Shown here one piece after another: positions 1-64,000 of a stretch of 64,000 nt of DNA. The DNA lies in contig CBDBHB010000008.1 of the NCBI GenBank assembly GCA_965205505.1, positions 224,001 through 288,000 on the forward strand, given 5' to 3'. Numbering within the stretch: the stretch's first letter is position 1; the number at the start of each line of letters is the position of its first letter. Position numbers and translations under genes: made by a program. The stretch is from Acidobacteriota bacterium (lineage in GTDB: Bacteria; Acidobacteriota; UBA890; WLXD01). The notes under the pieces are model-generated. The model had not been told where the DNA came from. It did not search any database and worked only from the letters and a program-made list of their open reading frames with translations.

Positions 1-347
1 TCGCTCAGGCTACGGAAGGCCTCGGTGATCGCCGCCACCGCAACGTCCAACGCCTCCCCCTCCTCGACTCTCGGAGTGCGCACCAGAATCTCGTTAGAAC
101 CCTGCTCGAACTCCTGGATGGTGGCCTCGGCCAGGCCCGATTCGGCCAGCGCGCGACGCAGCGTGACGAGGTCGGGAGGCTGGGCGAACTTTGCCACGAT
201 CTGTGATCCGCCGGCGAAATCGATGCCCAGGGCCGGGCCTCGCACGAAGAAGGCCACCAGCCCTGCGCCGATCACGATCGCAGAAGCAACCAGGGCAATG
301 TGGCGCATTCCGAGAAAGTCGAGATGGGTGGTGCGGAGAAGCCGCAT
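1..347 (-). CDS. secF: Protein translocase subunit SecF, N-terminal part (runs off window)
   Basis: Read manually on the minus strand: MRLLRTTHLDFLGMRH...GIDFAGG motif; directly downstream of secD. Confidence 0.9.
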   Translation of the reverse strand, partial: MRLLRTTHLDFLGMRHIALVASAIVIGAGLVAFFVRGPALGIDFAGGSQIVAKFAQPPDLVTLRRALAESGLAEATIQEFEQGSNEILVRTPRVEEGEALDVAVAAITEAFRSLS

Positions 348-358
348 CGAATCGCCGT

Positions 359-1897
359 TCAGATGCTGAGCGCCCGCGGGCGCTGTCGGGTCCACAGGTC
401 GAAGAGCACTCTGGAGACGAAGATCGCGGTAAACATCGATGCCAGGATGCCGATCGAGATCGTTACCGCGAAGCCTTTCACCGGGCCGGTACCGAACTGG
501 AAGAGGAACACGGCGGCGATCAACGTCGTGATGTTGGCGTCGACGATGGCCGAGAATGCCTTGGCGAAGCCGGAATCGATCGACGCTCGCACCGTCTTGC
601 CGACATCGAGCTCCTCGCGAATACGCTCGAAGATCAACACGTTGGCGTCGACCGCCATGCCGATGAGCAAGATGATGCCGGCGATGCCTGGCAACGTTAG
701 CGTCGCCCCGAGGGCGTTCATCACACCCAACACGATCACCATGTTGAGCGTCAGCGCGACCACGGCGTTGATGCCGGCCCCGCGGTAATAAACCAGCATG
801 AAAGCAACCACGATCGCGAATCCGACGGCGGCCGACAGCACCCCGCGATTAATGGACTCTCTACCGAGCGAGGGGCCCACCGACCGCTCTTCGAGATAGC
901 GGATCGAAGCGGGAAGCGCACCCGAGCGCAGCACCAGCGCAAGATCCTCGGCTTCGGCAACGGTGAAGCGCCCCGAGATCTGTCCGTCGCCAGCAATGCG
1001 GCTTTCGATGACCGGGGCCGAGTAGATCTCGTCGTCGAGAACGATGGCCAGTTGGCGGCCGATGTTGGCGCCTGTGTACGCGGCGAACTTCCGCGCTCCA
1101 TCAGCGTTGAGCGAGAAGCTGACGGCCGGAAGGCCGAGATCGTCCTGACTCATACGGGCGCTTCTGAGATCGCGGCCGGTAACGACCGGCTCCCCCTGGA
1201 CCACGTAGAAACCCACCGGGAGCCCGTCTTCGGGCTTGGCAGCGAGGAGCTCCGTGTTCGGCGCCATGCTGCCACCACTGGCGGCGATGAGCTCCTGTCG
1301 GGTGAGCGCCGGCCCTGCCACGACCGTCTTCAACTCGAGCAGCGCCGTGTTACGCAGGAGCGCCTTCACTCGCTCTGGGTTCTCCACTCCGGGCAGCTGC
1401 ACCAGAAGACGATCACCGGTCAGACCTTGGCGTTGGATCACCGGCTCGCTGACACCGTAGCCGTCCACACGATTGCGGATCGTCTGCAGAGCCTGGCGAA
1501 CCGCGCCATCGCGTACCGCGGCGTCCGCCGCGCTCAACAGCGTCAAGTCGATCGTTCGATCGTTTCGGTCGACGCTGTAGGTATTGGGGAAATACTCGGC
1601 CACGAGCTGGACGACCCGATCGGCGTCGCCGTCACCGGAGGCAACGATCGTAGCGCCGCCAAGTCCATCGACGGAGGCATCGTCGATCGACACCGCTTCG
1701 TCCGTGAACAGCCGCCGCAGCGAGTCGAGGTTATCGCGCAACTCGGCGGCAATGGCCTCCTCGGTTTCGACGCGGAGCAGCAGATGAATGCCTCCGCGCA
1801 GGTCGAGGCCGAGCTTCACATCCTCGGTGAAGGCAAGGAACGCGAACACCGCCACGATCGCCACGATCACGATGACCTTCACGCGCAATTCCTGCAT
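359..1897 (-). CDS. secD: Protein translocase subunit SecD
   Basis: LGLDLRGG, VQLPG, LRSGALP, GMAVDANVLIFERIREE motifs. Confidence 0.97.
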   Translation of the reverse strand: MQELRVKVIVIVAIVAVFAFLAFTEDVKLGLDLRGGIHLLLRVETEEAIAAELRDNLDSLRRLFTDEAVSIDDASVDGLGGATIVASGDGDADRVVQLVAEYFPNTYSVDRNDRTIDLTLLSAADAAVRDGAVRQALQTIRNRVDGYGVSEPVIQRQGLTGDRLLVQLPGVENPERVKALLRNTALLELKTVVAGPALTRQELIAASGGSMAPNTELLAAKPEDGLPVGFYVVQGEPVVTGRDLRSARMSQDDLGLPAVSFSLNADGARKFAAYTGANIGRQLAIVLDDEIYSAPVIESRIAGDGQISGRFTVAEAEDLALVLRSGALPASIRYLEERSVGPSLGRESINRGVLSAAVGFAIVVAFMLVYYRGAGINAVVALTLNMVIVLGVMNALGATLTLPGIAGIILLIGMAVDANVLIFERIREELDVGKTVRASIDSGFAKAFSAIVDANITTLIAAVFLFQFGTGPVKGFAVTISIGILASMFTAIFVSRVLFDLWTRQRPRALSI

Positions 1898-1917
1898 TCT
1901 CTTCCCCTCCAGGGGAT

Positions 1918-1943
1918 CTAGTGTCCTGCCTAACAGAGCCTAG
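1918..1943. repeat. Short remnant of MITE end type A between two CTAGs
   Basis: CTAGTGTCCTGCCTAACAGAGCCTAG resembles the type-A end CTAGTGTCCTGTAACAGAG at 19845; second CTAG contains the yajC stop. Confidence 0.65.
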
Positions 1944-2224
1944 TCCGAGTTGTCGGCGAGGCCGGCGATACTCTGCTTGGTTACGTCGACCTTCACCTGA
2001 TGGGCGATCTTGAGCCGAAAACGGTCGTCCTGAATGCCCACCACGGTGCCGTACAGGCCGCCGTTCGTCACGACTTTGTCGCCGTTCTTCAAGTTGGCGA
2101 CGAGATCGTCGTGCTGACGCTGTCGCTTACGTACCGGAGCGATCAGCAAAAAGTAGAAGATCAGGACCATCGCAACGATCGGGATCAGCCCGGTGATCGG
2201 GCTCTGGCCCGGCGCGGCGGCCAT
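1940..2224 (-). CDS. yajC: Preprotein translocase subunit YajC (start approximate)
   Basis: IFYFLLIAP...LKNGDKVVTNGGLYG; tgt-yajC-secDF synteny. Confidence 0.93.
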   Translation of the reverse strand: MAAAPGQSPITGLIPIVAMVLIFYFLLIAPVRKRQRQHDDLVANLKNGDKVVTNGGLYGTVVGIQDDRFRLKIAHQVKVDVTKQSIAGLADNSD

Positions 2225-2307
2225 CAGCAGTAGGGAGTGCAGCGAACTCTCTCCAGCGAGAGCCGGAACTACCTCCGGCGCGGCGATGGGATCGGCGTCT
2301 CGAAGCG

Positions 2308-3426
2308 CTAACGATCTTCGCTCGAGCGGCCGCAATACGACGTCGCGGCGCGCATTTCCGCGAACGCGCCGGAGCCGATAGCGTGCCGGATGCGCCTCAT
2401 GGTGTCAAGGTAGTGCCATAGGTTGTGGATCGTCATCAGCACGCCTCCGAGCATTTCCCCACGCAGCTTCAGATGACGCAGATATGCCCGACTGTACCGC
2501 TCGCAGGTGGGACATTCGCAGGTGGCATCGAGCGGCCCGTCGTCGCTCGCGTGGCGCGCGTGGCGTACGGTCACTGTCCCGTTACTGGTGAACGCGACTC
2601 CGTTTCGCGCGTGGCGCGTCGGCATGACGCAATCGAACAGGTCCACACCGTGCGCCACTGCCTCGATCAGGTCATCCGGTGTTCCCATACCCATCACATA
2701 GCGCGGTCGATCAGTTGGCAGCACACCTGTTGCGGCACTCAAGGCGGCCCAGGTCTGCCCCTTCGACTCGCCGACGGCGAGGCCCCCGATCCCGTAGCCG
2801 TCGAACTCGAGCGCCGCGAGCTGGCGCGCATGCGCCTCGCGTAGCTCCGGGTAGACGCTTCCCTGGACGATGCCAAAGAGTCCTCCTGCAAGCTTTCCGG
2901 CGAGCGGCCGGCTGCGCTCCGCCCACATCAGGCTGCGGCGCACCGCGCGGGCCGCGTCTACGTATTCGGCGGGGCTGGCGATGCATTCATCGAGCACCAT
3001 CGCCACGTCTACGCCCAGCATCGCCTGGATCTCGACCACCAGCTCCGGCGTGAGGCGACGGTATTGCCCATCGAGGGGCGAGTGGAATGTCACACCGTCG
3101 TCGTCGATGCTGCGGCGATCGGCCAACGACATCACCTGATATCCGCCGCTGTCAGTAAGAATTGGTGCCGTCCAGCCCATGAATCGATGAATTCCGCCGA
3201 CCTCGCGGATGATCTCGGCGCCCGGCCGCTCCCAAAGGTGATATGCGTTGGCCAGCAGAATCTGCACCCCGAGCCGCTCGAGCTGCTCGGCGGGCATACC
3301 CTTGACGGCGCCGTACGTGCCGACGGGCATGAAAGCCGGCGTCTGGATGCAGCCATGCGGGGTCTGCAGTTGCCCCGTACGTGCTCCGGAGCCGGCGTCC
3401 TTGCGCTCGACACCGAAGGCGATCAC
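2308..3426 (-). CDS. tgt: tRNA-guanine transglycosylase
   Basis: TPAFMPVGT, LTDSGGYQ, GIVQG, CECPTC zinc site; GTG start overlapping thiL stop. Confidence 0.96.
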   Translation of the reverse strand: MIAFGVERKDAGSGARTGQLQTPHGCIQTPAFMPVGTYGAVKGMPAEQLERLGVQILLANAYHLWERPGAEIIREVGGIHRFMGWTAPILTDSGGYQVMSLADRRSIDDDGVTFHSPLDGQYRRLTPELVVEIQAMLGVDVAMVLDECIASPAEYVDAARAVRRSLMWAERSRPLAGKLAGGLFGIVQGSVYPELREAHARQLAALEFDGYGIGGLAVGESKGQTWAALSAATGVLPTDRPRYVMGMGTPDDLIEAVAHGVDLFDCVMPTRHARNGVAFTSNGTVTVRHARHASDDGPLDATCECPTCERYSRAYLRHLKLRGEMLGGVLMTIHNLWHYLDTMRRIRHAIGSGAFAEMRAATSYCGRSSEDR

Positions 3427-4448
3427 CCGGGTGCTCCAGCTGCAAACGGGTCCCAGCCGGCAGGCGTCAAAGGTTCGTCGGCATCCCCGATGCGGATGGT
3501 CAATCCATTGGCGGCTGTGACGAACACACCGATGCGCCGGGCGTTCAGCTCGAAGCGATCCGCGGCGGCAGCAAGGTCGTCCTGGCGGTCGTTGTCGCAC
3601 GAGCAGATGAGCGCGTAGTCGTCGCCCCCGCCAACCGCAAGCTCTAGCGCCGAGCTGCTGAGCTGGTTAGCCAAAGCCGCGAGGTCTGGATCCACCAACG
3701 CGTCGCCCTCCAGCGCCACGCCGACACGCGACGCGGCGCACAACCGACTCAAGTCGAGGCCAAGCCCGTCGCTGACGTCCATCATCGCGCCGACCAGCCG
3801 ACGCTCGGCGACGTGGCTGGCGAAGGATAGCGGCGGCGTCGGCATGCGATATGCCTCGATACTTCGTTGCGCCAGCGGGTCTGTCGTTTCGGTGGCGCCG
3901 GCGCCCAGCAGCAGCCGGCCGGCGGCAGCCAACCCGAGGTCGCCGATCACCCAACAGGCATCTCCGGCGACCGCCCGATCGCGTAGCGTTGGCGGTACGC
4001 CTTCGGCGAGGGTCCCTCCGGCGCAAAGGCATAGCCCCACACCGCGCGCCGAGACCGTCACATCGCCGCCGATCGTAGGACATCCAAGCTCGCGTCCGCC
4101 GTCGCGCAGGCCACGGACGAGCTCATCCAGCCAGTCGACCCCGAGCTCGCCCGGCAGCTCCAGCGCGCACAGGGCCCATGTGGGGCTGGCTCCCATTGCC
4201 CCCAGGTCGCTGACGCAAACGGCGAGCGCGCGCCGACCCAGCGCCCACGGTGACAGCCACGAGCGTCGGAAGTGAACGCCTTCGGTCTGACGGTCGGTTG
4301 TCAACACCAGGCGTCGCGACGACATGTCGATTACCGCAGCATCGTCACCCGGTCCGACCTCGAGACCCGGCACACCTGTCTCTAAGCCAGACCGGATGCG
4401 CTCCACAAGCTCCAGTTCACCGATCTCGTCCACATTCGTCGGCCTCAC
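3423..4448 (-). CDS. thiL: Thiamine-monophosphate kinase
   Basis: GPGDDAAV, SDLGAMGA, GGDVT, DVSDGL, GGDDY motifs. Confidence 0.93.
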   Translation of the reverse strand: MRPTNVDEIGELELVERIRSGLETGVPGLEVGPGDDAAVIDMSSRRLVLTTDRQTEGVHFRRSWLSPWALGRRALAVCVSDLGAMGASPTWALCALELPGELGVDWLDELVRGLRDGGRELGCPTIGGDVTVSARGVGLCLCAGGTLAEGVPPTLRDRAVAGDACWVIGDLGLAAAGRLLLGAGATETTDPLAQRSIEAYRMPTPPLSFASHVAERRLVGAMMDVSDGLGLDLSRLCAASRVGVALEGDALVDPDLAALANQLSSSALELAVGGGDDYALICSCDNDRQDDLAAAADRFELNARRIGVFVTAANGLTIRIGDADEPLTPAGWDPFAAGAPG

Positions 4449-5650
4449 CTCGCGCCCCCCTCTCGACTGACGCTCGGTCGAGCCTGCGTGCGTGCCCAGG
4501 CACGGGCGTTCTGGGCCGTTCGCCATCGGCGCATGATCTGCCCTAGCGCCAGCTCGCGTAGAAGGCGGCCTAACTGCGGACCAGGGCTCATGCCCCACGA
4601 GATCAGATCGTCGCCAGTGACCCAGCGCGACTCCGCGGCGCGCTGGGCGGCACGATACAGCTCGGCCCCCTGGTTGGTGGGGCGCAGGCGTGAAGCCAGC
4701 GCGCTGGCGTCAACCGCCGCGCCGGGGTCACGCAACGACCATGCGGCCAACCGTTCGGACGAAGCATCGTCGCAGGCGCGGGTCCAACAGGCGACGCGCT
4801 CGGCGCTGCGCACCTGTGCCGGTGGCCAGCGCCCATCGAGCAGGCGTGCCACCACCACGTCGATACCGACCTCGGCAGCCAAGTCGAGAATCAGCGCTCC
4901 CAACCGGCCGCGCAGCTGCGGAGGATCGAGACGCAGTTCCGCTTCGGTCGCCGCCCAGGCGTCGACGGCGGCATAGCCACTCAGCTCACCCAGCGTCGGT
5001 CCACACACGCCCAACTCGCTGCCCAGGCGCAAGGCGCCGCACCAGTTCGCGGAGCCGAGGTTCAGACTCCACTCGGCCTGCGTGCGCTCACGCGCGACGC
5101 CGGCGAGCTGCGCCGCGGCAGACGAGACGGCGTCGGCAGTCGAATTCTCCAGACGAAAGCCTGGGAGATCGGTAGCATACCGAACGGCGCGCAGGGCGCG
5201 GAGCGGGTCCGCGGCGACCACGCCCGGAGATGTTTCCCGCAGGCGTCCGGAGAGGATGTCGGGCAGGCCGCCGTGCGGGTCGACGAGCGCCGATTCCGGA
5301 TCTTCCACTCGACTCATCGGCACCGCCAGAGCGTTGACACTGAAATCACGCCGGGCAAGGTCCTGCTCGAGACTACCGTGGCTACGCGCGACGTCGACCT
5401 GGATGCCCTTCCAGCGGAACCGGTGTGTTTGCTGAAACGCGTCGCCGATATCTGCCGGGCGCGCGCCGCGTGCCGCCTCGATGGCATCGAGATAGCGTTC
5501 GAAACCCTTCTCCACCACCAGATCCAGGTCTGTCGGTGCTCGCCCGAGCAACACGTCTCGGATGGCCCCTCCAACCAGCGCCACCGTGATTCCGTCGGCC
5601 GCGAGGGCCGCGAGGGGCGCCAGAGGAACCTCGGCAAGCAGGCGCGCCAA
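4445..5650 (-). CDS. CCA tRNA nucleotidyltransferase / poly(A) polymerase family protein
   Basis: VGGAIRD..DLD, DLARRDFSVNAL, DPLRALRAVRY; start approximate (TTG). Confidence 0.88.
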   Translation of the reverse strand: MARLLAEVPLAPLAALAADGITVALVGGAIRDVLLGRAPTDLDLVVEKGFERYLDAIEAARGARPADIGDAFQQTHRFRWKGIQVDVARSHGSLEQDLARRDFSVNALAVPMSRVEDPESALVDPHGGLPDILSGRLRETSPGVVAADPLRALRAVRYATDLPGFRLENSTADAVSSAAAQLAGVARERTQAEWSLNLGSANWCGALRLGSELGVCGPTLGELSGYAAVDAWAATEAELRLDPPQLRGRLGALILDLAAEVGIDVVVARLLDGRWPPAQVRSAERVACWTRACDDASSERLAAWSLRDPGAAVDASALASRLRPTNQGAELYRAAQRAAESRWVTGDDLISWGMSPGPQLGRLLRELALGQIMRRWRTAQNARAWARTQARPSVSREGGAR

Positions 5651-5675
5651 CCCCTGCCAATCTGCGCGACGCGCC

Positions 5676-6134
5676 TCAGGTTTGCTGGTCGAGGAGGGTC
5701 TTGAGTTCCTCCATGAACGCATTGACATCCCTGAAGTGACGGTACACCGAGGCGAACCGAACGTAGGCGATCTCATCGAGGTTCCTGAGGCGATCCATCA
5801 CCATCTCCCCGATCTCCTGGCTGTCGATTTCGCGCCCGCTGCCCTCCTGCGCCCGAGTCTCGACCTGATCGCAGATGGCTTCCAACTCCTGGGCGGGAAC
5901 CGGACGCTTCTCGCAGGCGCGCATGATTCCAGACAGCAGCTTGCCTCGATCGAAGCGCTCGCGGCTACCGTCCTTTTTCACCACAACGATGGGCACCACC
6001 TCGATCTGCTCGTAGGTGGTCATCCGACGGCCGCATTCCAGGCACTCCCGCCTCCGCCGAATCACATTGCCTTCGCGCACCTCGCGCGAGTCGACCACCT
6101 TGTCGTTGTTGTGACCGCAGTAGGGGCACTTCAT
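5676..6134 (-). CDS. nrdR: Transcriptional repressor NrdR
   Basis: [23 protein letters not shown] cone, AYVRFASVY. Confidence 0.97.
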
Positions 6135-6212
6135 GGCACGCAGGCCTATTATCGTGGGCAACGCGGTCCCCGCACCGCGTCAAAGACATGGAACGGATTA
6201 TAACGCCCGGTC

Positions 6213-6399
6213 CTAGTGTCCTGAGTCAGGAATCCGTTGCATATTGCTGGCCCAGCCTTCCGGGTGGCGGCGGGACCGGCCGCCTCCGGCGTCGGCGCTC
6301 CTCGACGATGCTCATTGCATCGCTGTCGTCGCGCCTCCTGGGATCCGGCTCGGTCGCGCTCGCCACAATATGCAACGGATTCCTGACTCAGGACACTAG
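6213..6399. mobile_element. MITE, end type A (single-arm, 187 bp)
   Basis: Perfect 34-bp inverted ends CTAGTGTCCTGAGTCAGGAATCCGTTGCATATTG (6213-6246 / 6366-6399) including flanking CTAG; internal hairpin; no credible ORF. Confidence 0.9.
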
Positions 6400-7416
6400 T
6401 TCAGCGGCTCGCCCGGCGACTCACCCAGACGACGTAGCGCCGCGAACGTGAGTCCCTCACGCGCCAGCAACAGCGCTCCGAGAGCTCCCAGCGGCAGGAA
6501 GCCGATGGTGTGGCTAACGATCGCAAACGCCACGGCAACATCATTGTCGACCCCGAACAACGTCACGAGCCCGATCTGCGCCGCCTTATGGAAGGCACCG
6601 ACAGCCGCCGGTGTCGGCACCACCACACCGACGACCAACAGGGCGACGAGCGGAATCGAAGCGTAGGCGGGCAGGTCGATGCGAAAGGCCCAGAACATCA
6701 CCACGTACATCGAATGTATGACGCCCCACAGCAGCATCGAGCTGGCGATGATGCGCGCCACCAACCAGGGACTCCGCAGCCCTGACATGCCCTCCAGGAA
6801 CGAAGCCGCGATCGACGACACCCGCGCTGGCAGCCAGGACTCCGCCAGGGCTTCGTAGCGCGCGTGCAACGCCGCGTTGCGGCTCGCGGCGACGACGACA
6901 ACTCCCCCCGTCGCGATCCCGACCGCGCCCAGCATACCCGCCAGGCGAATCGCGTCGAACACCGCGGCAGCATCGCCTTCGAGGCGCGGCGGCGGCGGAA
7001 AGACGGCCAGATAGATGCCCAGATAGAGCACCACGGCTACCACGTCGAATACGCGCTCCAGCACCACCGAGCCTATGGCTGCACTGGCGCGAATCGGTGT
7101 ACGCCGCGCCAACAGAACCGGGCGCACGATCTCGCCCAGGCGACCGGGGAGGACCACCGACACCGTCCACCCCATGAGAGTGCACTCGACCAGGGGCCGC
7201 AAGCCGACAGTACCGAGAGGTGACAGCAGCTGCCGCCAGCGCCACGCGCGCGGTAACGTGGTCAGCAAGATGGCGCCCAGCGCCGCCAGAATCCACAACG
7301 GATCGGCATCGCGTAGGGGCCTTCCAGACTTCTCGGAGGTCAGCCTGTCGAAGAAACAGCCAGACGAGACCGGCAGCCAACAGCAATCCGACGACGAGCT
7401 GGGTCCGACGGGACAT
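6396..7416 (-). pseudogene. Lysylphosphatidylglycerol synthase-like TM (UPF0104/flippase) protein with a +1 frameshift
   Basis: N-terminus MSRRTQLVVGLLLAAGLVWLFLRQADL is in one frame and RAWRWRQLL...PGRLGE..R...ERVFD in another; shift at the GGGG run 7316-7319; could be a sequencing error. Confidence 0.75.
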
Positions 7417-7555
7417 GGAATTCCTGACCTCGCAGGTGCAACTGATCTCCCGGCGCGCAACGGTAGACGCTACCTGGACCGTTGGCAAACGCGACCTGGT
7501 AAACTCCCGCAGCCCAGCCATCCACGAGGATCCGTGCGAGAGACCGGCGCCCACG

Positions 7556-8299
7556 ATGTCTAGCCAAGCCGACGTCGCCGCGGCCATCGTGTCCGCCGGC
7601 CGGCGACTCTACGAGCGTCGAATCCTGGCGTCCTACGAAGGCAACCTGAGCGCCAGGATCGGATCCGATCGTGTGCTCACGACCGCCTCCGGTGTGCACA
7701 AAGGACGCCTGCGCGAGGCCGATCTGGTGCTCGTCGACCTGACCGGCAAGCCGTTGAGCGACGGCGCGCCGTCCTCAGAGCTGAAACTGCACTTGGCAAT
7801 CTACGAGGAGCGCCCTGAGCTACGCGCAGTGGTCCATGCGCATCCGCCGATCGCTACAGGCTACGCCGTCGCCGGCAAACAGCCTCCTGCCGCACTCGCT
7901 GAGGTCGTGGCGTTCTTGGGCTGCGTGCCGGTGGCGCCCTACGGCACCCCGTCGACGGCGGCGCTGGCGGATTCCGTGCGCGCTCCACTGCGCGACTTCG
8001 ACGTCGTGTTGCTCGCCAACCATGGTGCGGTAACGGTCGGAACCTCCCTCGAGAAGGCCGAGGAGCGCATGGTACAGTTGGAACACTTCGCTCAAATCGC
8101 GTTGGTGGCCCACTTGCTTGGCGGGCCCCAACATTTCAGTCATGAGCAGATCGAGGAGCTCTCCCAGCTGCGCGAAGCGGCTGGCGGTTCGCCCGTTCCA
8201 GCGATCTGCTACCCCTCAACCGATGAATCGGGCACCATTACGCTGAGTCACGATGAACTGGTCGGTCTGATCGCCGATGCATTACGCACGATCCGCTGA
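7556..8299 (+). CDS. Class II aldolase/adducin family protein with C-terminal extension
   Basis: [27 protein letters not shown] motifs. Confidence 0.92.
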
Positions 8300-8343
8300 A
8301 GTCTGCCGTCTCGGCAAACGGCTCGCACGAGGAGAAGCAGTCC

Positions 8344-8634
8344 ATGGGAGATTACGGAGAAGCCCTCGGAATGATCGAGACGCGGGGCTTCGTCGGAATG
8401 GTCGAGGCATCCGATGCCATGGTGAAGGCTGCCAAGGTAACGATGATCGGCTACGAGAAAGTTGGCGGCGGTCTGGTGACGGCCATCGTTCGAGGTGACG
8501 TGGCGGCGGTAAAGTCGGCGACCGACGCGGGCGCTGCGGCGGCGCGGCGCGTCGGCGAGCTGATCTCCGTCCATGTCATCCCGCGACCACACGATGGCCT
8601 CGAGGACTGCCTACCGATCGGCAAGAGCGACTAG
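8344..8634 (+). CDS. BMC-H shell hexamer protein (EutM/PduA-like)
   Basis: [31 protein letters not shown]. Confidence 0.97.
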
Positions 8635-8908
8635 TGGCCTGTAACAGATGATCGTTGCGTATCGTGGTGGCGAAATGGGTCCGGATGCCAGGCGCGACGA
8701 GGAGACGATGTTTGCCCATCTTGGAGGAGGAGCAACGCCGCAGACGGGCCGATTTCGCCGCCATCCTGCGGACAGATGGGCAGTTGCGGGCGATATCGGC
8801 GTTGCGCCTCGTCGACGATGCCCACTGCATCGCCTTCCTCGCCGCGCCTTGATCTCACCCGCAAATCCCATCTGCGATATGCAACGATCATCTGTTACAG
8901 GCCACTAG
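8631..8908. mobile_element. MITE, end type A (two-arm, 278 bp)
   Basis: 34-bp inverted ends CTAGTGGCCTGTAACAGATGATCGTTGC(G/A)TATCG with one mismatch; left CTAG contains the BMC-H stop; homologous copies at 12954 and 61108. Confidence 0.93.
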
Positions 8909-8925
8909 GAGCCGGAGAGGGGGCC

Positions 8926-9201
8926 GTGTTTATCGCTCGCGTGGTGGGCACAGTAGTCGCGACTCGCAAGGATCCGAAGCTGGTCGGAAGCCGGCTGTTG
9001 ATCGTCGTCCCGGTCGATGTGAACGGCGACGACGAGGACGGCTACCACGTGGCGCTGGATACGGTCGACGCGGGGTACCGAGAGACAGTCCTGTGCGTTC
9101 GCGGGTCGTCCGCTCGTATGGCCGAGGGGCTCGCTGACCGACCAGTCGACACCGCCATCGTCGGTATCGTCGACGAAACGCACGTCGACGAAGGGTCATA
9201 G
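8926..9201 (+). CDS. BMC-P vertex pentamer (EutN/CcmL family) 1
   Basis: ARVVGTVVATRK..VALDTVDAG..GSSAR..IVGIVD. Confidence 0.93.
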   Translation: MFIARVVGTVVATRKDPKLVGSRLLIVVPVDVNGDDEDGYHVALDTVDAGYRETVLCVRGSSARMAEGLADRPVDTAIVGIVDETHVDEGS

Positions 9202-9232
9202 ACACGACGGGCAACAAGACACGAGGCTCTCG

Positions 9233-9502
9233 ATGGACATAGCGCGCGTAATCGGCACGGTCGTCTGCACCGTGAAGGACAACACCCTAAAGGGTAGGAC
9301 TCTGCTACTGGTGCAACCGCTAACACCAGGCGGTACGAAGCAAGGTCGACCTCTCGTAGCGGTTGACTCGGTAGGCTCCGGCGTTGGCGAGACGGTGTTC
9401 TACGTCACCGGTCGTGAGGCCTCGTTCGCCTTTCTACCGGCCTCCGTCGTCGCCGATGTGTCGATCGTCGGCATCGTCGATAGCGTGTCGCACGCTTCAT
9501 GA
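9233..9502 (+). CDS. BMC-P vertex pentamer (EutN/CcmL family) 2
   Basis: ARVIGTVVCTVK..VAVDSVGSGVGE..GREAS..IVGIVD. Confidence 0.93.
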   Translation: MDIARVIGTVVCTVKDNTLKGRTLLLVQPLTPGGTKQGRPLVAVDSVGSGVGETVFYVTGREASFAFLPASVVADVSIVGIVDSVSHAS

Positions 9503-9771
9503 TCGTAGGACGGGTGGTGGGAAACGTCGTATCGACGCAGAAGCACCCCAAGTATTGCGCCAGCAAACTGTTACTCGTCCAGCCGCTCGGCCGAGGCGGA
9601 GACGATTCCGGCGTCCAGTTCATGGCAGTGGACAGTGTCGGTGCAGGAGCAGGCGAAACGGTCTTGGTGGTTGTCGAGGGCCGTTCTGCGAGCCAGGCCA
9701 TGGGAATCGACTTAGCTCCGGCCAACGCTGCGATCGTCGGCATCATCGATCAAATCGACTGGGGTTCTTAG
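9499..9771 (+). CDS. BMC-P vertex pentamer (EutN/CcmL family) 3
   Basis: GRVVGNVVSTQKH..AVDSVGAGAGE..EGRSA..IVGIID. Confidence 0.93.
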   Translation: MIVGRVVGNVVSTQKHPKYCASKLLLVQPLGRGGDDSGVQFMAVDSVGAGAGETVLVVVEGRSASQAMGIDLAPANAAIVGIIDQIDWGS

Positions 9772-9815
9772 CCCCGATCATCGACCGCCGGAGCGGGCGG
9801 CAAGGAGTATCGTTC

Positions 9816-10736
9816 GTGAGCGCCAAGCTCCTTCTAGGCAAACCGGTACAAGAGGCGATCCTCGCCGAAGTCAGCGCCGCGACGGCGGACTACGTGGCGG
9901 CGGGACAAGCGCCGCCGCACCTTACCGCGGTCCTGGTGGGTGACGACCCCGCATCTGCCATCTACGTGCGCTCAAAGACAAGTAAGTGTCACGAGGTCGG
10001 CTTCGGCTCAGACGCGCGGATCCTGCCGGCGAGCACGAGCACCGAGAAGCTCCTGACCGTCGTGCACGAGCTCAATGCCGACGACGGCGTCGACGGCATC
10101 CTGGTACAACTTCCGCTCCCGGCACAATGCGATACTAAGGCGGTACTCGACGCGGTGGACCCCCGAAAGGACGTGGACGGATTCAATGCCGAGAACGCCG
10201 GCCGCCTGATTCAAGGACGTCCACGGTTCGCCCCCGCCACCCCCGCCGGTATCATCGAGCTACTGGCGCGCAGCGACGTCTCAGTGTCCGGCAAACATGC
10301 CGTCGTCATCGGGCGCAGCAACATCGTCGGCAAGCCGATGGCAATGCTGCTTCTGCAGCGTCACGCCACCGTAACCATCTGTCATTCGCGCACGCCCGAC
10401 CTCGCGGGGGTAGCGCGTGGCGCCGATATACTGGTCGCGGCGGCGGGTAGGCCGGGCTTGGTGACACAGGATTTCGTCAAGCCTGGAGCCACGGTGATCG
10501 ACGTGGGTATCAACCGTGTAACCGACCGCGACGAAGCCGAAGCAATCCTCGGTGATGCCGCCGATTGGTCGAAGTACGACGAGCGCGGCTATCTGGTCGT
10601 CGGGGACGTTCGCCCTGATGTGGCACAGATCGCCGGAGCTCTGACGCCGGTCCCGGGCGGCGTCGGTCCGCTGACCATTGCGATGCTGCTCGTCAATACC
10701 CTCAACGCAGCTCGCTGGCGGCGCAGGACTGAGTAG
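9816..10736 (+). CDS. folD: Bifunctional methylenetetrahydrofolate dehydrogenase/cyclohydrolase
   Basis: YVRSK, GILVQLPLP, KDVDG, GRSNIVGKP, TPVPGGVGPLT. Confidence 0.97.
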   Translation: MSAKLLLGKPVQEAILAEVSAATADYVAAGQAPPHLTAVLVGDDPASAIYVRSKTSKCHEVGFGSDARILPASTSTEKLLTVVHELNADDGVDGILVQLPLPAQCDTKAVLDAVDPRKDVDGFNAENAGRLIQGRPRFAPATPAGIIELLARSDVSVSGKHAVVIGRSNIVGKPMAMLLLQRHATVTICHSRTPDLAGVARGADILVAAAGRPGLVTQDFVKPGATVIDVGINRVTDRDEAEAILGDAADWSKYDERGYLVVGDVRPDVAQIAGALTPVPGGVGPLTIAMLLVNTLNAARWRRRTE

Positions 10737-10742
10737 CCGCGC

Positions 10743-11381
10743 GTGCGAACCATTCTTGGCGTCGGCCTCACCGGAAACATCGGTGCCGGCAAGAGCACCG
10801 TCGGCGCGATGCTGCAGAGCGCTGGCTGCCTTCTCATCGACGCCGACCTTCTGGCCCGCGATGTTCTGGCGGCTGGCACCGAGGCCAATGACGAGGTGGT
10901 GGCGGTATTTGGCGAACGCGTCCGCGCCGCGGACGGCAGCATAGAACGGGCCGTGCTGGCGAGCATCGTGTTCGCCGACGACAGTGGTCGTCGGCGTCTC
11001 GAGGCGATCATCCACCCGCGCATTCCAACGCTGGAACGTGACCGTATTGCCGCCTGGGGAGTCGAGTGCGGGATCGCCGTCACCGAGGCCGCGTTGCTCG
11101 TCGAGACCGGAGGAGCAGCGCGCTACCAGCGCCTGGTCGTGGTCACCGCAGCGGTCGAGACGCGGTGGATGAGGCTGGTGGAGCGTGGCCTTGCAGAGGA
11201 CGACATCCACGGCCGCATGGCGGCCCAGATGCCCGAAGCCGAGAAGGTTGCGGTAGCCGACTACACGATCGACAACAGTGGCTCTTTGGAGGCTACCGCC
11301 AAGCTCGTGCAGGGGCTCCTCGTGGCGCTACGAGAGGATCTCGATAATCTGGTGGCCGGCATCAACCTGTCGCCGCGCTGA
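10743..11381 (+). CDS. coaE: Dephospho-CoA kinase
   Basis: GLTGNIGAGKSTV P-loop, IDADLLAR, IIHP. Confidence 0.95.
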   Translation: MRTILGVGLTGNIGAGKSTVGAMLQSAGCLLIDADLLARDVLAAGTEANDEVVAVFGERVRAADGSIERAVLASIVFADDSGRRRLEAIIHPRIPTLERDRIAAWGVECGIAVTEAALLVETGGAARYQRLVVVTAAVETRWMRLVERGLAEDDIHGRMAAQMPEAEKVAVADYTIDNSGSLEATAKLVQGLLVALREDLDNLVAGINLSPR

Positions 11382-11751
11382 GGATGTAGTCGGCACCGCG
11401 GTCGCAGCCCACCTCCACGGCAGTGATGCGATAGGCCTCGCCGCGGTTCTTACGCGCTAACCCGTGCAACAACCAGCGGGCCACCTGCTCGGCGGTTGCC
11501 GAGTTCTTGCCGAGCTCGGGGTGCTCCTCCAGAGCGGTCCCGCGCAGCTCGTCGAGCAGTTCCTCCGTCTGCCCGCGCAGCTTGCGGAAGTCGACCACGA
11601 TCGAGATTCGATCGAGCTCGGTTGATGAAGCCTGCACCACGACACGCCAATCGTGCTCATGCTCGGCAGCGCTGTTGCCGTCCGGTCCAACGCGATGGCG
11701 CGCGCGGAAGCTCGTCTCGATGCGTACGTCGAAGGTGGCTGCCCCGCTCAA
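11362..11751 (-). CDS. 6-pyruvoyl-tetrahydropterin synthase / QueD-like protein
   Basis: F.A.H...HEHDW.V, VVDF, TAEQVA T-fold pattern. Confidence 0.75.
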   Translation of the reverse strand: MSGAATFDVRIETSFRARHRVGPDGNSAAEHEHDWRVVVQASSTELDRISIVVDFRKLRGQTEELLDELRGTALEEHPELGKNSATAEQVARWLLHGLARKNRGEAYRITAVEVGCDRGADYILSAATG

Positions 11752-12920
11752 TCCTGACGCTCCTCTCCCATGGTCTCCCAGGCGTGACAGTGCGGACATC
11801 GCGCAAACAGCTCGGCGCTCTTGAACCGGCATTGGAAGCAGACGTACGGATCGAGCAACCGGGCATCGTCGAGCGCCTCATCCAGCAACTCTATGAACTG
11901 CTCGATTCCCTCGCCTTCGAGGCGCAGCAATTCCCATAATTGACGCTGTACCGCGAGCGACCCGGGCCGCTCGCTGAGCGCCGCGCGCAACGCCTCGCGA
12001 GCGCCGGCGAACTCCCGGCGTTCGGTCCGAACACGCGCCAACTCCAGCCACGCTCGCCAGGCGCGAGGATCCCGCTCGAGGATCGCGTTGCAGGATCTCT
12101 CGAGAACAGCCTCATCGCCGAGCACTCGACAGGCGCGCCTCAGGACGGCCATCGCCGCTAGCGCCCACGGCGGCCCGGCATGGATCGCCTGCTCGAGGTG
12201 ATCCCGAGCCGCTTCGGCGCTGCCCTGCTCGAGCAGGCATGTGGCTAGCCCGATTCGAGCCGGTGCATAGTCGGGCCGCAGGTCAAGCGCGGCTTGAAAA
12301 TGCACCGCCGCCGCCTCCGGGTCATCGGCCCCCACCGCCCTGCCCCACTCTGTCTGCAGAGCCGGGCGGAGGTCCGGTTCCGCGCCGCGCGTCATCGTCT
12401 GGATGCGCTGGTGAAAGCGCTGTGCCTCTTCCCAACGTCCACTCTCCTCGGCGATCTGCTGCAGTGCCGTCAGAGCCGCGAGGCTTTCCGGCTCGGCATC
12501 CACGACCTCCTGGAAGGTGCTGGCGGCGCGATCGATCAAGCCGGCCCGCTTGAAGTCCATCGCCAACGAGAACAGCACTTGCGTGTGCTCCCACCGGGAC
12601 TGGTTCGGCCGGTGCAGGAGACTGCGGTGAACATCGATGGCACGCTCAGTTTGCCCGCTTTCGCGCAGCAGGTTGCCAAGTGCGAGGTACGCCTCGAGAG
12701 CATCGGTCTCGTGTCGCACGGCCTGGGAGAGCTCGCGAATCGCCTGGTCCGGCTGGTGCGACACCAAGAAGTTCAGGCCGAGCAGGTAGTGAGGCCGAGC
12801 GCCGGAGCTCTGGGGCGGCACCCGCGGCATCCGGAAACGCGCCCAGAGCTCACCGAGGAGCGCGCCAAGCGACAGCAGGGCCAGCGCAGCGCCAAGCGTC
12901 AGCGGCCAGTCACCCTGCAT
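11748..12920 (-). CDS. lapB: LPS assembly protein LapB-like (TPR + rubredoxin)
   Basis: N-terminal TM, YLLGLNFL, ALGNLLRESG..RAIDVH, C-terminal CFQC..CPHC. Confidence 0.9.
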   Translation of the reverse strand: MQGDWPLTLGAALALLSLGALLGELWARFRMPRVPPQSSGARPHYLLGLNFLVSHQPDQAIRELSQAVRHETDALEAYLALGNLLRESGQTERAIDVHRSLLHRPNQSRWEHTQVLFSLAMDFKRAGLIDRAASTFQEVVDAEPESLAALTALQQIAEESGRWEEAQRFHQRIQTMTRGAEPDLRPALQTEWGRAVGADDPEAAAVHFQAALDLRPDYAPARIGLATCLLEQGSAEAARDHLEQAIHAGPPWALAAMAVLRRACRVLGDEAVLERSCNAILERDPRAWRAWLELARVRTERREFAGAREALRAALSERPGSLAVQRQLWELLRLEGEGIEQFIELLDEALDDARLLDPYVCFQCRFKSAELFARCPHCHAWETMGEERQD

Positions 12921-12953
12921 GCGTTGCTTCTCCTGGACATTGGCGCGGTCTCA

Positions 12954-13503
12954 CTAGTGGCCTGTAACAGATGATCGTTGCATATCGCAGATGGGATTTG
13001 CGGGTGAGATCAAGGCGCGGCGAGGAAGGCGATGCTAGCAGGCCGTGATGGAAGTGTGGTGGGTCTGGCAGGTGGGACTCACGGGCTAGGGCAAGGATCG
13101 ACGACGAGGCGATGTTGGAGCCATCGTCGAGGAGGAGAGACGCCGCCATCGCCCGTGACTCCCACTTGCCCTACGGGTTACGCCGCCAACGGCGCGTCTC
13201 CGGCGTTGCCGCTCCTAGACGATGCGCACGGGCATCGCCGGCGACGCGGCGCCTTGGATCTGCGCCCTTGGCGGCGTAACCAGACCCATCACACTTCCAT
13301 CACGACCTGCTGGGGCATCGTCGACGAGGCGCAACGCCGATATCGCCCGCAACTGCCCGTCTGTCCGCAGGATGGCGGCGAAATCGGCCCGTCTGCGGCG
13401 TTGCTCCTCCTCCAAGATGGGCAAACATCGTCTCGTCGTCGCGCCTGGCATCCGGACCCATTTCGCCACCACGATATGCAACGATCATCTGTTACAGGCC
13501 ACT
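12954..13503. mobile_element. MITE-A copy (inverted relative to 8631 copy), interrupted by MITE-B and cut at its terminal CT|AG by an IS110
   Basis: Near-identical to the reverse complement of 8631-8908 outside 13035-13313; the missing terminal AG is at 14906-14907. Confidence 0.92.
13035..13313. mobile_element. MITE, end type B (two-arm, about 279 bp), nested in MITE-A
   Basis: Imperfect inverted ends CTAGCAGGCCGTGATGGAAGTGTGGTGGGTCTGG / CCAGACCCATCACACTTCCATCACGACCTGCTGG; two internal hairpin arms. Confidence 0.88.
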
Positions 13504-13516
13504 TCTATGAGAAGGC

Positions 13517-13763
13517 GTAGTTCGGTCAAGGGCAATGTGGTGCCCAGCGAAGAATCGATCTGCACGCCATGCTCCTATTCGCACTCTGGTGGACGAGGAT
13601 TCAGGTCGTCCGGTGCATTCTGGGGTCCGTCCCGATTCGAGGCGCTGCAATCTAGCTGCCGAGCTCGAAGCTCGTAGTGACCTTCGCAGTCGCCCGGACC
13701 GGGCGGTCAGATCGATAACCGTTGGGTCGCGTCGCCCTACCGACCTCCTGGTTGCGGGTTAGT
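13517..13763 (-). ncRNA. Candidate bridge RNA / seekRNA region of the IS1111 element (boundaries unknown)
   Basis: Non-coding region downstream of the transposase, with a stem-internal loop at 13644-13690 whose arms match the insertion site. Confidence 0.65.
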
Positions 13764-14806
13764 TCATGCTGCTGAAACCTCTACAGGTGCGCGCAACGGT
13801 TCGTACTCGTCTCCACTCAGCCACAGTCGGTGCAGCACAACGGCGAGCTTACGGGCGACAGCAACTGCTGCCTTTTTGTTGCCATGAGGACCACCGCGTC
13901 CGGCCAGCTTGAGCCCCCAGCGTCTGAGCTCAGTATCGGGCCCGAAGGGGCCCAGGATGTAATGCGCCGAGCCCACCAACAGGCGTCGGAGCATTTTGTC
14001 GCCCGCCTTGGTTATTCGTAGCGCAGGGTCCTTGTCCCCCGACTGCCGTTTCTTCGGTCTCAGTCCCAGGTACGGGCCCACGGCTCTGGAGGTATTGAAC
14101 CGCTCCGGCTCCTCGAGCGTCAGCACATACGCCAGTGCGGTCAGAGCTCCGACCCCGGCCACTTGCTGGAGCTGCTGTGTCTCCGGGTATCGCCCCTGGC
14201 ACAGCTGCACGATCTGACGCTCGTATTGCTGGATGTTGCCCGTCAGCATGGCGATCGTTTCAAGCACCGGCTCGAGCGCTCCCTTGAGCCGCTCCGGTAT
14301 GTGCTCTGGCGCGGTGCGCGCGAACGCCGGCGTCGAGCACCTGGGAATACGACAACCGGCCGACTTGACCGCACCACGCACATGGCTCACCAACTGCGTG
14401 CAGCTCTTTACCAGAGCATCTCGGCTCCGAATCACGGCTAGATCCGCTCGCGCTTGTCTGCCTCGATGCTGCACCGTCTTAAGCAGCTTTGGGTCCATTC
14501 TGCCCACTCGTGCCAGGTGCTCGGCATCCAACCGGTCGGTCCGTGCTCGCCATAGATCAGCTTCAGCCGCCTCGGGTTAGCCACCAGCACCTCATGACCC
14601 AGTTGCTTCAACTGCTCACTCATCCACGGCGAGCGCGTTCCAACCTCCAGCACTACTCGAGCGGGCTCCTCGCACCCGAACCGCCTCGCCAGCCCCTCCG
14701 GGCTCGTCCTCACCCGCCCTTCCTCCATCACCCTGCCCTTACTGTCGAGCACGCACATACGGCTGTACCGGTCGCTTACGTCCAGTCCAATCGTTACACT
14801 TGTCAT
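13764..14806 (-). pseudogene. IS110 family (DEDD) transposase, frameshifted near 14542
   Basis: MTSVTIGLDVS..VVLEVG..VANP in one frame; TDRLDA..VAGVG..YLGLRP..QSG..ITKAG..VAVARKLA in another. Confidence 0.9.
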
Positions 14807-14908
14807 CGGCCAACCTCCTTGGGCTTCGAGCCCGTTACGTTTGAAGAAACGTTTGCAGAGCCGTCAGGCTACTGCGTTCAGGAGGTTGGCCTTCTCATCT
14901 CATCTAGC

Positions 14909-15508
14909 TCACGGCGCATCCGCATCGGCGCCGGGCGCCGCCGACTGGCGGCGAAGATAGTCTTGCAGCACGCAGCTCCAGAGATCGCGAGCGGTCACGA
15001 CGTCGTCCACCACCTCGCGCAAGGCGCCCCGTCCTCCAGCCGACGCGGTAACCCAATCAGCCACCTCAAGAATCCGAGGGTGTGCGTCGGCCACCGCAAT
15101 ACCAACACCGACGTGTCGCATCACGGCCAGATCAACCAGGTCATCCCCCAGGAAGGCTACCTGCGATGCTTCAAGCCCGAGCTGCCCCTGCATCTCCAGA
15201 CAGGCTCCGACCTTGTCGAAAGCTCCCTGCCGGAGCTCGAGCACGGGCAACTCCGAGAAACGCCGAGCGACAGCGGCCGATTCGCGTGCCGTGACCACCG
15301 CGATATGCAGATCGATAACCGTAGCGATATAGAAGGCGCTGCCATCGCGAACATGGAACGTCTTGGCTTCGCAGCCCGCTCCGGCATAGACGATCGAGCC
15401 GTCGGTCAACACGCCATCGACGTCGGTAATCAGCAAACGGAGCTCACGCAAGCGATCCTCGTACGCTTGCCTGGAGAGTCTAGTGTCCTGTAACAGACGT
15501 TCCACCAC
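14909..15508 (-). CDS. kdsC: KDO 8-phosphate phosphatase
   Basis: DVDGVLTDG, FHVRDG, GDDLVD, GGRGALREV; start uncertain. Confidence 0.92.
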   Translation of the reverse strand: MVERLLQDTRLSRQAYEDRLRELRLLITDVDGVLTDGSIVYAGAGCEAKTFHVRDGSAFYIATVIDLHIAVVTARESAAVARRFSELPVLELRQGAFDKVGACLEMQGQLGLEASQVAFLGDDLVDLAVMRHVGVGIAVADAHPRILEVADWVTASAGGRGALREVVDDVVTARDLWSCVLQDYLRRQSAAPGADADAP

Positions 15509-15518
15509 GGCTTGCTAG
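15480..15518. repeat. Chimeric MITE remnant: type-A end joined to type-B end
   Basis: CTAGTGTCCTGTAACAGA + CG + TTCCACCACGGCTTGCTAG. Confidence 0.8.
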
Positions 15519-16507
15519 ACCATCTGTGTACGCCACAGGTCGTGCAAGTGCACGACACCAACGGCGCGTCGATCGCCACCGCCGACGACCAGCACGGTAA
15601 TCCTGCTCTCCTCCAACAGCCGCAACGCCTCCGGAGCCAGGGCATCGGCAGCAATCAGAACCGGATTTGGCGTCATGCATTCGCGCGCCAAGCTGTCGAT
15701 GTCGATGCCGCTCTGAACGATACGCCGAACGTCACCATCGGTGATGATGCCGGCGACCCTACCGTCGGCCGACTCCACCAGCGTCATGCCGAGACCCTTG
15801 GCGGTCATTTCCTCGATCGCCGCGGCGAGTGAAGCTGTCTCGTCGACGCGCGGCACCTGATCGCCCGTGTGCATTACCGTGCGCACGCGCAGCAAACGAC
15901 GACCCAGCGATCCCTTCGGATGGAAACGGGCGAACTCCTCAACCCCGAAGCCCCGCTCCACGAGCAGCGCCATCGCCAAAGCATCGCCAAGCGCCAGAGC
16001 TGCCGTGGTCGACGCGGTCGGGGCGAGTCCCAGCGGGCACGCCTCGGCATCGACGTCGATGCGCAGCACCACGTCTGCCTCGCGAGCGATGGTCGAGCCG
16101 GAATCGCCGACGATGGCGATCAGCCGGACGTTCAGGCGCCGAATCGCAGGCAGCAGCGCGACGATCTCGCCGGTATCGCCACTGTGGCTCAGGGCGATGA
16201 ACACATCACCGTCGACGAGCATACCCAGATCACCGTGGCCGGCTTCCGCAGGGTGGAGAAAAAACGCCGGGCTGCCAGTCGATGCCAGCGTAGCTGCGAG
16301 CTTTCTGGCGATGATTCCCGACTTGCCCATGCCCGAGCACACGAGGCGCTTATCGCATGCAAGCAGCAGATCCAACGCTCGACCCAGCGCCTCCTCGTCG
16401 AGCCCGTCCGCGAGCTTCTCCAACGCGCGAGCCTCGGTCCGCAGTACCTGCCGCGCCATCTCCAACCCGGCGCGGCGGGCAGTCGTGCCGGTACGTTCTG
16501 CGGTCAT
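15515..16507 (-). CDS. kdsD: Arabinose 5-phosphate isomerase (SIS + CBS)
   Basis: GMGKSG, HPAEAGHGDLG, CPLGLAPTASTT, FHPKG. Confidence 0.95.
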   Translation of the reverse strand: MTAERTGTTARRAGLEMARQVLRTEARALEKLADGLDEEALGRALDLLLACDKRLVCSGMGKSGIIARKLAATLASTGSPAFFLHPAEAGHGDLGMLVDGDVFIALSHSGDTGEIVALLPAIRRLNVRLIAIVGDSGSTIAREADVVLRIDVDAEACPLGLAPTASTTAALALGDALAMALLVERGFGVEEFARFHPKGSLGRRLLRVRTVMHTGDQVPRVDETASLAAAIEEMTAKGLGMTLVESADGRVAGIITDGDVRRIVQSGIDIDSLARECMTPNPVLIAADALAPEALRLLEESRITVLVVGGGDRRAVGVVHLHDLWRTQMV

Positions 16508-16508
16508 C

Positions 16509-17339
16509 CTAAGCAGGCCGTGGTGAAAGTGTGGCGGCTCGGATCCTTATCAGCTTCTCGAGCAGTGGTTCGAGTCGTTCCAGCGGCAGCTGCGTGCTGG
16601 CATCGCTCAGCGCGGCCGGTGGGTTGTCGTGGACTTCCAGGAACAGGACGTCGACTCCGGCCGCCACGCCTGCGGCCGCGAGCGGCTCGACGAACTCGGG
16701 CTCTCCGCCGCTGCTCTCGCCTTGGCGGGCCGGGAGCTGCAAGCTGTGCGTGACGTCGAGAACTACGGGATAGCCGAGTCCGGCGAGAAAGCTCAAGCCC
16801 TTGAAGTCGACAACGAGATTATTGTAACCGAACGATGTGCCTCGCTCGGTGACCAGCAACGCCTCATTGCCCGTGGACGCCGCCTTCTCGACAACCCTGC
16901 TCATGTCCCAGGGCGCCAGAAACTGTCCTTTCTTCAAATTGACTGGACGGCCGGTCTGGGCCGCGGCGAGAACCAGGTCTGTCTGCCGGCACAGAAACGC
17001 CGGAACCTGTAGGACGTCAACGCACTCCGCCGCCGCGGCCGCTTGCGCCGGCTCGTGCACGTCGGTGAGCACGGGAAGGCCGACAGCGTCGCGAACCTCG
17101 GCGAGGATTCGCAGCCCATCGTCAGGGCCGGGCCCGCGATACGTAGAAACCGACGTTCGGTTGCCCTTGTAGTAGGAAGCCTTGAACACGCACGGGATCC
17201 GCATTCGCCGGCTGATGTTGGCCACCGCTTCGGCCATACGGAGACAATGCTCGCGACTCTCGATGACGCACGGGCCGGCGATCAGCCCGAGGTTGCCCTC
17301 GCCGAAGACTACGCCGTCGGCAACCGTCACCGCGCCCAT
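16509..17339 (-). CDS. kdsA: KDO 8-phosphate synthase
   Basis: AGPCVIES, QVPAFLCRQTDL, KKGQFLAP, ERGTSFGYNNLVVD. Confidence 0.96.
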   Translation of the reverse strand: MGAVTVADGVVFGEGNLGLIAGPCVIESREHCLRMAEAVANISRRMRIPCVFKASYYKGNRTSVSTYRGPGPDDGLRILAEVRDAVGLPVLTDVHEPAQAAAAAECVDVLQVPAFLCRQTDLVLAAAQTGRPVNLKKGQFLAPWDMSRVVEKAASTGNEALLVTERGTSFGYNNLVVDFKGLSFLAGLGYPVVLDVTHSLQLPARQGESSGGEPEFVEPLAAAGVAAGVDVLFLEVHDNPPAALSDASTQLPLERLEPLLEKLIRIRAATLSPRPA

Positions 17340-17345
17340 CCCGGG

Positions 17346-19836
<2,491 letters not shown>

Positions 19837-19844
19837 AGCCTCTC

Positions 19845-19955
19845 CTAGTGTCCTGTAACAGAGGTTCGTTGCATATTGTGGCGCGCGCGACTGAGTCGAA
19901 TCCAAGGAGGCACGACGACGGCGATGCTGAGCGTATCGCAGCCGTGGTGAAGGTA
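19845..19955. mobile_element. Truncated single-arm MITE-A
   Basis: CTAGTGTCCTGTAACAGAGGTTCGTTGCATATTGTGGCGCGCGCGACTGAGTCGAATCCAAGGAGGCACGACGACGGCGATGC aligns with the reverse complement of 6213-6399; no second end. Confidence 0.82.
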
Positions 19956-19974
19956 CACCGACGACTGAGGCCTC

Positions 19975-20901
19975 TCAATCCACCGGCGGCACTCGCAGCG
20001 TCAACGCCCCTGGCAGTATGGAAAAGTGCCCCGGCAGGCGCCCCTGCACCTCGCCGTCGGTCTCGACCAGAGCATCGCCCTGGAGCGTGAAGCGCCGCCC
20101 GCGCACCACGCGGATGGCCGGATCCACCAGGCTGCCACCGCGCAGCGCCTTGACGAGCAAGCCCGGGATCCTGGACACGTGTATGGCATCGATCAGCGCC
20201 ATATGTAGCAACCCATCGTCGTGCCGAGCCTGCGGACAGGGGCGCATCCCGCCCCCGAACGAGGGTCCGTTGCAGATCGACACGTTGAGGAGGACGGCGC
20301 GACCCGAGCCCACATCACCATCCCAGACAAACTCGGTGCGCGCGCCGCGCACGACAGCAGGAACGGCTGCCAGCAAGTAGGCTGCTGCCCCGAGCCGACG
20401 CAAGGTTGTCGAGCCGCTCACCCGCTCGGTCACTACCGAGCCCAGCCCTGCATTGGCATCGTTGATGAAGTAGATACTCGTTCGTCGCTCCCCCTCCCCG
20501 CCCGACGATAATTCCGCCACTCCCACGTCCAGCGAGAGGCGTTGGTAGCGAGACAGGGGGACCTCGAGCGCAACTTCTGCCGCGGCGAGAGGGAGAGACC
20601 GGGCCAGGTCACAGCCGGTACCGAGCGGCAGACACAGTAGGTCCGGGAGGCCGTTCGTACCTGCTTTCATCAGTCCGTTCACAGTCTCGTGCAGTGTACC
20701 GTCGCCGCCAGCGACGACCACAAGCTCAGCCCCGTCGCGTCGCGCCTGTTCTGCAAGCGTCACCGCATGCCCCCTGCTGGAGGTCCACCGTACTTGGCAG
20801 CCTGGTGCCCACTTGTTCAGGCGCGGCCGCAGCCGTTCGAACGCACCACGTGCCGCACCACCCCCAGCGGCGGGGTTGGCGATCACCACTACCGATGACA
20901 T
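19975..20901 (-). CDS. Diacylglycerol kinase family lipid kinase
   Basis: NPAAGGG, GGDGTLHE, LPLGTG, DGE motifs. Confidence 0.9.
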   Translation of the reverse strand: MSSVVVIANPAAGGGAARGAFERLRPRLNKWAPGCQVRWTSSRGHAVTLAEQARRDGAELVVVAGGDGTLHETVNGLMKAGTNGLPDLLCLPLGTGCDLARSLPLAAAEVALEVPLSRYQRLSLDVGVAELSSGGEGERRTSIYFINDANAGLGSVVTERVSGSTTLRRLGAAAYLLAAVPAVVRGARTEFVWDGDVGSGRAVLLNVSICNGPSFGGGMRPCPQARHDDGLLHMALIDAIHVSRIPGLLVKALRGGSLVDPAIRVVRGRRFTLQGDALVETDGEVQGRLPGHFSILPGALTLRVPPVD

Positions 20902-21069
20902 GTCAGCATCACCCGACTCCGCCGGCTGGCGGTTTCTTGACAGCTTTTCGGCACCGGCCTATCGTAGCCGCGCTTTGCAGCGGGGACGAAGGAATATCGA
21001 GGGTAGGAGCATCGCTCGATCAGTCCGCAGAACCCGTCCGCCCGACGATCCGCGACGCACTGGGATGAC

Positions 21070-21807
21070 ATGATCAGCGAGGGACTCGGACGCGGCGGGA
21101 CGGCGCTCAAGCGCGCCATCGCAGCGGTTATCGGGGGGTTCGGAATCCCCCCGAACGTTCTTACGCTCTCGTCGCTGATCCCGATGATGATCGCTGCGTG
21201 GAACCTCGCGCAGGGTCGGCCATTCGCTGCTGCCGGGTGGATTGTTCTCGGGGGCGCGCTAGACCTCATCGACGGGGCCGTGGCGCGCGCCTCCGGCACG
21301 GCGACCGAGTTCGGTGCCGTGCTCGACTCAGTGGTAGATCGAGCCTCGGACACGCTCGTTCACATCGGCGTCGTGTATCACTTCCACACGCTGGGCGAGC
21401 CGCTCTACGTCGTGCTCAGCGCTGTATCGTTGGGCGGCTCCCTGGGCGTCTCCTATACGCGTGCGCGGGCCGAGAACGTGATCCCGGAGTGCCGGGTCGG
21501 GTTCACCGAGCGCGGCGAGCGGCTCGTGCTCTTGATGCTCGGGCTGTTCGCGGGGCGGCTCGCGCAGGCCGTGACGCTGCTCGCCTTCCTGGCGTGGCTG
21601 ACCACTGTGCAGCGCTTGCTGCACGCGTATCGCATTCTGCGGCGGCGGCAATACGGTGCCGACGACGGTGCGCAACTGCCGCAAGGGCTCGAAGCGTGGG
21701 GAACCGTGGGGCGCTGGGTGTTCCTGAACTGGCCGCGCGGATCGTGGCAATACGACCTGGTCTGCACCGCGATCATCGTTGCGTTGCTCATGCTGCCGGG
21801 CATCTAG
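21070..21807 (+). CDS. CDP-alcohol phosphatidyltransferase
   Basis: PNVLT, DLIDGAVAR..FGAVLDSVVDRASD, SYTRARAE. Confidence 0.92.
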   Translation: MISEGLGRGGTALKRAIAAVIGGFGIPPNVLTLSSLIPMMIAAWNLAQGRPFAAAGWIVLGGALDLIDGAVARASGTATEFGAVLDSVVDRASDTLVHIGVVYHFHTLGEPLYVVLSAVSLGGSLGVSYTRARAENVIPECRVGFTERGERLVLLMLGLFAGRLAQAVTLLAFLAWLTTVQRLLHAYRILRRRQYGADDGAQLPQGLEAWGTVGRWVFLNWPRGSWQYDLVCTAIIVALLMLPGI

Positions 21808-22635
21808 CAGGCCGTGGTGGAAGCGTGGCGGGCCTGCTAGTCGGAATGCCTCCCGATCGACCGAGGGCTCGAGCTCCACGGAGCCGATAGTTATGTCGAG
21901 TACCGCACGGCGCTGCGGCCAACTCAGCTGCAAGTGCCCGCTGGGTGGACCCCGGCGCGGATCCCATCCCTCGTATGTGGTGATCACACGTAGCGACCCG
22001 GCATCGTCGAACCGCTCGATGCGTCGGATCTCCTGGGAAGAGGGATCGAAGACGATGCGTCGAAGCAGGCGCGCAGGGTCGGCCGCCATCAACATCAGCG
22101 CCACCTCGCCTGGCCGTCGCTCGAGGACCAGCAACGCTGCGGCCCCGGTAACCACTGGCACGACTTGTGGCAGCAGCGCATCGGCGATGTCAAGCGGGGC
22201 GAGCACAAGATGCGGCCGCGATCGACCGCTGGAAGGCAGGCCGAGCGCGTCGTGCACCTCGGGCTCGGCAGCGCTCCCGAGTCGGAGCTCCAGCATGCGA
22301 CCGTCGCTGGCCATCTCGACGTCGCCCCCCGGCCCCGTCAGGCGAGCGGCGAACGCGCCGCTTCGCGCCACCAGCAGCGTCCCCTCGAGGCTGACGCAAC
22401 GATCTCGATGACAGGCGCCGATCATCGCTTGGAGCCGTACTAGGCGGGCGCGAAAGCTGCTGGCGATCTCCGCCAGCTCCTCTGCAGTCGACTCAGCGAA
22501 TGGCGCTACGACCGATGGCGCTATCGTTGTCGGCGACGACGCATTGCCTCCACAGGCGGCCACGCCGACGACCATGAGCAACGATGTGATTCGCCGCGCC
22601 TGCAGGAGCCACCCTGGCGACTGCTTTGCTGACAT
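21328..22635 (-). CDS. Putative lipoprotein (LolA/LolB-like beta fold guess); credible domain ends near 21840, ORF reads on antisense to the neighbour
   Basis: Hydrophobic stretch plus VAAC lipobox; ATG overlaps the upstream stop. Confidence 0.55.
   Translation of the reverse strand: MSAKQSPGWLLQARRITSLLMVVGVAACGGNASSPTTIAPSVVAPFAESTAEELAEIASSFRARLVRLQAMIGACHRDRCVSLEGTLLVARSGAFAARLTGPGGDVEMASDGRMLELRLGSAAEPEVHDALGLPSSGRSRPHLVLAPLDIADALLPQVVPVVTGAAALLVLERRPGEVALMLMAADPARLLRRIVFDPSSQEIRRIERFDDAGSLRVITTYEGWDPRRGPPSGHLQLSWPQRRAVLDITIGSVELEPSVDREAFRLAGPPRFHHGLLDARQHEQRNDDRGADQVVLPRSARPVQEHPAPHGSPRFEPLRQLRTVVGTVLPPPQNAIRVQQALHSGQPRQEGEQRHGLREPPREQPEHQEHEPLAALGEPDPALRDHVLGPRTRIGDAQGAAQRYSAEHDVERLAQRVEVIHDADVNERVRGSIYH
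21804..21840. repeat. Collapsed MITE-B remnant (37 bp)
   Basis: CTAGCAGGCCGTGGTGGAAGCGTGGCGGGCCTGCTAG; both ends retained. Confidence 0.82.
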
Positions 22636-23627
22636 TAGTAACGCCGGCGAACAACAAAATCCGGTAGCTCTGCCAACGCGTCGCGCGCTTCGCTCGGGGG
22701 CAACACGGCCAAAGCTGTGCGCGCCTGCTCGGCGTAGCGCTGCGCCGCCTGCAGCGTTGCGTCCAGGCTGCCGGCCGCTCGCATTCCGTCGACCACCTCG
22801 CCGAACCCTTGCGCCGCGCGGTCGGCGTCGCCGAGACACGATACGGCCAGTCTACGCACCGATTCGTCGCCCTCGCGCAGCAAATGAATGAGAGGGAACG
22901 TCATCTTACCTTCGCGTAGATCCGTACCAGGGTCTTTGCCGAGATGGGCCGCGTCGGCATCATAGTCGAGCAAGTCATCAATGAGCTGGAACGCGAGACC
23001 CACGTCGTGCCCGTAACCGGCGAGCGCCGCTTCCTGCTCCGGTGATGTATCCGCGAGCACCGCCGCCGCTTGGGCACAACCGGCGAAGAGCGACGCCGTC
23101 TTGCGATCGATGATGTCCATGTAGGTGTCCATATCGAGCTCGGCGTGCCCGTTGTGGATCACGTCTAGCATCTCGCCTTCGACCAGGCGTGAGGTCGCAT
23201 CGGTGAGCACCTCCACCAGGCGGAGCTTGCCGAGCGCCACACTCATGGCAAGCGATTTGGCGTACAAATAGTCGCCGAACAGAACGGCGAGCCGATTGCC
23301 CCAAACGCGATTGGCGGGTTCCTGTCCGCGCCTCACCTTGGCGCCGTCGACGATGTCGTCGTGAACCAGCGACGCCGTATGGATGCACTCGACAATAACC
23401 CCCAGGTCGACGTCACCGGTGCCTTGGTAACCACACGCCCGGGCGCAGAGCGCCACCAGCGCCGGGCGCACTCGCTTGCCACCGTTGTCTAGCAGGTAGG
23501 CGGCAATCTCGCGCACAAACGGGATGTCGGAGTCGCGCAGAGCCGCGATCTCACGCTCGACGAGCTCCAGCCGGTCTTTCGCAAGGTGGAAGGCGGCGAT
23601 CTGGGTAACAGGGTGGCCGTCGCGCAT
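22635..23627 (-). CDS. Polyprenyl diphosphate synthase
   Basis: GGKRVRP, HDDIVD..RRG, KTA, FQLIDDLLD. Confidence 0.95.
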   Translation of the reverse strand: MRDGHPVTQIAAFHLAKDRLELVEREIAALRDSDIPFVREIAAYLLDNGGKRVRPALVALCARACGYQGTGDVDLGVIVECIHTASLVHDDIVDGAKVRRGQEPANRVWGNRLAVLFGDYLYAKSLAMSVALGKLRLVEVLTDATSRLVEGEMLDVIHNGHAELDMDTYMDIIDRKTASLFAGCAQAAAVLADTSPEQEAALAGYGHDVGLAFQLIDDLLDYDADAAHLGKDPGTDLREGKMTFPLIHLLREGDESVRRLAVSCLGDADRAAQGFGEVVDGMRAAGSLDATLQAAQRYAEQARTALAVLPPSEARDALAELPDFVVRRRY

Positions 23628-23646
23628 TTCTTAGCGTGCTGGTGGC

Positions 23647-24354
23647 TCAGCTGCCGAGTTGCTCGACCTCGACATCCGCAGGAACCGTGAACTGAAACAG
23701 TTCTTCTGCCAATCCCAGGTCGGTCTCAACCTCGAGGAACAGGAACTCCGATGATTCGCCGAGAAGGCCGAACGATACCAGTCGAGCGATCATCGCGGTG
23801 TCCGGGTCAACCTCGAGGATCAGATGGGTGTACGAGGCATCCTCGGTCAGTGGATCCAACCGCAACTGAACGTTGCCGGGGGCCAGCTTCTCCTCCCACT
23901 CGGTGCCCGCCACCAGGAAGTCGCTGCCGAAGTCGCCCCCGCCGGTCAGATACAGCATGGGCGTCTGACTCGATGCCACCGAATCCTGGGCACGGATCTG
24001 CACCTGCCGGTCCTCGGGGAGGTACCAATAGAGGGCCTCCCCATCGGCGACAAGAACGCGCCCGCTGACATCATATTCAACTCGTATCCTCCCCGGCGGG
24101 CGCGCAAACCACACCCCTGACGCTTCGCGAGCCGGCATTCCGGGCCTTGCAATGCTGCGCTGCCGAAATCGAGCGCGGAGATCCTGCAGCGCTCGATAGC
24201 GCTCCTGTACCCGGCGTAGCAGAACATCGAGCGGCAGCTCGGAGCGTTCCTGGATTGCCAAGCGAGTGGGGCCGCTCGGTGCGGCGACCACCGGCTGAGC
24301 AGCACCAGCGAGCGCCGCGATCACGGCCATCATCAGCAGCTCTCTCCCAGGCAT
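23647..24354 (-). CDS. lolA: Outer-membrane lipoprotein carrier LolA family
   Basis: Signal peptide, ARFRQ, RPPGRIRVEY, LVADG, FQFTVP. Confidence 0.82.
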   Translation of the reverse strand: MPGRELLMMAVIAALAGAAQPVVAAPSGPTRLAIQERSELPLDVLLRRVQERYRALQDLRARFRQRSIARPGMPAREASGVWFARPPGRIRVEYDVSGRVLVADGEALYWYLPEDRQVQIRAQDSVASSQTPMLYLTGGGDFGSDFLVAGTEWEEKLAPGNVQLRLDPLTEDASYTHLILEVDPDTAMIARLVSFGLLGESSEFLFLEVETDLGLAEELFQFTVPADVEVEQLGS

Positions 24355-24570
24355 CGGCGATCTCACTGGCCCCTCCAATCTACCCGCAGCCAGGACATCC
24401 GTCGCAGGCTGCGGAAGAACGTGTCCAGTCTCCCCTGCTGCTATCATAGCGTGACACGTTGGCGGGTTTTGGGCCTCCCTTTTTGGTGGCTGGCCCTGCC
24501 TGTTCTTGTTGTCGGCGGCTTTGTTGTCGGCGGCCCTAGTCCACGCCACTTCTCGCTGCGAGCCTCGCTG

Positions 24571-25314
24571 ATGGCGATCCGTCTGCTCATTCTGGATATC
24601 CTCGACCCACGCGGTCAGATCGGATTGTCGGTCGCGGCGCGGGCCGCTGCCGACGCGGGAGCCGACGAGATTCTGCCAATCACCACCGGGGCAATCGAAC
24701 GATCGGCAGACGGCTCGGTGCATGTGCGTCCGACGCTCGCGCGAGGCCTGCGGCGAATGCTGCATGGAGCATTTCAACGTCGCGTAGACGGCATGTTGAT
24801 CGGACTGTTACCCAGCTATTGGCAGGCCCGGGCGGTTTCGAAGAACCTGGCGCAGGCACTACCGGAAACCCTGGTCTACGCCCCCGACGCGACCTCAGCT
24901 GGAGGCCTCGGCCAGATGCTCAGTGCAACGAACCGCAAGGCACAGGTGGCCACTATTCTGCCCGAGACGACGGTAGCCCTGCTGCCGGCGCTGGAGATTA
25001 GCTCCTTGCTCGGCCTACCCGATACCGATGACCAGGCAGCGCTGGCGCAGCGGCTACTCGACGCCGGAGCCTACGCAGCCTGGGTGCGCGGCAACCTGGA
25101 CGGAGCGCGTGCGGTGGACTTCGTCGCCTACGGAGAGCGCACGGCAGTGCTGGATTACCCTCAACCTGTGGGTCCTGCTGCAGCCGCCACTGCGTCGGGG
25201 GCGCTCGCGGCCCTGCTGGCGCGAGGGTGCTCGCTCGAGGAATCCGTCGATCGCGCGCACCGTCGCGCCGCCCATGTAGATGGGAGCCTGCACGCCCCAG
25301 CGGTACGAGGCTGA
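24571..25314 (+). CDS. Divergent ThiD/PfkB-like (hydroxymethylpyrimidine kinase-like) protein
   Basis: ILDILDPRGQIG resembles IAGSDSGGGAG; C-terminal ASGALAALLARGCSLEESV; catalytic motifs degenerate. Confidence 0.55.
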   Translation: MAIRLLILDILDPRGQIGLSVAARAAADAGADEILPITTGAIERSADGSVHVRPTLARGLRRMLHGAFQRRVDGMLIGLLPSYWQARAVSKNLAQALPETLVYAPDATSAGGLGQMLSATNRKAQVATILPETTVALLPALEISSLLGLPDTDDQAALAQRLLDAGAYAAWVRGNLDGARAVDFVAYGERTAVLDYPQPVGPAAAATASGALAALLARGCSLEESVDRAHRRAAHVDGSLHAPAVRG

Positions 25315-25323
25315 GGCGCGCGA

Positions 25324-26922
25324 TCAGTCGATCTCGCAGGCGCGCTCGGCGAAACTGCGGACCTGTTTGGAGTCGATGCGGGGAAACAGCATCTCGCCCC
25401 TGTGAACCCCGGCGCCCGAGCCGACCTTAAGCAGCCGCTCTGCGCCCTCGTAGCAAAACTCGTCGAGCCTACTGGTCTCGCCTAGCGATGCCCAGAGCTG
25501 CTGCATCTTGCCGGGCATTACCGGTGCCAGGAGCACGGCGATGCTCTTCACGACGCTGCCACACGCTGCCATCACTGCGTCGTACGCGACGCCCGCCTCC
25601 GGGTCGGTTTCTCTGTTCTTGCGCAACTGCCACGGCTCGGCGTCCTGGATCATCTTGTTGCAGGCGCCAACGGATCCCCAGAGCGTGCGCAAAGCGGCTG
25701 CGAACCCGAACTCGCTGAGCTGCGCTTCGTATACCGGCACCATCTCCTCGAACCCACGGAACAACTCGGCGGTGGCAGCGGTGTGCTGTATATCGACGGC
25801 GAATGCGCCCCCGTCGCGCTCCACCAGGTTGAGCACACGCGAGGCGAGATTGCCGAGATCGTTAGCGAGATCCGAGTTGATCCGTTCCACGAGCACCGCG
25901 GCAGCGAAATCGCCGTCCTGGCCGAAGGGCATCTGACGGAGCAAGTAGTAGCGCAGCGGATCGGCACCGAACTCGTCGATGAGCCGGTTCGGATCGATGA
26001 CGTTGCCGAAGCTCTTGGACATCTTCCGTCCTTCGACAGTCCACCAGCCGTGAGCAAAGATATTGCGCGGCAGCGGCAGATCCAGTGCCATTAGCAGTGT
26101 CGTCCAGTAGACGGAATGCGTCGTCAAGATATCCTTGCCGATGAGGTGGTAATCGGCCGGCCAGAAGGGCCCGTACCTGGGGTCGGCGGGCGTGCCCGGA
26201 TTGAGATAGCGCAACCCCGTGCAGTAGTTCAACAGCGCGTCGACCCAGACGTAGCAGACGTGCTCGGTGTCGAAAGGGAGCTCGACGCCCCAGGCCAGCC
26301 GCGACTTCGGCCGGGAAATCGACAGATCACCCAGCGCCTGACGCAAGAACCCCAGAACCTCGTTCCTTCGTGTCGGCGGGTGGATTTGCAGAGAGCCGCT
26401 CTCGATCGCCTCGACGAGCTTGTCCTGGTACGCGCCCATGCGGAAGAAGTAGTTCGATTCGCGCACGAACTCGACTCTTCCGTCTTCTTTGAGCCGCTCT
26501 ATCTCGTCCGTGTCGGTGACAAACATCTCCTGTGAAACGTCGTACCAGCCCTCGTAATCCTGCTCGTATATCTGCCCGTCATCGTAGAGTTGCTGCAGGG
26601 CACCGCGTACCTGCTCCTTGTGCTCGGCATCGGTCGTCCGTATGAAGGCGTCGTGCGAGATTCCGAGCCGCTCCCAAAGCTGCCTGAAGTTGCGATGCAG
26701 CTCGTCGCAATGCTCCTGCTCGGACACGCCCCGACTTGCGGCCGCCCGGGCCACTTTCTGGCCGTGCTCGTCCGTGCCGGTGAGAAAGAACACCTCGACG
26801 CCCCGCTGGCGCATGAACCGCGCCATCGCGTCAGCCGCGACAGTGGTATACGCATGCCCGAGATGCGGTACGTCGTTGACGTAGTAGATCGGCGTCGTCA
26901 GGTAGAAACGCTGCGTGCCCAC
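25324..26922 (-). CDS. metG: Methionine--tRNA ligase (short form)
   Basis: TTPIYYVN..HLGHAY, GTDEHG, YVWVDAL, KMSKS. Confidence 0.97.
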   Translation of the reverse strand: MGTQRFYLTTPIYYVNDVPHLGHAYTTVAADAMARFMRQRGVEVFFLTGTDEHGQKVARAAASRGVSEQEHCDELHRNFRQLWERLGISHDAFIRTTDAEHKEQVRGALQQLYDDGQIYEQDYEGWYDVSQEMFVTDTDEIERLKEDGRVEFVRESNYFFRMGAYQDKLVEAIESGSLQIHPPTRRNEVLGFLRQALGDLSISRPKSRLAWGVELPFDTEHVCYVWVDALLNYCTGLRYLNPGTPADPRYGPFWPADYHLIGKDILTTHSVYWTTLLMALDLPLPRNIFAHGWWTVEGRKMSKSFGNVIDPNRLIDEFGADPLRYYLLRQMPFGQDGDFAAAVLVERINSDLANDLGNLASRVLNLVERDGGAFAVDIQHTAATAELFRGFEEMVPVYEAQLSEFGFAAALRTLWGSVGACNKMIQDAEPWQLRKNRETDPEAGVAYDAVMAACGSVVKSIAVLLAPVMPGKMQQLWASLGETSRLDEFCYEGAERLLKVGSGAGVHRGEMLFPRIDSKQVRSFAERACEID

Positions 26923-26996
26923 TCGATACTCCAGGCCGAAGTGCCGGTCGCGCCGACGTCCCACCGCGTCGCCCACGCGCGGGCGGTGGTGGCAGT

Positions 26997-27713
26997 CTAC
27001 CGCCTCGTCGCCGCCGGCGGCTCCACGCTCTTGTCGTCGTAGCCACAGAGGTCTTCGATTCCGCAGCGCCAGCACTCGGGCCGTCGCGCGTGGCAGACCT
27101 GGCGGCCGTGCCGAATGACGTTCACGTGCAAGGGAAAGGCCGCCCCCGGCGGGACCGCGGCCTGCAGCTCGTCGTTCGCCCGCCCAAGATCACGCTGCCG
27201 GTGAATGCCCAGCCGGTGAAGCACGCGGTACACGTGCGTATCCACGGGAAACGCCTCGAGCCGGAGCGAGAACAACAGGATGCAGTTGACGCTCTTTGCA
27301 CCCAGCCCCTTGATGTCGCTGAGCTCGTCGCGGGCCGCAGCCAGGTCCATCTCGCCCAGGTGGTCGAGGTCGTACGAACCTCGTTGCTCGTACACTCGAG
27401 ACAGGATCTCCTGAATCCGCCGCGCCTTCACGCGCTGCAGCCCGCCCGGCTGCAACGCTTGTTCGAGATGCTCAGGCAGAGCAGCCGCGACACTTTGCCA
27501 GTCCGGGTAGCGCTGGCGTAGCCGCCCCCAGGCGCGGTCACGGTTCCTATCGGTGGTGTTCTGCGACAGGATCGTCAGTACTAGTTCGTCGAGCGGCGGC
27601 AGCGCCCGCACCGGTTTCGGTTCGCCGTGTAGCTCCAGCAACCTGTCATGCAGCACGCCAAGCGCGCGGCGTTGCGTCGCAAGCGCTCGCGAACGCGGAC
27701 GCTTACCCGCCAC
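26997..27713 (-). CDS. Endonuclease III family HhH-GPD glycosylase
   Basis: ILSQNT, KGLGAKS, VDTHV, C-x6-C-x2-C-x5-C Fe-S motif. Confidence 0.92.
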   Translation of the reverse strand: MAGKRPRSRALATQRRALGVLHDRLLELHGEPKPVRALPPLDELVLTILSQNTTDRNRDRAWGRLRQRYPDWQSVAAALPEHLEQALQPGGLQRVKARRIQEILSRVYEQRGSYDLDHLGEMDLAAARDELSDIKGLGAKSVNCILLFSLRLEAFPVDTHVYRVLHRLGIHRQRDLGRANDELQAAVPPGAAFPLHVNVIRHGRQVCHARRPECWRCGIEDLCGYDDKSVEPPAATRR

Positions 27714-27719
27714 GACCGG

Positions 27720-29108
27720 CTAGCCGCCGAAGCGCTCGCCGAGATACGCCGGCAGGGCGTCCAGGCCGATGCGCTCCTGTTCCGTGGTATCGCGATGACG
27801 TACCGTCGCCGCGTTGTCCTCGAGGGTGTCGAAGTCGACCGTGACACAGAACGGTGTGCCCACCTCGTCCTCACGTCGATACCGCTTGCCGATGCTCCCG
27901 GCGCCATCGTAGAGCACCCCAAAGCTGCCGCGCAGCGTATCCGCAAGCTTCCTCGCTGGCTCTGCCAGCTTCTTCACCAGAGGAAAAACCGATACCTGAC
28001 GTGGCGCCACATGCGGCGCCAACCGCAACACGGTGCGTTGCTGGCCTCCGATCTCATCAACGTCGAAGGCATCGGCCAGCACGGTGAGCACCGTGCGGTC
28101 GAGACCTGCCGAGGTCTCGACTACCGACGGTACGTACTTCTCGTTGCGCACAGGATCGAAATAGCTCTGGTCCTTGCCCGAGTGCTCGGCATGCTGACTC
28201 AGGTCAAAACAGCCGCGATTGGCGATCCCCTCGAGCTCAGCCCATCCGAACGGGAATTTGTACTCCACATCAGTCGTATAGCTGGCGTAGTGGGCGAGCT
28301 CGTCGGGCTCGTGTTCACGCAGTCGTAGTCGGTCCGACTGGATCCCGAGCTCCGCGTACCACCGATAGCGCTGCTCGACCCAATAGTCGAACCACTGGCG
28401 CTCGTCTTCTGCGTGAACGAAGAACTCCATTTCCATCTGCTCAAACTCGCGTGAGCGGAAGGTGAAGTTACGCGGTGTGACTTCGTTGCGGAACGCCTTC
28501 CCGACCTGCGCAATCCCGAACGGCACCTTCATGCGCGTCGAAAGTTGAACGTTGCGAAAGTTCACGAAAATAGCCTGGGCGGTCTCCGGGCGAAGGTAGG
28601 CTACCGACTTCGAGTCTTCGGCGGCGCCTACGCGCGTCTCGAACATCAGGCCGAACTGACGGGGCAGCGTCAGCTCACCAGCGCAGGCTGGGCAGCGGCT
28701 CGGAATCGAGCCGTCCGTGGGCGGCAGGTCGCCCTCATGACCGGGGAAGATCTTGCCGAGATCGCCCGAGTCGACTGCTCTTTGAACGAGGTGGTCGAGC
28801 CGAAACCGGCGCTTGCACTCCTTGCAATCGACCATCATGTCGTAGAAGGACTCCACGTGCCCGGATGCCTGCCAGACGCGCGGATGCATGATGATCGACG
28901 CGTCGAAGCCGACGACGTCGTCGCGCTGCACTACCAGGCGGCTCCACCAGAGATCGAGCACTCTGCGCCGGAGCTCGACGCCGAGCGGACCGTAATCCCA
29001 GAATCCGTTCAGGCCGCCGTAGATTTCGCTGCTCTGGAAGATGAACCCCCGGCGCTTACACAGCGAAACGAGAGGATCGAGATTCGGCAGTCCGCTTGCG
29101 TCGGTCAT
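27720..29108 (-). CDS. glyQS: Glycine--tRNA ligase (alpha2 type)
   Basis: KRRGF..SEIYGG, LRPETAQ, FRNEVTP, REFEQME, ELEGIA. Confidence 0.97.
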   Translation of the reverse strand: MTDASGLPNLDPLVSLCKRRGFIFQSSEIYGGLNGFWDYGPLGVELRRRVLDLWWSRLVVQRDDVVGFDASIIMHPRVWQASGHVESFYDMMVDCKECKRRFRLDHLVQRAVDSGDLGKIFPGHEGDLPPTDGSIPSRCPACAGELTLPRQFGLMFETRVGAAEDSKSVAYLRPETAQAIFVNFRNVQLSTRMKVPFGIAQVGKAFRNEVTPRNFTFRSREFEQMEMEFFVHAEDERQWFDYWVEQRYRWYAELGIQSDRLRLREHEPDELAHYASYTTDVEYKFPFGWAELEGIANRGCFDLSQHAEHSGKDQSYFDPVRNEKYVPSVVETSAGLDRTVLTVLADAFDVDEIGGQQRTVLRLAPHVAPRQVSVFPLVKKLAEPARKLADTLRGSFGVLYDGAGSIGKRYRREDEVGTPFCVTVDFDTLEDNAATVRHRDTTEQERIGLDALPAYLGERFGG

Positions 29109-29179
29109 GGCGATCTTCTTGGCTACGGCCTCAGATGGGCACGGCGCGTTGAGGTCACGTGCTCGGCGCCAGTCGAGTG

Positions 29180-30412
29180 TTACAGAGGCGTGATGAACGG
29201 ATCAACCGGAGCGAGCTCGGCAGCGTAACGCTGCACTTTTTCGAACGCACGGGCTACGTCCAGCGCATCCTCGGAGCTCCCGATAAGCGCATTGTGGCGG
29301 ATCCACACAGCTTCGCTCGCGCAGGCGTGCTCGGCAACTCCACAGTCGCCGCTACGATGCGGCGCCCGCTGCGCGTCGTCGAACATCGGCTGACTGTAGA
29401 CCGGCACATCATAGCCCGCCGACGCCGGTACCCCCTCGGCGACAAGAGCCTCCACACACGCGCGCTTCGGAGCTCCCTCGAAGGCCGCCGCATCGATGCG
29501 AACGATGATCAGGTGCCAGGAGCACTGTTCGGTACCGCGCGGCAGCATCTGGCAGGTCACTCCCGGGATCTCGTCAAGCGCCCGGCGTAGTTGCATCGCG
29601 TTCTCGGCCCTACGCTGCAGCTCCTCGGGGTAGCGCTCGAGGGCAGCGCACAGCACCGCGCCCTGGAACTCCGACAACCGAAAGTTGCCCCCGAGCCGAA
29701 CGTGAGTGTAGTTCCCGCCCACCGCGACGCGCCCGTTGTTGGAAACCGATCGACAACGTTCGGCCAGGTCGCCGTCGTCGGTAACCACGACGCCTCCTTC
29801 GCCACAGGCCAAGTTCTTGCTGGAATGAAAGGAGAACCCACCGGCGTTGCCGATCGTCCCGACACCGGCGCCGTCGAAGCGCGTACCCCAAGCCTGGGCG
29901 GCATCTTCGATCAGCGCCAGGCCGTTGCGCTCTGCCAGGTCTTGCAACGGTCCCATGTTGGCCGGTACACCGCCGAGGTGGACCGGCATGATCGCCGACG
30001 TTCGCTCACTGAGCACCGACTCGGCGCTGCGGACATCGAGGCCGTAGGAGCGCCGATCGATATCGGCGAAGACCGGAACGAGCCCCGCCTGCAGGATGGC
30101 CGTGGCCGACGCCACGAATGTGTAGGCTGGGAGGATGACTTCGGATCCGCGCTCGATGTCCAGCGCTTCGAGCGCCACCCGCAGCGCCGCCTCGCCGCTA
30201 CTCACACAGACCGCGTATCTGGCGCCCTGATACGCCGCGAACTCGGTCTCAAAACGGCGCACGAACTGCCCGTGCCGGCTGTCCCAATCGCCCGAATCAA
30301 GTACCACATCGAGGAGCTCGCGCTCCCGTGCTCCAGCTTGCGGCCAACGAGGATAGGCTCGCACGCGGATGGGGTCGCCGCCGACGAGTGCCAGCTCAGG
30401 CACGTGTGTCAT
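29180..30412 (-). CDS. DegT/DnrJ/EryC1/StrS PLP aminotransferase
   Basis: TFVASA, EDAAQA, FSFHSSKNL..GEGG. Confidence 0.93.
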   Translation of the reverse strand: MTHVPELALVGGDPIRVRAYPRWPQAGARERELLDVVLDSGDWDSRHGQFVRRFETEFAAYQGARYAVCVSSGEAALRVALEALDIERGSEVILPAYTFVASATAILQAGLVPVFADIDRRSYGLDVRSAESVLSERTSAIMPVHLGGVPANMGPLQDLAERNGLALIEDAAQAWGTRFDGAGVGTIGNAGGFSFHSSKNLACGEGGVVVTDDGDLAERCRSVSNNGRVAVGGNYTHVRLGGNFRLSEFQGAVLCAALERYPEELQRRAENAMQLRRALDEIPGVTCQMLPRGTEQCSWHLIIVRIDAAAFEGAPKRACVEALVAEGVPASAGYDVPVYSQPMFDDAQRAPHRSGDCGVAEHACASEAVWIRHNALIGSSEDALDVARAFEKVQRYAAELAPVDPFITPL

Positions 30413-30427
30413 GCCGGCGCGCGCGCA

Positions 30428-31519
30428 TCACAGGAACCGATCCAACGACGCTTCGGCCACCTTGTCGCGCAACGCCTTGATCTGCTGGGAGCGATCCAGC
30501 GGCGCCACCAGCAGCACGCCTCCGGCGCGCACGATAGCCAGCCCCTTGACTCCTAGCAGCGCCACCATGTCCTCCGGTGCATGCACCAGATTGTCGCTGG
30601 CGTCCAGCGCCACCAACTGCCCGTCCACTACGTTGCCGAGGTCATCTCCCTCGAGGAGCTCCTTGAGCGCCTCCCACGAACCGACGTCCGACCAATCGAA
30701 CTCGGCCTTCACACAAGCGACGTTCTCGGCCCGCTCCATGACGCCATAGTCGATCGAGGTGGCCGGCATCGCCCGGTACGCGTCGGCACGACTCGTGTCG
30801 TCGGCGGCGGCGAGCATGGCATTGGCGGCCTCCACGGCGTCGGGCAGGTGCTGCTCCATCGCGGTCAGCAGCACCCGCGCCTCCCAGACGAACATTCCAC
30901 TGTTCCAGAGGAAGGAGCCGTCTGCCACATAACGCTCCGCTGTCTCGAGATCCGGTTTCTCGCGGAACGCAACCACCTTGTTAACCGGAAGCTCGACCGA
31001 TGCGCCATCCAGCTCCAGCCTGGTACCCGTTTCGACGTAGCCGTAGCCGGTCTCGGCGTACCGAGGGGGCACGCCGAAGGTAACCAGATACCCGCTGCGA
31101 GCCGCCGCAGCCGCGGCGTTCACGGTACGTGCAAGGCCGGCAACGTCGCCCACTACGTGATCCGCGGGGAAGACCAACATCATCGCTTCCGGGTCGCGCT
31201 GCGCCAGCACCGCCGCTGTCCACGCGAGGCAGGGGGCGGTGTTGCGAGCCTGCGGCTCCGCCAGGAGGTTGGCGGGTGGCAGCTCCGGAAGCTCCTGCAC
31301 CGTGAGCGATGCGTAGGAGGCGGCAGTGACCACCAGCACGCGTTCAGGATCTCCGACCACCGCGACGCTCCGATCCCAGGTTTGGCGCAGCATCGAGTCG
31401 GCGCCGACGATCGGCAGGAACTGCTTTGGGCGATCGCGCCGCGACAATGGCCAGAAGCGCGTCCCACTGCCGCCGGCCATGATCACGGCGTAGGCGTGCG
31501 GGTCGCCAAGGTCGGTCAT
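30428..31519 (-). CDS. manC: Mannose-1-phosphate guanylyltransferase
   Basis: MAGGSGTRFWPLSR..PKQF, RNTAP, WNSGMF, SIDYGVME, WSDVGSW. Confidence 0.93.
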   Translation of the reverse strand: MTDLGDPHAYAVIMAGGSGTRFWPLSRRDRPKQFLPIVGADSMLRQTWDRSVAVVGDPERVLVVTAASYASLTVQELPELPPANLLAEPQARNTAPCLAWTAAVLAQRDPEAMMLVFPADHVVGDVAGLARTVNAAAAAARSGYLVTFGVPPRYAETGYGYVETGTRLELDGASVELPVNKVVAFREKPDLETAERYVADGSFLWNSGMFVWEARVLLTAMEQHLPDAVEAANAMLAAADDTSRADAYRAMPATSIDYGVMERAENVACVKAEFDWSDVGSWEALKELLEGDDLGNVVDGQLVALDASDNLVHAPEDMVALLGVKGLAIVRAGGVLLVAPLDRSQQIKALRDKVAEASLDRFL

Positions 31520-32901
31520 CGTCGTCCGCCCTCGATGGCGCCGAGCGCTCTCTCGACGCTGTGCAACCGACTCTCCACGAGCCGCCTGATCTCTTCCAGG
31601 CGCTCCCGGCTCTGCGCTTCGAATCGGAGAATGATCTGCGGCCCGGTATTGCTTGCCCGCGCCAGACCCCAGCCGTCATCGAACTCGACTCGTACCCCGT
31701 CGATCGCTACTACGTCGTAATCGGCTGCGAGCTCGTCGCGCAGTTGGTCGCATACCGCAAACTTGTGCTTTTCGGTGGACGGATGACGAATCTCCGGCGT
31801 TGAGAAGACCTCGGGCAGGTCATCGAGTTGCGCGGAGAACGAATCGTCCTGCCGCGAGTAGATCTCCATCAGCTTGGCGCCGGCATACACCGCGTCGTCG
31901 TGTCCGAAGAAGTTCTCGCCGAAGAACAAGTGGCCGCTCATCTCACCTGCCAGTAGGGCCCCTTCCTCGCGGATCTTCTGCTTGATGAACGAGTGGCCGG
32001 TCTTCCACATCAGCGGCCGGCCGCCATGCGCGGCGATGTCATCGTCGAGCAGCTTGGAGCACTTCACGTCGAAGATCACTGTCGCTCCGGGGTTCCGGGA
32101 CAACATGTCGCGCGCCAAGAGAATTGTCAGACGATCGCCCCACACGATCTCGCCGCGCTGGTCGATCACCCCGACACGGTCGCCGTCTCCGTCGAACCCC
32201 AGGCCGAGATCGAAACCGCCCTCGACCACGCGGCGACTCAGGTCGGCCACGGCTTCGGGCACGGTGGGGTCGGGGTGATGGTTCGGGAACGTACCGTCGA
32301 CGTCGCAGTACATCTCCTCGACCTCGCAGCCGAGCTCACGGTACATGCGCGGCGCGATCATTCCGGCAACGCCGTTGCCGGCGTCGACCACGACACGCAC
32401 CGGACGCGCGAGATGCACGCGCTCCTTGACCATGTCGACATACGGCTGCACCAGGTCGACCGTCTCGACACCGCGACTACCGCTATCCAGATCGTTCGCT
32501 TCGATCGCCTGTCGCAGTGCCTGGATATCGTCGCCGAAAAGTGTGCGCGTTCCCAGACACAACTTGAGACCGTTGTAGTCGCCAGGGTTGTGGCTCGCGG
32601 TAACCACCACGCCACCATCGGCGCGCAGATGATGGATCCCGAAGTACAGCATCGGCGTCGGCACCAGGCCGGCGTCGAGAACCGCACAACCAGCATCGTT
32701 CACACCGGCTGAGAAGGCACCGGCAAGCTCCGGGCTCGAAAGGCGGCCGTCGCGTCCCACCACCACACGGGTACCGCTGTGCCGGCAAACAAGGGTGCCG
32801 AAGGCCTGCCCGATACGCCGGAACACATCGGCGTTGACATCGTCTCCGACGATGCCCCGGATGTCGTAGGCGCGGAAGATTCCCGCTGGTACGGCAGACA
32901 T
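31516..32901 (-). CDS. Phosphomannomutase/phosphoglucomutase
   Basis: FRAYDIRG, TASHNP, DGDGDR, GEMSGH. Confidence 0.95.
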   Translation of the reverse strand: MSAVPAGIFRAYDIRGIVGDDVNADVFRRIGQAFGTLVCRHSGTRVVVGRDGRLSSPELAGAFSAGVNDAGCAVLDAGLVPTPMLYFGIHHLRADGGVVVTASHNPGDYNGLKLCLGTRTLFGDDIQALRQAIEANDLDSGSRGVETVDLVQPYVDMVKERVHLARPVRVVVDAGNGVAGMIAPRMYRELGCEVEEMYCDVDGTFPNHHPDPTVPEAVADLSRRVVEGGFDLGLGFDGDGDRVGVIDQRGEIVWGDRLTILLARDMLSRNPGATVIFDVKCSKLLDDDIAAHGGRPLMWKTGHSFIKQKIREEGALLAGEMSGHLFFGENFFGHDDAVYAGAKLMEIYSRQDDSFSAQLDDLPEVFSTPEIRHPSTEKHKFAVCDQLRDELAADYDVVAIDGVRVEFDDGWGLARASNTGPQIILRFEAQSRERLEEIRRLVESRLHSVERALGAIEGGRR

Positions 32902-33037
32902 GGGCGAGATCCTCTGACTGGTTGCGGCGGTGCCGGGGCGTTTGATGGACAAGGTGAAACCGCGGCCGAGTGGCGGCGGTCGGCCGCCTGCGCCGCCTCT
33001 AATTCTTCCACATCTTCCGTACCGACGGCGGCCTTCG

Positions 33038-33056
33038 CTAGCAGGCCGTGGTGGGC
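33038..33056. repeat. Solo MITE-B end
   Basis: CTAGCAGGCCGTGGTGG, identical to the start of the 21804 remnant. Confidence 0.7.
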
Positions 33057-33100
33057 CTGGCGCCAGGGTTGCGACGAGATCGCCCCGCGCCTCCAGCGGG

Positions 33101-34228
33101 CTACGCTCGCAGGGTCCGTCGGTCGACCAGATAGCGCTCGATGCGACTCTCACAGACGTCGTGGCCTATTCCTGGGCCCTGTGGCACGCACACGTGCCCA
33201 TCGCCGTCGAGCTCGACCTCGGGATCGATGATGTCCTGCTCCCAGTAACGTCGCGACGCCGACAAGTCGTTGGACAACGTGAAGTTGGGAAGCGCCGCGA
33301 CGGCGATGTTGTGCAGCCTGCCCACTCCCGACTCCAGCATTCCACCGCACCACACGGGAATCTGACGCCGCTCGCACAGGTCATGCACGGCGACTCCGGC
33401 CGAACGGCCACCAAGCCGCGAGCACTTGATGTTGATGATGCGCGCCGCCTTCGCCTCCAGTGCCCGTTCTGTGACCTCTACCGTCTTGGCAGATTCGTCC
33501 AGGCATATCGGCGTAGCGATTTGCTCCTGAAACTCGGCGTGCAACTCGAGCTCGTCGTATTCAAACGGCTGTTCGATCATCTCCATATCGAAGCGATCGA
33601 GCTCGACAATGTGCGGGATGTCCTCGCGCCGATACGCGCAGTTGGCATCGACCATGAGCGGAATGTCTCCGAATCGGTTTCGTACCTTGTCGATGACGCC
33701 AACGTCTTTCCCCTTGGCGATCTTCAGCTTGATTCGCCGGTAGCCCTGAGCGAGCGCCGTCTCGATTTGGTCGGCCAGCACCTCGAAGTCCTGCTGAATA
33801 CCTAGCGAAATGCCCACCATGATGCGGTCGCGCACCGGCCTGTCGCCGGCGTACAGGCGGTGCACAGGCAACCCGCGTCGGCGAGCCTCGAGGTCCCAGA
33901 CAGCCTCCTCGATCGCTGCCTTTGCCATCGGGTGCCAAGGCCACTTGGCCATGTGGGCAGCGACAGCAGTTGCGGCACCCGCTTCCGGCAGATCGAGCTC
34001 GAACAGCTCTGGTGCCAGCAGGTCCTCGATGATGTGTCGACAGGTCCCGACAGTCTCGTAGGTATAGAAGGGCATGCGATCGGCCCCCGACTCGCCCCAC
34101 CCGAACGCCCCCTCGGAATGCACGCGCACCAGCAGGATGTTGCGCTCGCCGAAGCGACCGCGCGAGATCTCGAACCAACCGACGAGCGGAATACGGATTT
34201 GAATCAAGTCCAACGCGTCGATCTTCAA
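33101..34228 (-). CDS. menC: o-succinylbenzoate synthase / N-acylamino acid racemase (enolase superfamily)
   Basis: KLKI, VDAN, EQP, LDES, NIK, WCGGMLESG, DLSAS. Confidence 0.9.
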   Translation of the reverse strand: MKIDALDLIQIRIPLVGWFEISRGRFGERNILLVRVHSEGAFGWGESGADRMPFYTYETVGTCRHIIEDLLAPELFELDLPEAGAATAVAAHMAKWPWHPMAKAAIEEAVWDLEARRRGLPVHRLYAGDRPVRDRIMVGISLGIQQDFEVLADQIETALAQGYRRIKLKIAKGKDVGVIDKVRNRFGDIPLMVDANCAYRREDIPHIVELDRFDMEMIEQPFEYDELELHAEFQEQIATPICLDESAKTVEVTERALEAKAARIINIKCSRLGGRSAGVAVHDLCERRQIPVWCGGMLESGVGRLHNIAVAALPNFTLSNDLSASRRYWEQDIIDPEVELDGDGHVCVPQGPGIGHDVCESRIERYLVDRRTLRA

Positions 34229-34288
34229 TGCGCTCTCCGATGTTCTTTGTCGATGCGAATCAAGCGTCCGCTGATCTCCTCGCCGTTA

Positions 34289-35227
34289 CTACAAATCGCC
34301 CCGGTCGCGCTCTCCACAAACGTCACCATACTCATGATCCGGAGCACCTGTGGCCTCCGGACTGCCGCGCTCGAAAACGAACAGGGTCCGCGGCGCCGGG
34401 GCACTGAAGCGTACGCACTCGCGCACAAAGTAGCCGCGGCCCAGGTAATGCTGAAAGACCTCCCGCGTCGCCATCCTCCAGGCCAAGACGGCGGCAGGGT
34501 CAACTTTCATGACCTCCTGAATCGACGTTGGAATCTCGCAGGCAACATGCGGCGCATCGAGATGCAGCTTCGGCCTCCCGGGTATCGAAACCGCGTCGCC
34601 GGACTCAACACCCGACAGAGCCTCGGAGACACTGACCCGGCCGGCGGCGATCTCCTGTGCCAGCACGCCACGCTCGCCGCGCTCGCGGGCCGCGACCCGC
34701 GCGGTGTCCAAATGCCACGCTGCCAGCAACCGATCCGTTGGTGATCCTTGATGCAGGAGGCTGGTCGTCTCGCCATAGAGGTTTTCGAAGTAGGTCTCGG
34801 CGACGACCCCCAGCTTGCCGAAGTTAAAGTGAGAATTCAGCGATTGCAGTGGATCGAACGTCCAGGCTATGAGATGCAGTCCTTGCTGCAACGCAACCTC
34901 TCGCTGGGTCCATTTGAGACGCGCCCCGAGCCCCGTGGAACGAAACGAAACATCCACCGCCAGCATGTGCGAGTAGTGCAGCGCGCGACCGCGATCGTCC
35001 TCGCCGCGAAACCCGTAGCAAAACCCCACTAGCTGACCGCCTGCGTCAAACGCCCCGAGCACAATCCCGCCGGCTTTCTGTGCCGCCACCAGCTGGGTCC
35101 GCGGGATAACGTCGAGGTCACCGCGGAAGTGCCACACGCGGCGCTGAAGCTCCTCGCATTGGATATAGTCGTCGACGCCTGCCAGTCGGCGGATCGGACA
35201 TTCGGCGCGGCGTGCCGTGTCGCTCAT
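34289..35227 (-). CDS. GNAT family N-acyltransferase
   Basis: YSHMLAV, GLGARLKW.QR, WTFDPL..N..FNFGKLG. Confidence 0.85.
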   Translation of the reverse strand: MSDTARRAECPIRRLAGVDDYIQCEELQRRVWHFRGDLDVIPRTQLVAAQKAGGIVLGAFDAGGQLVGFCYGFRGEDDRGRALHYSHMLAVDVSFRSTGLGARLKWTQREVALQQGLHLIAWTFDPLQSLNSHFNFGKLGVVAETYFENLYGETTSLLHQGSPTDRLLAAWHLDTARVAARERGERGVLAQEIAAGRVSVSEALSGVESGDAVSIPGRPKLHLDAPHVACEIPTSIQEVMKVDPAAVLAWRMATREVFQHYLGRGYFVRECVRFSAPAPRTLFVFERGSPEATGAPDHEYGDVCGERDRGDL

Positions 35228-35228
35228 C

Positions 35229-35987
35229 TCAGACGCCGGTCGGTAGGTCGATCCAACGCGCTTCGATGCCGAACCGCTCCGCCACCAGGTCGCCCACCGC
35301 CCGTACGCCGAACGTCTCGGTCGCATAATGTCCTGCAAAGATGCAGTTGAGCCTCGCCTCACGGGCATCGTGGTAGGCGGAATGGCGCGGCTCGCCGGTG
35401 ATGAAACAATCAGCGCCGAGCGCCACAACATCGTCGAGGGCGCCGCAGCCACTGCCGGTTACCACGGCGATCGTGCTCACCTCCTCGGCCCCAAACGCCC
35501 ACATAAGCTGATCGTCACAGCCGACAGCGGCCAACCGACCGGCTAGTGTCGCCAGCGGAATCGCCTCGGGCAGGCGAGCCAGGGTACCCACCTGCACACC
35601 GTTGTGGTCGCCGAAGCGCGACTCGGGTACCGCCTGCAAGGCGCCGGCGAGCAACGCGTTGTTGCCCACCTCGGGGTGCAGGTCCAAAGGTAGATGGGCC
35701 GCGTAGATCGACACTCCGCTGGCGTAGCACTGAGCGACGCGGGCACCCAGGCGACCGCTGAGCGGCGCGCGATCGCCCCAGAGCAGCCCGTGGTGGACGA
35801 TCATCAGCTGACACCCGGCGTCGGCGGCCATCGTGATCGTCTCAGCAGCCGCATCGACCGCCACGGCAAAGCGCTCTACCTGCTCGGAAGCCTCGACCTG
35901 AAGACCGTTCAGCGAGACGTCAGGGACCGCGTCGACGTCGAGGTACGCGTTCAGAAAGGCGGCGATGTCGCCGAGCGACTCTGCCAT
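35229..35987 (-). CDS. Nif3-like dinuclear metal protein (DUF34)
   Basis: NGLQVE, HHG, HLPLD.HPEVGNN, GHYATE. Confidence 0.93.
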   Translation of the reverse strand: MAESLGDIAAFLNAYLDVDAVPDVSLNGLQVEASEQVERFAVAVDAAAETITMAADAGCQLMIVHHGLLWGDRAPLSGRLGARVAQCYASGVSIYAAHLPLDLHPEVGNNALLAGALQAVPESRFGDHNGVQVGTLARLPEAIPLATLAGRLAAVGCDDQLMWAFGAEEVSTIAVVTGSGCGALDDVVALGADCFITGEPRHSAYHDAREARLNCIFAGHYATETFGVRAVGDLVAERFGIEARWIDLPTGV

Positions 35988-36025
35988 GCGGGTCTCCGGG
36001 TGTCGGGGCTCGCGGGTACCTTACT

Positions 36026-37318
36026 TCAAGAACCGTCAGCCGACGGAGACCATGGTCCGGCAATCGCCAGGGCGTAGGCGTCGGGGTACAGCAACTCCCG
36101 TGCCGCAGCCTGCACGGCTTCTGTATCGACGCGATTCACATAGCCCACCAGTCGCTCCAGATAGTCGAGACCAAGATCGAACATCTCGATCTCATGCAGT
36201 AACCCGGCCACTCCCTCGTTGCTTTCGAGCGCCCGCGGCAAGGCCCGAATGGTCGCGGCCTTGGCGTTGTCGAGCTCGTCGGCGGTGACCGGCTCGGCAC
36301 GGATGCGCCGGATCTCCGCAAGCACCGCCTCGACGGCGGCCTCGACATGCTGTGGCTGAACTCCGGCGCGAACCACGAACGGCCCTGGGCCCAGGCCGGC
36401 AGCGAAGGCACTGTAGGTGTAGTACGCCATGCCCTGCTCCTCGCGTACCGAGCGCCCCAACCTGCCGCCCATTGCGAATCGACCGAGGATCGTGTTCATC
36501 AGGGCAGCGGCGTAGTAACGGTCGTCACTACGCCGGATGGAAGCATGGCCGAGGGCAATGTCGACCTGCGCCTTGTCGGGCATCGCCGCGACGTGACGTC
36601 GGACCTCTTGCGGCGGCGCCACGTCGGCAACCGCGCATTGCGCCTGTCGGTACCCGCCGCGAGGCGCCTCGTCCATCCAGCCGTCAAACGCATCATGCGC
36701 GATTGCCAAGGCCGCGTCGGCATCGACGTTGCCGGCGACAACCAGCAGCGCCGCCGACGGACCGAAGAACCGTGCGTGGAATGCTCTTAGATCCTCCCCC
36801 CGGATCCCCTCGACCGTCGCCGGCGTCCCTCGCGTGCGAACCGCGTACGCGTGTCCGTCAGGGTAGGCCAGCTCGCGCAGCGCGTGCATTGCCACGACGG
36901 CCGGGTCATCGCAATCTTCTCGCAGCGCCGTCAGACGGTCGCCGACGAGCTTGGAGACCTCGGTATCGGGGAAAGTAGGATGCTGCGCACACTCTGCTAG
37001 CAGGCCCATGACCTCGGGCATGTCCTCAGCGCGTGACTTGGCTACCAAGCCGGCCGTATGCCGTCCCCCAGTGCCGCCAAGGTGGGCGCCTCGGAAGTCG
37101 AGCACCTCGCCTACCGCGGCCTTGTCGCGCATCTCGGTGCCACGCGTGAGCCCCCTCGCCATGAGCGTCGCGAGCCCCGCCTGCGCTGCCGGCTCGAAAC
37201 ACGCACCGGCAGCAATGCTGAGGCTGAGGGTCACCGCCGACGACGCATGGTTGGACTGGTGCATCACCACCAGCCCGTTGTCGAGCTGGGTCCGGGTGGG
37301 GGCAAATCCGGCGGTCAC
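36026..37318 (-). CDS. M16 peptidase family, non-catalytic subunit
   Basis: LDNGL, RGT, VREEQGMAY; lacks HxxEH. Confidence 0.88.
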   Translation of the reverse strand: MTAGFAPTRTQLDNGLVVMHQSNHASSAVTLSLSIAAGACFEPAAQAGLATLMARGLTRGTEMRDKAAVGEVLDFRGAHLGGTGGRHTAGLVAKSRAEDMPEVMGLLAECAQHPTFPDTEVSKLVGDRLTALREDCDDPAVVAMHALRELAYPDGHAYAVRTRGTPATVEGIRGEDLRAFHARFFGPSAALLVVAGNVDADAALAIAHDAFDGWMDEAPRGGYRQAQCAVADVAPPQEVRRHVAAMPDKAQVDIALGHASIRRSDDRYYAAALMNTILGRFAMGGRLGRSVREEQGMAYYTYSAFAAGLGPGPFVVRAGVQPQHVEAAVEAVLAEIRRIRAEPVTADELDNAKAATIRALPRALESNEGVAGLLHEIEMFDLGLDYLERLVGYVNRVDTEAVQAAARELLYPDAYALAIAGPWSPSADGS

Positions 37319-38607
37319 GAGTTTCTCCGCGGCACGAACCAACCCACTGTTCTCGCCTCGGGTCGCAGAAACCGTGCTGCGGCGCGTCGAACATCTGCGG
37401 CAGTTGTGGCCTCTACGGCGCTCGGCACCGCATCCAGCGCATCGATTGTGGCGATCGTCGCAAAGTAACCGAGTTGATGTGCCACGTCGGTGACGCGTTC
37501 GGACTCGAACGCCAGCGCCGACAACACCTGGTTCTTCGCCTTGCGGAGGGCTCGGTCGTCGACATCCTGCGTCGCCAACCCCTCCACCGATTCGGTCAGC
37601 GCTTCTTCGGCGCACCGAGGCTCCACCCCCTCACGCAGTGTCGCCGAAAAGCCATAGAGGTAAGGCTCTTCGGTAGGCAGCACGGCCGAGCTGATCGACA
37701 CCACCAGCTCGCTGTCGACGAGCGCCCCGTAGAGCGGCGACGTGACCCGCGCGCTGCGGCCAAAGCCGCCGCTCCAGAGGTTGATTCCCTTGCCGCCCGA
37801 CAACAGCGCGTCGGCTACCAGCAAGGGCACGAAGTCAGTGTCCGAGAATGCCGGTGCTCCATAGACGATCTGCAAGTACGCGGCCGTGCCCGGTCGCTCG
37901 AGCACGACACGGCGCTCGCCGTCCTGCTGAGGCTCACGCACGTACTGGTATGAAGTGATCTCGGCGGCCGGAATGCCACCGAATCGGCGCCGGGCGGCAT
38001 CGACCGCCGCGTTTGCATCGACATCGCCAGCAATCACCAGGGTCGCGTTGCCCGGGTTGTAGTACCGCCTGTAGTGAAGAAACAGATCGTCTCGCGTCAT
38101 CGCCTCCAGATCGCTCTGCCAGCCGATGGTCGGCCACCGGTAGGGGTGCATCCGCAGCGCCGCTGCAGTCACATCGATATCGAGCAGGTACTGCGGGCTG
38201 TTGCTGTTGCCGTGCATCTCGGCAAGCACGACCGTACGCTCAGATTCGAACTCTTTCGGCTCGTAGAGGCACTCCGTCATGCGATCGGATTCGATCCGCA
38301 AGGCGAGGTCGAGCTCGTCTGCGGCCAGGGTCTCGAAGTAAGTCGTCTGGTCGATCCATGTGTAGCCGTTCCAGCTACCGCCGGCGCGCTCGATCCACAC
38401 TTTCAGGTCCTCGCGAGAAACGTTCGCCGTGCCCTTGAAATTCATGTGCTCCGCGAAGTGTGACGCTCCGGTCAGCCCCGGCGCCTCGTTCTTCGAGCCC
38501 ACGTGGTACCAGCACCAGACCGACACCAACGGCGCACTGTCTAGCGGCTGCACGACGACTCGAAGGCCGTTGTCGAGCGTCGCCTGGACCCGCCGATCAG
38601 CGGCCAT
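37315..38607 (-). CDS. M16 zinc peptidase, catalytic subunit
   Basis: LDNGL, SHFAEHMNFKGT (HxxEH). Confidence 0.93.
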   Translation of the reverse strand: MAADRRVQATLDNGLRVVVQPLDSAPLVSVWCWYHVGSKNEAPGLTGASHFAEHMNFKGTANVSREDLKVWIERAGGSWNGYTWIDQTTYFETLAADELDLALRIESDRMTECLYEPKEFESERTVVLAEMHGNSNSPQYLLDIDVTAAALRMHPYRWPTIGWQSDLEAMTRDDLFLHYRRYYNPGNATLVIAGDVDANAAVDAARRRFGGIPAAEITSYQYVREPQQDGERRVVLERPGTAAYLQIVYGAPAFSDTDFVPLLVADALLSGGKGINLWSGGFGRSARVTSPLYGALVDSELVVSISSAVLPTEEPYLYGFSATLREGVEPRCAEEALTESVEGLATQDVDDRALRKAKNQVLSALAFESERVTDVAHQLGYFATIATIDALDAVPSAVEATTAADVRRAAARFLRPEARTVGWFVPRRNS

Positions 38608-39004
38608 CTCTTCCCTCCTCGTCGGAATCCGCCGCGAAGATCTCAGGGGCATATCGCCGCATGAGCGCCTTCGTACCACCGTTGATCGGCGCGAACGCTC
38701 GCTGCCCTACGTGTACCCGCCAGCGGTAGTTGATGCCCGTGTCACGCGGGACGCAATGAACGTCGAGGGTTCCGTAGAAGCTCGAAAGCACCTCCGCCGT
38801 GCAGCTGAGTTCACCCTCGTCATCGGCGATGAACTCCCCCAACCGCGGCTGCCCACCCGCCTCGAAGCTCGTCACCACCTCGATCGAGCGACGAATGTCG
38901 CCCGCCCGATACATCCGGTTCAGCGTGTAGAGCGTCGCTAGACCGAGGATCGCCATGGGGATCACCAGGAACCAGTTGTCGCGTCCGATATGAAAGCGTG
39001 CCAT
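38597..39004 (-). CDS. Hypothetical membrane-anchored protein
   Basis: Fits the operon, one N-terminal TM helix. Confidence 0.7.
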   Translation of the reverse strand: MARFHIGRDNWFLVIPMAILGLATLYTLNRMYRAGDIRRSIEVVTSFEAGGQPRLGEFIADDEGELSCTAEVLSSFYGTLDVHCVPRDTGINYRWRVHVGQRAFAPINGGTKALMRRYAPEIFAADSDEEGRDGR

Positions 39005-39011
39005 CTAGTGT

Positions 39012-40406
39012 CTAGACGACCAGGCCGGCCACGAGGTAAAGCAGAGTCGCGAGACCTCCGCCTGCAAGCGCGTACGGAATCTGGGTCGTGACGTGCTCTA
39101 TGTGGTCACATCCAGCCGACATAGACGAGACCACGGTGGTATCGGAGATCGGTGAGCAGTGGTCGCCGAAGATCCCGCCACCCATCACTGCCGCTACGGC
39201 CAGTGGCACCGAAGAGCCGCTCTGAAGCGCCAGCGGAACGGCGATCGGTATGAGGATGGCGAAGGTGCCCCACGAGCTGCCGGTGGAGAAGGCAATCACA
39301 CATCCGGTGCCGAAGACGACCGGCGCCACGGTAACCGGTGTCAAGAGCGGCGCCGCGATCGACGCCACCCAGGGTCCCGTGCCGAGCGCCCGACAGACGG
39401 CTCCGATCCCCAGCGCAAGCGCCAGAATCGCGGCAACAGGTACAAGCTCCTGAAAACCCCGTATGGCCGAATTAGTCATCTCGGCGAACGAGAACAGCCC
39501 CTGCGCGCGATACAGCAGCATCGCTACCAGCACGCCGCTCGACGTTGCCAGCAACACGGCGGTCGAGGCCGAGCCCCGTAGCCATTCGCCGTCTCCGGTG
39601 ATGTACAGGACGACCGGCACCATGACTACCGTGACCACCACCGGCAAGATCAGATTACGCGCCTTCTTGCCCGCCTCGGGCGCGTTCTCGCCGAGGTCTG
39701 ATGTCGGGCCATCGACGCGGCCGGCGCCCTCCGCCGCAGCGGCCTCGGCTCTCGCCATGGGGCCGTAGTCGCGTCCGCTCAGCGCCACCAGGAACACCGT
39801 CGCAAGTGCCAGCAGCGCATAGAAGTTCAGTGGGATGGCTGCAATCAGCACGCCCAGGGGGTCGGCGAGCCCCTCGGCAGCGAGCAAGCTGATGATCAAC
39901 GCACCCCACGCGTTGATCGGGATCAGCATACATATAGGTGCCGATGTCGAGTCACACACGTACGCTAGCTTGGCGCGCGAAAGACCGACGCGATCGTAGA
40001 GCGGACGCGACACAGTGCCGGTTACAAGGCACGTGATGTTCGACTCGATGAAGATCGCTATTCCCAGAAACGCCGAGATCAGCTGGGCGGAGCGCTTGTC
40101 GCGTACCCAGCCGCGCGTTATCGCCCATTCGGCAAAGCCAGCTACGCCACCGGACTCGCGCAACAGCACGATCAAGGCACCCACCATCAAGGTGAACATC
40201 AGCGTACGTGCGTTATCGCCATTGGAAACCACGCCGACGAGCTGATCGATGGCCGCGGCGGCGCCGGCCAGCGGATTGAACCCGGCAAGGATCGTGGTAC
40301 CGATCCAGATCCCGGCGAACAGCGACAGGTGCACCTGGCGGGTCCGCAAGGCCATGACGATGGCCAGGATCGGCGGCACTATCGACAGCCAGCCGTACGT
40401 TGACAT
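39012..40406 (-). CDS. Na+/H+ antiporter NhaC family transporter
   Basis: DSTSAP, FSTGSSWGTF, GDHCSPISDTT, HVTTQIPYA. Confidence 0.92.
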   Translation of the reverse strand: MSTYGWLSIVPPILAIVMALRTRQVHLSLFAGIWIGTTILAGFNPLAGAAAAIDQLVGVVSNGDNARTLMFTLMVGALIVLLRESGGVAGFAEWAITRGWVRDKRSAQLISAFLGIAIFIESNITCLVTGTVSRPLYDRVGLSRAKLAYVCDSTSAPICMLIPINAWGALIISLLAAEGLADPLGVLIAAIPLNFYALLALATVFLVALSGRDYGPMARAEAAAAEGAGRVDGPTSDLGENAPEAGKKARNLILPVVVTVVMVPVVLYITGDGEWLRGSASTAVLLATSSGVLVAMLLYRAQGLFSFAEMTNSAIRGFQELVPVAAILALALGIGAVCRALGTGPWVASIAAPLLTPVTVAPVVFGTGCVIAFSTGSSWGTFAILIPIAVPLALQSGSSVPLAVAAVMGGGIFGDHCSPISDTTVVSSMSAGCDHIEHVTTQIPYALAGGGLATLLYLVAGLVV

Positions 40407-40516
40407 GGATCTGCTGGGTAGGGGCCCCATTTTCGGGGCCGGGAGGGCTCATATGTTACCCCGGTGTCCGTGGCCCTGCCGAAATCGCGCTGGCCACGCT
40501 GCTACACTCGCCGACC

Positions 40517-41269
40517 ATGACCACACCCGCCGCACAGCTGGGCTATTACCACGGCGCCGAGCGCATTCGGTACATCGGTAGCTGGGCGGTCACGATGACG
40601 GCGACGATCGTTCTCGGCACGGCGGGAATCCTGGTCTCCTTCCTCGCTGCGCGCGGCACCGTGACACACGCCTGTGCCCGGATTTGGGGACGGGCACTCC
40701 TCTGGATCAACGGTGTCGTGGTGCAAACCGAAGGCGGCGAGAATCTCGACCCCGACGCAGCCTACGTGCTCGTCGGCACCCACCAGTCGGCCCTCGACAT
40801 CCCGGCCTTGCTGGTGGGATTGCCGGTGCCCTTCCGTTTGCCCGCCAAGGCGTCGCTGTTCCGCATCCCGTTCGTCGGCTGGTACATGCGACGCGTCGGG
40901 TGCGTGCCGCTGGACGCGGGCGCCGACGACTCGGTCGTCGAGGCGCTTTGGAGTCCCCGGCGGCGAGCCGCCGGGTCGATGTCCACCGTCATCTTTGCCG
41001 CGGGCACCCGCGCCGCCGAAGGAGAGTTGTCGTGCTCTTGCGTAAACGGCGTCGACCTCGCACGCGCTGCTGGCGTACCGATCGTGCCGATCGTGCTGGT
41101 GAACAGCCGCGCCCTCATGCCGATCGGCAGGCGCTTCGCGGATCCCGGCAGCATTCAGGTTCGGATCGGTACGCCGCTGGAGCCTGATCCTGACGTCTCC
41201 ACGGGCGATGATGTGGCCACCGCGGTCCGTGATGCCGTTGCCGCGCTCAGGTTGGCGCACGCCCGATGA
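40517..41269 (+). CDS. 1-acyl-sn-glycerol-3-phosphate acyltransferase family
   Basis: THQSALD (HX4D), IPFVGW, FAAGTR, VPIVP. Confidence 0.82.
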   Translation: MTTPAAQLGYYHGAERIRYIGSWAVTMTATIVLGTAGILVSFLAARGTVTHACARIWGRALLWINGVVVQTEGGENLDPDAAYVLVGTHQSALDIPALLVGLPVPFRLPAKASLFRIPFVGWYMRRVGCVPLDAGADDSVVEALWSPRRRAAGSMSTVIFAAGTRAAEGELSCSCVNGVDLARAAGVPIVPIVLVNSRALMPIGRRFADPGSIQVRIGTPLEPDPDVSTGDDVATAVRDAVAALRLAHAR

Positions 41270-41976
41270 TTCCACTGCGCGATGACAACCCGACTGATAG
41301 CACACCTTGGGTGACCTACCTGCTATTCGGCGCCAACCTGGCCGTCTTCGCCTTCCAGCTGCAGGTGCGCATGACGGGCGGCGACCAGGCGTATTTGGCA
41401 CTGGTCACACAGCTGGGGCTGGTTCCCGTCGCCCTGACTTCGCCGACGCTTTGGATGCAGATGCCCATCCCGGCACCACTGACACTGCTGACCTCGATGT
41501 TCGTGCACGGTGACCTGTTCCACTTGGGCGGCAACATGCTCTACCTGTGGGTCTTCGCCGACAACGTCGAGGACAGACTCGGATCGGTTCGCTTTCTGGC
41601 CTTCTACCTGCTGTGCGGACTCAGCGCAGCGGGCGCGCAGGTGGCTCTCATGCCCGAGAGCACCATTCCGATGGTAGGCGCGAGCGGCGCCATCGCCGGG
41701 GTCTTGGGCGCCTACATGCTCCTGTACCCGACCGCCCGGGTGTTGACGCTCGTAGTCCTGGTGATCTTCATCCGCATCATGTACCTGCCGTCTGTCCTCC
41801 TGCTGGGGATTTGGTTCCTTATTCAGCTTTGGTCGGCAGGCAGCGGTGGCACGGTGGGGGTGGCGTGGTACGCACATGTCGGCGGGTTCGTGGCCGGCCT
41901 CGTGCTCGTCGGAGTCTTCGCGAAGCGGATGCGACACCGGCGGCCGAGAGTCGAGACCTATCGACAACGCCCGTAG
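41266..41976 (+). CDS. Rhomboid family intramembrane serine protease
   Basis: HLGGNMLYLW, GASGA, AHVGG. Confidence 0.94.
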   Translation: MIPLRDDNPTDSTPWVTYLLFGANLAVFAFQLQVRMTGGDQAYLALVTQLGLVPVALTSPTLWMQMPIPAPLTLLTSMFVHGDLFHLGGNMLYLWVFADNVEDRLGSVRFLAFYLLCGLSAAGAQVALMPESTIPMVGASGAIAGVLGAYMLLYPTARVLTLVVLVIFIRIMYLPSVLLLGIWFLIQLWSAGSGGTVGVAWYAHVGGFVAGLVLVGVFAKRMRHRRPRVETYRQRP

Positions 41977-41983
41977 CAGGCCG

Positions 41984-42859
41984 TTAGCTCGAAAGCACCT
42001 CGAGAGCCTTGGTGCCAATTTCCGACGGGCTGGCCACAACGTGGGCACCAGCATCCCGCAGTGCCTTCATCTTCTCCGCAGCCGTCCCCTTGCCGCCCGC
42101 GATGATGGCGCCCGCGTGCCCCATGCGCTTACCGGGAGGGGCCGTCTGTCCGGCGATAAAAGAAACCACCGGGAGCGCGTAGTCGTCGGCAATGTACTCT
42201 GCCGCCTCCTCCTCACCGCTGCCACCGATCTCGCCGATCAACACCACGGCCTCCGTCTGCTCGTCCTCAACAAACAGTTCCAGGCAGTCGCGGAACGTCG
42301 TGCCGATCACAGGGTCGCCACCGATGCCGATGCACGTCGATTGGCCGAGGCCTGCACGTGTCAGCTGGTCTACCGCCTCGTAGGTAAGCGTGCCGGAACG
42401 TGAGATCACCCCGACACGCCCTTGCTGATGCACGAACCCCGGCATGATGCCGACCTTGCACCTACCCGGCGAGATCACTCCAGGACAGTTGGGACCAATG
42501 AGCCTGGTACCCCGGCCGTTGCAGTAGCCGACAACGTCGACCATGTCGAGCGTCGGAATACCCTCGGTGATGCAGATGACCAATCGCATACCGGCATCAG
42601 CCGCCTCCATGACCGCGTCGGGAGCGAACGGCGGCGGGACGAACACCAGCGAGATCTCCGCTTCGGTCTCGCGCACCGCATCGAGCACCGTGTCGTATAC
42701 CGGTACCGAGTCGTCGAAGCGGGTGCCACCTTTCCCGGGAGTCACTCCGGCGACAATGCACGTACCGTACTCGATGCATTGGCGGCTATGGAACGAGCCT
42801 TCCGTACCGGTAATCCCTTGGACGAGGACGCGCGTGTCAGCGTCAACCAGGATGCTCAA
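41984..42859 (-). CDS. sucD: Succinyl-CoA ligase alpha subunit
   Basis: [27 protein letters not shown]. Confidence 0.97.
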
Positions 42860-44037
42860 CCAGATCCTCCGCCGGCCGCATCCACAGCCTTCCGCGCCGC
42901 CTCTTGAAGGGTTTCAGCAACCATGAACTCGAGCTCCGAGCTGCGTAGGATCTCGCGCCCCTCCTCAGCATTGGTGCCTTGTAGTCGAACCACGACGGGA
43001 ACCTTCACCTCGACCGTGTCCAACGCCTCGATCACACCCTGCGCTACTCGATCGCCCCGCACGATGCCGCCGAAGATGTTGATCAACACCGCCTTCACCT
43101 GCTCGCCCTTCATCAGGATTCGAAACGCGTTGGCCACGCGCTCGACCGACGCGCCGCCGCCCACATCCAGAAAGTTGGCGGGGAATCCTCCGGCGTTGCT
43201 AATCTCGTCCATGGTGCCCATCGCCAACCCGGCGCCGTTCACCATGCAGCCCACGGTGCCATCGAGCGCTACGTAGCTCAGAGAATGCTCCGATGCTTCG
43301 AGCTCGAGCGGATCCTCCTCGCTGCGATCGCGTAGTTCGGCCAGGTCTGCATGGCGGTACAAGGCATTCTCGTCGAGCACGATCTTGGCATCGAGCACGA
43401 TGACCTCGCCGTCCGGCCCGATCGCCAGCGGGTTGATCTCGGCGAGCGCAGCATCGAGCTCGTCATAGGCGCGCGCTAGCTTCATGATCGTGGCAGCCAC
43501 TCGGCGAGCCACACGACCCTCGAGGCCAAGCCGGTAGGCGAGGCGCGCCGCCTGGAACGGACGTAACCCCCATCCGGGAACGCAGGGCTCCTTGAGAATC
43601 GCCTCCGGGTTGCGCTCGGCGACCTCCTCGATCTCGACGCCGCCCTCGGCGGACGCGATCACCACCGGGCAGCGAGCCGATCGGTCGATGGTAAGCGCGA
43701 GGTAGAGCTCGTCGACAATATCGGCGCCGGCCTCGATCAATAGCTGGCGCACGACCACCCCTTGGGATCCGGTCTGTGGCGTGATCAGCGCGTTCCCCAG
43801 CATGGCTCCGGCGAATTCACCCGCCTGTTGCGGGGTGTCGGCAAGCTTGATGCCGCCGCCCTTGCCACGCCCGCCGGCGTGCACCTGCGCCTTCACCGCA
43901 AAGCGCGTTGCCCCCTCGGCGGCGAGGTTCTCGGCGACCTCGCGGGCCTCGTCGGCACTCGTCGCCACCGCACTCGCGAGAACGTTCAACCCGCGCTGAC
44001 GCAGCAGCTCTTTGGACTGATACTCGTGCAGCTTCAA
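42856..44037 (-). CDS. sucC: Succinyl-CoA ligase beta subunit
   Basis: [33 protein letters not shown]. Confidence 0.97.
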
Positions 44038-44672
44038 CGCGTCGACAACGGATTGGGCCAACGCCGTACAGCGGCCGAAACCAGCAGGATCTTCAGGGAG
44101 TCGCCGGGGATGAACGGCGCCGCGCCCATCAGAAACGCCTGTCCAGGCGACAGGTCAAGCAGCAGCGCGAGGTGGAGAGCCCCGCACGTGAGGACGATGA
44201 CGGACGCCACCACCATCGAGCCCGCCGTGCGCAGCCAGGATCGTGTGCGCCCGTCGAGAAGCGTGGAGAGCACGATAGCCGCCACGAACCAGCCGAGAAC
44301 GTAGCCGCCAGTCGCACCCGTGAACGCCGCCAGCCCGCCGCGCAAGCCAGACAGGATCGGTACCCCCAGAATCGCCAGACCGACATACAGCGCCAGGCCT
44401 GAAAGCGCCGCACGCCGCCCGAGCCAGGCCGCACCGACGTAGAGCACCAGGGTTTGCAGGGTGATCGGCACCGGGGTGAACGGCAGCGGAATGCGAATCT
44501 GCGCGGCCACTGCCAGGGCCGCGGCGAACGCAACCGAGAGTGCCAGCAAACGAGCCACCGAAACCACGTCGTCACGAGCTCCGAGCACACTGGATTCAGC
44601 GGTGTTCACGGCGGTACCTCCAACGGTTTCAACGGTAGCAAACGCACCGATCAGCGTGGCTACTACGGACAA
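44034..44672 (-). CDS. bioY: Biotin transporter BioY (start approximate)
   Basis: PFTPVPITLQT, ATGGYVLG, PFIPGD..K. Confidence 0.9.
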   Translation of the reverse strand: MSVVATLIGAFATVETVGGTAVNTAESSVLGARDDVVSVARLLALSVAFAAALAVAAQIRIPLPFTPVPITLQTLVLYVGAAWLGRRAALSGLALYVGLAILGVPILSGLRGGLAAFTGATGGYVLGWFVAAIVLSTLLDGRTRSWLRTAGSMVVASVIVLTCGALHLALLLDLSPGQAFLMGAAPFIPGDSLKILLVSAAVRRWPNPLSTR

Positions 44673-44725
44673 GCAGCGAGGCTACCATGGCCGGATAGCG
44701 GGTCAAGCAGCCCCTGGTCCCCGGC

Positions 44726-45754
44726 TCATGGGGCCGCCGCGATGGTGCGCTCGACCGCCGGTGCGATGAGACGCAGCCGGCCCATGAGCCGTTCGAATTG
44801 CTCCGGAAACAGCGACTGCGGACCGTCCGACAGCGCCGCATCGGGGTCGTGATGCACCTCGACCAACAGCCCGTCCGCCCCGGCGGCCAACGCAGCGCAC
44901 GCCAACGGCGGCACCTTGTCGCGGATGCCGATCGCGTGACTCGGATCGCCGATGATCGGCAGGTGAGACAGCTTCTGCACGATCGGGAACGCCGAGACGT
45001 CGAAGGTATTGCGGCTGTACACCTCGAACGTCCGGATGCCCCGCTCGCACAAAATGACGTTCTGGTTACCACCCGCCATGATGTACTCGGCAGACATGAG
45101 CCATTCCTCGATGGTCGCCGACAGACCCCGCTTCAGAAGCACTGGCGTCTGCTGCCGACCGAGCGCCTTGAGCAACGCGAAGTTCTGCATGTTGCGCGCC
45201 CCGACTTGAAAGATGTCGACATATTCGGACATGAGCTCAATCTGCGGTGCGTCCATCACCTCGGAGATGGTCTTCAGACCGTGTGCGTCGGCGGCAGCAC
45301 GCAGAAAGCGCAGCCCATCACCACCCAGGCCCTGAAACGAGTACGGCGAGGAGCGAGGCTTGAAGGCGCCGCCACGCAGCACCTGAGCCCCAGCGCGCGC
45401 CACGCACTCAGCGACCTTGTGGATCTGCTCCTCGCTCTCGACGCCGCAGGGGCCTGCCATCATCACCACCTGCTCGCCACCGATCACGACATCGCCGAGC
45501 CGGATTCGGGTCCCCTCCGGTTTGAACGAGTGCCCGACAAGCTTGTACGGCTTGGAGATCTTGAGAACCTCTTTGACGCCAGTGAGAACCTCCAGCTCGC
45601 GAGGGTCGACCTCGACCGCCTTGCCACCGACCGCGCCGACGACCGTGCGCTCGACGCCAGTCGAACGGTGCGCGTCGAACCCCAGCGCCGTAAGCCGCTC
45701 GATGACGCGCTCGATTTGGAGCTCATCGGCCCCTGACTCCATGATGATTACCAT
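44726..45754 (-). CDS. aroF: DAHP synthase type I-beta with N-terminal regulatory domain
   Basis: AGPC, GGAFKPRSSPYSFQG, GARNMQNF, CERGIRTFE, DPSH. Confidence 0.94.
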   Translation of the reverse strand: MVIIMESGADELQIERVIERLTALGFDAHRSTGVERTVVGAVGGKAVEVDPRELEVLTGVKEVLKISKPYKLVGHSFKPEGTRIRLGDVVIGGEQVVMMAGPCGVESEEQIHKVAECVARAGAQVLRGGAFKPRSSPYSFQGLGGDGLRFLRAAADAHGLKTISEVMDAPQIELMSEYVDIFQVGARNMQNFALLKALGRQQTPVLLKRGLSATIEEWLMSAEYIMAGGNQNVILCERGIRTFEVYSRNTFDVSAFPIVQKLSHLPIIGDPSHAIGIRDKVPPLACAALAAGADGLLVEVHHDPDAALSDGPQSLFPEQFERLMGRLRLIAPAVERTIAAAP

Positions 45755-45806
45755 ACCGACTCCTGCAGCGATCACGCTGGCTAGATCTGCCGCTACCGTT
45801 GACATC

Positions 45807-45838
45807 TTAGTGTCCTATAAGAGTTGTGTTGCGTTTCG
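45807..45838. repeat. Degenerate MITE-A end
   Basis: TTAGTGTCCTATAAGAGTTGTGTTGCGTTTCG versus CTAGTG(G/T)CCTGTAACAGATGATCGTTGCGTATCG. Confidence 0.55.
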
Positions 45839-45862
45839 CGAGCTCGTTGCATTGCGTCAACC

Positions 45863-46150
45863 CTACTTGACCCTCTGAAGACGGCGAGTCTCGTCGAGGA
45901 TGCGCTCGAATACGCGGCGGACTGCGGCGTCGTCTAGCGGTCCGCGGTTCGCTTCTACGGCGCGCCTGAAGATCTCCTCTTCACGGCGAGGCTGGTAGGT
46001 GGGCTCGTTCAGCACTTCCTTCGCTGCGCCGATAAGGCGAGCATACTCGGCGCGACGGTTCAGCAACGCCACAAGTTCGGGATCGATCTCGTCGATGCGC
46101 TGCCGAGACTCGAGCATCGTGTTGCGGGCATGCTCCGAGCCGCTAGTCAT
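45863..46150 (-). CDS. Chorismate mutase (AroQ)
   Basis: RQRIDEID..LLNRR..IG..K..PRREEE. Confidence 0.9.
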   Translation of the reverse strand: MTSGSEHARNTMLESRQRIDEIDPELVALLNRRAEYARLIGAAKEVLNEPTYQPRREEEIFRRAVEANRGPLDDAAVRRVFERILDETRRLQRVK

Positions 46151-46974
46151 TCGCCCTCCCGCTTCTCGGTGCCCGGCACCGCCAGCTCGTCGGCGGCGAC
46201 ACGTAGCTCCTTGACGGTCGCGCCCACCGCGGCCGCCGGGTCGGTAGCGGCGTCAATCGCATCGATCAACGCGCTGCCAACCACGACGCCATCGGCCAAC
46301 GGACCGAGCCGCGTGACGTGCTCCGGCTGCTTGACGCCGAAGCCGACTACGAAAGGCTTGCGCGCCTGGCGGCGCACGCGGCCGAGAAACTCGATCGTGC
46401 GCGCCTGCACATCGCCACGCGCTCCGGTGACACCCGTCACGCTGACGCAATACGAAAAATGAGTCGAGGCTTCGTCGACGATGCCGATACGCTCATCCGT
46501 AGCGTTGGGCGCCATGAGAAACACCGCGGCCAGGCCGCATTGCATGCACCCGTTGCGATACTCGGCGGCCTCCTCGGGCGGCAAGTCCGGAACGATCAGC
46601 CCGTCGACGCCAGTCTCCGCGGCGGTGCGCAGGAACTCCTCGAGGCCAAAATGCAAGATCGGGTTGCAGTAGCCCATGAGCACCAACGGTAGGTCCGCTA
46701 TATTCGAATCCGCGCGCAGCTCCGCCACTACCGACAACACCCGCTTCACCGTCATGCCGTTGGACAGCGCGCGCTCACTAGATCGTTGGATGGTGGGCCC
46801 GTCCGCCAGCGGGTCGGAGAACGGCATGCCGATCTCCACCAAGTCCGCTCCAGCCATCGTCATCGCATGCACCAGCGATACGGTCGAATCGAGTTGCGGG
46901 TATCCGGCCGTCACAAACGGGATGATCAGCGGCCTGGCGCCGCGACCGGCGAAGACTCGATCGATCCGGCTCAC
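46147..46974 (-). CDS. trpA: Tryptophan synthase alpha
   Basis: [34 protein letters not shown]. Confidence 0.97.
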
Positions 46975-48170
46975 TGGCCCACCTCCCCACGGTATTCGGC
47001 AATCGTAGCGACGTCCTTGTCGCCCCGCCCCGACAGGCACACGATGACGTGGTGCTCTGGAGGCAACTCCCCTCGCTCCGCCATGACGAACAGGTGCGCG
47101 ATGGCGTGTGCCGACTCCAACGCCGGGATGATCCCTTCAATCAGGCACACGCGATCGAACGCTGCCAGGGCCTGATCGTCGGTAATCGCCACGTACTGCG
47201 CACGCCCGCTGGCCTGCAGCGAGGCGTGTTCAGGGCCAACACCAGGGTAGTCGAGCCCGGCCGATATGGAGTGCGCGAGCTGCACCTGGCCGTCGTCATT
47301 CTGCAGCAACAGAGACCTGGCGCCGTGCAGCACTCCAGGCGTGCCGGCCGACAGCGTGGCGGAGTGCTCACCACTATCGATGCCGCGACCACCAGCCTCC
47401 ACGCCGATCAGACGGGCGTCGGTGTCGATGAAGGGGTGAAACAGCCCGATGGCGTTGCTGCCGCCGCCCACACAAGCCATCAGCAGGTCCGGCTGCTCGA
47501 CGCCGGCGCCGCGCAACTGCTCGGCGGCTTCGAGGCCGATGACGCGCTGGAAATCACGCACCATCGTCGGGTACGGGTGTGGGCCGACCACCGACCCGAT
47601 GATGTAGAAGGTCGTATCGACGTTGGTCACCCAGTCGCGGATCGCCTCGTTGGTAGCATCCTTGAGAGTACGGCTGCCCGAGGTCACCGGCACAACGCGC
47701 GCGCCGAGCAACTCCATCCGGAAGACGTTCAACGCCTGGCGACGGATGTCCTCCTCCCCCATGTAGACGACGCAGTCCATGCCGAACATCGCCGCCACGG
47801 TGGCGGCAGCCACGCCATGCTGGCCGGCGCCGGTCTCGGCGATGACGCGCCGCTTACCCATGCGGCGGGCTAGTAGCGCTTGCCCGACGGTGTTGTTGAT
47901 CTTGTGTGCCCCGGTATGAAGAAGGTCTTCCCGCTTCAACCAGATCGTCGCACCGCCGACTTCCTCCGAGAGGCGTCTCGCCCGGTACAAAGGTGTGGGC
48001 CGACCGCAATAGTCGGCGCGCAGGGCTTCCAGCTCGGCTCGAAATTCGCCATCGGCGCGCGCCTCGTCATAGGCCTGTTCCAGCTCGATCACCGCCGGCA
48101 TCAACGTTTCGGGAATGTACTGACCGCCGAACTCCCCGAAACGCCCCGCCGTGGTTGACGCCTCGCTCAT
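46971..48170 (-). CDS. trpB: Tryptophan synthase beta
   Basis: [34 protein letters not shown]. Confidence 0.98.
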
Positions 48171-48799
48171 TGAAAGGGCTCCAATGCCCGCGCGAAGGCG
48201 CGGATCAGTCGTGGATCCTTGAGTCCTGGTCGCGACTCCACACCCGACGACACGTCCACCGCCCAGGGCCCGACCCGTTTCACCGCCGCCGCCACCGTGT
48301 GCGGCGTCAGACCGCCAGCGAGCATGATGCGTTGCCGCTGCGCCAACGCGGCCGCAGCCGACCAGTTGGCCCGCATGCCGGTGCCACCGTAGGCACCCTC
48401 GACGGCGGCGTCGATCAGCAGGGAGCAGTCAGAATACCGATCGGCTAGCTGCTGAGCCTGCGCCCCGGTTGTTTGCTCCTCCAGTCGCAACGCCTTGAAC
48501 GCATGGCGTGGCAGGCGCGCACAGATCTCCGGGTCCTCGTCACCAGACAGCTGCACGAAGTCGACACCGACACGATCCACGACGGCGGCCACCTCGACCG
48601 GATCCGGGTCGACGAACACCGCGAACCGCCACGTCTCCTCGGGCAACGCACCCGCGATCGCAGCGGCTCGATCGACCGACACCGAGCGTGGGCTCGGCGG
48701 ATAGAAGACGAATCCGATGGCGTCAGCGCCGGCTTCCACCGCGGCCAGCGCTCCGACCTCTTCAGTAATTCCGCACACCTTCCAGCGCAGCGGCATCAT
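48167..48799 (-). CDS. trpF: Phosphoribosylanthranilate isomerase
   Basis: KVCGIT, SPRSV, GGTG, LAGGL, DVSSGVE. Confidence 0.96.
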
Positions 48800-49590
48800 C
48801 TCGCTCCTTGCAGCAGACGTTGCAGCGCGATCGCGGGATCGGTGGCGCGCACCAGGCTCGTACCCACCAGCACGGCGTCATAGCCGGCAGCTCCGAGCTG
48901 GTGTAGCTCTGTAGCCGACTGGATGCCGCTCTCGCTCACCCGCACGGTAGCGGAGGGAAGCTGCTCGGCGAGTTGGAGGGAGTAGCGCCAGTCGACCCGC
49001 ATCGAGCGCAGGTCACGGTTGTTGATTCCAATCAGACCGCTTCCGGCGGCCACAGCGGCGCCGATCGAATCTGCATCGTGCAGCTCCACGAGCGCATCGA
49101 GTCGCACCTGATGCGCAAGCGCCACCAGTTCCTGCAGCTCCGAAGGCTCCAAGGCTTCGGCGATCAGCAGTACCGCTGCCGCGCCGGCAAGAGCCGCCTG
49201 CTCGATCTGATACGCGTCGATGATGAAGTCCTTGCGAAGCACCGGCAGCTCGACTGCCGCCGCCACGCTGGCCAGGTGCGATAGGCTGCCGCCGAAGAAC
49301 GTCTCCTCGGTCAGCACCGATATCGCGGCGGCGCCGGCGCCGGCGTACTGTCGCGCCAGGTCCACCGGGTCGAACGGCGTCCGTAGCGGCCCCGACAGAG
49401 GGCTGGCGCCCTTGACCTCGGCAATAACCGACACCCCTTCGCCGCGAAGCGCCCGGCGCAACCGCCCAGCTGGGCGGACTAGCGCGCCGCTATCACGAAG
49501 CTTTGCCTGCAACTCTGCCTGCGGCGTCGCTGCCCGGTCCGCGACTGCCTTCTGGCGCGCTGTCTCGACGAGGCGCTCAAGGGTGATCAT
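48796..49590 (-). CDS. trpC: Indole-3-glycerol phosphate synthase
   Basis: IAEVKGASP, SVLTE, LRKDF, GINNRDL, SESGI. Confidence 0.96.
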   Translation of the reverse strand: MITLERLVETARQKAVADRAATPQAELQAKLRDSGALVRPAGRLRRALRGEGVSVIAEVKGASPLSGPLRTPFDPVDLARQYAGAGAAAISVLTEETFFGGSLSHLASVAAAVELPVLRKDFIIDAYQIEQAALAGAAAVLLIAEALEPSELQELVALAHQVRLDALVELHDADSIGAAVAAGSGLIGINNRDLRSMRVDWRYSLQLAEQLPSATVRVSESGIQSATELHQLGAAGYDAVLVGTSLVRATDPAIALQRLLQGAR

Positions 49591-50609
49591 GGCGCCGGCT
49601 CGCCGCTCGTCGCGGCCACTAGTCGCTTCAGGGTCGTCGATGCCGCCCCGGTGTCGATCGCATTGGCGGCGGCATCCACTCCTTGCACCAACGTGCCGGC
49701 AACGCCGCCCACCTGCAGCGCCGCACCGGCGTTCAGCAACACGATGTCGCGCCGCGGCCCGGGCTCACCCGCCAGTACGGAGCGAACGATCGTGGCGTTG
49801 TCTGCCGCCGAGCCGCCGGCGAGGTCCTGCGCGCGAGCGCCTGTAAGGCCCACTTCCTCGGGCGTCACCGAGTACATCCGTACCTGGTCACCATCCCATT
49901 CTGCCACCTCGGTAGCGCCCAGCAGCGACAGTTCGTCCATGTTCCCGGCACCGTGCACCACCATGGCGTGCGCGGCGCCGAGTTGTCCAAGCACCTCCGC
50001 CAACGGCCGAACCAGCGCGGAGTCGTACACGCCCACCACCTGGCGCCGCGCCCCGGCGGGATTGGTGAGGGGCCCGAGCAGGTTGAAGACGGTGCGCAGG
50101 CCGAGCTCACGTCGCGGTCCCACTGCATGCTTCATGGCGGGATGCTGTGAGGGGGCAAACAGGAACGCGATACCGGCATCGGCGAGACTACGCCGGAGAC
50201 TCGCCTGGTCGGCGACGAGCGTCACACCCAGCGCTTCTAGCACATCGGCGCTGCCACACGCGCTGGACACGGCGCGATTGCCATGCTTGGCGATGGGCAC
50301 GCCGGCGGCGGCCGCCACCAGTGCCGCCGCGGTTGAGATGTTGAACGTATCCGCGCCGTCGCCGCCAGTTCCGCAAGTGTCGACCAAGCCGCGCGTCTCC
50401 AGGTCGACGGGATTCGCGGCGCCGCGCATCGCAGCCGCGAAACCGGCGATCTCATCGACCGTCTCTCCGCGGATCCGCAGCGCCACCAAGAAGCCGGCGA
50501 TCTGTGCCGGCGTTGCCTCGCCGCGCATGATGAGTCGCATGGCCGAATGCGCCTCTTCGTGGTCCAGCTTCTCACCGTCGACGACTCGCGCCAGCAGTTC
50601 CTTGATCAC
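49587..50609 (-). CDS. trpD: Anthranilate phosphoribosyltransferase
   Basis: DTCGTGGDG..FNIST, KHGNR..SS..GSAD. Confidence 0.97.
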   Translation of the reverse strand: MIKELLARVVDGEKLDHEEAHSAMRLIMRGEATPAQIAGFLVALRIRGETVDEIAGFAAAMRGAANPVDLETRGLVDTCGTGGDGADTFNISTAAALVAAAAGVPIAKHGNRAVSSACGSADVLEALGVTLVADQASLRRSLADAGIAFLFAPSQHPAMKHAVGPRRELGLRTVFNLLGPLTNPAGARRQVVGVYDSALVRPLAEVLGQLGAAHAMVVHGAGNMDELSLLGATEVAEWDGDQVRMYSVTPEEVGLTGARAQDLAGGSAADNATIVRSVLAGEPGPRRDIVLLNAGAALQVGGVAGTLVQGVDAAANAIDTGAASTTLKRLVAATSGEPAP

Positions 50610-51208
50610 CCCGGCTCCTCCACGCAGGTGCGCGCCGACCCGGAGACCAAGGCCAGGAAGTTGCGCAGCAACCTCGGTCCCTCGTGCGTCGCGATCGACT
50701 CGGGGTGGAACTGCACGCCGAACAGCGGCCTGCTTCGATGGCGCATCGCCATGATCAGGCCTCCGGGTGCCGTCGCGGTGACCTCGAGCTGCTCGGGAAA
50801 ATCACGCGACGACACCACCAGCGAATGGTATCTGGCCGCTTTGAGCGGCAACGAGAGGCCCTCGAAAAGCGCCTCGCCATCGTGCTGAACTAGCGTCGTC
50901 TTGCCGTGAACGACCTCCGGTGCCAGCTCGATTCCGGCACCGAACGCGGCGCCCAGCGCCTGATGCCCGAGGCACACCCCGAGCACCGGTGTCCCTTCGT
51001 CGATCCCCTGCACCAAATCGATACAACAGCCCGCGGTCTCTGGGCGCCCGGGGCCCGGCGAGAGCACGACGCCAGCGGGATCCATCATCCGCACCGCCTG
51101 GACGTCGATCTCGTCGTTGCGCCGCACCTGCAAATCTGCACCGAGGGCGCCCAGCGCCTGTACGAGGTTATAGGTGAACGAGTCGTAGTTGTCGACGACC
51201 AGAATCAC
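50606..51208 (-). CDS. trpG: Anthranilate synthase component II
   Basis: DNYDSFTYNL, SPGPG, GVCLGHQ, QFHPES. Confidence 0.96.
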   Translation of the reverse strand: MILVVDNYDSFTYNLVQALGALGADLQVRRNDEIDVQAVRMMDPAGVVLSPGPGRPETAGCCIDLVQGIDEGTPVLGVCLGHQALGAAFGAGIELAPEVVHGKTTLVQHDGEALFEGLSLPLKAARYHSLVVSSRDFPEQLEVTATAPGGLIMAMRHRSRPLFGVQFHPESIATHEGPRLLRNFLALVSGSARTCVEEPG

Positions 51209-52755
51209 GAGACCACCTCCGAATCGGCGCGGCTACGCGATCGCTGCGCAACGGTGGCGGCGTCAGCCCAGGCCAGCGCCTGTAGCGGAGCCGCCGCCTT
51301 CTCATCGGTCTCGACCAACTCGCGCTCGGCGCGCGAATCGATCACCAGCCCAGCACCTGCCTGCACGCGGGCGACGCCGTCCTGCATGACGATAGTCCGA
51401 ATCGCTATGCACGAGTTGAGGTTGCCAGCGAAGTCGCTGTAAAGCACTGCACCGGCATAGACCCCACGAGCATGCTCCTCGAGCTCGTTGATGATCTCCA
51501 TGGCGCGGATCTTCGGCGCCCCCGACACCGTGCCTGCGGGAAAGCCGGCGAACAGGGCTTCAGTGGGCGACACGTCGGCGCGCAGAACACCGCGCACCGA
51601 AGAAACGATGTGCATCACATGCGAGTAGCGCTCGACGCGCATGAACTCCGGCACCTCGACGGCGCCGTACTCCGCCACCCGCCCGATGTCGTTGCGTCCG
51701 AGGTCCACGAGCATCAGGTGCTCGGCGCACTCCTTCTCGTCGGAAAGAAGCTCTTCCTCCAGGCGCCGGTCGATCTCAGGATCGGCGTCGCGGCGTCTCG
51801 TACCGGCGATCGGCCGATTCTCGACCACACCGTCCTCGACCCGTACGAGCATCTCCGGCGAGGAGCCGACGATCGCTGCCGCACCGGTGTCCAGACAGAA
51901 CATGTAGGGCGAGGGATTGATGGCGCGCAGGGCCCGATAGACAGTCAAGGGCGAAGCATCGGTGTGGCACTCGAGCCGCCGCGACAGGACCACCTGGAAC
52001 ACGTCGCCAGCACGAATATAGTCGCGCGCCCGTTCGACCCCCTCACAGAAGCGCTCGCGGGAAGGCTCCTCGGTCGTCGGCAGCGGCGGTGCCTCGGCCG
52101 GCGCCACCGTGTCGAGTGGCGCGCAATCGGGCGCCTCTGCATCAAGGAGCGCCGCGAGTCGGGTCAGGCGCTCGACCGCATCGTCGTAGGCTCGCCGCAG
52201 GCCGTCGGCGTTGTTCGGGTCCTGCACGTGGGCGTTGGCCACCAGCTTGATGCGGTGCTTCAGGTGGTCGAACGCCAGCAGTGTGTCGTAGAACCCCATG
52301 TACAGCCAGGGCAGCTCGTCTCCCCTCCGTGGGTACGGCACGCGTTCTGCCCAGCGCACCGCGTCGTAGCCGATATAGCCGACGCCGCCACCCGAGAAGG
52401 GAGGCGCTCCCGCCACTTCGGCGCCTCGATAGCGCGCTTGGACCGCCGCCAGGTTGGCCACCGGATCGCCCTCGAGCCGCTGCTCGGGGCCGTCGGCGGG
52501 GCGCAAGACGAGCCCATCGGCGTCACCCAGCAGCTCCAGGAACGGATCGCCGCCCAGGTACGAGTAGCGGCCGATGTGCTCGCCACCCTCGGCACTCTCG
52601 AGCAGAAAGGGTCTGCGCACGTGCCCGGCCAACCGCAGAGCGGCCGACACCGGCGTCAACAGATCGCCGATGCGCTCCATGTAGACCGGTACAACCGTGG
52701 CATCGGCGGACGCCGCCACGAACCCCTCGAAGGCGGGATACGCAGTTAGCGGCAT
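51205..52755 (-). CDS. trpE: Anthranilate synthase component I
   Basis: LLESA, NPSPYM, PIAGT, EHLMLVDLGRND, GTVSGAPK. Confidence 0.96.
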   Translation of the reverse strand: MPLTAYPAFEGFVAASADATVVPVYMERIGDLLTPVSAALRLAGHVRRPFLLESAEGGEHIGRYSYLGGDPFLELLGDADGLVLRPADGPEQRLEGDPVANLAAVQARYRGAEVAGAPPFSGGGVGYIGYDAVRWAERVPYPRRGDELPWLYMGFYDTLLAFDHLKHRIKLVANAHVQDPNNADGLRRAYDDAVERLTRLAALLDAEAPDCAPLDTVAPAEAPPLPTTEEPSRERFCEGVERARDYIRAGDVFQVVLSRRLECHTDASPLTVYRALRAINPSPYMFCLDTGAAAIVGSSPEMLVRVEDGVVENRPIAGTRRRDADPEIDRRLEEELLSDEKECAEHLMLVDLGRNDIGRVAEYGAVEVPEFMRVERYSHVMHIVSSVRGVLRADVSPTEALFAGFPAGTVSGAPKIRAMEIINELEEHARGVYAGAVLYSDFAGNLNSCIAIRTIVMQDGVARVQAGAGLVIDSRAERELVETDEKAAAPLQALAWADAATVAQRSRSRADSEVVS

Positions 52756-52782
52756 AGCCTGCGCTCGCGGGCGCACATACAC

Positions 52783-52809
52783 GAGGACCGTCGCCTCACG
52801 GCCAGCCTC
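52783..52809 (-). terminator. Possible attenuator hairpin upstream of trpE
   Basis: Minus strand GAGG-CTG-GCCGT-gaggcg-ACGGT-CCTC followed by GTGTATGT (weak U tract). Confidence 0.35.
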
Positions 52810-52833
52810 CGGTTCGTTTCCGTTGGGGTGGAG

Positions 52834-52968
52834 CTACGCGCCGCAGGCGGGCCGCCGGTATCGCCAATACCAGTAGCCATCGCGCCAAGCGTGCGGTGCG
52901 GTGCGGACGAGGTTCGGCGGAGAGCCCGCGCAAAGCTCGCGGGTCAGGTTCGCAATGTTAGAACTCAT
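52834..52968 (-). CDS. Putative trp operon leader peptide (W/Y-rich)
   Basis: GGAGAG RBS + ATG; ...AWRDGYWYWRYRRPACGA*, ending about 80 nt before trpE. Confidence 0.6.
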   Translation of the reverse strand: MSSNIANLTRELCAGSPPNLVRTAPHAWRDGYWYWRYRRPACGA

Positions 52969-53137
52969 CGCGCTCTCCGTCGTCATGGCTTCCGGGCACC
53001 CCGGGCGATCCTGCACGGATGTCGTCCCGGGACGCTTGTCTCGCCCCAGTGCGAACGAGCCTAGCAACCGGGTCGGGCCGCGGTCAATCGCGGCGCCGCA
53101 GTCGCGGCTCGTGTTCGATAGACGGGTGCTGCTTGGC

Positions 53138-53896
53138 TCAGGAGCCGAGGCTCGTCCAGAACGCCACCAGCACCAGCGACAGACCCCATAGCACGATCGC
53201 CAACGTCATCGCCGAGCCGCGTTTCAGACCGAGTAGCTGCTCTCCGCCGATCACGACCACGGCCATCCACCAGAAGTTGAACACGTCGACACGCGCCGCC
53301 ACCTGAGCCATCGCCGGGGACAGCTCGGTGGTATCGAGCAGGAGGCTGAGTCCCAGCGAGGGCATCGACTGCACGAAGTCAGCCGTGCGCCGGATCTCGG
53401 GCGGGTCAAGACGCCAGACCAGGGTCACGAAGGCGGTGGCCAGCAGCGGGTGGATCACGGAGGCAACCGAGGCAACCGCAAAGCTATGGGAGAACTTGGT
53501 CGATCCCCCCATCATGCTGGCAGCAATCCAGATCAACGCCGCGAAAGCGCCGGCAGCGAGGATGAAGAGCAGATTGAACGCGGTCGCCCAGACCGGCGCC
53601 CACTTGTCCATCGTCTCGACGATGGTGCGAACCTGCTCGACATCGATCTTCTGACCTTGCTGCGCCATTCCCTCGATCATCCCTACCCACATGATCTGAC
53701 GAGTGATGTCCAGATTTACCGCCCCGAGCGCCATCATCAGCACGGTCACCCAGAGAATTGGCCAGCAGGCCAGCAACGGGCGCTGCGCAAGCGCCTCGAA
53801 CGCCTTCGTCGGAGCGAAGATAGCGTTGAGCGTGGGGCTGAAGACCGCCGCCGCGCCGCGCCCCAGCTCGGTCGAGTCCACCGTGTCGGTCATCAT
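53138..53896 (-). CDS. Yip1 family membrane protein
   Basis: IFAPTKAFEAL, multi-TM pattern, DVFNFW. Confidence 0.75.
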   Translation of the reverse strand: MMTDTVDSTELGRGAAAVFSPTLNAIFAPTKAFEALAQRPLLACWPILWVTVLMMALGAVNLDITRQIMWVGMIEGMAQQGQKIDVEQVRTIVETMDKWAPVWATAFNLLFILAAGAFAALIWIAASMMGGSTKFSHSFAVASVASVIHPLLATAFVTLVWRLDPPEIRRTADFVQSMPSLGLSLLLDTTELSPAMAQVAARVDVFNFWWMAVVVIGGEQLLGLKRGSAMTLAIVLWGLSLVLVAFWTSLGS

Positions 53897-53906
53897 CTCC
53901 CCCCCT

Positions 53907-55400
53907 TCAAGCCGCACCGGGTCGGGGCGCTCCGAGCGCGCTCAACGCTGCGGCCCGCATCCGATCGGTGGGCGCCAGGCTGCCGGTCCATATCTCGTGC
54001 TGCGCCGCAGCCTGCCGCAGGAACATTTCCAGGCCGGAGATCGTCGGACAGCCGCGCGCGCGCGCCTGTCGCAGCAACTCTGTCTCCGGCGGACGGTAGA
54101 CCATATCCAGCACCACCTCATCTCCTCGCAACCAGGCGGTCGGAATGGGCGATTGAGCGGTTCCGTTCATCCCCACCGGCGTGGCGTTGACGATCATCTG
54201 GGCGCCGATCGTGGCAATCTCCTCGAGGCTCGCCGCCTCGCAGGCAAGTGCCGCGGCGGCCTTACGGGCGCGCTCAACCGAGCGCCCCAGCAAGATCACG
54301 TGCGCGCCTGCTTGTTGCAATGCGACGGCTGCGGCAGCAGCTGCGCCCCCCGCACCCAGTACCGCGATGAGCTTGTGCTTCACAGGGGCGACCGTGCCCA
54401 GTGCCTCGACGAGGGCCGCGCCGTCGGTGTTGTGACCCTCCCAGCGTCCCGCGCGTAGCACCAGTGTGTTCACCGCTTCCATGCGCTCGGCCTCGGCCGA
54501 GAGGACGTCGGCGAAATCCGCTGCATGGCGCTTGTAGGGCATGGTCACGCTCAGGCCGACTACGTCGGCGGCGATGGCCATGCGCATGACCGACGCGAAA
54601 TCGTCTCCCGGCAGAGGCAAGTAGAGCGCCTCGCGCTCTTCGTGCTCGAAAGCGGCGTTGAACACCACCGGTGACAACGAGTGGGTGATCGGATCGCCGA
54701 TGACCGCATAACGGGCATGGGTGGAACGCCAGCGCTCGACGCGAAGCTGGCGGCGCAACAAGCGTGCAAGCCACTGTCCCGGCGCGGTCGGATGGCCAAC
54801 CCGCGCCAAAGCGTACGACCACACGCCGCCGCGAGACAGATCGACCAGCCGGCTGCCGGCACCGGCTGGTCCCATACAGAAGCAAGTGCAGTCGATCCCG
54901 GCGGCTCGCAAGGCGTCGCCCGCAGCGAGCATCGGCAGAGCGTCATCCGGCGTCTGCGCCGCAGTTACCAGCTTGGCCACGGCGGGACGCAGCTCCACAA
55001 TACGGCCAACTTGCTGGTCAACGTCATCCGGCCGTGCCTGTGTCCAATGGTGCGACAACACGACGCGCTCGCGCGCCTCGATAAGCACCTCCGGTGCCCA
55101 CTCAGCATCGAGCTCGACATCGACATACCTCGCACCAGCTCCAAGCGCCGCGCTGATGAGCTCGCGCCGCGCCTGCTCGTCGCCGTCGAAGCCACCACCG
55201 TCCGAGCGCCGGCGGCAAGTCGCCACCACATCGACCGGCGCACCCTCCATCACCCGGACCACATCGGACGCGGTCACTATCGGTACGAGCGCATCCAGGC
55301 GAACCTCGACGAGATCGGCGTCTTCAAGCTGATCGTACGCCGCGAGCACGTCGGCGAGCTCAGCCGCCGCCAGGCTCACGCAAATCCGTGGCCCGCTCAT
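53907..55400 (-). CDS. aroE: Bifunctional type I 3-dehydroquinate dehydratase / shikimate dehydrogenase
   Basis: EVRLD, ATCR, DVEL, TAPGQ, then GDPITHSLSP, VTMPYK, NTDG, GAGGAA, NATPVGM. Confidence 0.92.
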   Translation of the reverse strand: MSGPRICVSLAAAELADVLAAYDQLEDADLVEVRLDALVPIVTASDVVRVMEGAPVDVVATCRRRSDGGGFDGDEQARRELISAALGAGARYVDVELDAEWAPEVLIEARERVVLSHHWTQARPDDVDQQVGRIVELRPAVAKLVTAAQTPDDALPMLAAGDALRAAGIDCTCFCMGPAGAGSRLVDLSRGGVWSYALARVGHPTAPGQWLARLLRRQLRVERWRSTHARYAVIGDPITHSLSPVVFNAAFEHEEREALYLPLPGDDFASVMRMAIAADVVGLSVTMPYKRHAADFADVLSAEAERMEAVNTLVLRAGRWEGHNTDGAALVEALGTVAPVKHKLIAVLGAGGAAAAAAVALQQAGAHVILLGRSVERARKAAAALACEAASLEEIATIGAQMIVNATPVGMNGTAQSPIPTAWLRGDEVVLDMVYRPPETELLRQARARGCPTISGLEMFLRQAAAQHEIWTGSLAPTDRMRAAALSALGAPRPGAA

Positions 55401-55415
55401 TCGGCGAGCCCGCGC

Positions 55416-56222
55416 TCAGCGGCTCGCCGGCTCACAGACCGCAACCGCGGTGGGTCTGTCGATGCTGGGCGCCTGTCCGCACAGCGGACATTCCGGATCG
55501 CGGCGCAACTGCACCGTCCGGAAACTCATCTGCTGGGTGTCCACAAGCAGCAGACGCCCCATGAGCGTGGTCACCTGGTAGCCGAGTAGCTTGAGGCCTT
55601 CCGCTGCCTGGATGCTACCGACGATGCCGGCAAGCGCACCCAGCAAGCCGGCATCGTGGCACGGTGGCTGCTCGCTTGGCGCACCGCGAAACACGCATCG
55701 GTAGCAAGGGGTCGTCGGCGGAGCTATGACGGTGACCTGGCCTTCGAAGCGGTACAGGCTGCCGGTGACCAACGGGACCGCTGCCAGTACGCATGCATCG
55801 TTGACCACGTAGCGGGTGGCAAAATTGTCGCTCCCGTCCAACACCAAGTCGTACTCGCGGACGAGCTCGAGCACGTTGGCGGCGGTAACTCGCACCGCGT
55901 GCTCTCGAATATGCACGGAGGGGTTCTGCGCTCGGAGACGCACCGCCGCAACTTCCACCTTGCCGCGACCGCGATCATTGTCGTCGAACAGCACCTGCCG
56001 CTGCAGGTTGGATGCTTCGACGATGTCGTCGTCGGCCAGACCGACGGTGCCAACTCCGGCGGCGACGAGATACTGGGCGACGGGGCACCCGAGGCCACCC
56101 ACGCCGATCACCAGAGCTCGCGCCGCCATGAGGCGACGCTGCGCCGCGACGTCGAACCCCGGAAGCTGCAGGTGGGCCGCATAGCGTTCCATCTGCTCCG
56201 ACGAGAGCCGGTCAGGTGACAT
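55416..56222 (-). CDS. MoeB/ThiF family adenylyltransferase
   Basis: GVGGLG, SNLQRQ, DGSDNF..RY, CYRC, CPLC. Confidence 0.93.
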   Translation of the reverse strand: MSPDRLSSEQMERYAAHLQLPGFDVAAQRRLMAARALVIGVGGLGCPVAQYLVAAGVGTVGLADDDIVEASNLQRQVLFDDNDRGRGKVEVAAVRLRAQNPSVHIREHAVRVTAANVLELVREYDLVLDGSDNFATRYVVNDACVLAAVPLVTGSLYRFEGQVTVIAPPTTPCYRCVFRGAPSEQPPCHDAGLLGALAGIVGSIQAAEGLKLLGYQVTTLMGRLLLVDTQQMSFRTVQLRRDPECPLCGQAPSIDRPTAVAVCEPASR

Positions 56223-57156
56223 GGCTTCCCTCGGACACCTGCCAGCGTATCGGCTGGCGGCTCTTGTAGTGCTCCGGTTCGATCTGCACGGTCGTGTGGT
56301 CGATCGCGAAGCGCTCCCGCACCACCAGTCGGACTGCGTCCAGGATCCCCTCGCACTCGACCAGCCGCTCCCGCTTGACCTCGACGTGGCAAGAGAGGGC
56401 GTAGATTCCCGATGTGAGGCTCCAGATGTGTAGATCGTGCACGCCCTCGACGCCAGGGAGCGCCGAGATCGCCCCTTCCACCTCGCTGTATTCGATGCCG
56501 GCTGGCGTAGCTTCGAGCAGCACGTCGACAGACTCGCGCAACAGCCGCCAGGCGCCGACGACGATGACTGCCGAGATAAGCGCCGATAGTGCCGGGTCGA
56601 TCCAGTAGGCGCCGGTGGCAAGCATCACCACGCCACCGACGACGACGGCAACGGACGACAACAGGTCGCCGAGCACATGGAGATAGGCGCTGCGCAGGTT
56701 GAGGCTGTGAGTGTGGCCTGACAGGAAGAACAGCCCGAGGCCGTTGGCTATCAATCCGATCACCGCGACGCCCATCATCAGCGGAGCGTCGACAGTCGGA
56801 GGCTCGAGCAGCCGCTCGTACGCCTCCCAGCCTATGAATCCGGAGATCGCCACCAGCACAACGCCGTTTACCAGCGCCGCGAGGATCTCGAGTCGGTGCC
56901 AACCGTAGGTCTTGCTTCGGGTCGCCGGACGCGACGCGAAGCTAACCGCCAGGTAGGCGAGCAACAGCGCCAGCGCATCCGACAGCATGTGGCCGGCGTC
57001 CGCCAGCAGCGCCAGGCTGTTGCTCAGCCAACCGCCGACGAACTCTGCCACGAGGATGACGCTGGTGGTGACCAGCGCCAGCATGAGGCCGCGTCGCTCG
57101 CTCGCACGCCGCCGGCCGGAGCCGTGGGCGTGACCGGGGTGATGAGAATGCGCCAT
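56212..57156 (-). CDS. Cation diffusion facilitator (CzcD/ZitB-like)
   Basis: His-rich N-terminus, ADAGHMLSD, LHVLGD, HDLHIW, HTTVQIE. Confidence 0.94.
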   Translation of the reverse strand: MAHSHHPGHAHGSGRRRASERRGLMLALVTTSVILVAEFVGGWLSNSLALLADAGHMLSDALALLLAYLAVSFASRPATRSKTYGWHRLEILAALVNGVVLVAISGFIGWEAYERLLEPPTVDAPLMMGVAVIGLIANGLGLFFLSGHTHSLNLRSAYLHVLGDLLSSVAVVVGGVVMLATGAYWIDPALSALISAVIVVGAWRLLRESVDVLLEATPAGIEYSEVEGAISALPGVEGVHDLHIWSLTSGIYALSCHVEVKRERLVECEGILDAVRLVVRERFAIDHTTVQIEPEHYKSRQPIRWQVSEGSHVT

Positions 57157-57166
57157 GCTGGAGAGT

Positions 57167-58057
57167 CTACTCCGACTGTCCCGCTCCCCGACGCGAGATG
57201 TGCGCTAGCATTTGGAGCAGGATATGCGCGGCCACGGCGGCGGTGCTGTCGCTCGGATCGAGCGCTGGTGCCACCTCGACCAGGTCCATACCGACGACAC
57301 GCGTCCCACCCCACAGCGACGCGAGCAGGTCGAGAACTGCCCGGCAATCGGGTCCGCCAGCAATCGGGTAGCCGGTTCCCGGTGCGGCGGCCGGATCCAA
57401 GACGTCGATGTCCAGCGACACGTACAGGGGGCGGTCCCCGACTACCTCGGCGATCTGTCGGGCCAACTCCTCGCTTCCGGCGGCGCTCCAGGCTGCCGCG
57501 GTAACGACGAGGCCGGCTTCGCGGATCGACTCGAGCTCGGCGTGAGCAAACGACCGCAGGCCGACGAGGCAGGTCGAAGCCGGCTCCACCCCGACCGTGT
57601 CCCAGACCCTGCGAACGACACAAGCGTGCGAGTTTCGATCGCCGTCGTATGTATCGAAGCAATCCGCGTGGGCGTCGAGCATAAGGAAGGCGAGATCCGA
57701 GTATCGGTCGGCTACCGCCGCTACCAGCGGCGGAGTAACCGAATGGTCCCCTCCCAGGCCAATGAGGAATCCGTTGGGCTCCTGGCACAGCGCCTCGCGC
57801 CCGGCGGCCTCGATCGTCGGCCATGCGGGCGCGGCGGGCGTCACATCACCCAGATCACGGACCTGTATGCCGGTGACCAGATGCCCGCTCTCGTCGATCG
57901 CCTCGGCACTCTCCCCCCAGCGTCGGATGGCGACGGGACCCGCCGAAGCTCCCGACCGACCGGTAGCGGCGTCGTCTACCGGACATCCGAGAATCAACGC
58001 CGTTTGCTGCTCGCCATCCCTTTTCGTCAGCCCGAACCAGCTACCAATGTCACGCAT
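57167..58057 (-). CDS. Arginase/agmatinase family ureohydrolase
   Basis: GGDHS, LDAHAD, SLDIDVLDP..APGTG, DLVEVAP. Confidence 0.92.
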   Translation of the reverse strand: MRDIGSWFGLTKRDGEQQTALILGCPVDDAATGRSGASAGPVAIRRWGESAEAIDESGHLVTGIQVRDLGDVTPAAPAWPTIEAAGREALCQEPNGFLIGLGGDHSVTPPLVAAVADRYSDLAFLMLDAHADCFDTYDGDRNSHACVVRRVWDTVGVEPASTCLVGLRSFAHAELESIREAGLVVTAAAWSAAGSEELARQIAEVVGDRPLYVSLDIDVLDPAAAPGTGYPIAGGPDCRAVLDLLASLWGGTRVVGMDLVEVAPALDPSDSTAAVAAHILLQMLAHISRRGAGQSE

Positions 58058-58174
58058 CCCACGAGGCTCGCGCGAGCTATGGCGCGAGTCAAGGCGGTGT
58101 CGGTGACACAACCAGCGGGCCGCCGCCGCAGGGGGCGTTTTGACCAGGTCACCTCCTCCGTCTAGGCTGCTCGC

Positions 58175-60674
<2,500 letters not shown>

Positions 60675-60677
60675 CGG

Positions 60678-61088
60678 GTGAACATGGGCATTCGGATTCT
60701 GATTCCGAAGCCACGACGCAAGCGCGGCACGAAACCGACGCGGCGATTCGTGTGGGTGGCAGCAGGGCTCGGGATGTGGGGCGTCGCCTACTCCTTCTTC
60801 GGCGCTGGCGGCATGGTCGGCGTCTATCGCGCGCGCGCCGATGTGCAAGGACTGAAACAGGAGATCGTCGCCGCCGAGCACGTCAACCAGGCCCTTCGCG
60901 AGCGAATTCAAGCGCTTCGCAGCGAGCGGATGACCATCGAGCGCGAAGCTCGCGAGCGCCTAGGTCTGGTGAAACCTGGCGAGAAAGTTTACCTTCTCCG
61001 CCCGCCGCCTCCGGAAAACGAGGCAAGCACGGACGAAGACGATCGCCTGGCTGAGGAATCCTCGGCCAGCCGTGCCCTCCCACAGTAA
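60678..61088 (+). CDS. ftsB: Septum formation initiator (FtsB/DivIC)
   Basis: TM, coiled coil, IEREARERLGLVKPGE; follows eno. Confidence 0.9.
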   Translation: MNMGIRILIPKPRRKRGTKPTRRFVWVAAGLGMWGVAYSFFGAGGMVGVYRARADVQGLKQEIVAAEHVNQALRERIQALRSERMTIEREARERLGLVKPGEKVYLLRPPPPENEASTDEDDRLAEESSASRALPQ

Positions 61089-61107
61089 GTCTGCCGCCCT
61101 TCGACCC

Positions 61108-61379
61108 GTGGCCTGTAACAGATATCCGTTACGTATCGCAGATGGGACTTGCGGGTGAGATCAAGGCGCGGCGAAGAAGTGGATACAGTGGGCATCGTCG
61201 ACGAGGCGCAACGCCGAGATCGCCTGCAACTGCCCATCTGCCCGCAGGATGGTGGCGAGACAGCCCCGTCCGCGGCGTTGCCGCTCCTCCACGATGGGCC
61301 AACATCGTCTCGTCGGAGCGCCTGGTATCCGGGGCCGTTTCACCGCCACGATACGCAACGACCTGTTGCAGGAAACTAG
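61108..61379. mobile_element. Diverged two-arm MITE-A copy
   Basis: Collinear with the reverse complement of 8631-8908, many substitutions, eroded ends. Confidence 0.9.
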
Positions 61380-61383
61380 CCAC

Positions 61384-62976
61384 ATGACCCGCATCGGAAT
61401 CTACGGGTGGGGTGTGGTTGCGCCACGCTCTCCCGATGTGGCCGCGTTCGCCGCCAACCTCGGGAAATCCGATACCTGGCTAGCACCGTTCTCTGACCCC
61501 GACAGGTCGAACTTCCTCGCCGGCACGCCGGAGTTCGACCTAGCTGCTTACCGAGCCTGGATCGACGAGCGTTTCGCACCCACCAAGTTCGCCCAGCTGC
61601 GCCAGAAGATGGGCTTCACGACGCAGTACGCGATCGGAGCGTTCATCCAATCTCTCGGGCAGAACCCGGGGATCGAGGCAACGCTGCAATCGCTTGGCGC
61701 CGACGCCCAGGTACTGATCACCACGGGGCTCGGTGACCTTCCCACTTTCTACGATTGTTCGGTCAGCTTGTACCGGGCGCGTCGCCGATGGGATGAGTTC
61801 TGGGCCCAACCCGAGCGCAACGCCGATCGAGCCACCTTCGACTCGAGCAGCATCGAGCACCGTGCCGATCTGAGCCGACACTGGGGCGCGCCGATGAGCC
61901 CTGAGAGAATCGACGACGCGGGATCGCGCGACGACGCCACCGAGGCCTGGAATCATTTCTGGGCAGCCAGGTCTGACGGATTGACCTCGTTCCTGGAGCG
62001 CCTCAATACGATCGAGGCGCAAGGCGTTCAGGGCGAAGTCGAACAAGGCAAGCTACGACTACTGCGCCGCAAGCGAACGGAAACCGGACGGCTGCAGAAA
62101 GAGGTCGGTTGCCCCACGCCGCCCTGGCTGGCCGTGTCGGCGAACCTGCTGTGGAACATCTCCAACATCCCGGCCTCCCAGGTGTCGATGCTGGGCCGTA
62201 TCACCGGCGCCGCCTACGCGCCGGTGGCGGCCTGCTCGGGCTTCGGCGTGGCCCTGCACCTGGCGATGCAGGCCATTCGCACCGGAGCAGCAAAGGCAGT
62301 GGTGGTGGGTGCGACCGACCCGCCGCCGCACATGTTGAGCGTCGGAACCTTTTACAAGGCCCGCGTGCTGGCTTCCGACCAGGCGCCCTCCGTGCCGCTC
62401 ACGGATCTCCGCGGCACCCACGTGGCCGGCGGAGCGTGCGTTTGGATCGTCGGGGACCGTGACTTCATGGAGGGTCAGGGTTTTACACCGGTAGGGCTGG
62501 AGCTCCTCGGCGTGGGCGTTACCTCGGATGCCGACCACATCATCACACCGTCAACGGAAGGGCCGCAGGACTCGATCCGGCGCGCCCTCGAGGACGCCGG
62601 CATCTCGGCCGACGAGATCTCCAACTGGGATCTGCACGCCACGGCCACACCTGGCGACTACCAAGAAGTCGCCAACCTGAGCGCGATGGTTCGCGACGGC
62701 GTGGTGGTCACCGCAAGGAAAGGCACCTTTGGCCACGGCATGTCGTGCTGTGGCGGCTGGGAGCTGATGGCGCAGCATCTCGGTCTCGCTGAAGGCCGGA
62801 TTCATCCGACGCCGCTGACCGCGGAACGGTTGAACCCGAGCGTGGCAAGCGCCCGGCTGCGCTACGTGCTCGACGAGAGCTACGAGCCTGGACCCGGCGC
62901 GGCCGGCAAGCTCTCGATGGGTGTCGGGGGCATAAACGCCTGCGTCATCTCGAGGCCCTGGGGCACCCGCGACTGA
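61384..62976 (+). CDS. Beta-ketoacyl synthase (FabF/FabB-like) with a large internal insertion
   Basis: VAACSG, DLHATAT, KGTFGHG (Cys-His-His triad), GVGGINA. Confidence 0.85.
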   Translation: MTRIGIYGWGVVAPRSPDVAAFAANLGKSDTWLAPFSDPDRSNFLAGTPEFDLAAYRAWIDERFAPTKFAQLRQKMGFTTQYAIGAFIQSLGQNPGIEATLQSLGADAQVLITTGLGDLPTFYDCSVSLYRARRRWDEFWAQPERNADRATFDSSSIEHRADLSRHWGAPMSPERIDDAGSRDDATEAWNHFWAARSDGLTSFLERLNTIEAQGVQGEVEQGKLRLLRRKRTETGRLQKEVGCPTPPWLAVSANLLWNISNIPASQVSMLGRITGAAYAPVAACSGFGVALHLAMQAIRTGAAKAVVVGATDPPPHMLSVGTFYKARVLASDQAPSVPLTDLRGTHVAGGACVWIVGDRDFMEGQGFTPVGLELLGVGVTSDADHIITPSTEGPQDSIRRALEDAGISADEISNWDLHATATPGDYQEVANLSAMVRDGVVVTARKGTFGHGMSCCGGWELMAQHLGLAEGRIHPTPLTAERLNPSVASARLRYVLDESYEPGPGAAGKLSMGVGGINACVISRPWGTRD

Positions 62977-62984
62977 CTTCTGCG

Positions 62985-63085
62985 GTCAATACAAGCCCTG
63001 GTTTATTCAAAAGTGTGTTTATTTGTTTTTTAGTGCATTTTTGGTCTCTTATACTACCTTTTAGGTGTTTTTGATTAGCGATAAT
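62985..63085 (+). promoter_or_regulatory. AT-rich intergenic promoter region
   Basis: Sharp AT-rich patch in a GC-rich window; TATACT at 63050-63055. Confidence 0.45.
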
Positions 63086-63589
63086 ATGGCCTTCGTGAGA
63101 CGTCCTCGTCATGACAACCAAAGAGCGCGGCCGATGATCGACTTAGTGGCCGCGATGGCGATGATCGCCGTCCTGTCGACGGTCGTCGTACCGCAGCTGC
63201 TGCTGGCCCGCGACCGTGGCCGTCTGCGCCGTAGCTTGGGCGACATGCGCAAGCTTTCGATCGCGTTGTCGACGTATCAGTCGGACAACGGCGGACTGTT
63301 CCCCAGCCGCGCGCAGGGTCTGGCCGCCCTGCAACCCGATTACTTCTCGGTGGTTCCAGATGACGGTTGGGGTACGAGCTACCTGTACGACGGCATCAAC
63401 ACCGGCTGCGCCTACCTGCTGATGGGCCTGGGATCCAACGCGCTGATCGGGCCCAACCCGCCCGATCCGTGGCTGGGCGATCACTTCGAGCCGGATATCT
63501 GGCTGTCCAACGGCGTGTTTCTCCGAGCGCCCGGACGGCCGGACGAGACCGCCAAGTTTCCCCGCATCGTTGCCGATTCCTGCAGCTAG
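63086..63589 (+). CDS. GspG-like pseudopilin with degenerate prepilin site
   Basis: MIDLVAAMAMIAVLSTVVVP helix, YQSDNG..FP, DGWGTSYLY, GLGSNA. Confidence 0.7.
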   Translation: MAFVRRPRHDNQRARPMIDLVAAMAMIAVLSTVVVPQLLLARDRGRLRRSLGDMRKLSIALSTYQSDNGGLFPSRAQGLAALQPDYFSVVPDDGWGTSYLYDGINTGCAYLLMGLGSNALIGPNPPDPWLGDHFEPDIWLSNGVFLRAPGRPDETAKFPRIVADSCS

Positions 63590-63593
63590 GAAC

Positions 63594-63935
63594 ATGCACC
63601 GAACACTCTTGCGCACCGCGTTGGCAATGGGGCTACTGGCCGTCATGCTCGGCTGTGGCGACAGCGAACGCTCCCTGAGGCTACGCATCACCGGCACGGA
63701 GGGCCTCCGCTTTGCCGGCCACTACGTCCTCCATACCGCTGGTCAAGAGTCGCGGCAGGCGCTCGATCAGACAGTACCGTTCGAGATCGATCTGCTCGGC
63801 ACCGACGTCTCCTGCATGGCTCAAAAGATGGGCGGGGACGGTACCTTGCGCGTCGAGATTCTCGTCGACGGAGAGGCGGTGGCGTTTGACTGGACGCGAG
63901 ATCAGTACGGCCATGTGAGCGCCGTCACCCCCTGA
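63594..63935 (+). CDS. Hypothetical lipoprotein
   Basis: Signal peptide with MLGC lipobox, beta-rich body. Confidence 0.7.
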   Translation: MHRTLLRTALAMGLLAVMLGCGDSERSLRLRITGTEGLRFAGHYVLHTAGQESRQALDQTVPFEIDLLGTDVSCMAQKMGGDGTLRVEILVDGEAVAFDWTRDQYGHVSAVTP

Positions 63936-64000
63936 CCTGACGGGGGAGCGCGCCGGGCGCAGCGATCGTCCCCCGGTGCCGACAGTCGTTGTCGCTCCGA

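What the first reader, a model, noticed from the sequence alone, without database searches (positions are those of the whole stretch)
13644..13690. Candidate bridge/seekRNA target-binding loop programmed against the MITE terminus
Seen: on the transposase (minus) strand this segment reads ACUGCGAA-GGUCACUA-CGAGC-UUCGA-GCUCG-GCAGCUAGA-UUGCAGC, an outer stem, a two-armed internal loop and an inner hairpin. Removing the IS restores the empty site ...ACAGGCCA-CT-AGCTCACGG. Arm 1 with the adjacent A (AGGUCACUA) equals the left half plus core AGGCCACTA, with one difference that would be a G-U wobble. Arm 2 (GCAGCUAG) is the reverse complement of CTAGCT(gc), matching the core plus 4 nt of the right half. 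Established: IS110/IS1111 elements encode bridge/seek RNAs whose internal-loop arms pair with opposite strands of the target around a dinucleotide core (CT in IS621). Inference: the guide is programmed for AGGYCA-CT-AGCT, i.e. the CAGGCCACTAG end of MITE-A, so this is an RNA-guided recombinase that parasitises another mobile element. I could not identify the donor-binding loop.
Basis: partly seen in the sequence, partly recalled or inferred. Interest (0 to 1): 0.9.

Follow-up and report, generated by a model that had tools for sequence, protein, structure and literature searches.

The report
Guide RNA loop of an IS1111-type element
The stem-loop is the target-reading part of the guide RNA of an IS1111-type jumping gene, set to insert at the tip of a small repeat element; this is a real but already known kind of RNA-guided system.

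Summary
Window 14903-13504 (minus strand) is a 1400-nt IS110-family element of the IS1111 type. It has a DEDD transposase (frameshifted in this copy), 10-bp subterminal inverted repeats and a 257-nt non-coding region after the gene. The genome holds 27 two-ended copies; 10 have an intact 348-aa gene and all 27 carry an identical loop. Nearly all flanks read nnCT-AG|IS|AG-TGGCCT.

In homologues from metagenomes (50-71% identical transposases) the stems are conserved and the two loop arms change with each element's own flanks. Arm 1 pairs with at least 6 bases of the right flank in 36 of 59 loci, against 2.6% in mismatched controls. Arm 2 does so for the left flank in 31 of 47, against 1.2%.

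AUAGGAG (13578-13572) mirrors the right-end tip plus core, and this arm is identical to the tip in 60 of 63 homologues.

The target is the junction between a TA duplication within CTAG and the first bases of an IS630-like miniature element. No RNA ends or protein binding were shown. Bridge/seek RNAs of IS1111 elements, and their habit of targeting other mobile elements, are already published, so this is a new member of a known kind.

The parts
13504..14903 (-). IS110-family, IS1111-type insertion sequence, 1400 nt in this copy
   Evidence: Junctions read. The genome holds 27 two-ended copies of 1399-1405 nt plus one of 1154 nt.
14904..14907 (-). Left flank CTAG; its last two bases AG (14905-14904) are the left copy of the core
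   Evidence: 26 of 27 left junctions end in CTAG and one ends in TTAG.
13496..13503 (-). Right core AG (13503-13502) plus right flank TGGCCT; G 13502 is the first base of the repeat's inverted repeat
   Evidence: 30 of 31 right junctions read AGTGGCCT and one reads AGTGACCT.
13764..14806 (-). DEDD transposase gene, broken here by a 4-nt deletion into ORFs of 122 and 255 aa
   Evidence: PF01548 and PF02371 match. The intact 348-aa form sits in other copies and scores 202.8 bits on NF033542 against a cut-off of 140. Run contigs show 4 extra letters behind 14541.
14889..14898 (-). Left subterminal inverted repeat ATGAGAAGGC, preceded by the 5-nt tip ATGAG (14903-14899)
   Evidence: Sequence; conserved across homologues.
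13507..13516 (-). Right subterminal inverted repeat GCCTTCTCAT, followed by the 3-nt tip AGA (13506-13504)
   Evidence: Sequence; conserved across homologues.
13565..13700 (-). Conserved bridge/seek RNA region (approximate; RNA ends not determined)
   Evidence: Alignment of 53 homologues. 95.2% of cells are paired, with 95 compensatory cells against 30 in shuffles; 0 of 500 shuffles reach this.
13641..13695 (-). Target-binding loop with its outer stem (GGGCGACUGCG ... UGCAGCGCC)
   Evidence: 9 stem pairs, 5 with changes on both sides, 97.7% paired.
13675..13683 (-). Arm 1, AGGUCACUA: pairs with the top strand TAG-TGGCCT (core plus right flank), with one U-G wobble
   Evidence: In homologues, at least 6 contiguous pairs with their own right flank in 36 of 59, against 69 of 2636 mismatched controls.
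13660..13674 (-). Inner hairpin CGAGCUUCGAGCUCG
   Evidence: A hairpin of variable length occupies this place in all aligned homologues.
13652..13659 (-). Arm 2, GCAGCUAG: same sense as the left flank plus core, so it pairs with the bottom strand
   Evidence: In homologues, at least 6 pairs in 31 of 47 against 19 of 1640 controls. Occupied sites are enriched for AG at -6/-5.
13650..13651 (-). AU, a possible handshake dinucleotide equal to the first two bases of the left end
   Evidence: Equal in 43 of 47 homologues, including all 7 whose left end does not start with AT. Its role is inferred by analogy with IS621 (passages).
13621..13626 (-). 5' donor arm ACCCCA, opposite the left-end tip (A)TGAG(AT); it has a C.A mismatch in this element
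   Evidence: Four central columns pair in 45-53 of 53 homologues, with C-G to U-A switches. This is the weakest part of the model.
13581..13616 (-). Helix GCAC/GUGC enclosing a variable hairpin, lying between the two donor arms
   Evidence: 4 pairs are 100% paired. The inner 4 pairs all show changes on both sides.
13572..13578 (-). 3' donor arm AUAGGAG, which mirrors the right-end tip plus core (ATAGA-AG) with one wobble
   Evidence: Identical to the element's own right-end tip in 60 of 63 homologues, through five tip variants.
13524..13529 (-). TTGACC, a -35-like box conserved as TTGACA in homologues; a possible half of a circle-junction promoter
   Evidence: Seen in the sequences. Function is inferred from published IS1111/IS110 junction promoters (passages). 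The consensus scan of the linear sequence found no promoter.
12957..13502 (.). Miniature inverted-repeat element (546-bp variant; the common size is 272 bp), whose end is the target
   Evidence: 34 paired copies, 20 of them about 272 bp, with flanks ...cTA and TAg....

Best explanation
Window 14903-13504 (minus strand) is an IS1111-type member of the IS110 family. Its non-coding region after the transposase gene encodes a bridge/seek RNA of roughly 130-150 nt, and the flagged segment is that RNA's target-binding loop.

[quoted passage not shown] Together they direct insertion to CT-AG-TGGCCT. This sequence is created whenever an IS630-like miniature element with a GTGGCCTG... inverted repeat sits in its usual CTAG/TA site.

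A second module, 40 nt further on, holds two donor arms on either side of a conserved GCAC/GUGC helix. ACCCCA faces the left-end tip, and AUAGGAG mirrors the right-end tip plus core. These arms would hold the joined ends of the excised circle.

Shown here: the element's anatomy, its insertion sites, the conservation of the RNA structure, and the change of arms with flanks and with end tips. Inferred from published IS1111/IS621 work: that the RNA is made, binds the transposase and guides strand exchange at the AG core.

This copy's transposase is frameshifted, so it would depend on the intact copies elsewhere in the genome.
For: Family: PF01548 and PF02371 match. NF033542 'IS110 family RNA-guided transposase' scores 202.8 bits against a cut-off of 140. 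The motif GLRPKKRQSG is present. D9, E54, D92, D95 and G258 are invariant, and S257 at least 90% conserved, among 18 relatives.

IS1111 traits: 10-bp subterminal repeats; a 257-nt region after the gene against about 97 nt before it; a 348-aa protein.

Sites: 26 of 27 left flanks read CTAG and 30 of 31 right flanks read AGTGGCCT. All 27 copies carry an identical loop.

Structure: 95.2% paired, 95 compensatory cells against 30 in shuffles, 0 of 500 shuffles as high.

Arms follow flanks: 36 of 59 against 69 of 2636 for arm 1, and 31 of 47 against 19 of 1640 for arm 2. The 36 arm-1 matches cover 35 different right-flank hexamers.

Donor arms: 60 of 63 identical to the right-end tip; the 5' arm shows C-G to U-A switches.

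Within the genome: AG at -6/-5 at 5 of 30 occupied against 0 of 109 empty sites, p = 3.5e-4.

Literature: IS1111 seekRNAs lie after the gene, with the top-strand match on the 5' side (sections read). Bridge RNAs are predicted in 93% of IS1111 elements, often with donor bases in a multi-loop (passages).
Against: There is no direct evidence that the RNA is made, where it starts or ends, or that it binds the protein. The four RNA-library runs are held only as contigs from one study, and DNA can be present in them.

The fold of the loop alone is only z = -2.5. No Rfam family matches.

12 of 59 homologues have fewer than 5 contiguous arm-1 pairs with their right flank. In several others the arm matches the flank but not the core.

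The 5' donor arm of this element has a C.A mismatch to its own left-end tip. As a whole, that arm pairs only a little better than mismatched controls (5.47 against 4.83 of 7).

The homologues are related to each other and about 15 share one target, so the counts overstate independence.

This copy's transposase is broken.
Confidence: 0.9

Rival explanations
1. The stem-loop is only a structural or terminator-like element after the transposase gene. Site choice would then come from protein-DNA recognition of the repeat's end, and the arm-to-target similarity would be coincidence.
For: The fold alone is only modestly better than shuffles (z = -2.5). All 27 genome copies are near-identical, so within this genome the arms cannot change with the sites.
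Against: In homologues the arms change with the flanks while the stems stay fixed. There is no run of T after the stem, and the only terminator-like site found is at 14820-14834 on the other strand. Published IS1111 elements need this RNA (section read).
Confidence: 0.03
2. The matches are passive footprints: pieces of target sequence captured into the non-coding region during past recombination, with no guide function.
For: Arm 2 plus the following AU reads like the left junction itself (CUAG-AU).
Against: Arm 1 is the reverse complement of the right half and arm 2 has the sense of the left half. Both sit at fixed places in a conserved scaffold in elements with 35 different targets. A footprint would not keep that two-strand geometry, nor a second module that follows the element's own end tips.
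Confidence: 0.03
3. The RNA guides only excision or circle formation, or regulates the transposase, and does not select the target at insertion.
For: For ISEc11, both the donor flanks and the seekRNA had to be changed to move to a new site (section read). So flank-matching also matters at the donor site.
Against: The same paper shows insertion into reprogrammed targets. Here, all 5 genomic sites that read AGCTAG + TGGCCT hold the element (5 of 30 occupied against 0 of 109 empty), which fits selection at insertion.
Confidence: 0.04

Closest known systems
seekRNAs of IS1111-family elements ISEc11, ISPa11, ISKpn4 (Siddiquee et al. 2024, PMC11187229; sections 6, 8, 9, 10, 13 read)
   Same: The RNA lies in the non-coding region after the transposase gene. 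[quoted passage not shown] Subterminal inverted repeats are present, the transposase is 330-350 aa, and it carries a GL-P----SG motif.
   Different: The transposase is at most 37% identical to any plasmid-borne relative found, named or not. The scaffold sequence, target and ends are its own. Donor-matching arms are described here; I did not see them discussed in the sections of that paper that I read, and its supplements were not seen.
IS621 bridge RNA (Durrant et al. 2024, PMC11208160, and Hiraizumi et al. 2024, PMC11208158; passages read)
   Same: There are two modules, one for the target and one for the donor. [quoted passage not shown] Read on the opposite strand the core is CT, as in IS621. 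A 2-nt handshake-like position follows the right target guide.
   Different: The RNA lies after the gene, not before it. The donor guides flank a helix rather than lining a simple internal loop, a multi-loop form that the paper notes for many IS1111 elements. The 5' donor arm is short and in most members does not cover the core.
IS4321/IS5075, ISPa11/ISPpu9/ISPpu10/IS621 and the attC-targeting IS1111 members (titles in reference lists; text)
   Same: These are site-specific elements of the same family that insert into the ends of other transposons, REP elements or integron attC sites. In other words, they live on other repeated or mobile DNA.
   Different: Here the site is the junction of a TA duplication within CTAG and the tip of an IS630-like miniature element. 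One search listed no paper describing an IS110/IS1111 element aimed at such an element's end, but that was a listing of 12 of 581 hits, not a proof of absence.
ISAzs32 family (annotated in plasmid NC_013856.1; one of the IS1111 examples listed in a figure legend of Durrant et al.)
   Same: An IS1111-group transposase found by tblastn.
   Different: Only 33% identical.

Membership tests
IS110 family (DEDD, RNA-guided transposase) | N-terminal DEDD/RuvC-like domain plus the C-terminal Transposase_20 domain | tested here: met
   The window ORFs match PF01548 and PF02371. The intact copy scores 202.8 bits on NF033542 against a cut-off of 140.
IS110 family (DEDD, RNA-guided transposase) | Catalytic D-E-D-D and the serine of the G--P----SG motif | tested here: met
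   D9, E54, D92, D95 and G258 are invariant, and S257 at least 90% conserved, in 18 relatives. GLRPKKRQSG is present in the protein. Assignment of these residues to the IS621 catalytic residues (passage) is by position and order only, not by structure.
IS110 family (DEDD, RNA-guided transposase) | No terminal inverted repeats or long duplication; a 2-nt core shared by the junctions | tested here: met
   AG is present at both junctions and once in the empty site.
IS1111 group | Subterminal inverted repeats of 7-17 bp with short terminal extensions | tested here: met
   ATGAGAAGGC / GCCTTCTCAT (10 bp), with tips of 5 nt on the left and 3 nt on the right.
IS1111 group | The longer non-coding region lies after the transposase gene | tested here: met
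   257 nt after the gene against about 97 nt before it.
IS1111 group | Transposase of 330-350 aa | tested here: met
   348 aa in 10 copies.
Bridge/seek RNA | Conserved structured RNA in the non-coding region | tested here: met
   17 pairs are 95.2% paired and 11 show changes on both sides; 0 of 500 shuffles are as high.
Bridge/seek RNA | Two loop arms pairing with opposite strands of the target around the core, changing with the target | tested here: met
   Seen in this element. Among homologues: 36 of 59 and 31 of 47, against 2.6% and 1.2% in controls.
Bridge/seek RNA | Donor-binding arms matching the element's own ends | tested here: met
   The 3' arm equals the right-end tip plus core in 60 of 63. 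The 5' arm is supported only in part, and this element has a C.A mismatch.
Bridge/seek RNA | The RNA is transcribed, processed and bound by the transposase | not testable with these tools
   Contigs from four RNA libraries of one study contain the region, but contigs cannot show a transcript.
Bridge/seek RNA | Changing the arms changes the insertion site | not testable with these tools
   Only natural variation among homologues could be examined.
Rfam families | Match to a curated covariance model | tested here: not met
   The only hit in 12500-15500 was a chance-level gntR-DTE match (17.6 bits against a gathering score of 63.6).
IS630-derived miniature element (the target) | Short, multi-copy, with terminal inverted repeats and a TA duplication within CTAG | tested here: met
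   34 paired copies, 20 of about 272 bp, with flanks cTA...TAg. An IS630-family element in the genome has a similar end, CTA-GTGTCCTGAGTCAG. TA within CTAG as the IS630 site comes from a reference title and passages. Absence of a gene inside the element was not tested.

The most novel reading that the evidence does not exclude
This lineage has hundreds of metagenomic members and no named relative above 37% identity in the plasmid collection. It may use a variant bridge-RNA geometry in which the two donor guides flank a conserved helix in a branched junction. The 5' donor guide is only 4-6 nt and skips the core, so the subterminal repeats and the protein would share donor recognition. The target guide reads a duplication-plus-repeat-tip junction, so only integrated copies of an IS630-like miniature element are recognised. 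That would be a hyperparasite that follows another element's spread. The family also offers at least 35 naturally reprogrammed guide-target pairs on one scaffold.
Probability: 0.35. Interest if true: 0.5.

Novelty: new member of a known kind. Interest (0 to 1): 0.38.

Why it matters
It shows that a reader working from sequence alone can correctly pick out a guide loop. It also adds a well-populated, unnamed IS1111 lineage with a clear scaffold and many natural guide-target pairs. The lineage includes a legible donor module, which is less well described for IS1111 than for IS621. Such series help in learning the rules of arm length, core pairing and handshake bases. Biologically, it documents one mobile element using the insertion scar and tip of another as its landing pad, filling about a fifth of such sites in this genome. 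It does not change the current picture of RNA-guided recombinases.

Tried and rejected
Rfam gave no family. The promoter scan of the linear sequence found nothing, and the only terminator-like site lies on the other strand at 14820-14834.

The genome-contig scan gave one distant locus (L031, 43% identical). The 'order' search covered only 26 genomes and added nothing beyond. In the four same-genus genomes searched, no copy was found with this protein query.

An alternative hairpin just upstream (columns 14-18 with 25-29) is not supported: 68.8% paired, no better than shuffles.

My first test required pairing to run unbroken from the core. It undercounted, because many arms match the flank but not the core; one search replaces it. 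A regex error mis-read the 3' donor arm in about 20 loci, which uses alignment columns, replaces it.

The right-flank clustering was too crude to count distinct targets.

RNA evidence: contigs of runs X1-X4 (one study) contain the element, but they cannot show transcription, strand, ends or level. Parts without cover and the depth differences there mean nothing.

Supplements of the papers were not seen; the supplementary figures of PMC11187229 and the extended data of PMC11208160 may already show donor-matching bases for IS1111 RNAs. No structure or complex prediction was run, because none was needed.

Full report
**1. The observation.** Folded alone, 13695-13640 gives an outer stem, a two-armed internal loop and an inner hairpin. 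The energy is -24.8 kcal/mol with z = -2.5, and 3 of 200 shuffles fold as well. The whole 261-nt region after the gene gives z = -2.6. The fold by itself is therefore weak evidence. Rfam has no match.

**2. The element.**
- The ORFs at 14806-14441 and 14531-13767 (minus strand) carry PF01548 and PF02371.
- The junctions are gagCTAG|ATGAG-ATGAGAAGGCC... and ...GCCTTCTCAT-AGA|AGTGGCCTGT. The element therefore runs 14903-13504, with 10-bp subterminal repeats, an AG core on both sides and 257 nt after the gene.
- The genome has 27 copies with both ends. Ten are 1404-1405 nt with an intact 348-aa gene. Eight, including the window copy, are 1400 nt with the same longest ORF.
- The intact protein scores 202.8 bits on NF033542, 'IS110 family RNA-guided transposase', against a cut-off of 140. 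It contains GLRPKKRQSG.
- D9, E54, D92, D95 and G258 are invariant among 18 relatives, and S257 is at least 90% conserved.
- These traits fit the IS1111 group as defined in PMC11187229 (section 6) and in PMC11208160 (passages).

**3. Insertion sites in the genome.**
- 26 of 27 left flanks end in CTAG (one ends in TTAG). 30 of 31 right flanks begin AGTGGCCT.
- The exception, AGTGACCT, is a perfect rather than wobble match to arm 1.
- Further out, the right flanks belong to several repeat families and to a few non-repeat sequences.
- All 27 copies carry an identical loop, so this genome alone cannot show that arms follow sites.

**4. Homologues.**
- A protein search found thousands of relatives, the best 120 listed being 59-100% identical.
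- A scan of metagenome contigs returned 80 loci with transposases 50-71% identical.
- Their ends are conserved: flank-AG-ATG[A/G]G-ATGAGAAGGCC at the left and GGCCTTCTCAT-GGA (or AGA, GGC, GGG, AAG)-AG-flank at the right. Their flanks differ widely.
- The region after the gene shares one scaffold..CCGGGCGACUGCG-[arm 1]-hairpin-[arm 2 ending in AG]-AU-UGCAGCGCC..linker..GGAyCyCAn-nn-UGCACCG-hairpin-..AGAGUGCGr-AUrGAAG-C..
- On 53 sequences, the outer stem of the first module, the GCAC/GUGC helix and its inner hairpin are 95.2% paired. There are 95 compensatory cells against 30 in shuffles, and 0 of 500 shuffles reach this.

**5. Arms follow flanks.**
- Arm 1 lies just after GACUGCG. Arm 2 lies just before the 2 nt that precede UGCAGC.
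- Arm 1 forms at least 6 contiguous pairs with its own right flank in 36 of 59 loci, against 69 of 2636 (2.6%) when loci are matched with unrelated flanks.
- Arm 2 forms at least 6 pairs with its own left flank plus core in 31 of 47 loci, against 19 of 1640 (1.2%).
- The 36 arm-1 matches involve 35 different right-flank hexamers.
- 12 of 59 loci have fewer than 5 pairs. In several others the arm matches the flank but not the core.
- The loci are related to each other, and about 15 share one target.
- The arm order, with the complement of the top strand on the 5' side, is the one reported for IS1111 seekRNAs (section 9).

**6. Within-genome test of arm 2.**
- The genome has 109 empty CTAGTGGCCT sites and 30 occupied ones.
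- AG at -6/-5, which extends the match to AGCUAG, occurs at 5 of 30 occupied and 0 of 109 empty sites (p = 3.5e-4).
- CA at -6/-5 occurs at 1 of 30 occupied and 41 of 109 empty sites (p = 1e-4).
- Arm 2 thus seems to read about 6 nt, with CTAG required.

**7. The donor module.**
- The 7 nt after AGUGCGr are identical to the element's own right-end tip plus core in 60 of 63 homologues. This holds across five variants: ATGGAAG 46, ATAGAAG 10, ATGGGAG 2, ATGGCAG 1 and ATAAGAG 1.
- The window element has AUAGGAG against ATAGAAG, which is one wobble.
- The segment GGAyCyCAn before UGCAC faces the left-end tip. Its four central columns pair in 45-53 of 53 loci, with C-G to U-A switches, for example ATGAG/AUCUCAU, ATGGG/AUCCCAU and TAGGG/CCCUA.
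- The gain over mismatched controls is small, however (5.47 against 4.83 of 7), and the window element has a C.A mismatch.
- The two donor arms flank a helix instead of lining a simple loop. This fits the remark in PMC11208160 that many IS1111 RNAs carry donor-binding bases in a multi-loop.
- The 2 nt after arm 2 equal the first 2 nt of the left end in 43 of 47 loci, including all 7 whose left end does not start with AT. They resemble the handshake guides of IS621.

**8. The target.**
- The repeat at 12957-13502 is a 546-bp variant of a family whose usual size is 272 bp. There are 34 paired copies, 20 of about 272 bp, and their flanks read ...cTA and TAg....
- This is the TA-within-CTAG pattern of IS630-type elements (reference title and passages in PMC2170065).
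- The genome has IS630-family transposases, and one has the end CTA-GTGTCCTGAGTCAG.
- The recognised CT-AG-TGGCCT is therefore duplication plus repeat tip, and the core's G is the first base of the repeat.

**9. Expression.** Contigs from four metatranscriptome libraries of one study contain the element, including the region after the gene. They show 4 extra letters behind 14541, where the window copy has its deletion. Contigs cannot show a transcript.

**10. Comparison and verdict.**
- Bridge/seek RNAs of IS1111 elements are published. So are family members that target transposon ends, REP sequences and attC sites (references seen; text).
- The nearest plasmid-borne relatives are at most 37% identical; the ISAzs32 family is 33% identical.
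- The finding is real and correctly read, and it is a new member of a known kind.

Noticed in passing
window 12957-13502; genome-wide copies: A family of miniature inverted-repeat elements, usually 272 bp, has flanks ...caCTA and TAGtg.... This means a TA duplication in a palindromic CACTAGTG-like site. The window copy is a 546-bp variant.
   Followed up: partly
L154 (G000:C9:2197049-2200954): An IS630-family element ends in CTA-GTGTCCTGAGTCAG. This is one base different from the repeat tips that the guide reads, so it is a possible relative of their mobiliser, but it would mismatch arm 1.
   Followed up: partly
window 13529-13524 (minus strand): TTGACC (TTGACA in most homologues) lies 18 nt before GAAGAT in the joined ends. 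This could be a promoter formed only in the excised circle, as published for this family. It was not tested, and the scan of the linear DNA found no promoter.
   Followed up: partly
window about 14541; genome copies: Eight copies at different places share the 1400-nt length and the same truncated ORF. Four more share 1403 nt and a 161-aa ORF. This suggests that defective copies spread using transposase from intact ones. Base-level identity of the deletions was not checked.
   Followed up: partly
window 13651-13650 (minus strand): The dinucleotide after arm 2 equals the first two bases of the left end in 43 of 47 homologues, so it looks like a handshake guide.
   Followed up: yes
G000:C9, copy whose left end is at scan position 2702237: This copy has an extra ATGAG between CTAG and the left end, a tandem repeat of the 5-nt tip.
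   Followed up: no
L041 and L033 (G011:C1:3908161-3911885): A genome of the same order holds a 62-68% identical transposase split by about 2.7 kb. Its region after the gene has the same scaffold with different arms.
   Followed up: partly
genome-wide: 41 of 109 empty CTAGTGGCCT sites are preceded by CA, but only 1 of 30 occupied sites is. Either arm 2 disfavours these sites, or abutting palindromic repeat ends are poor targets.
   Followed up: partly
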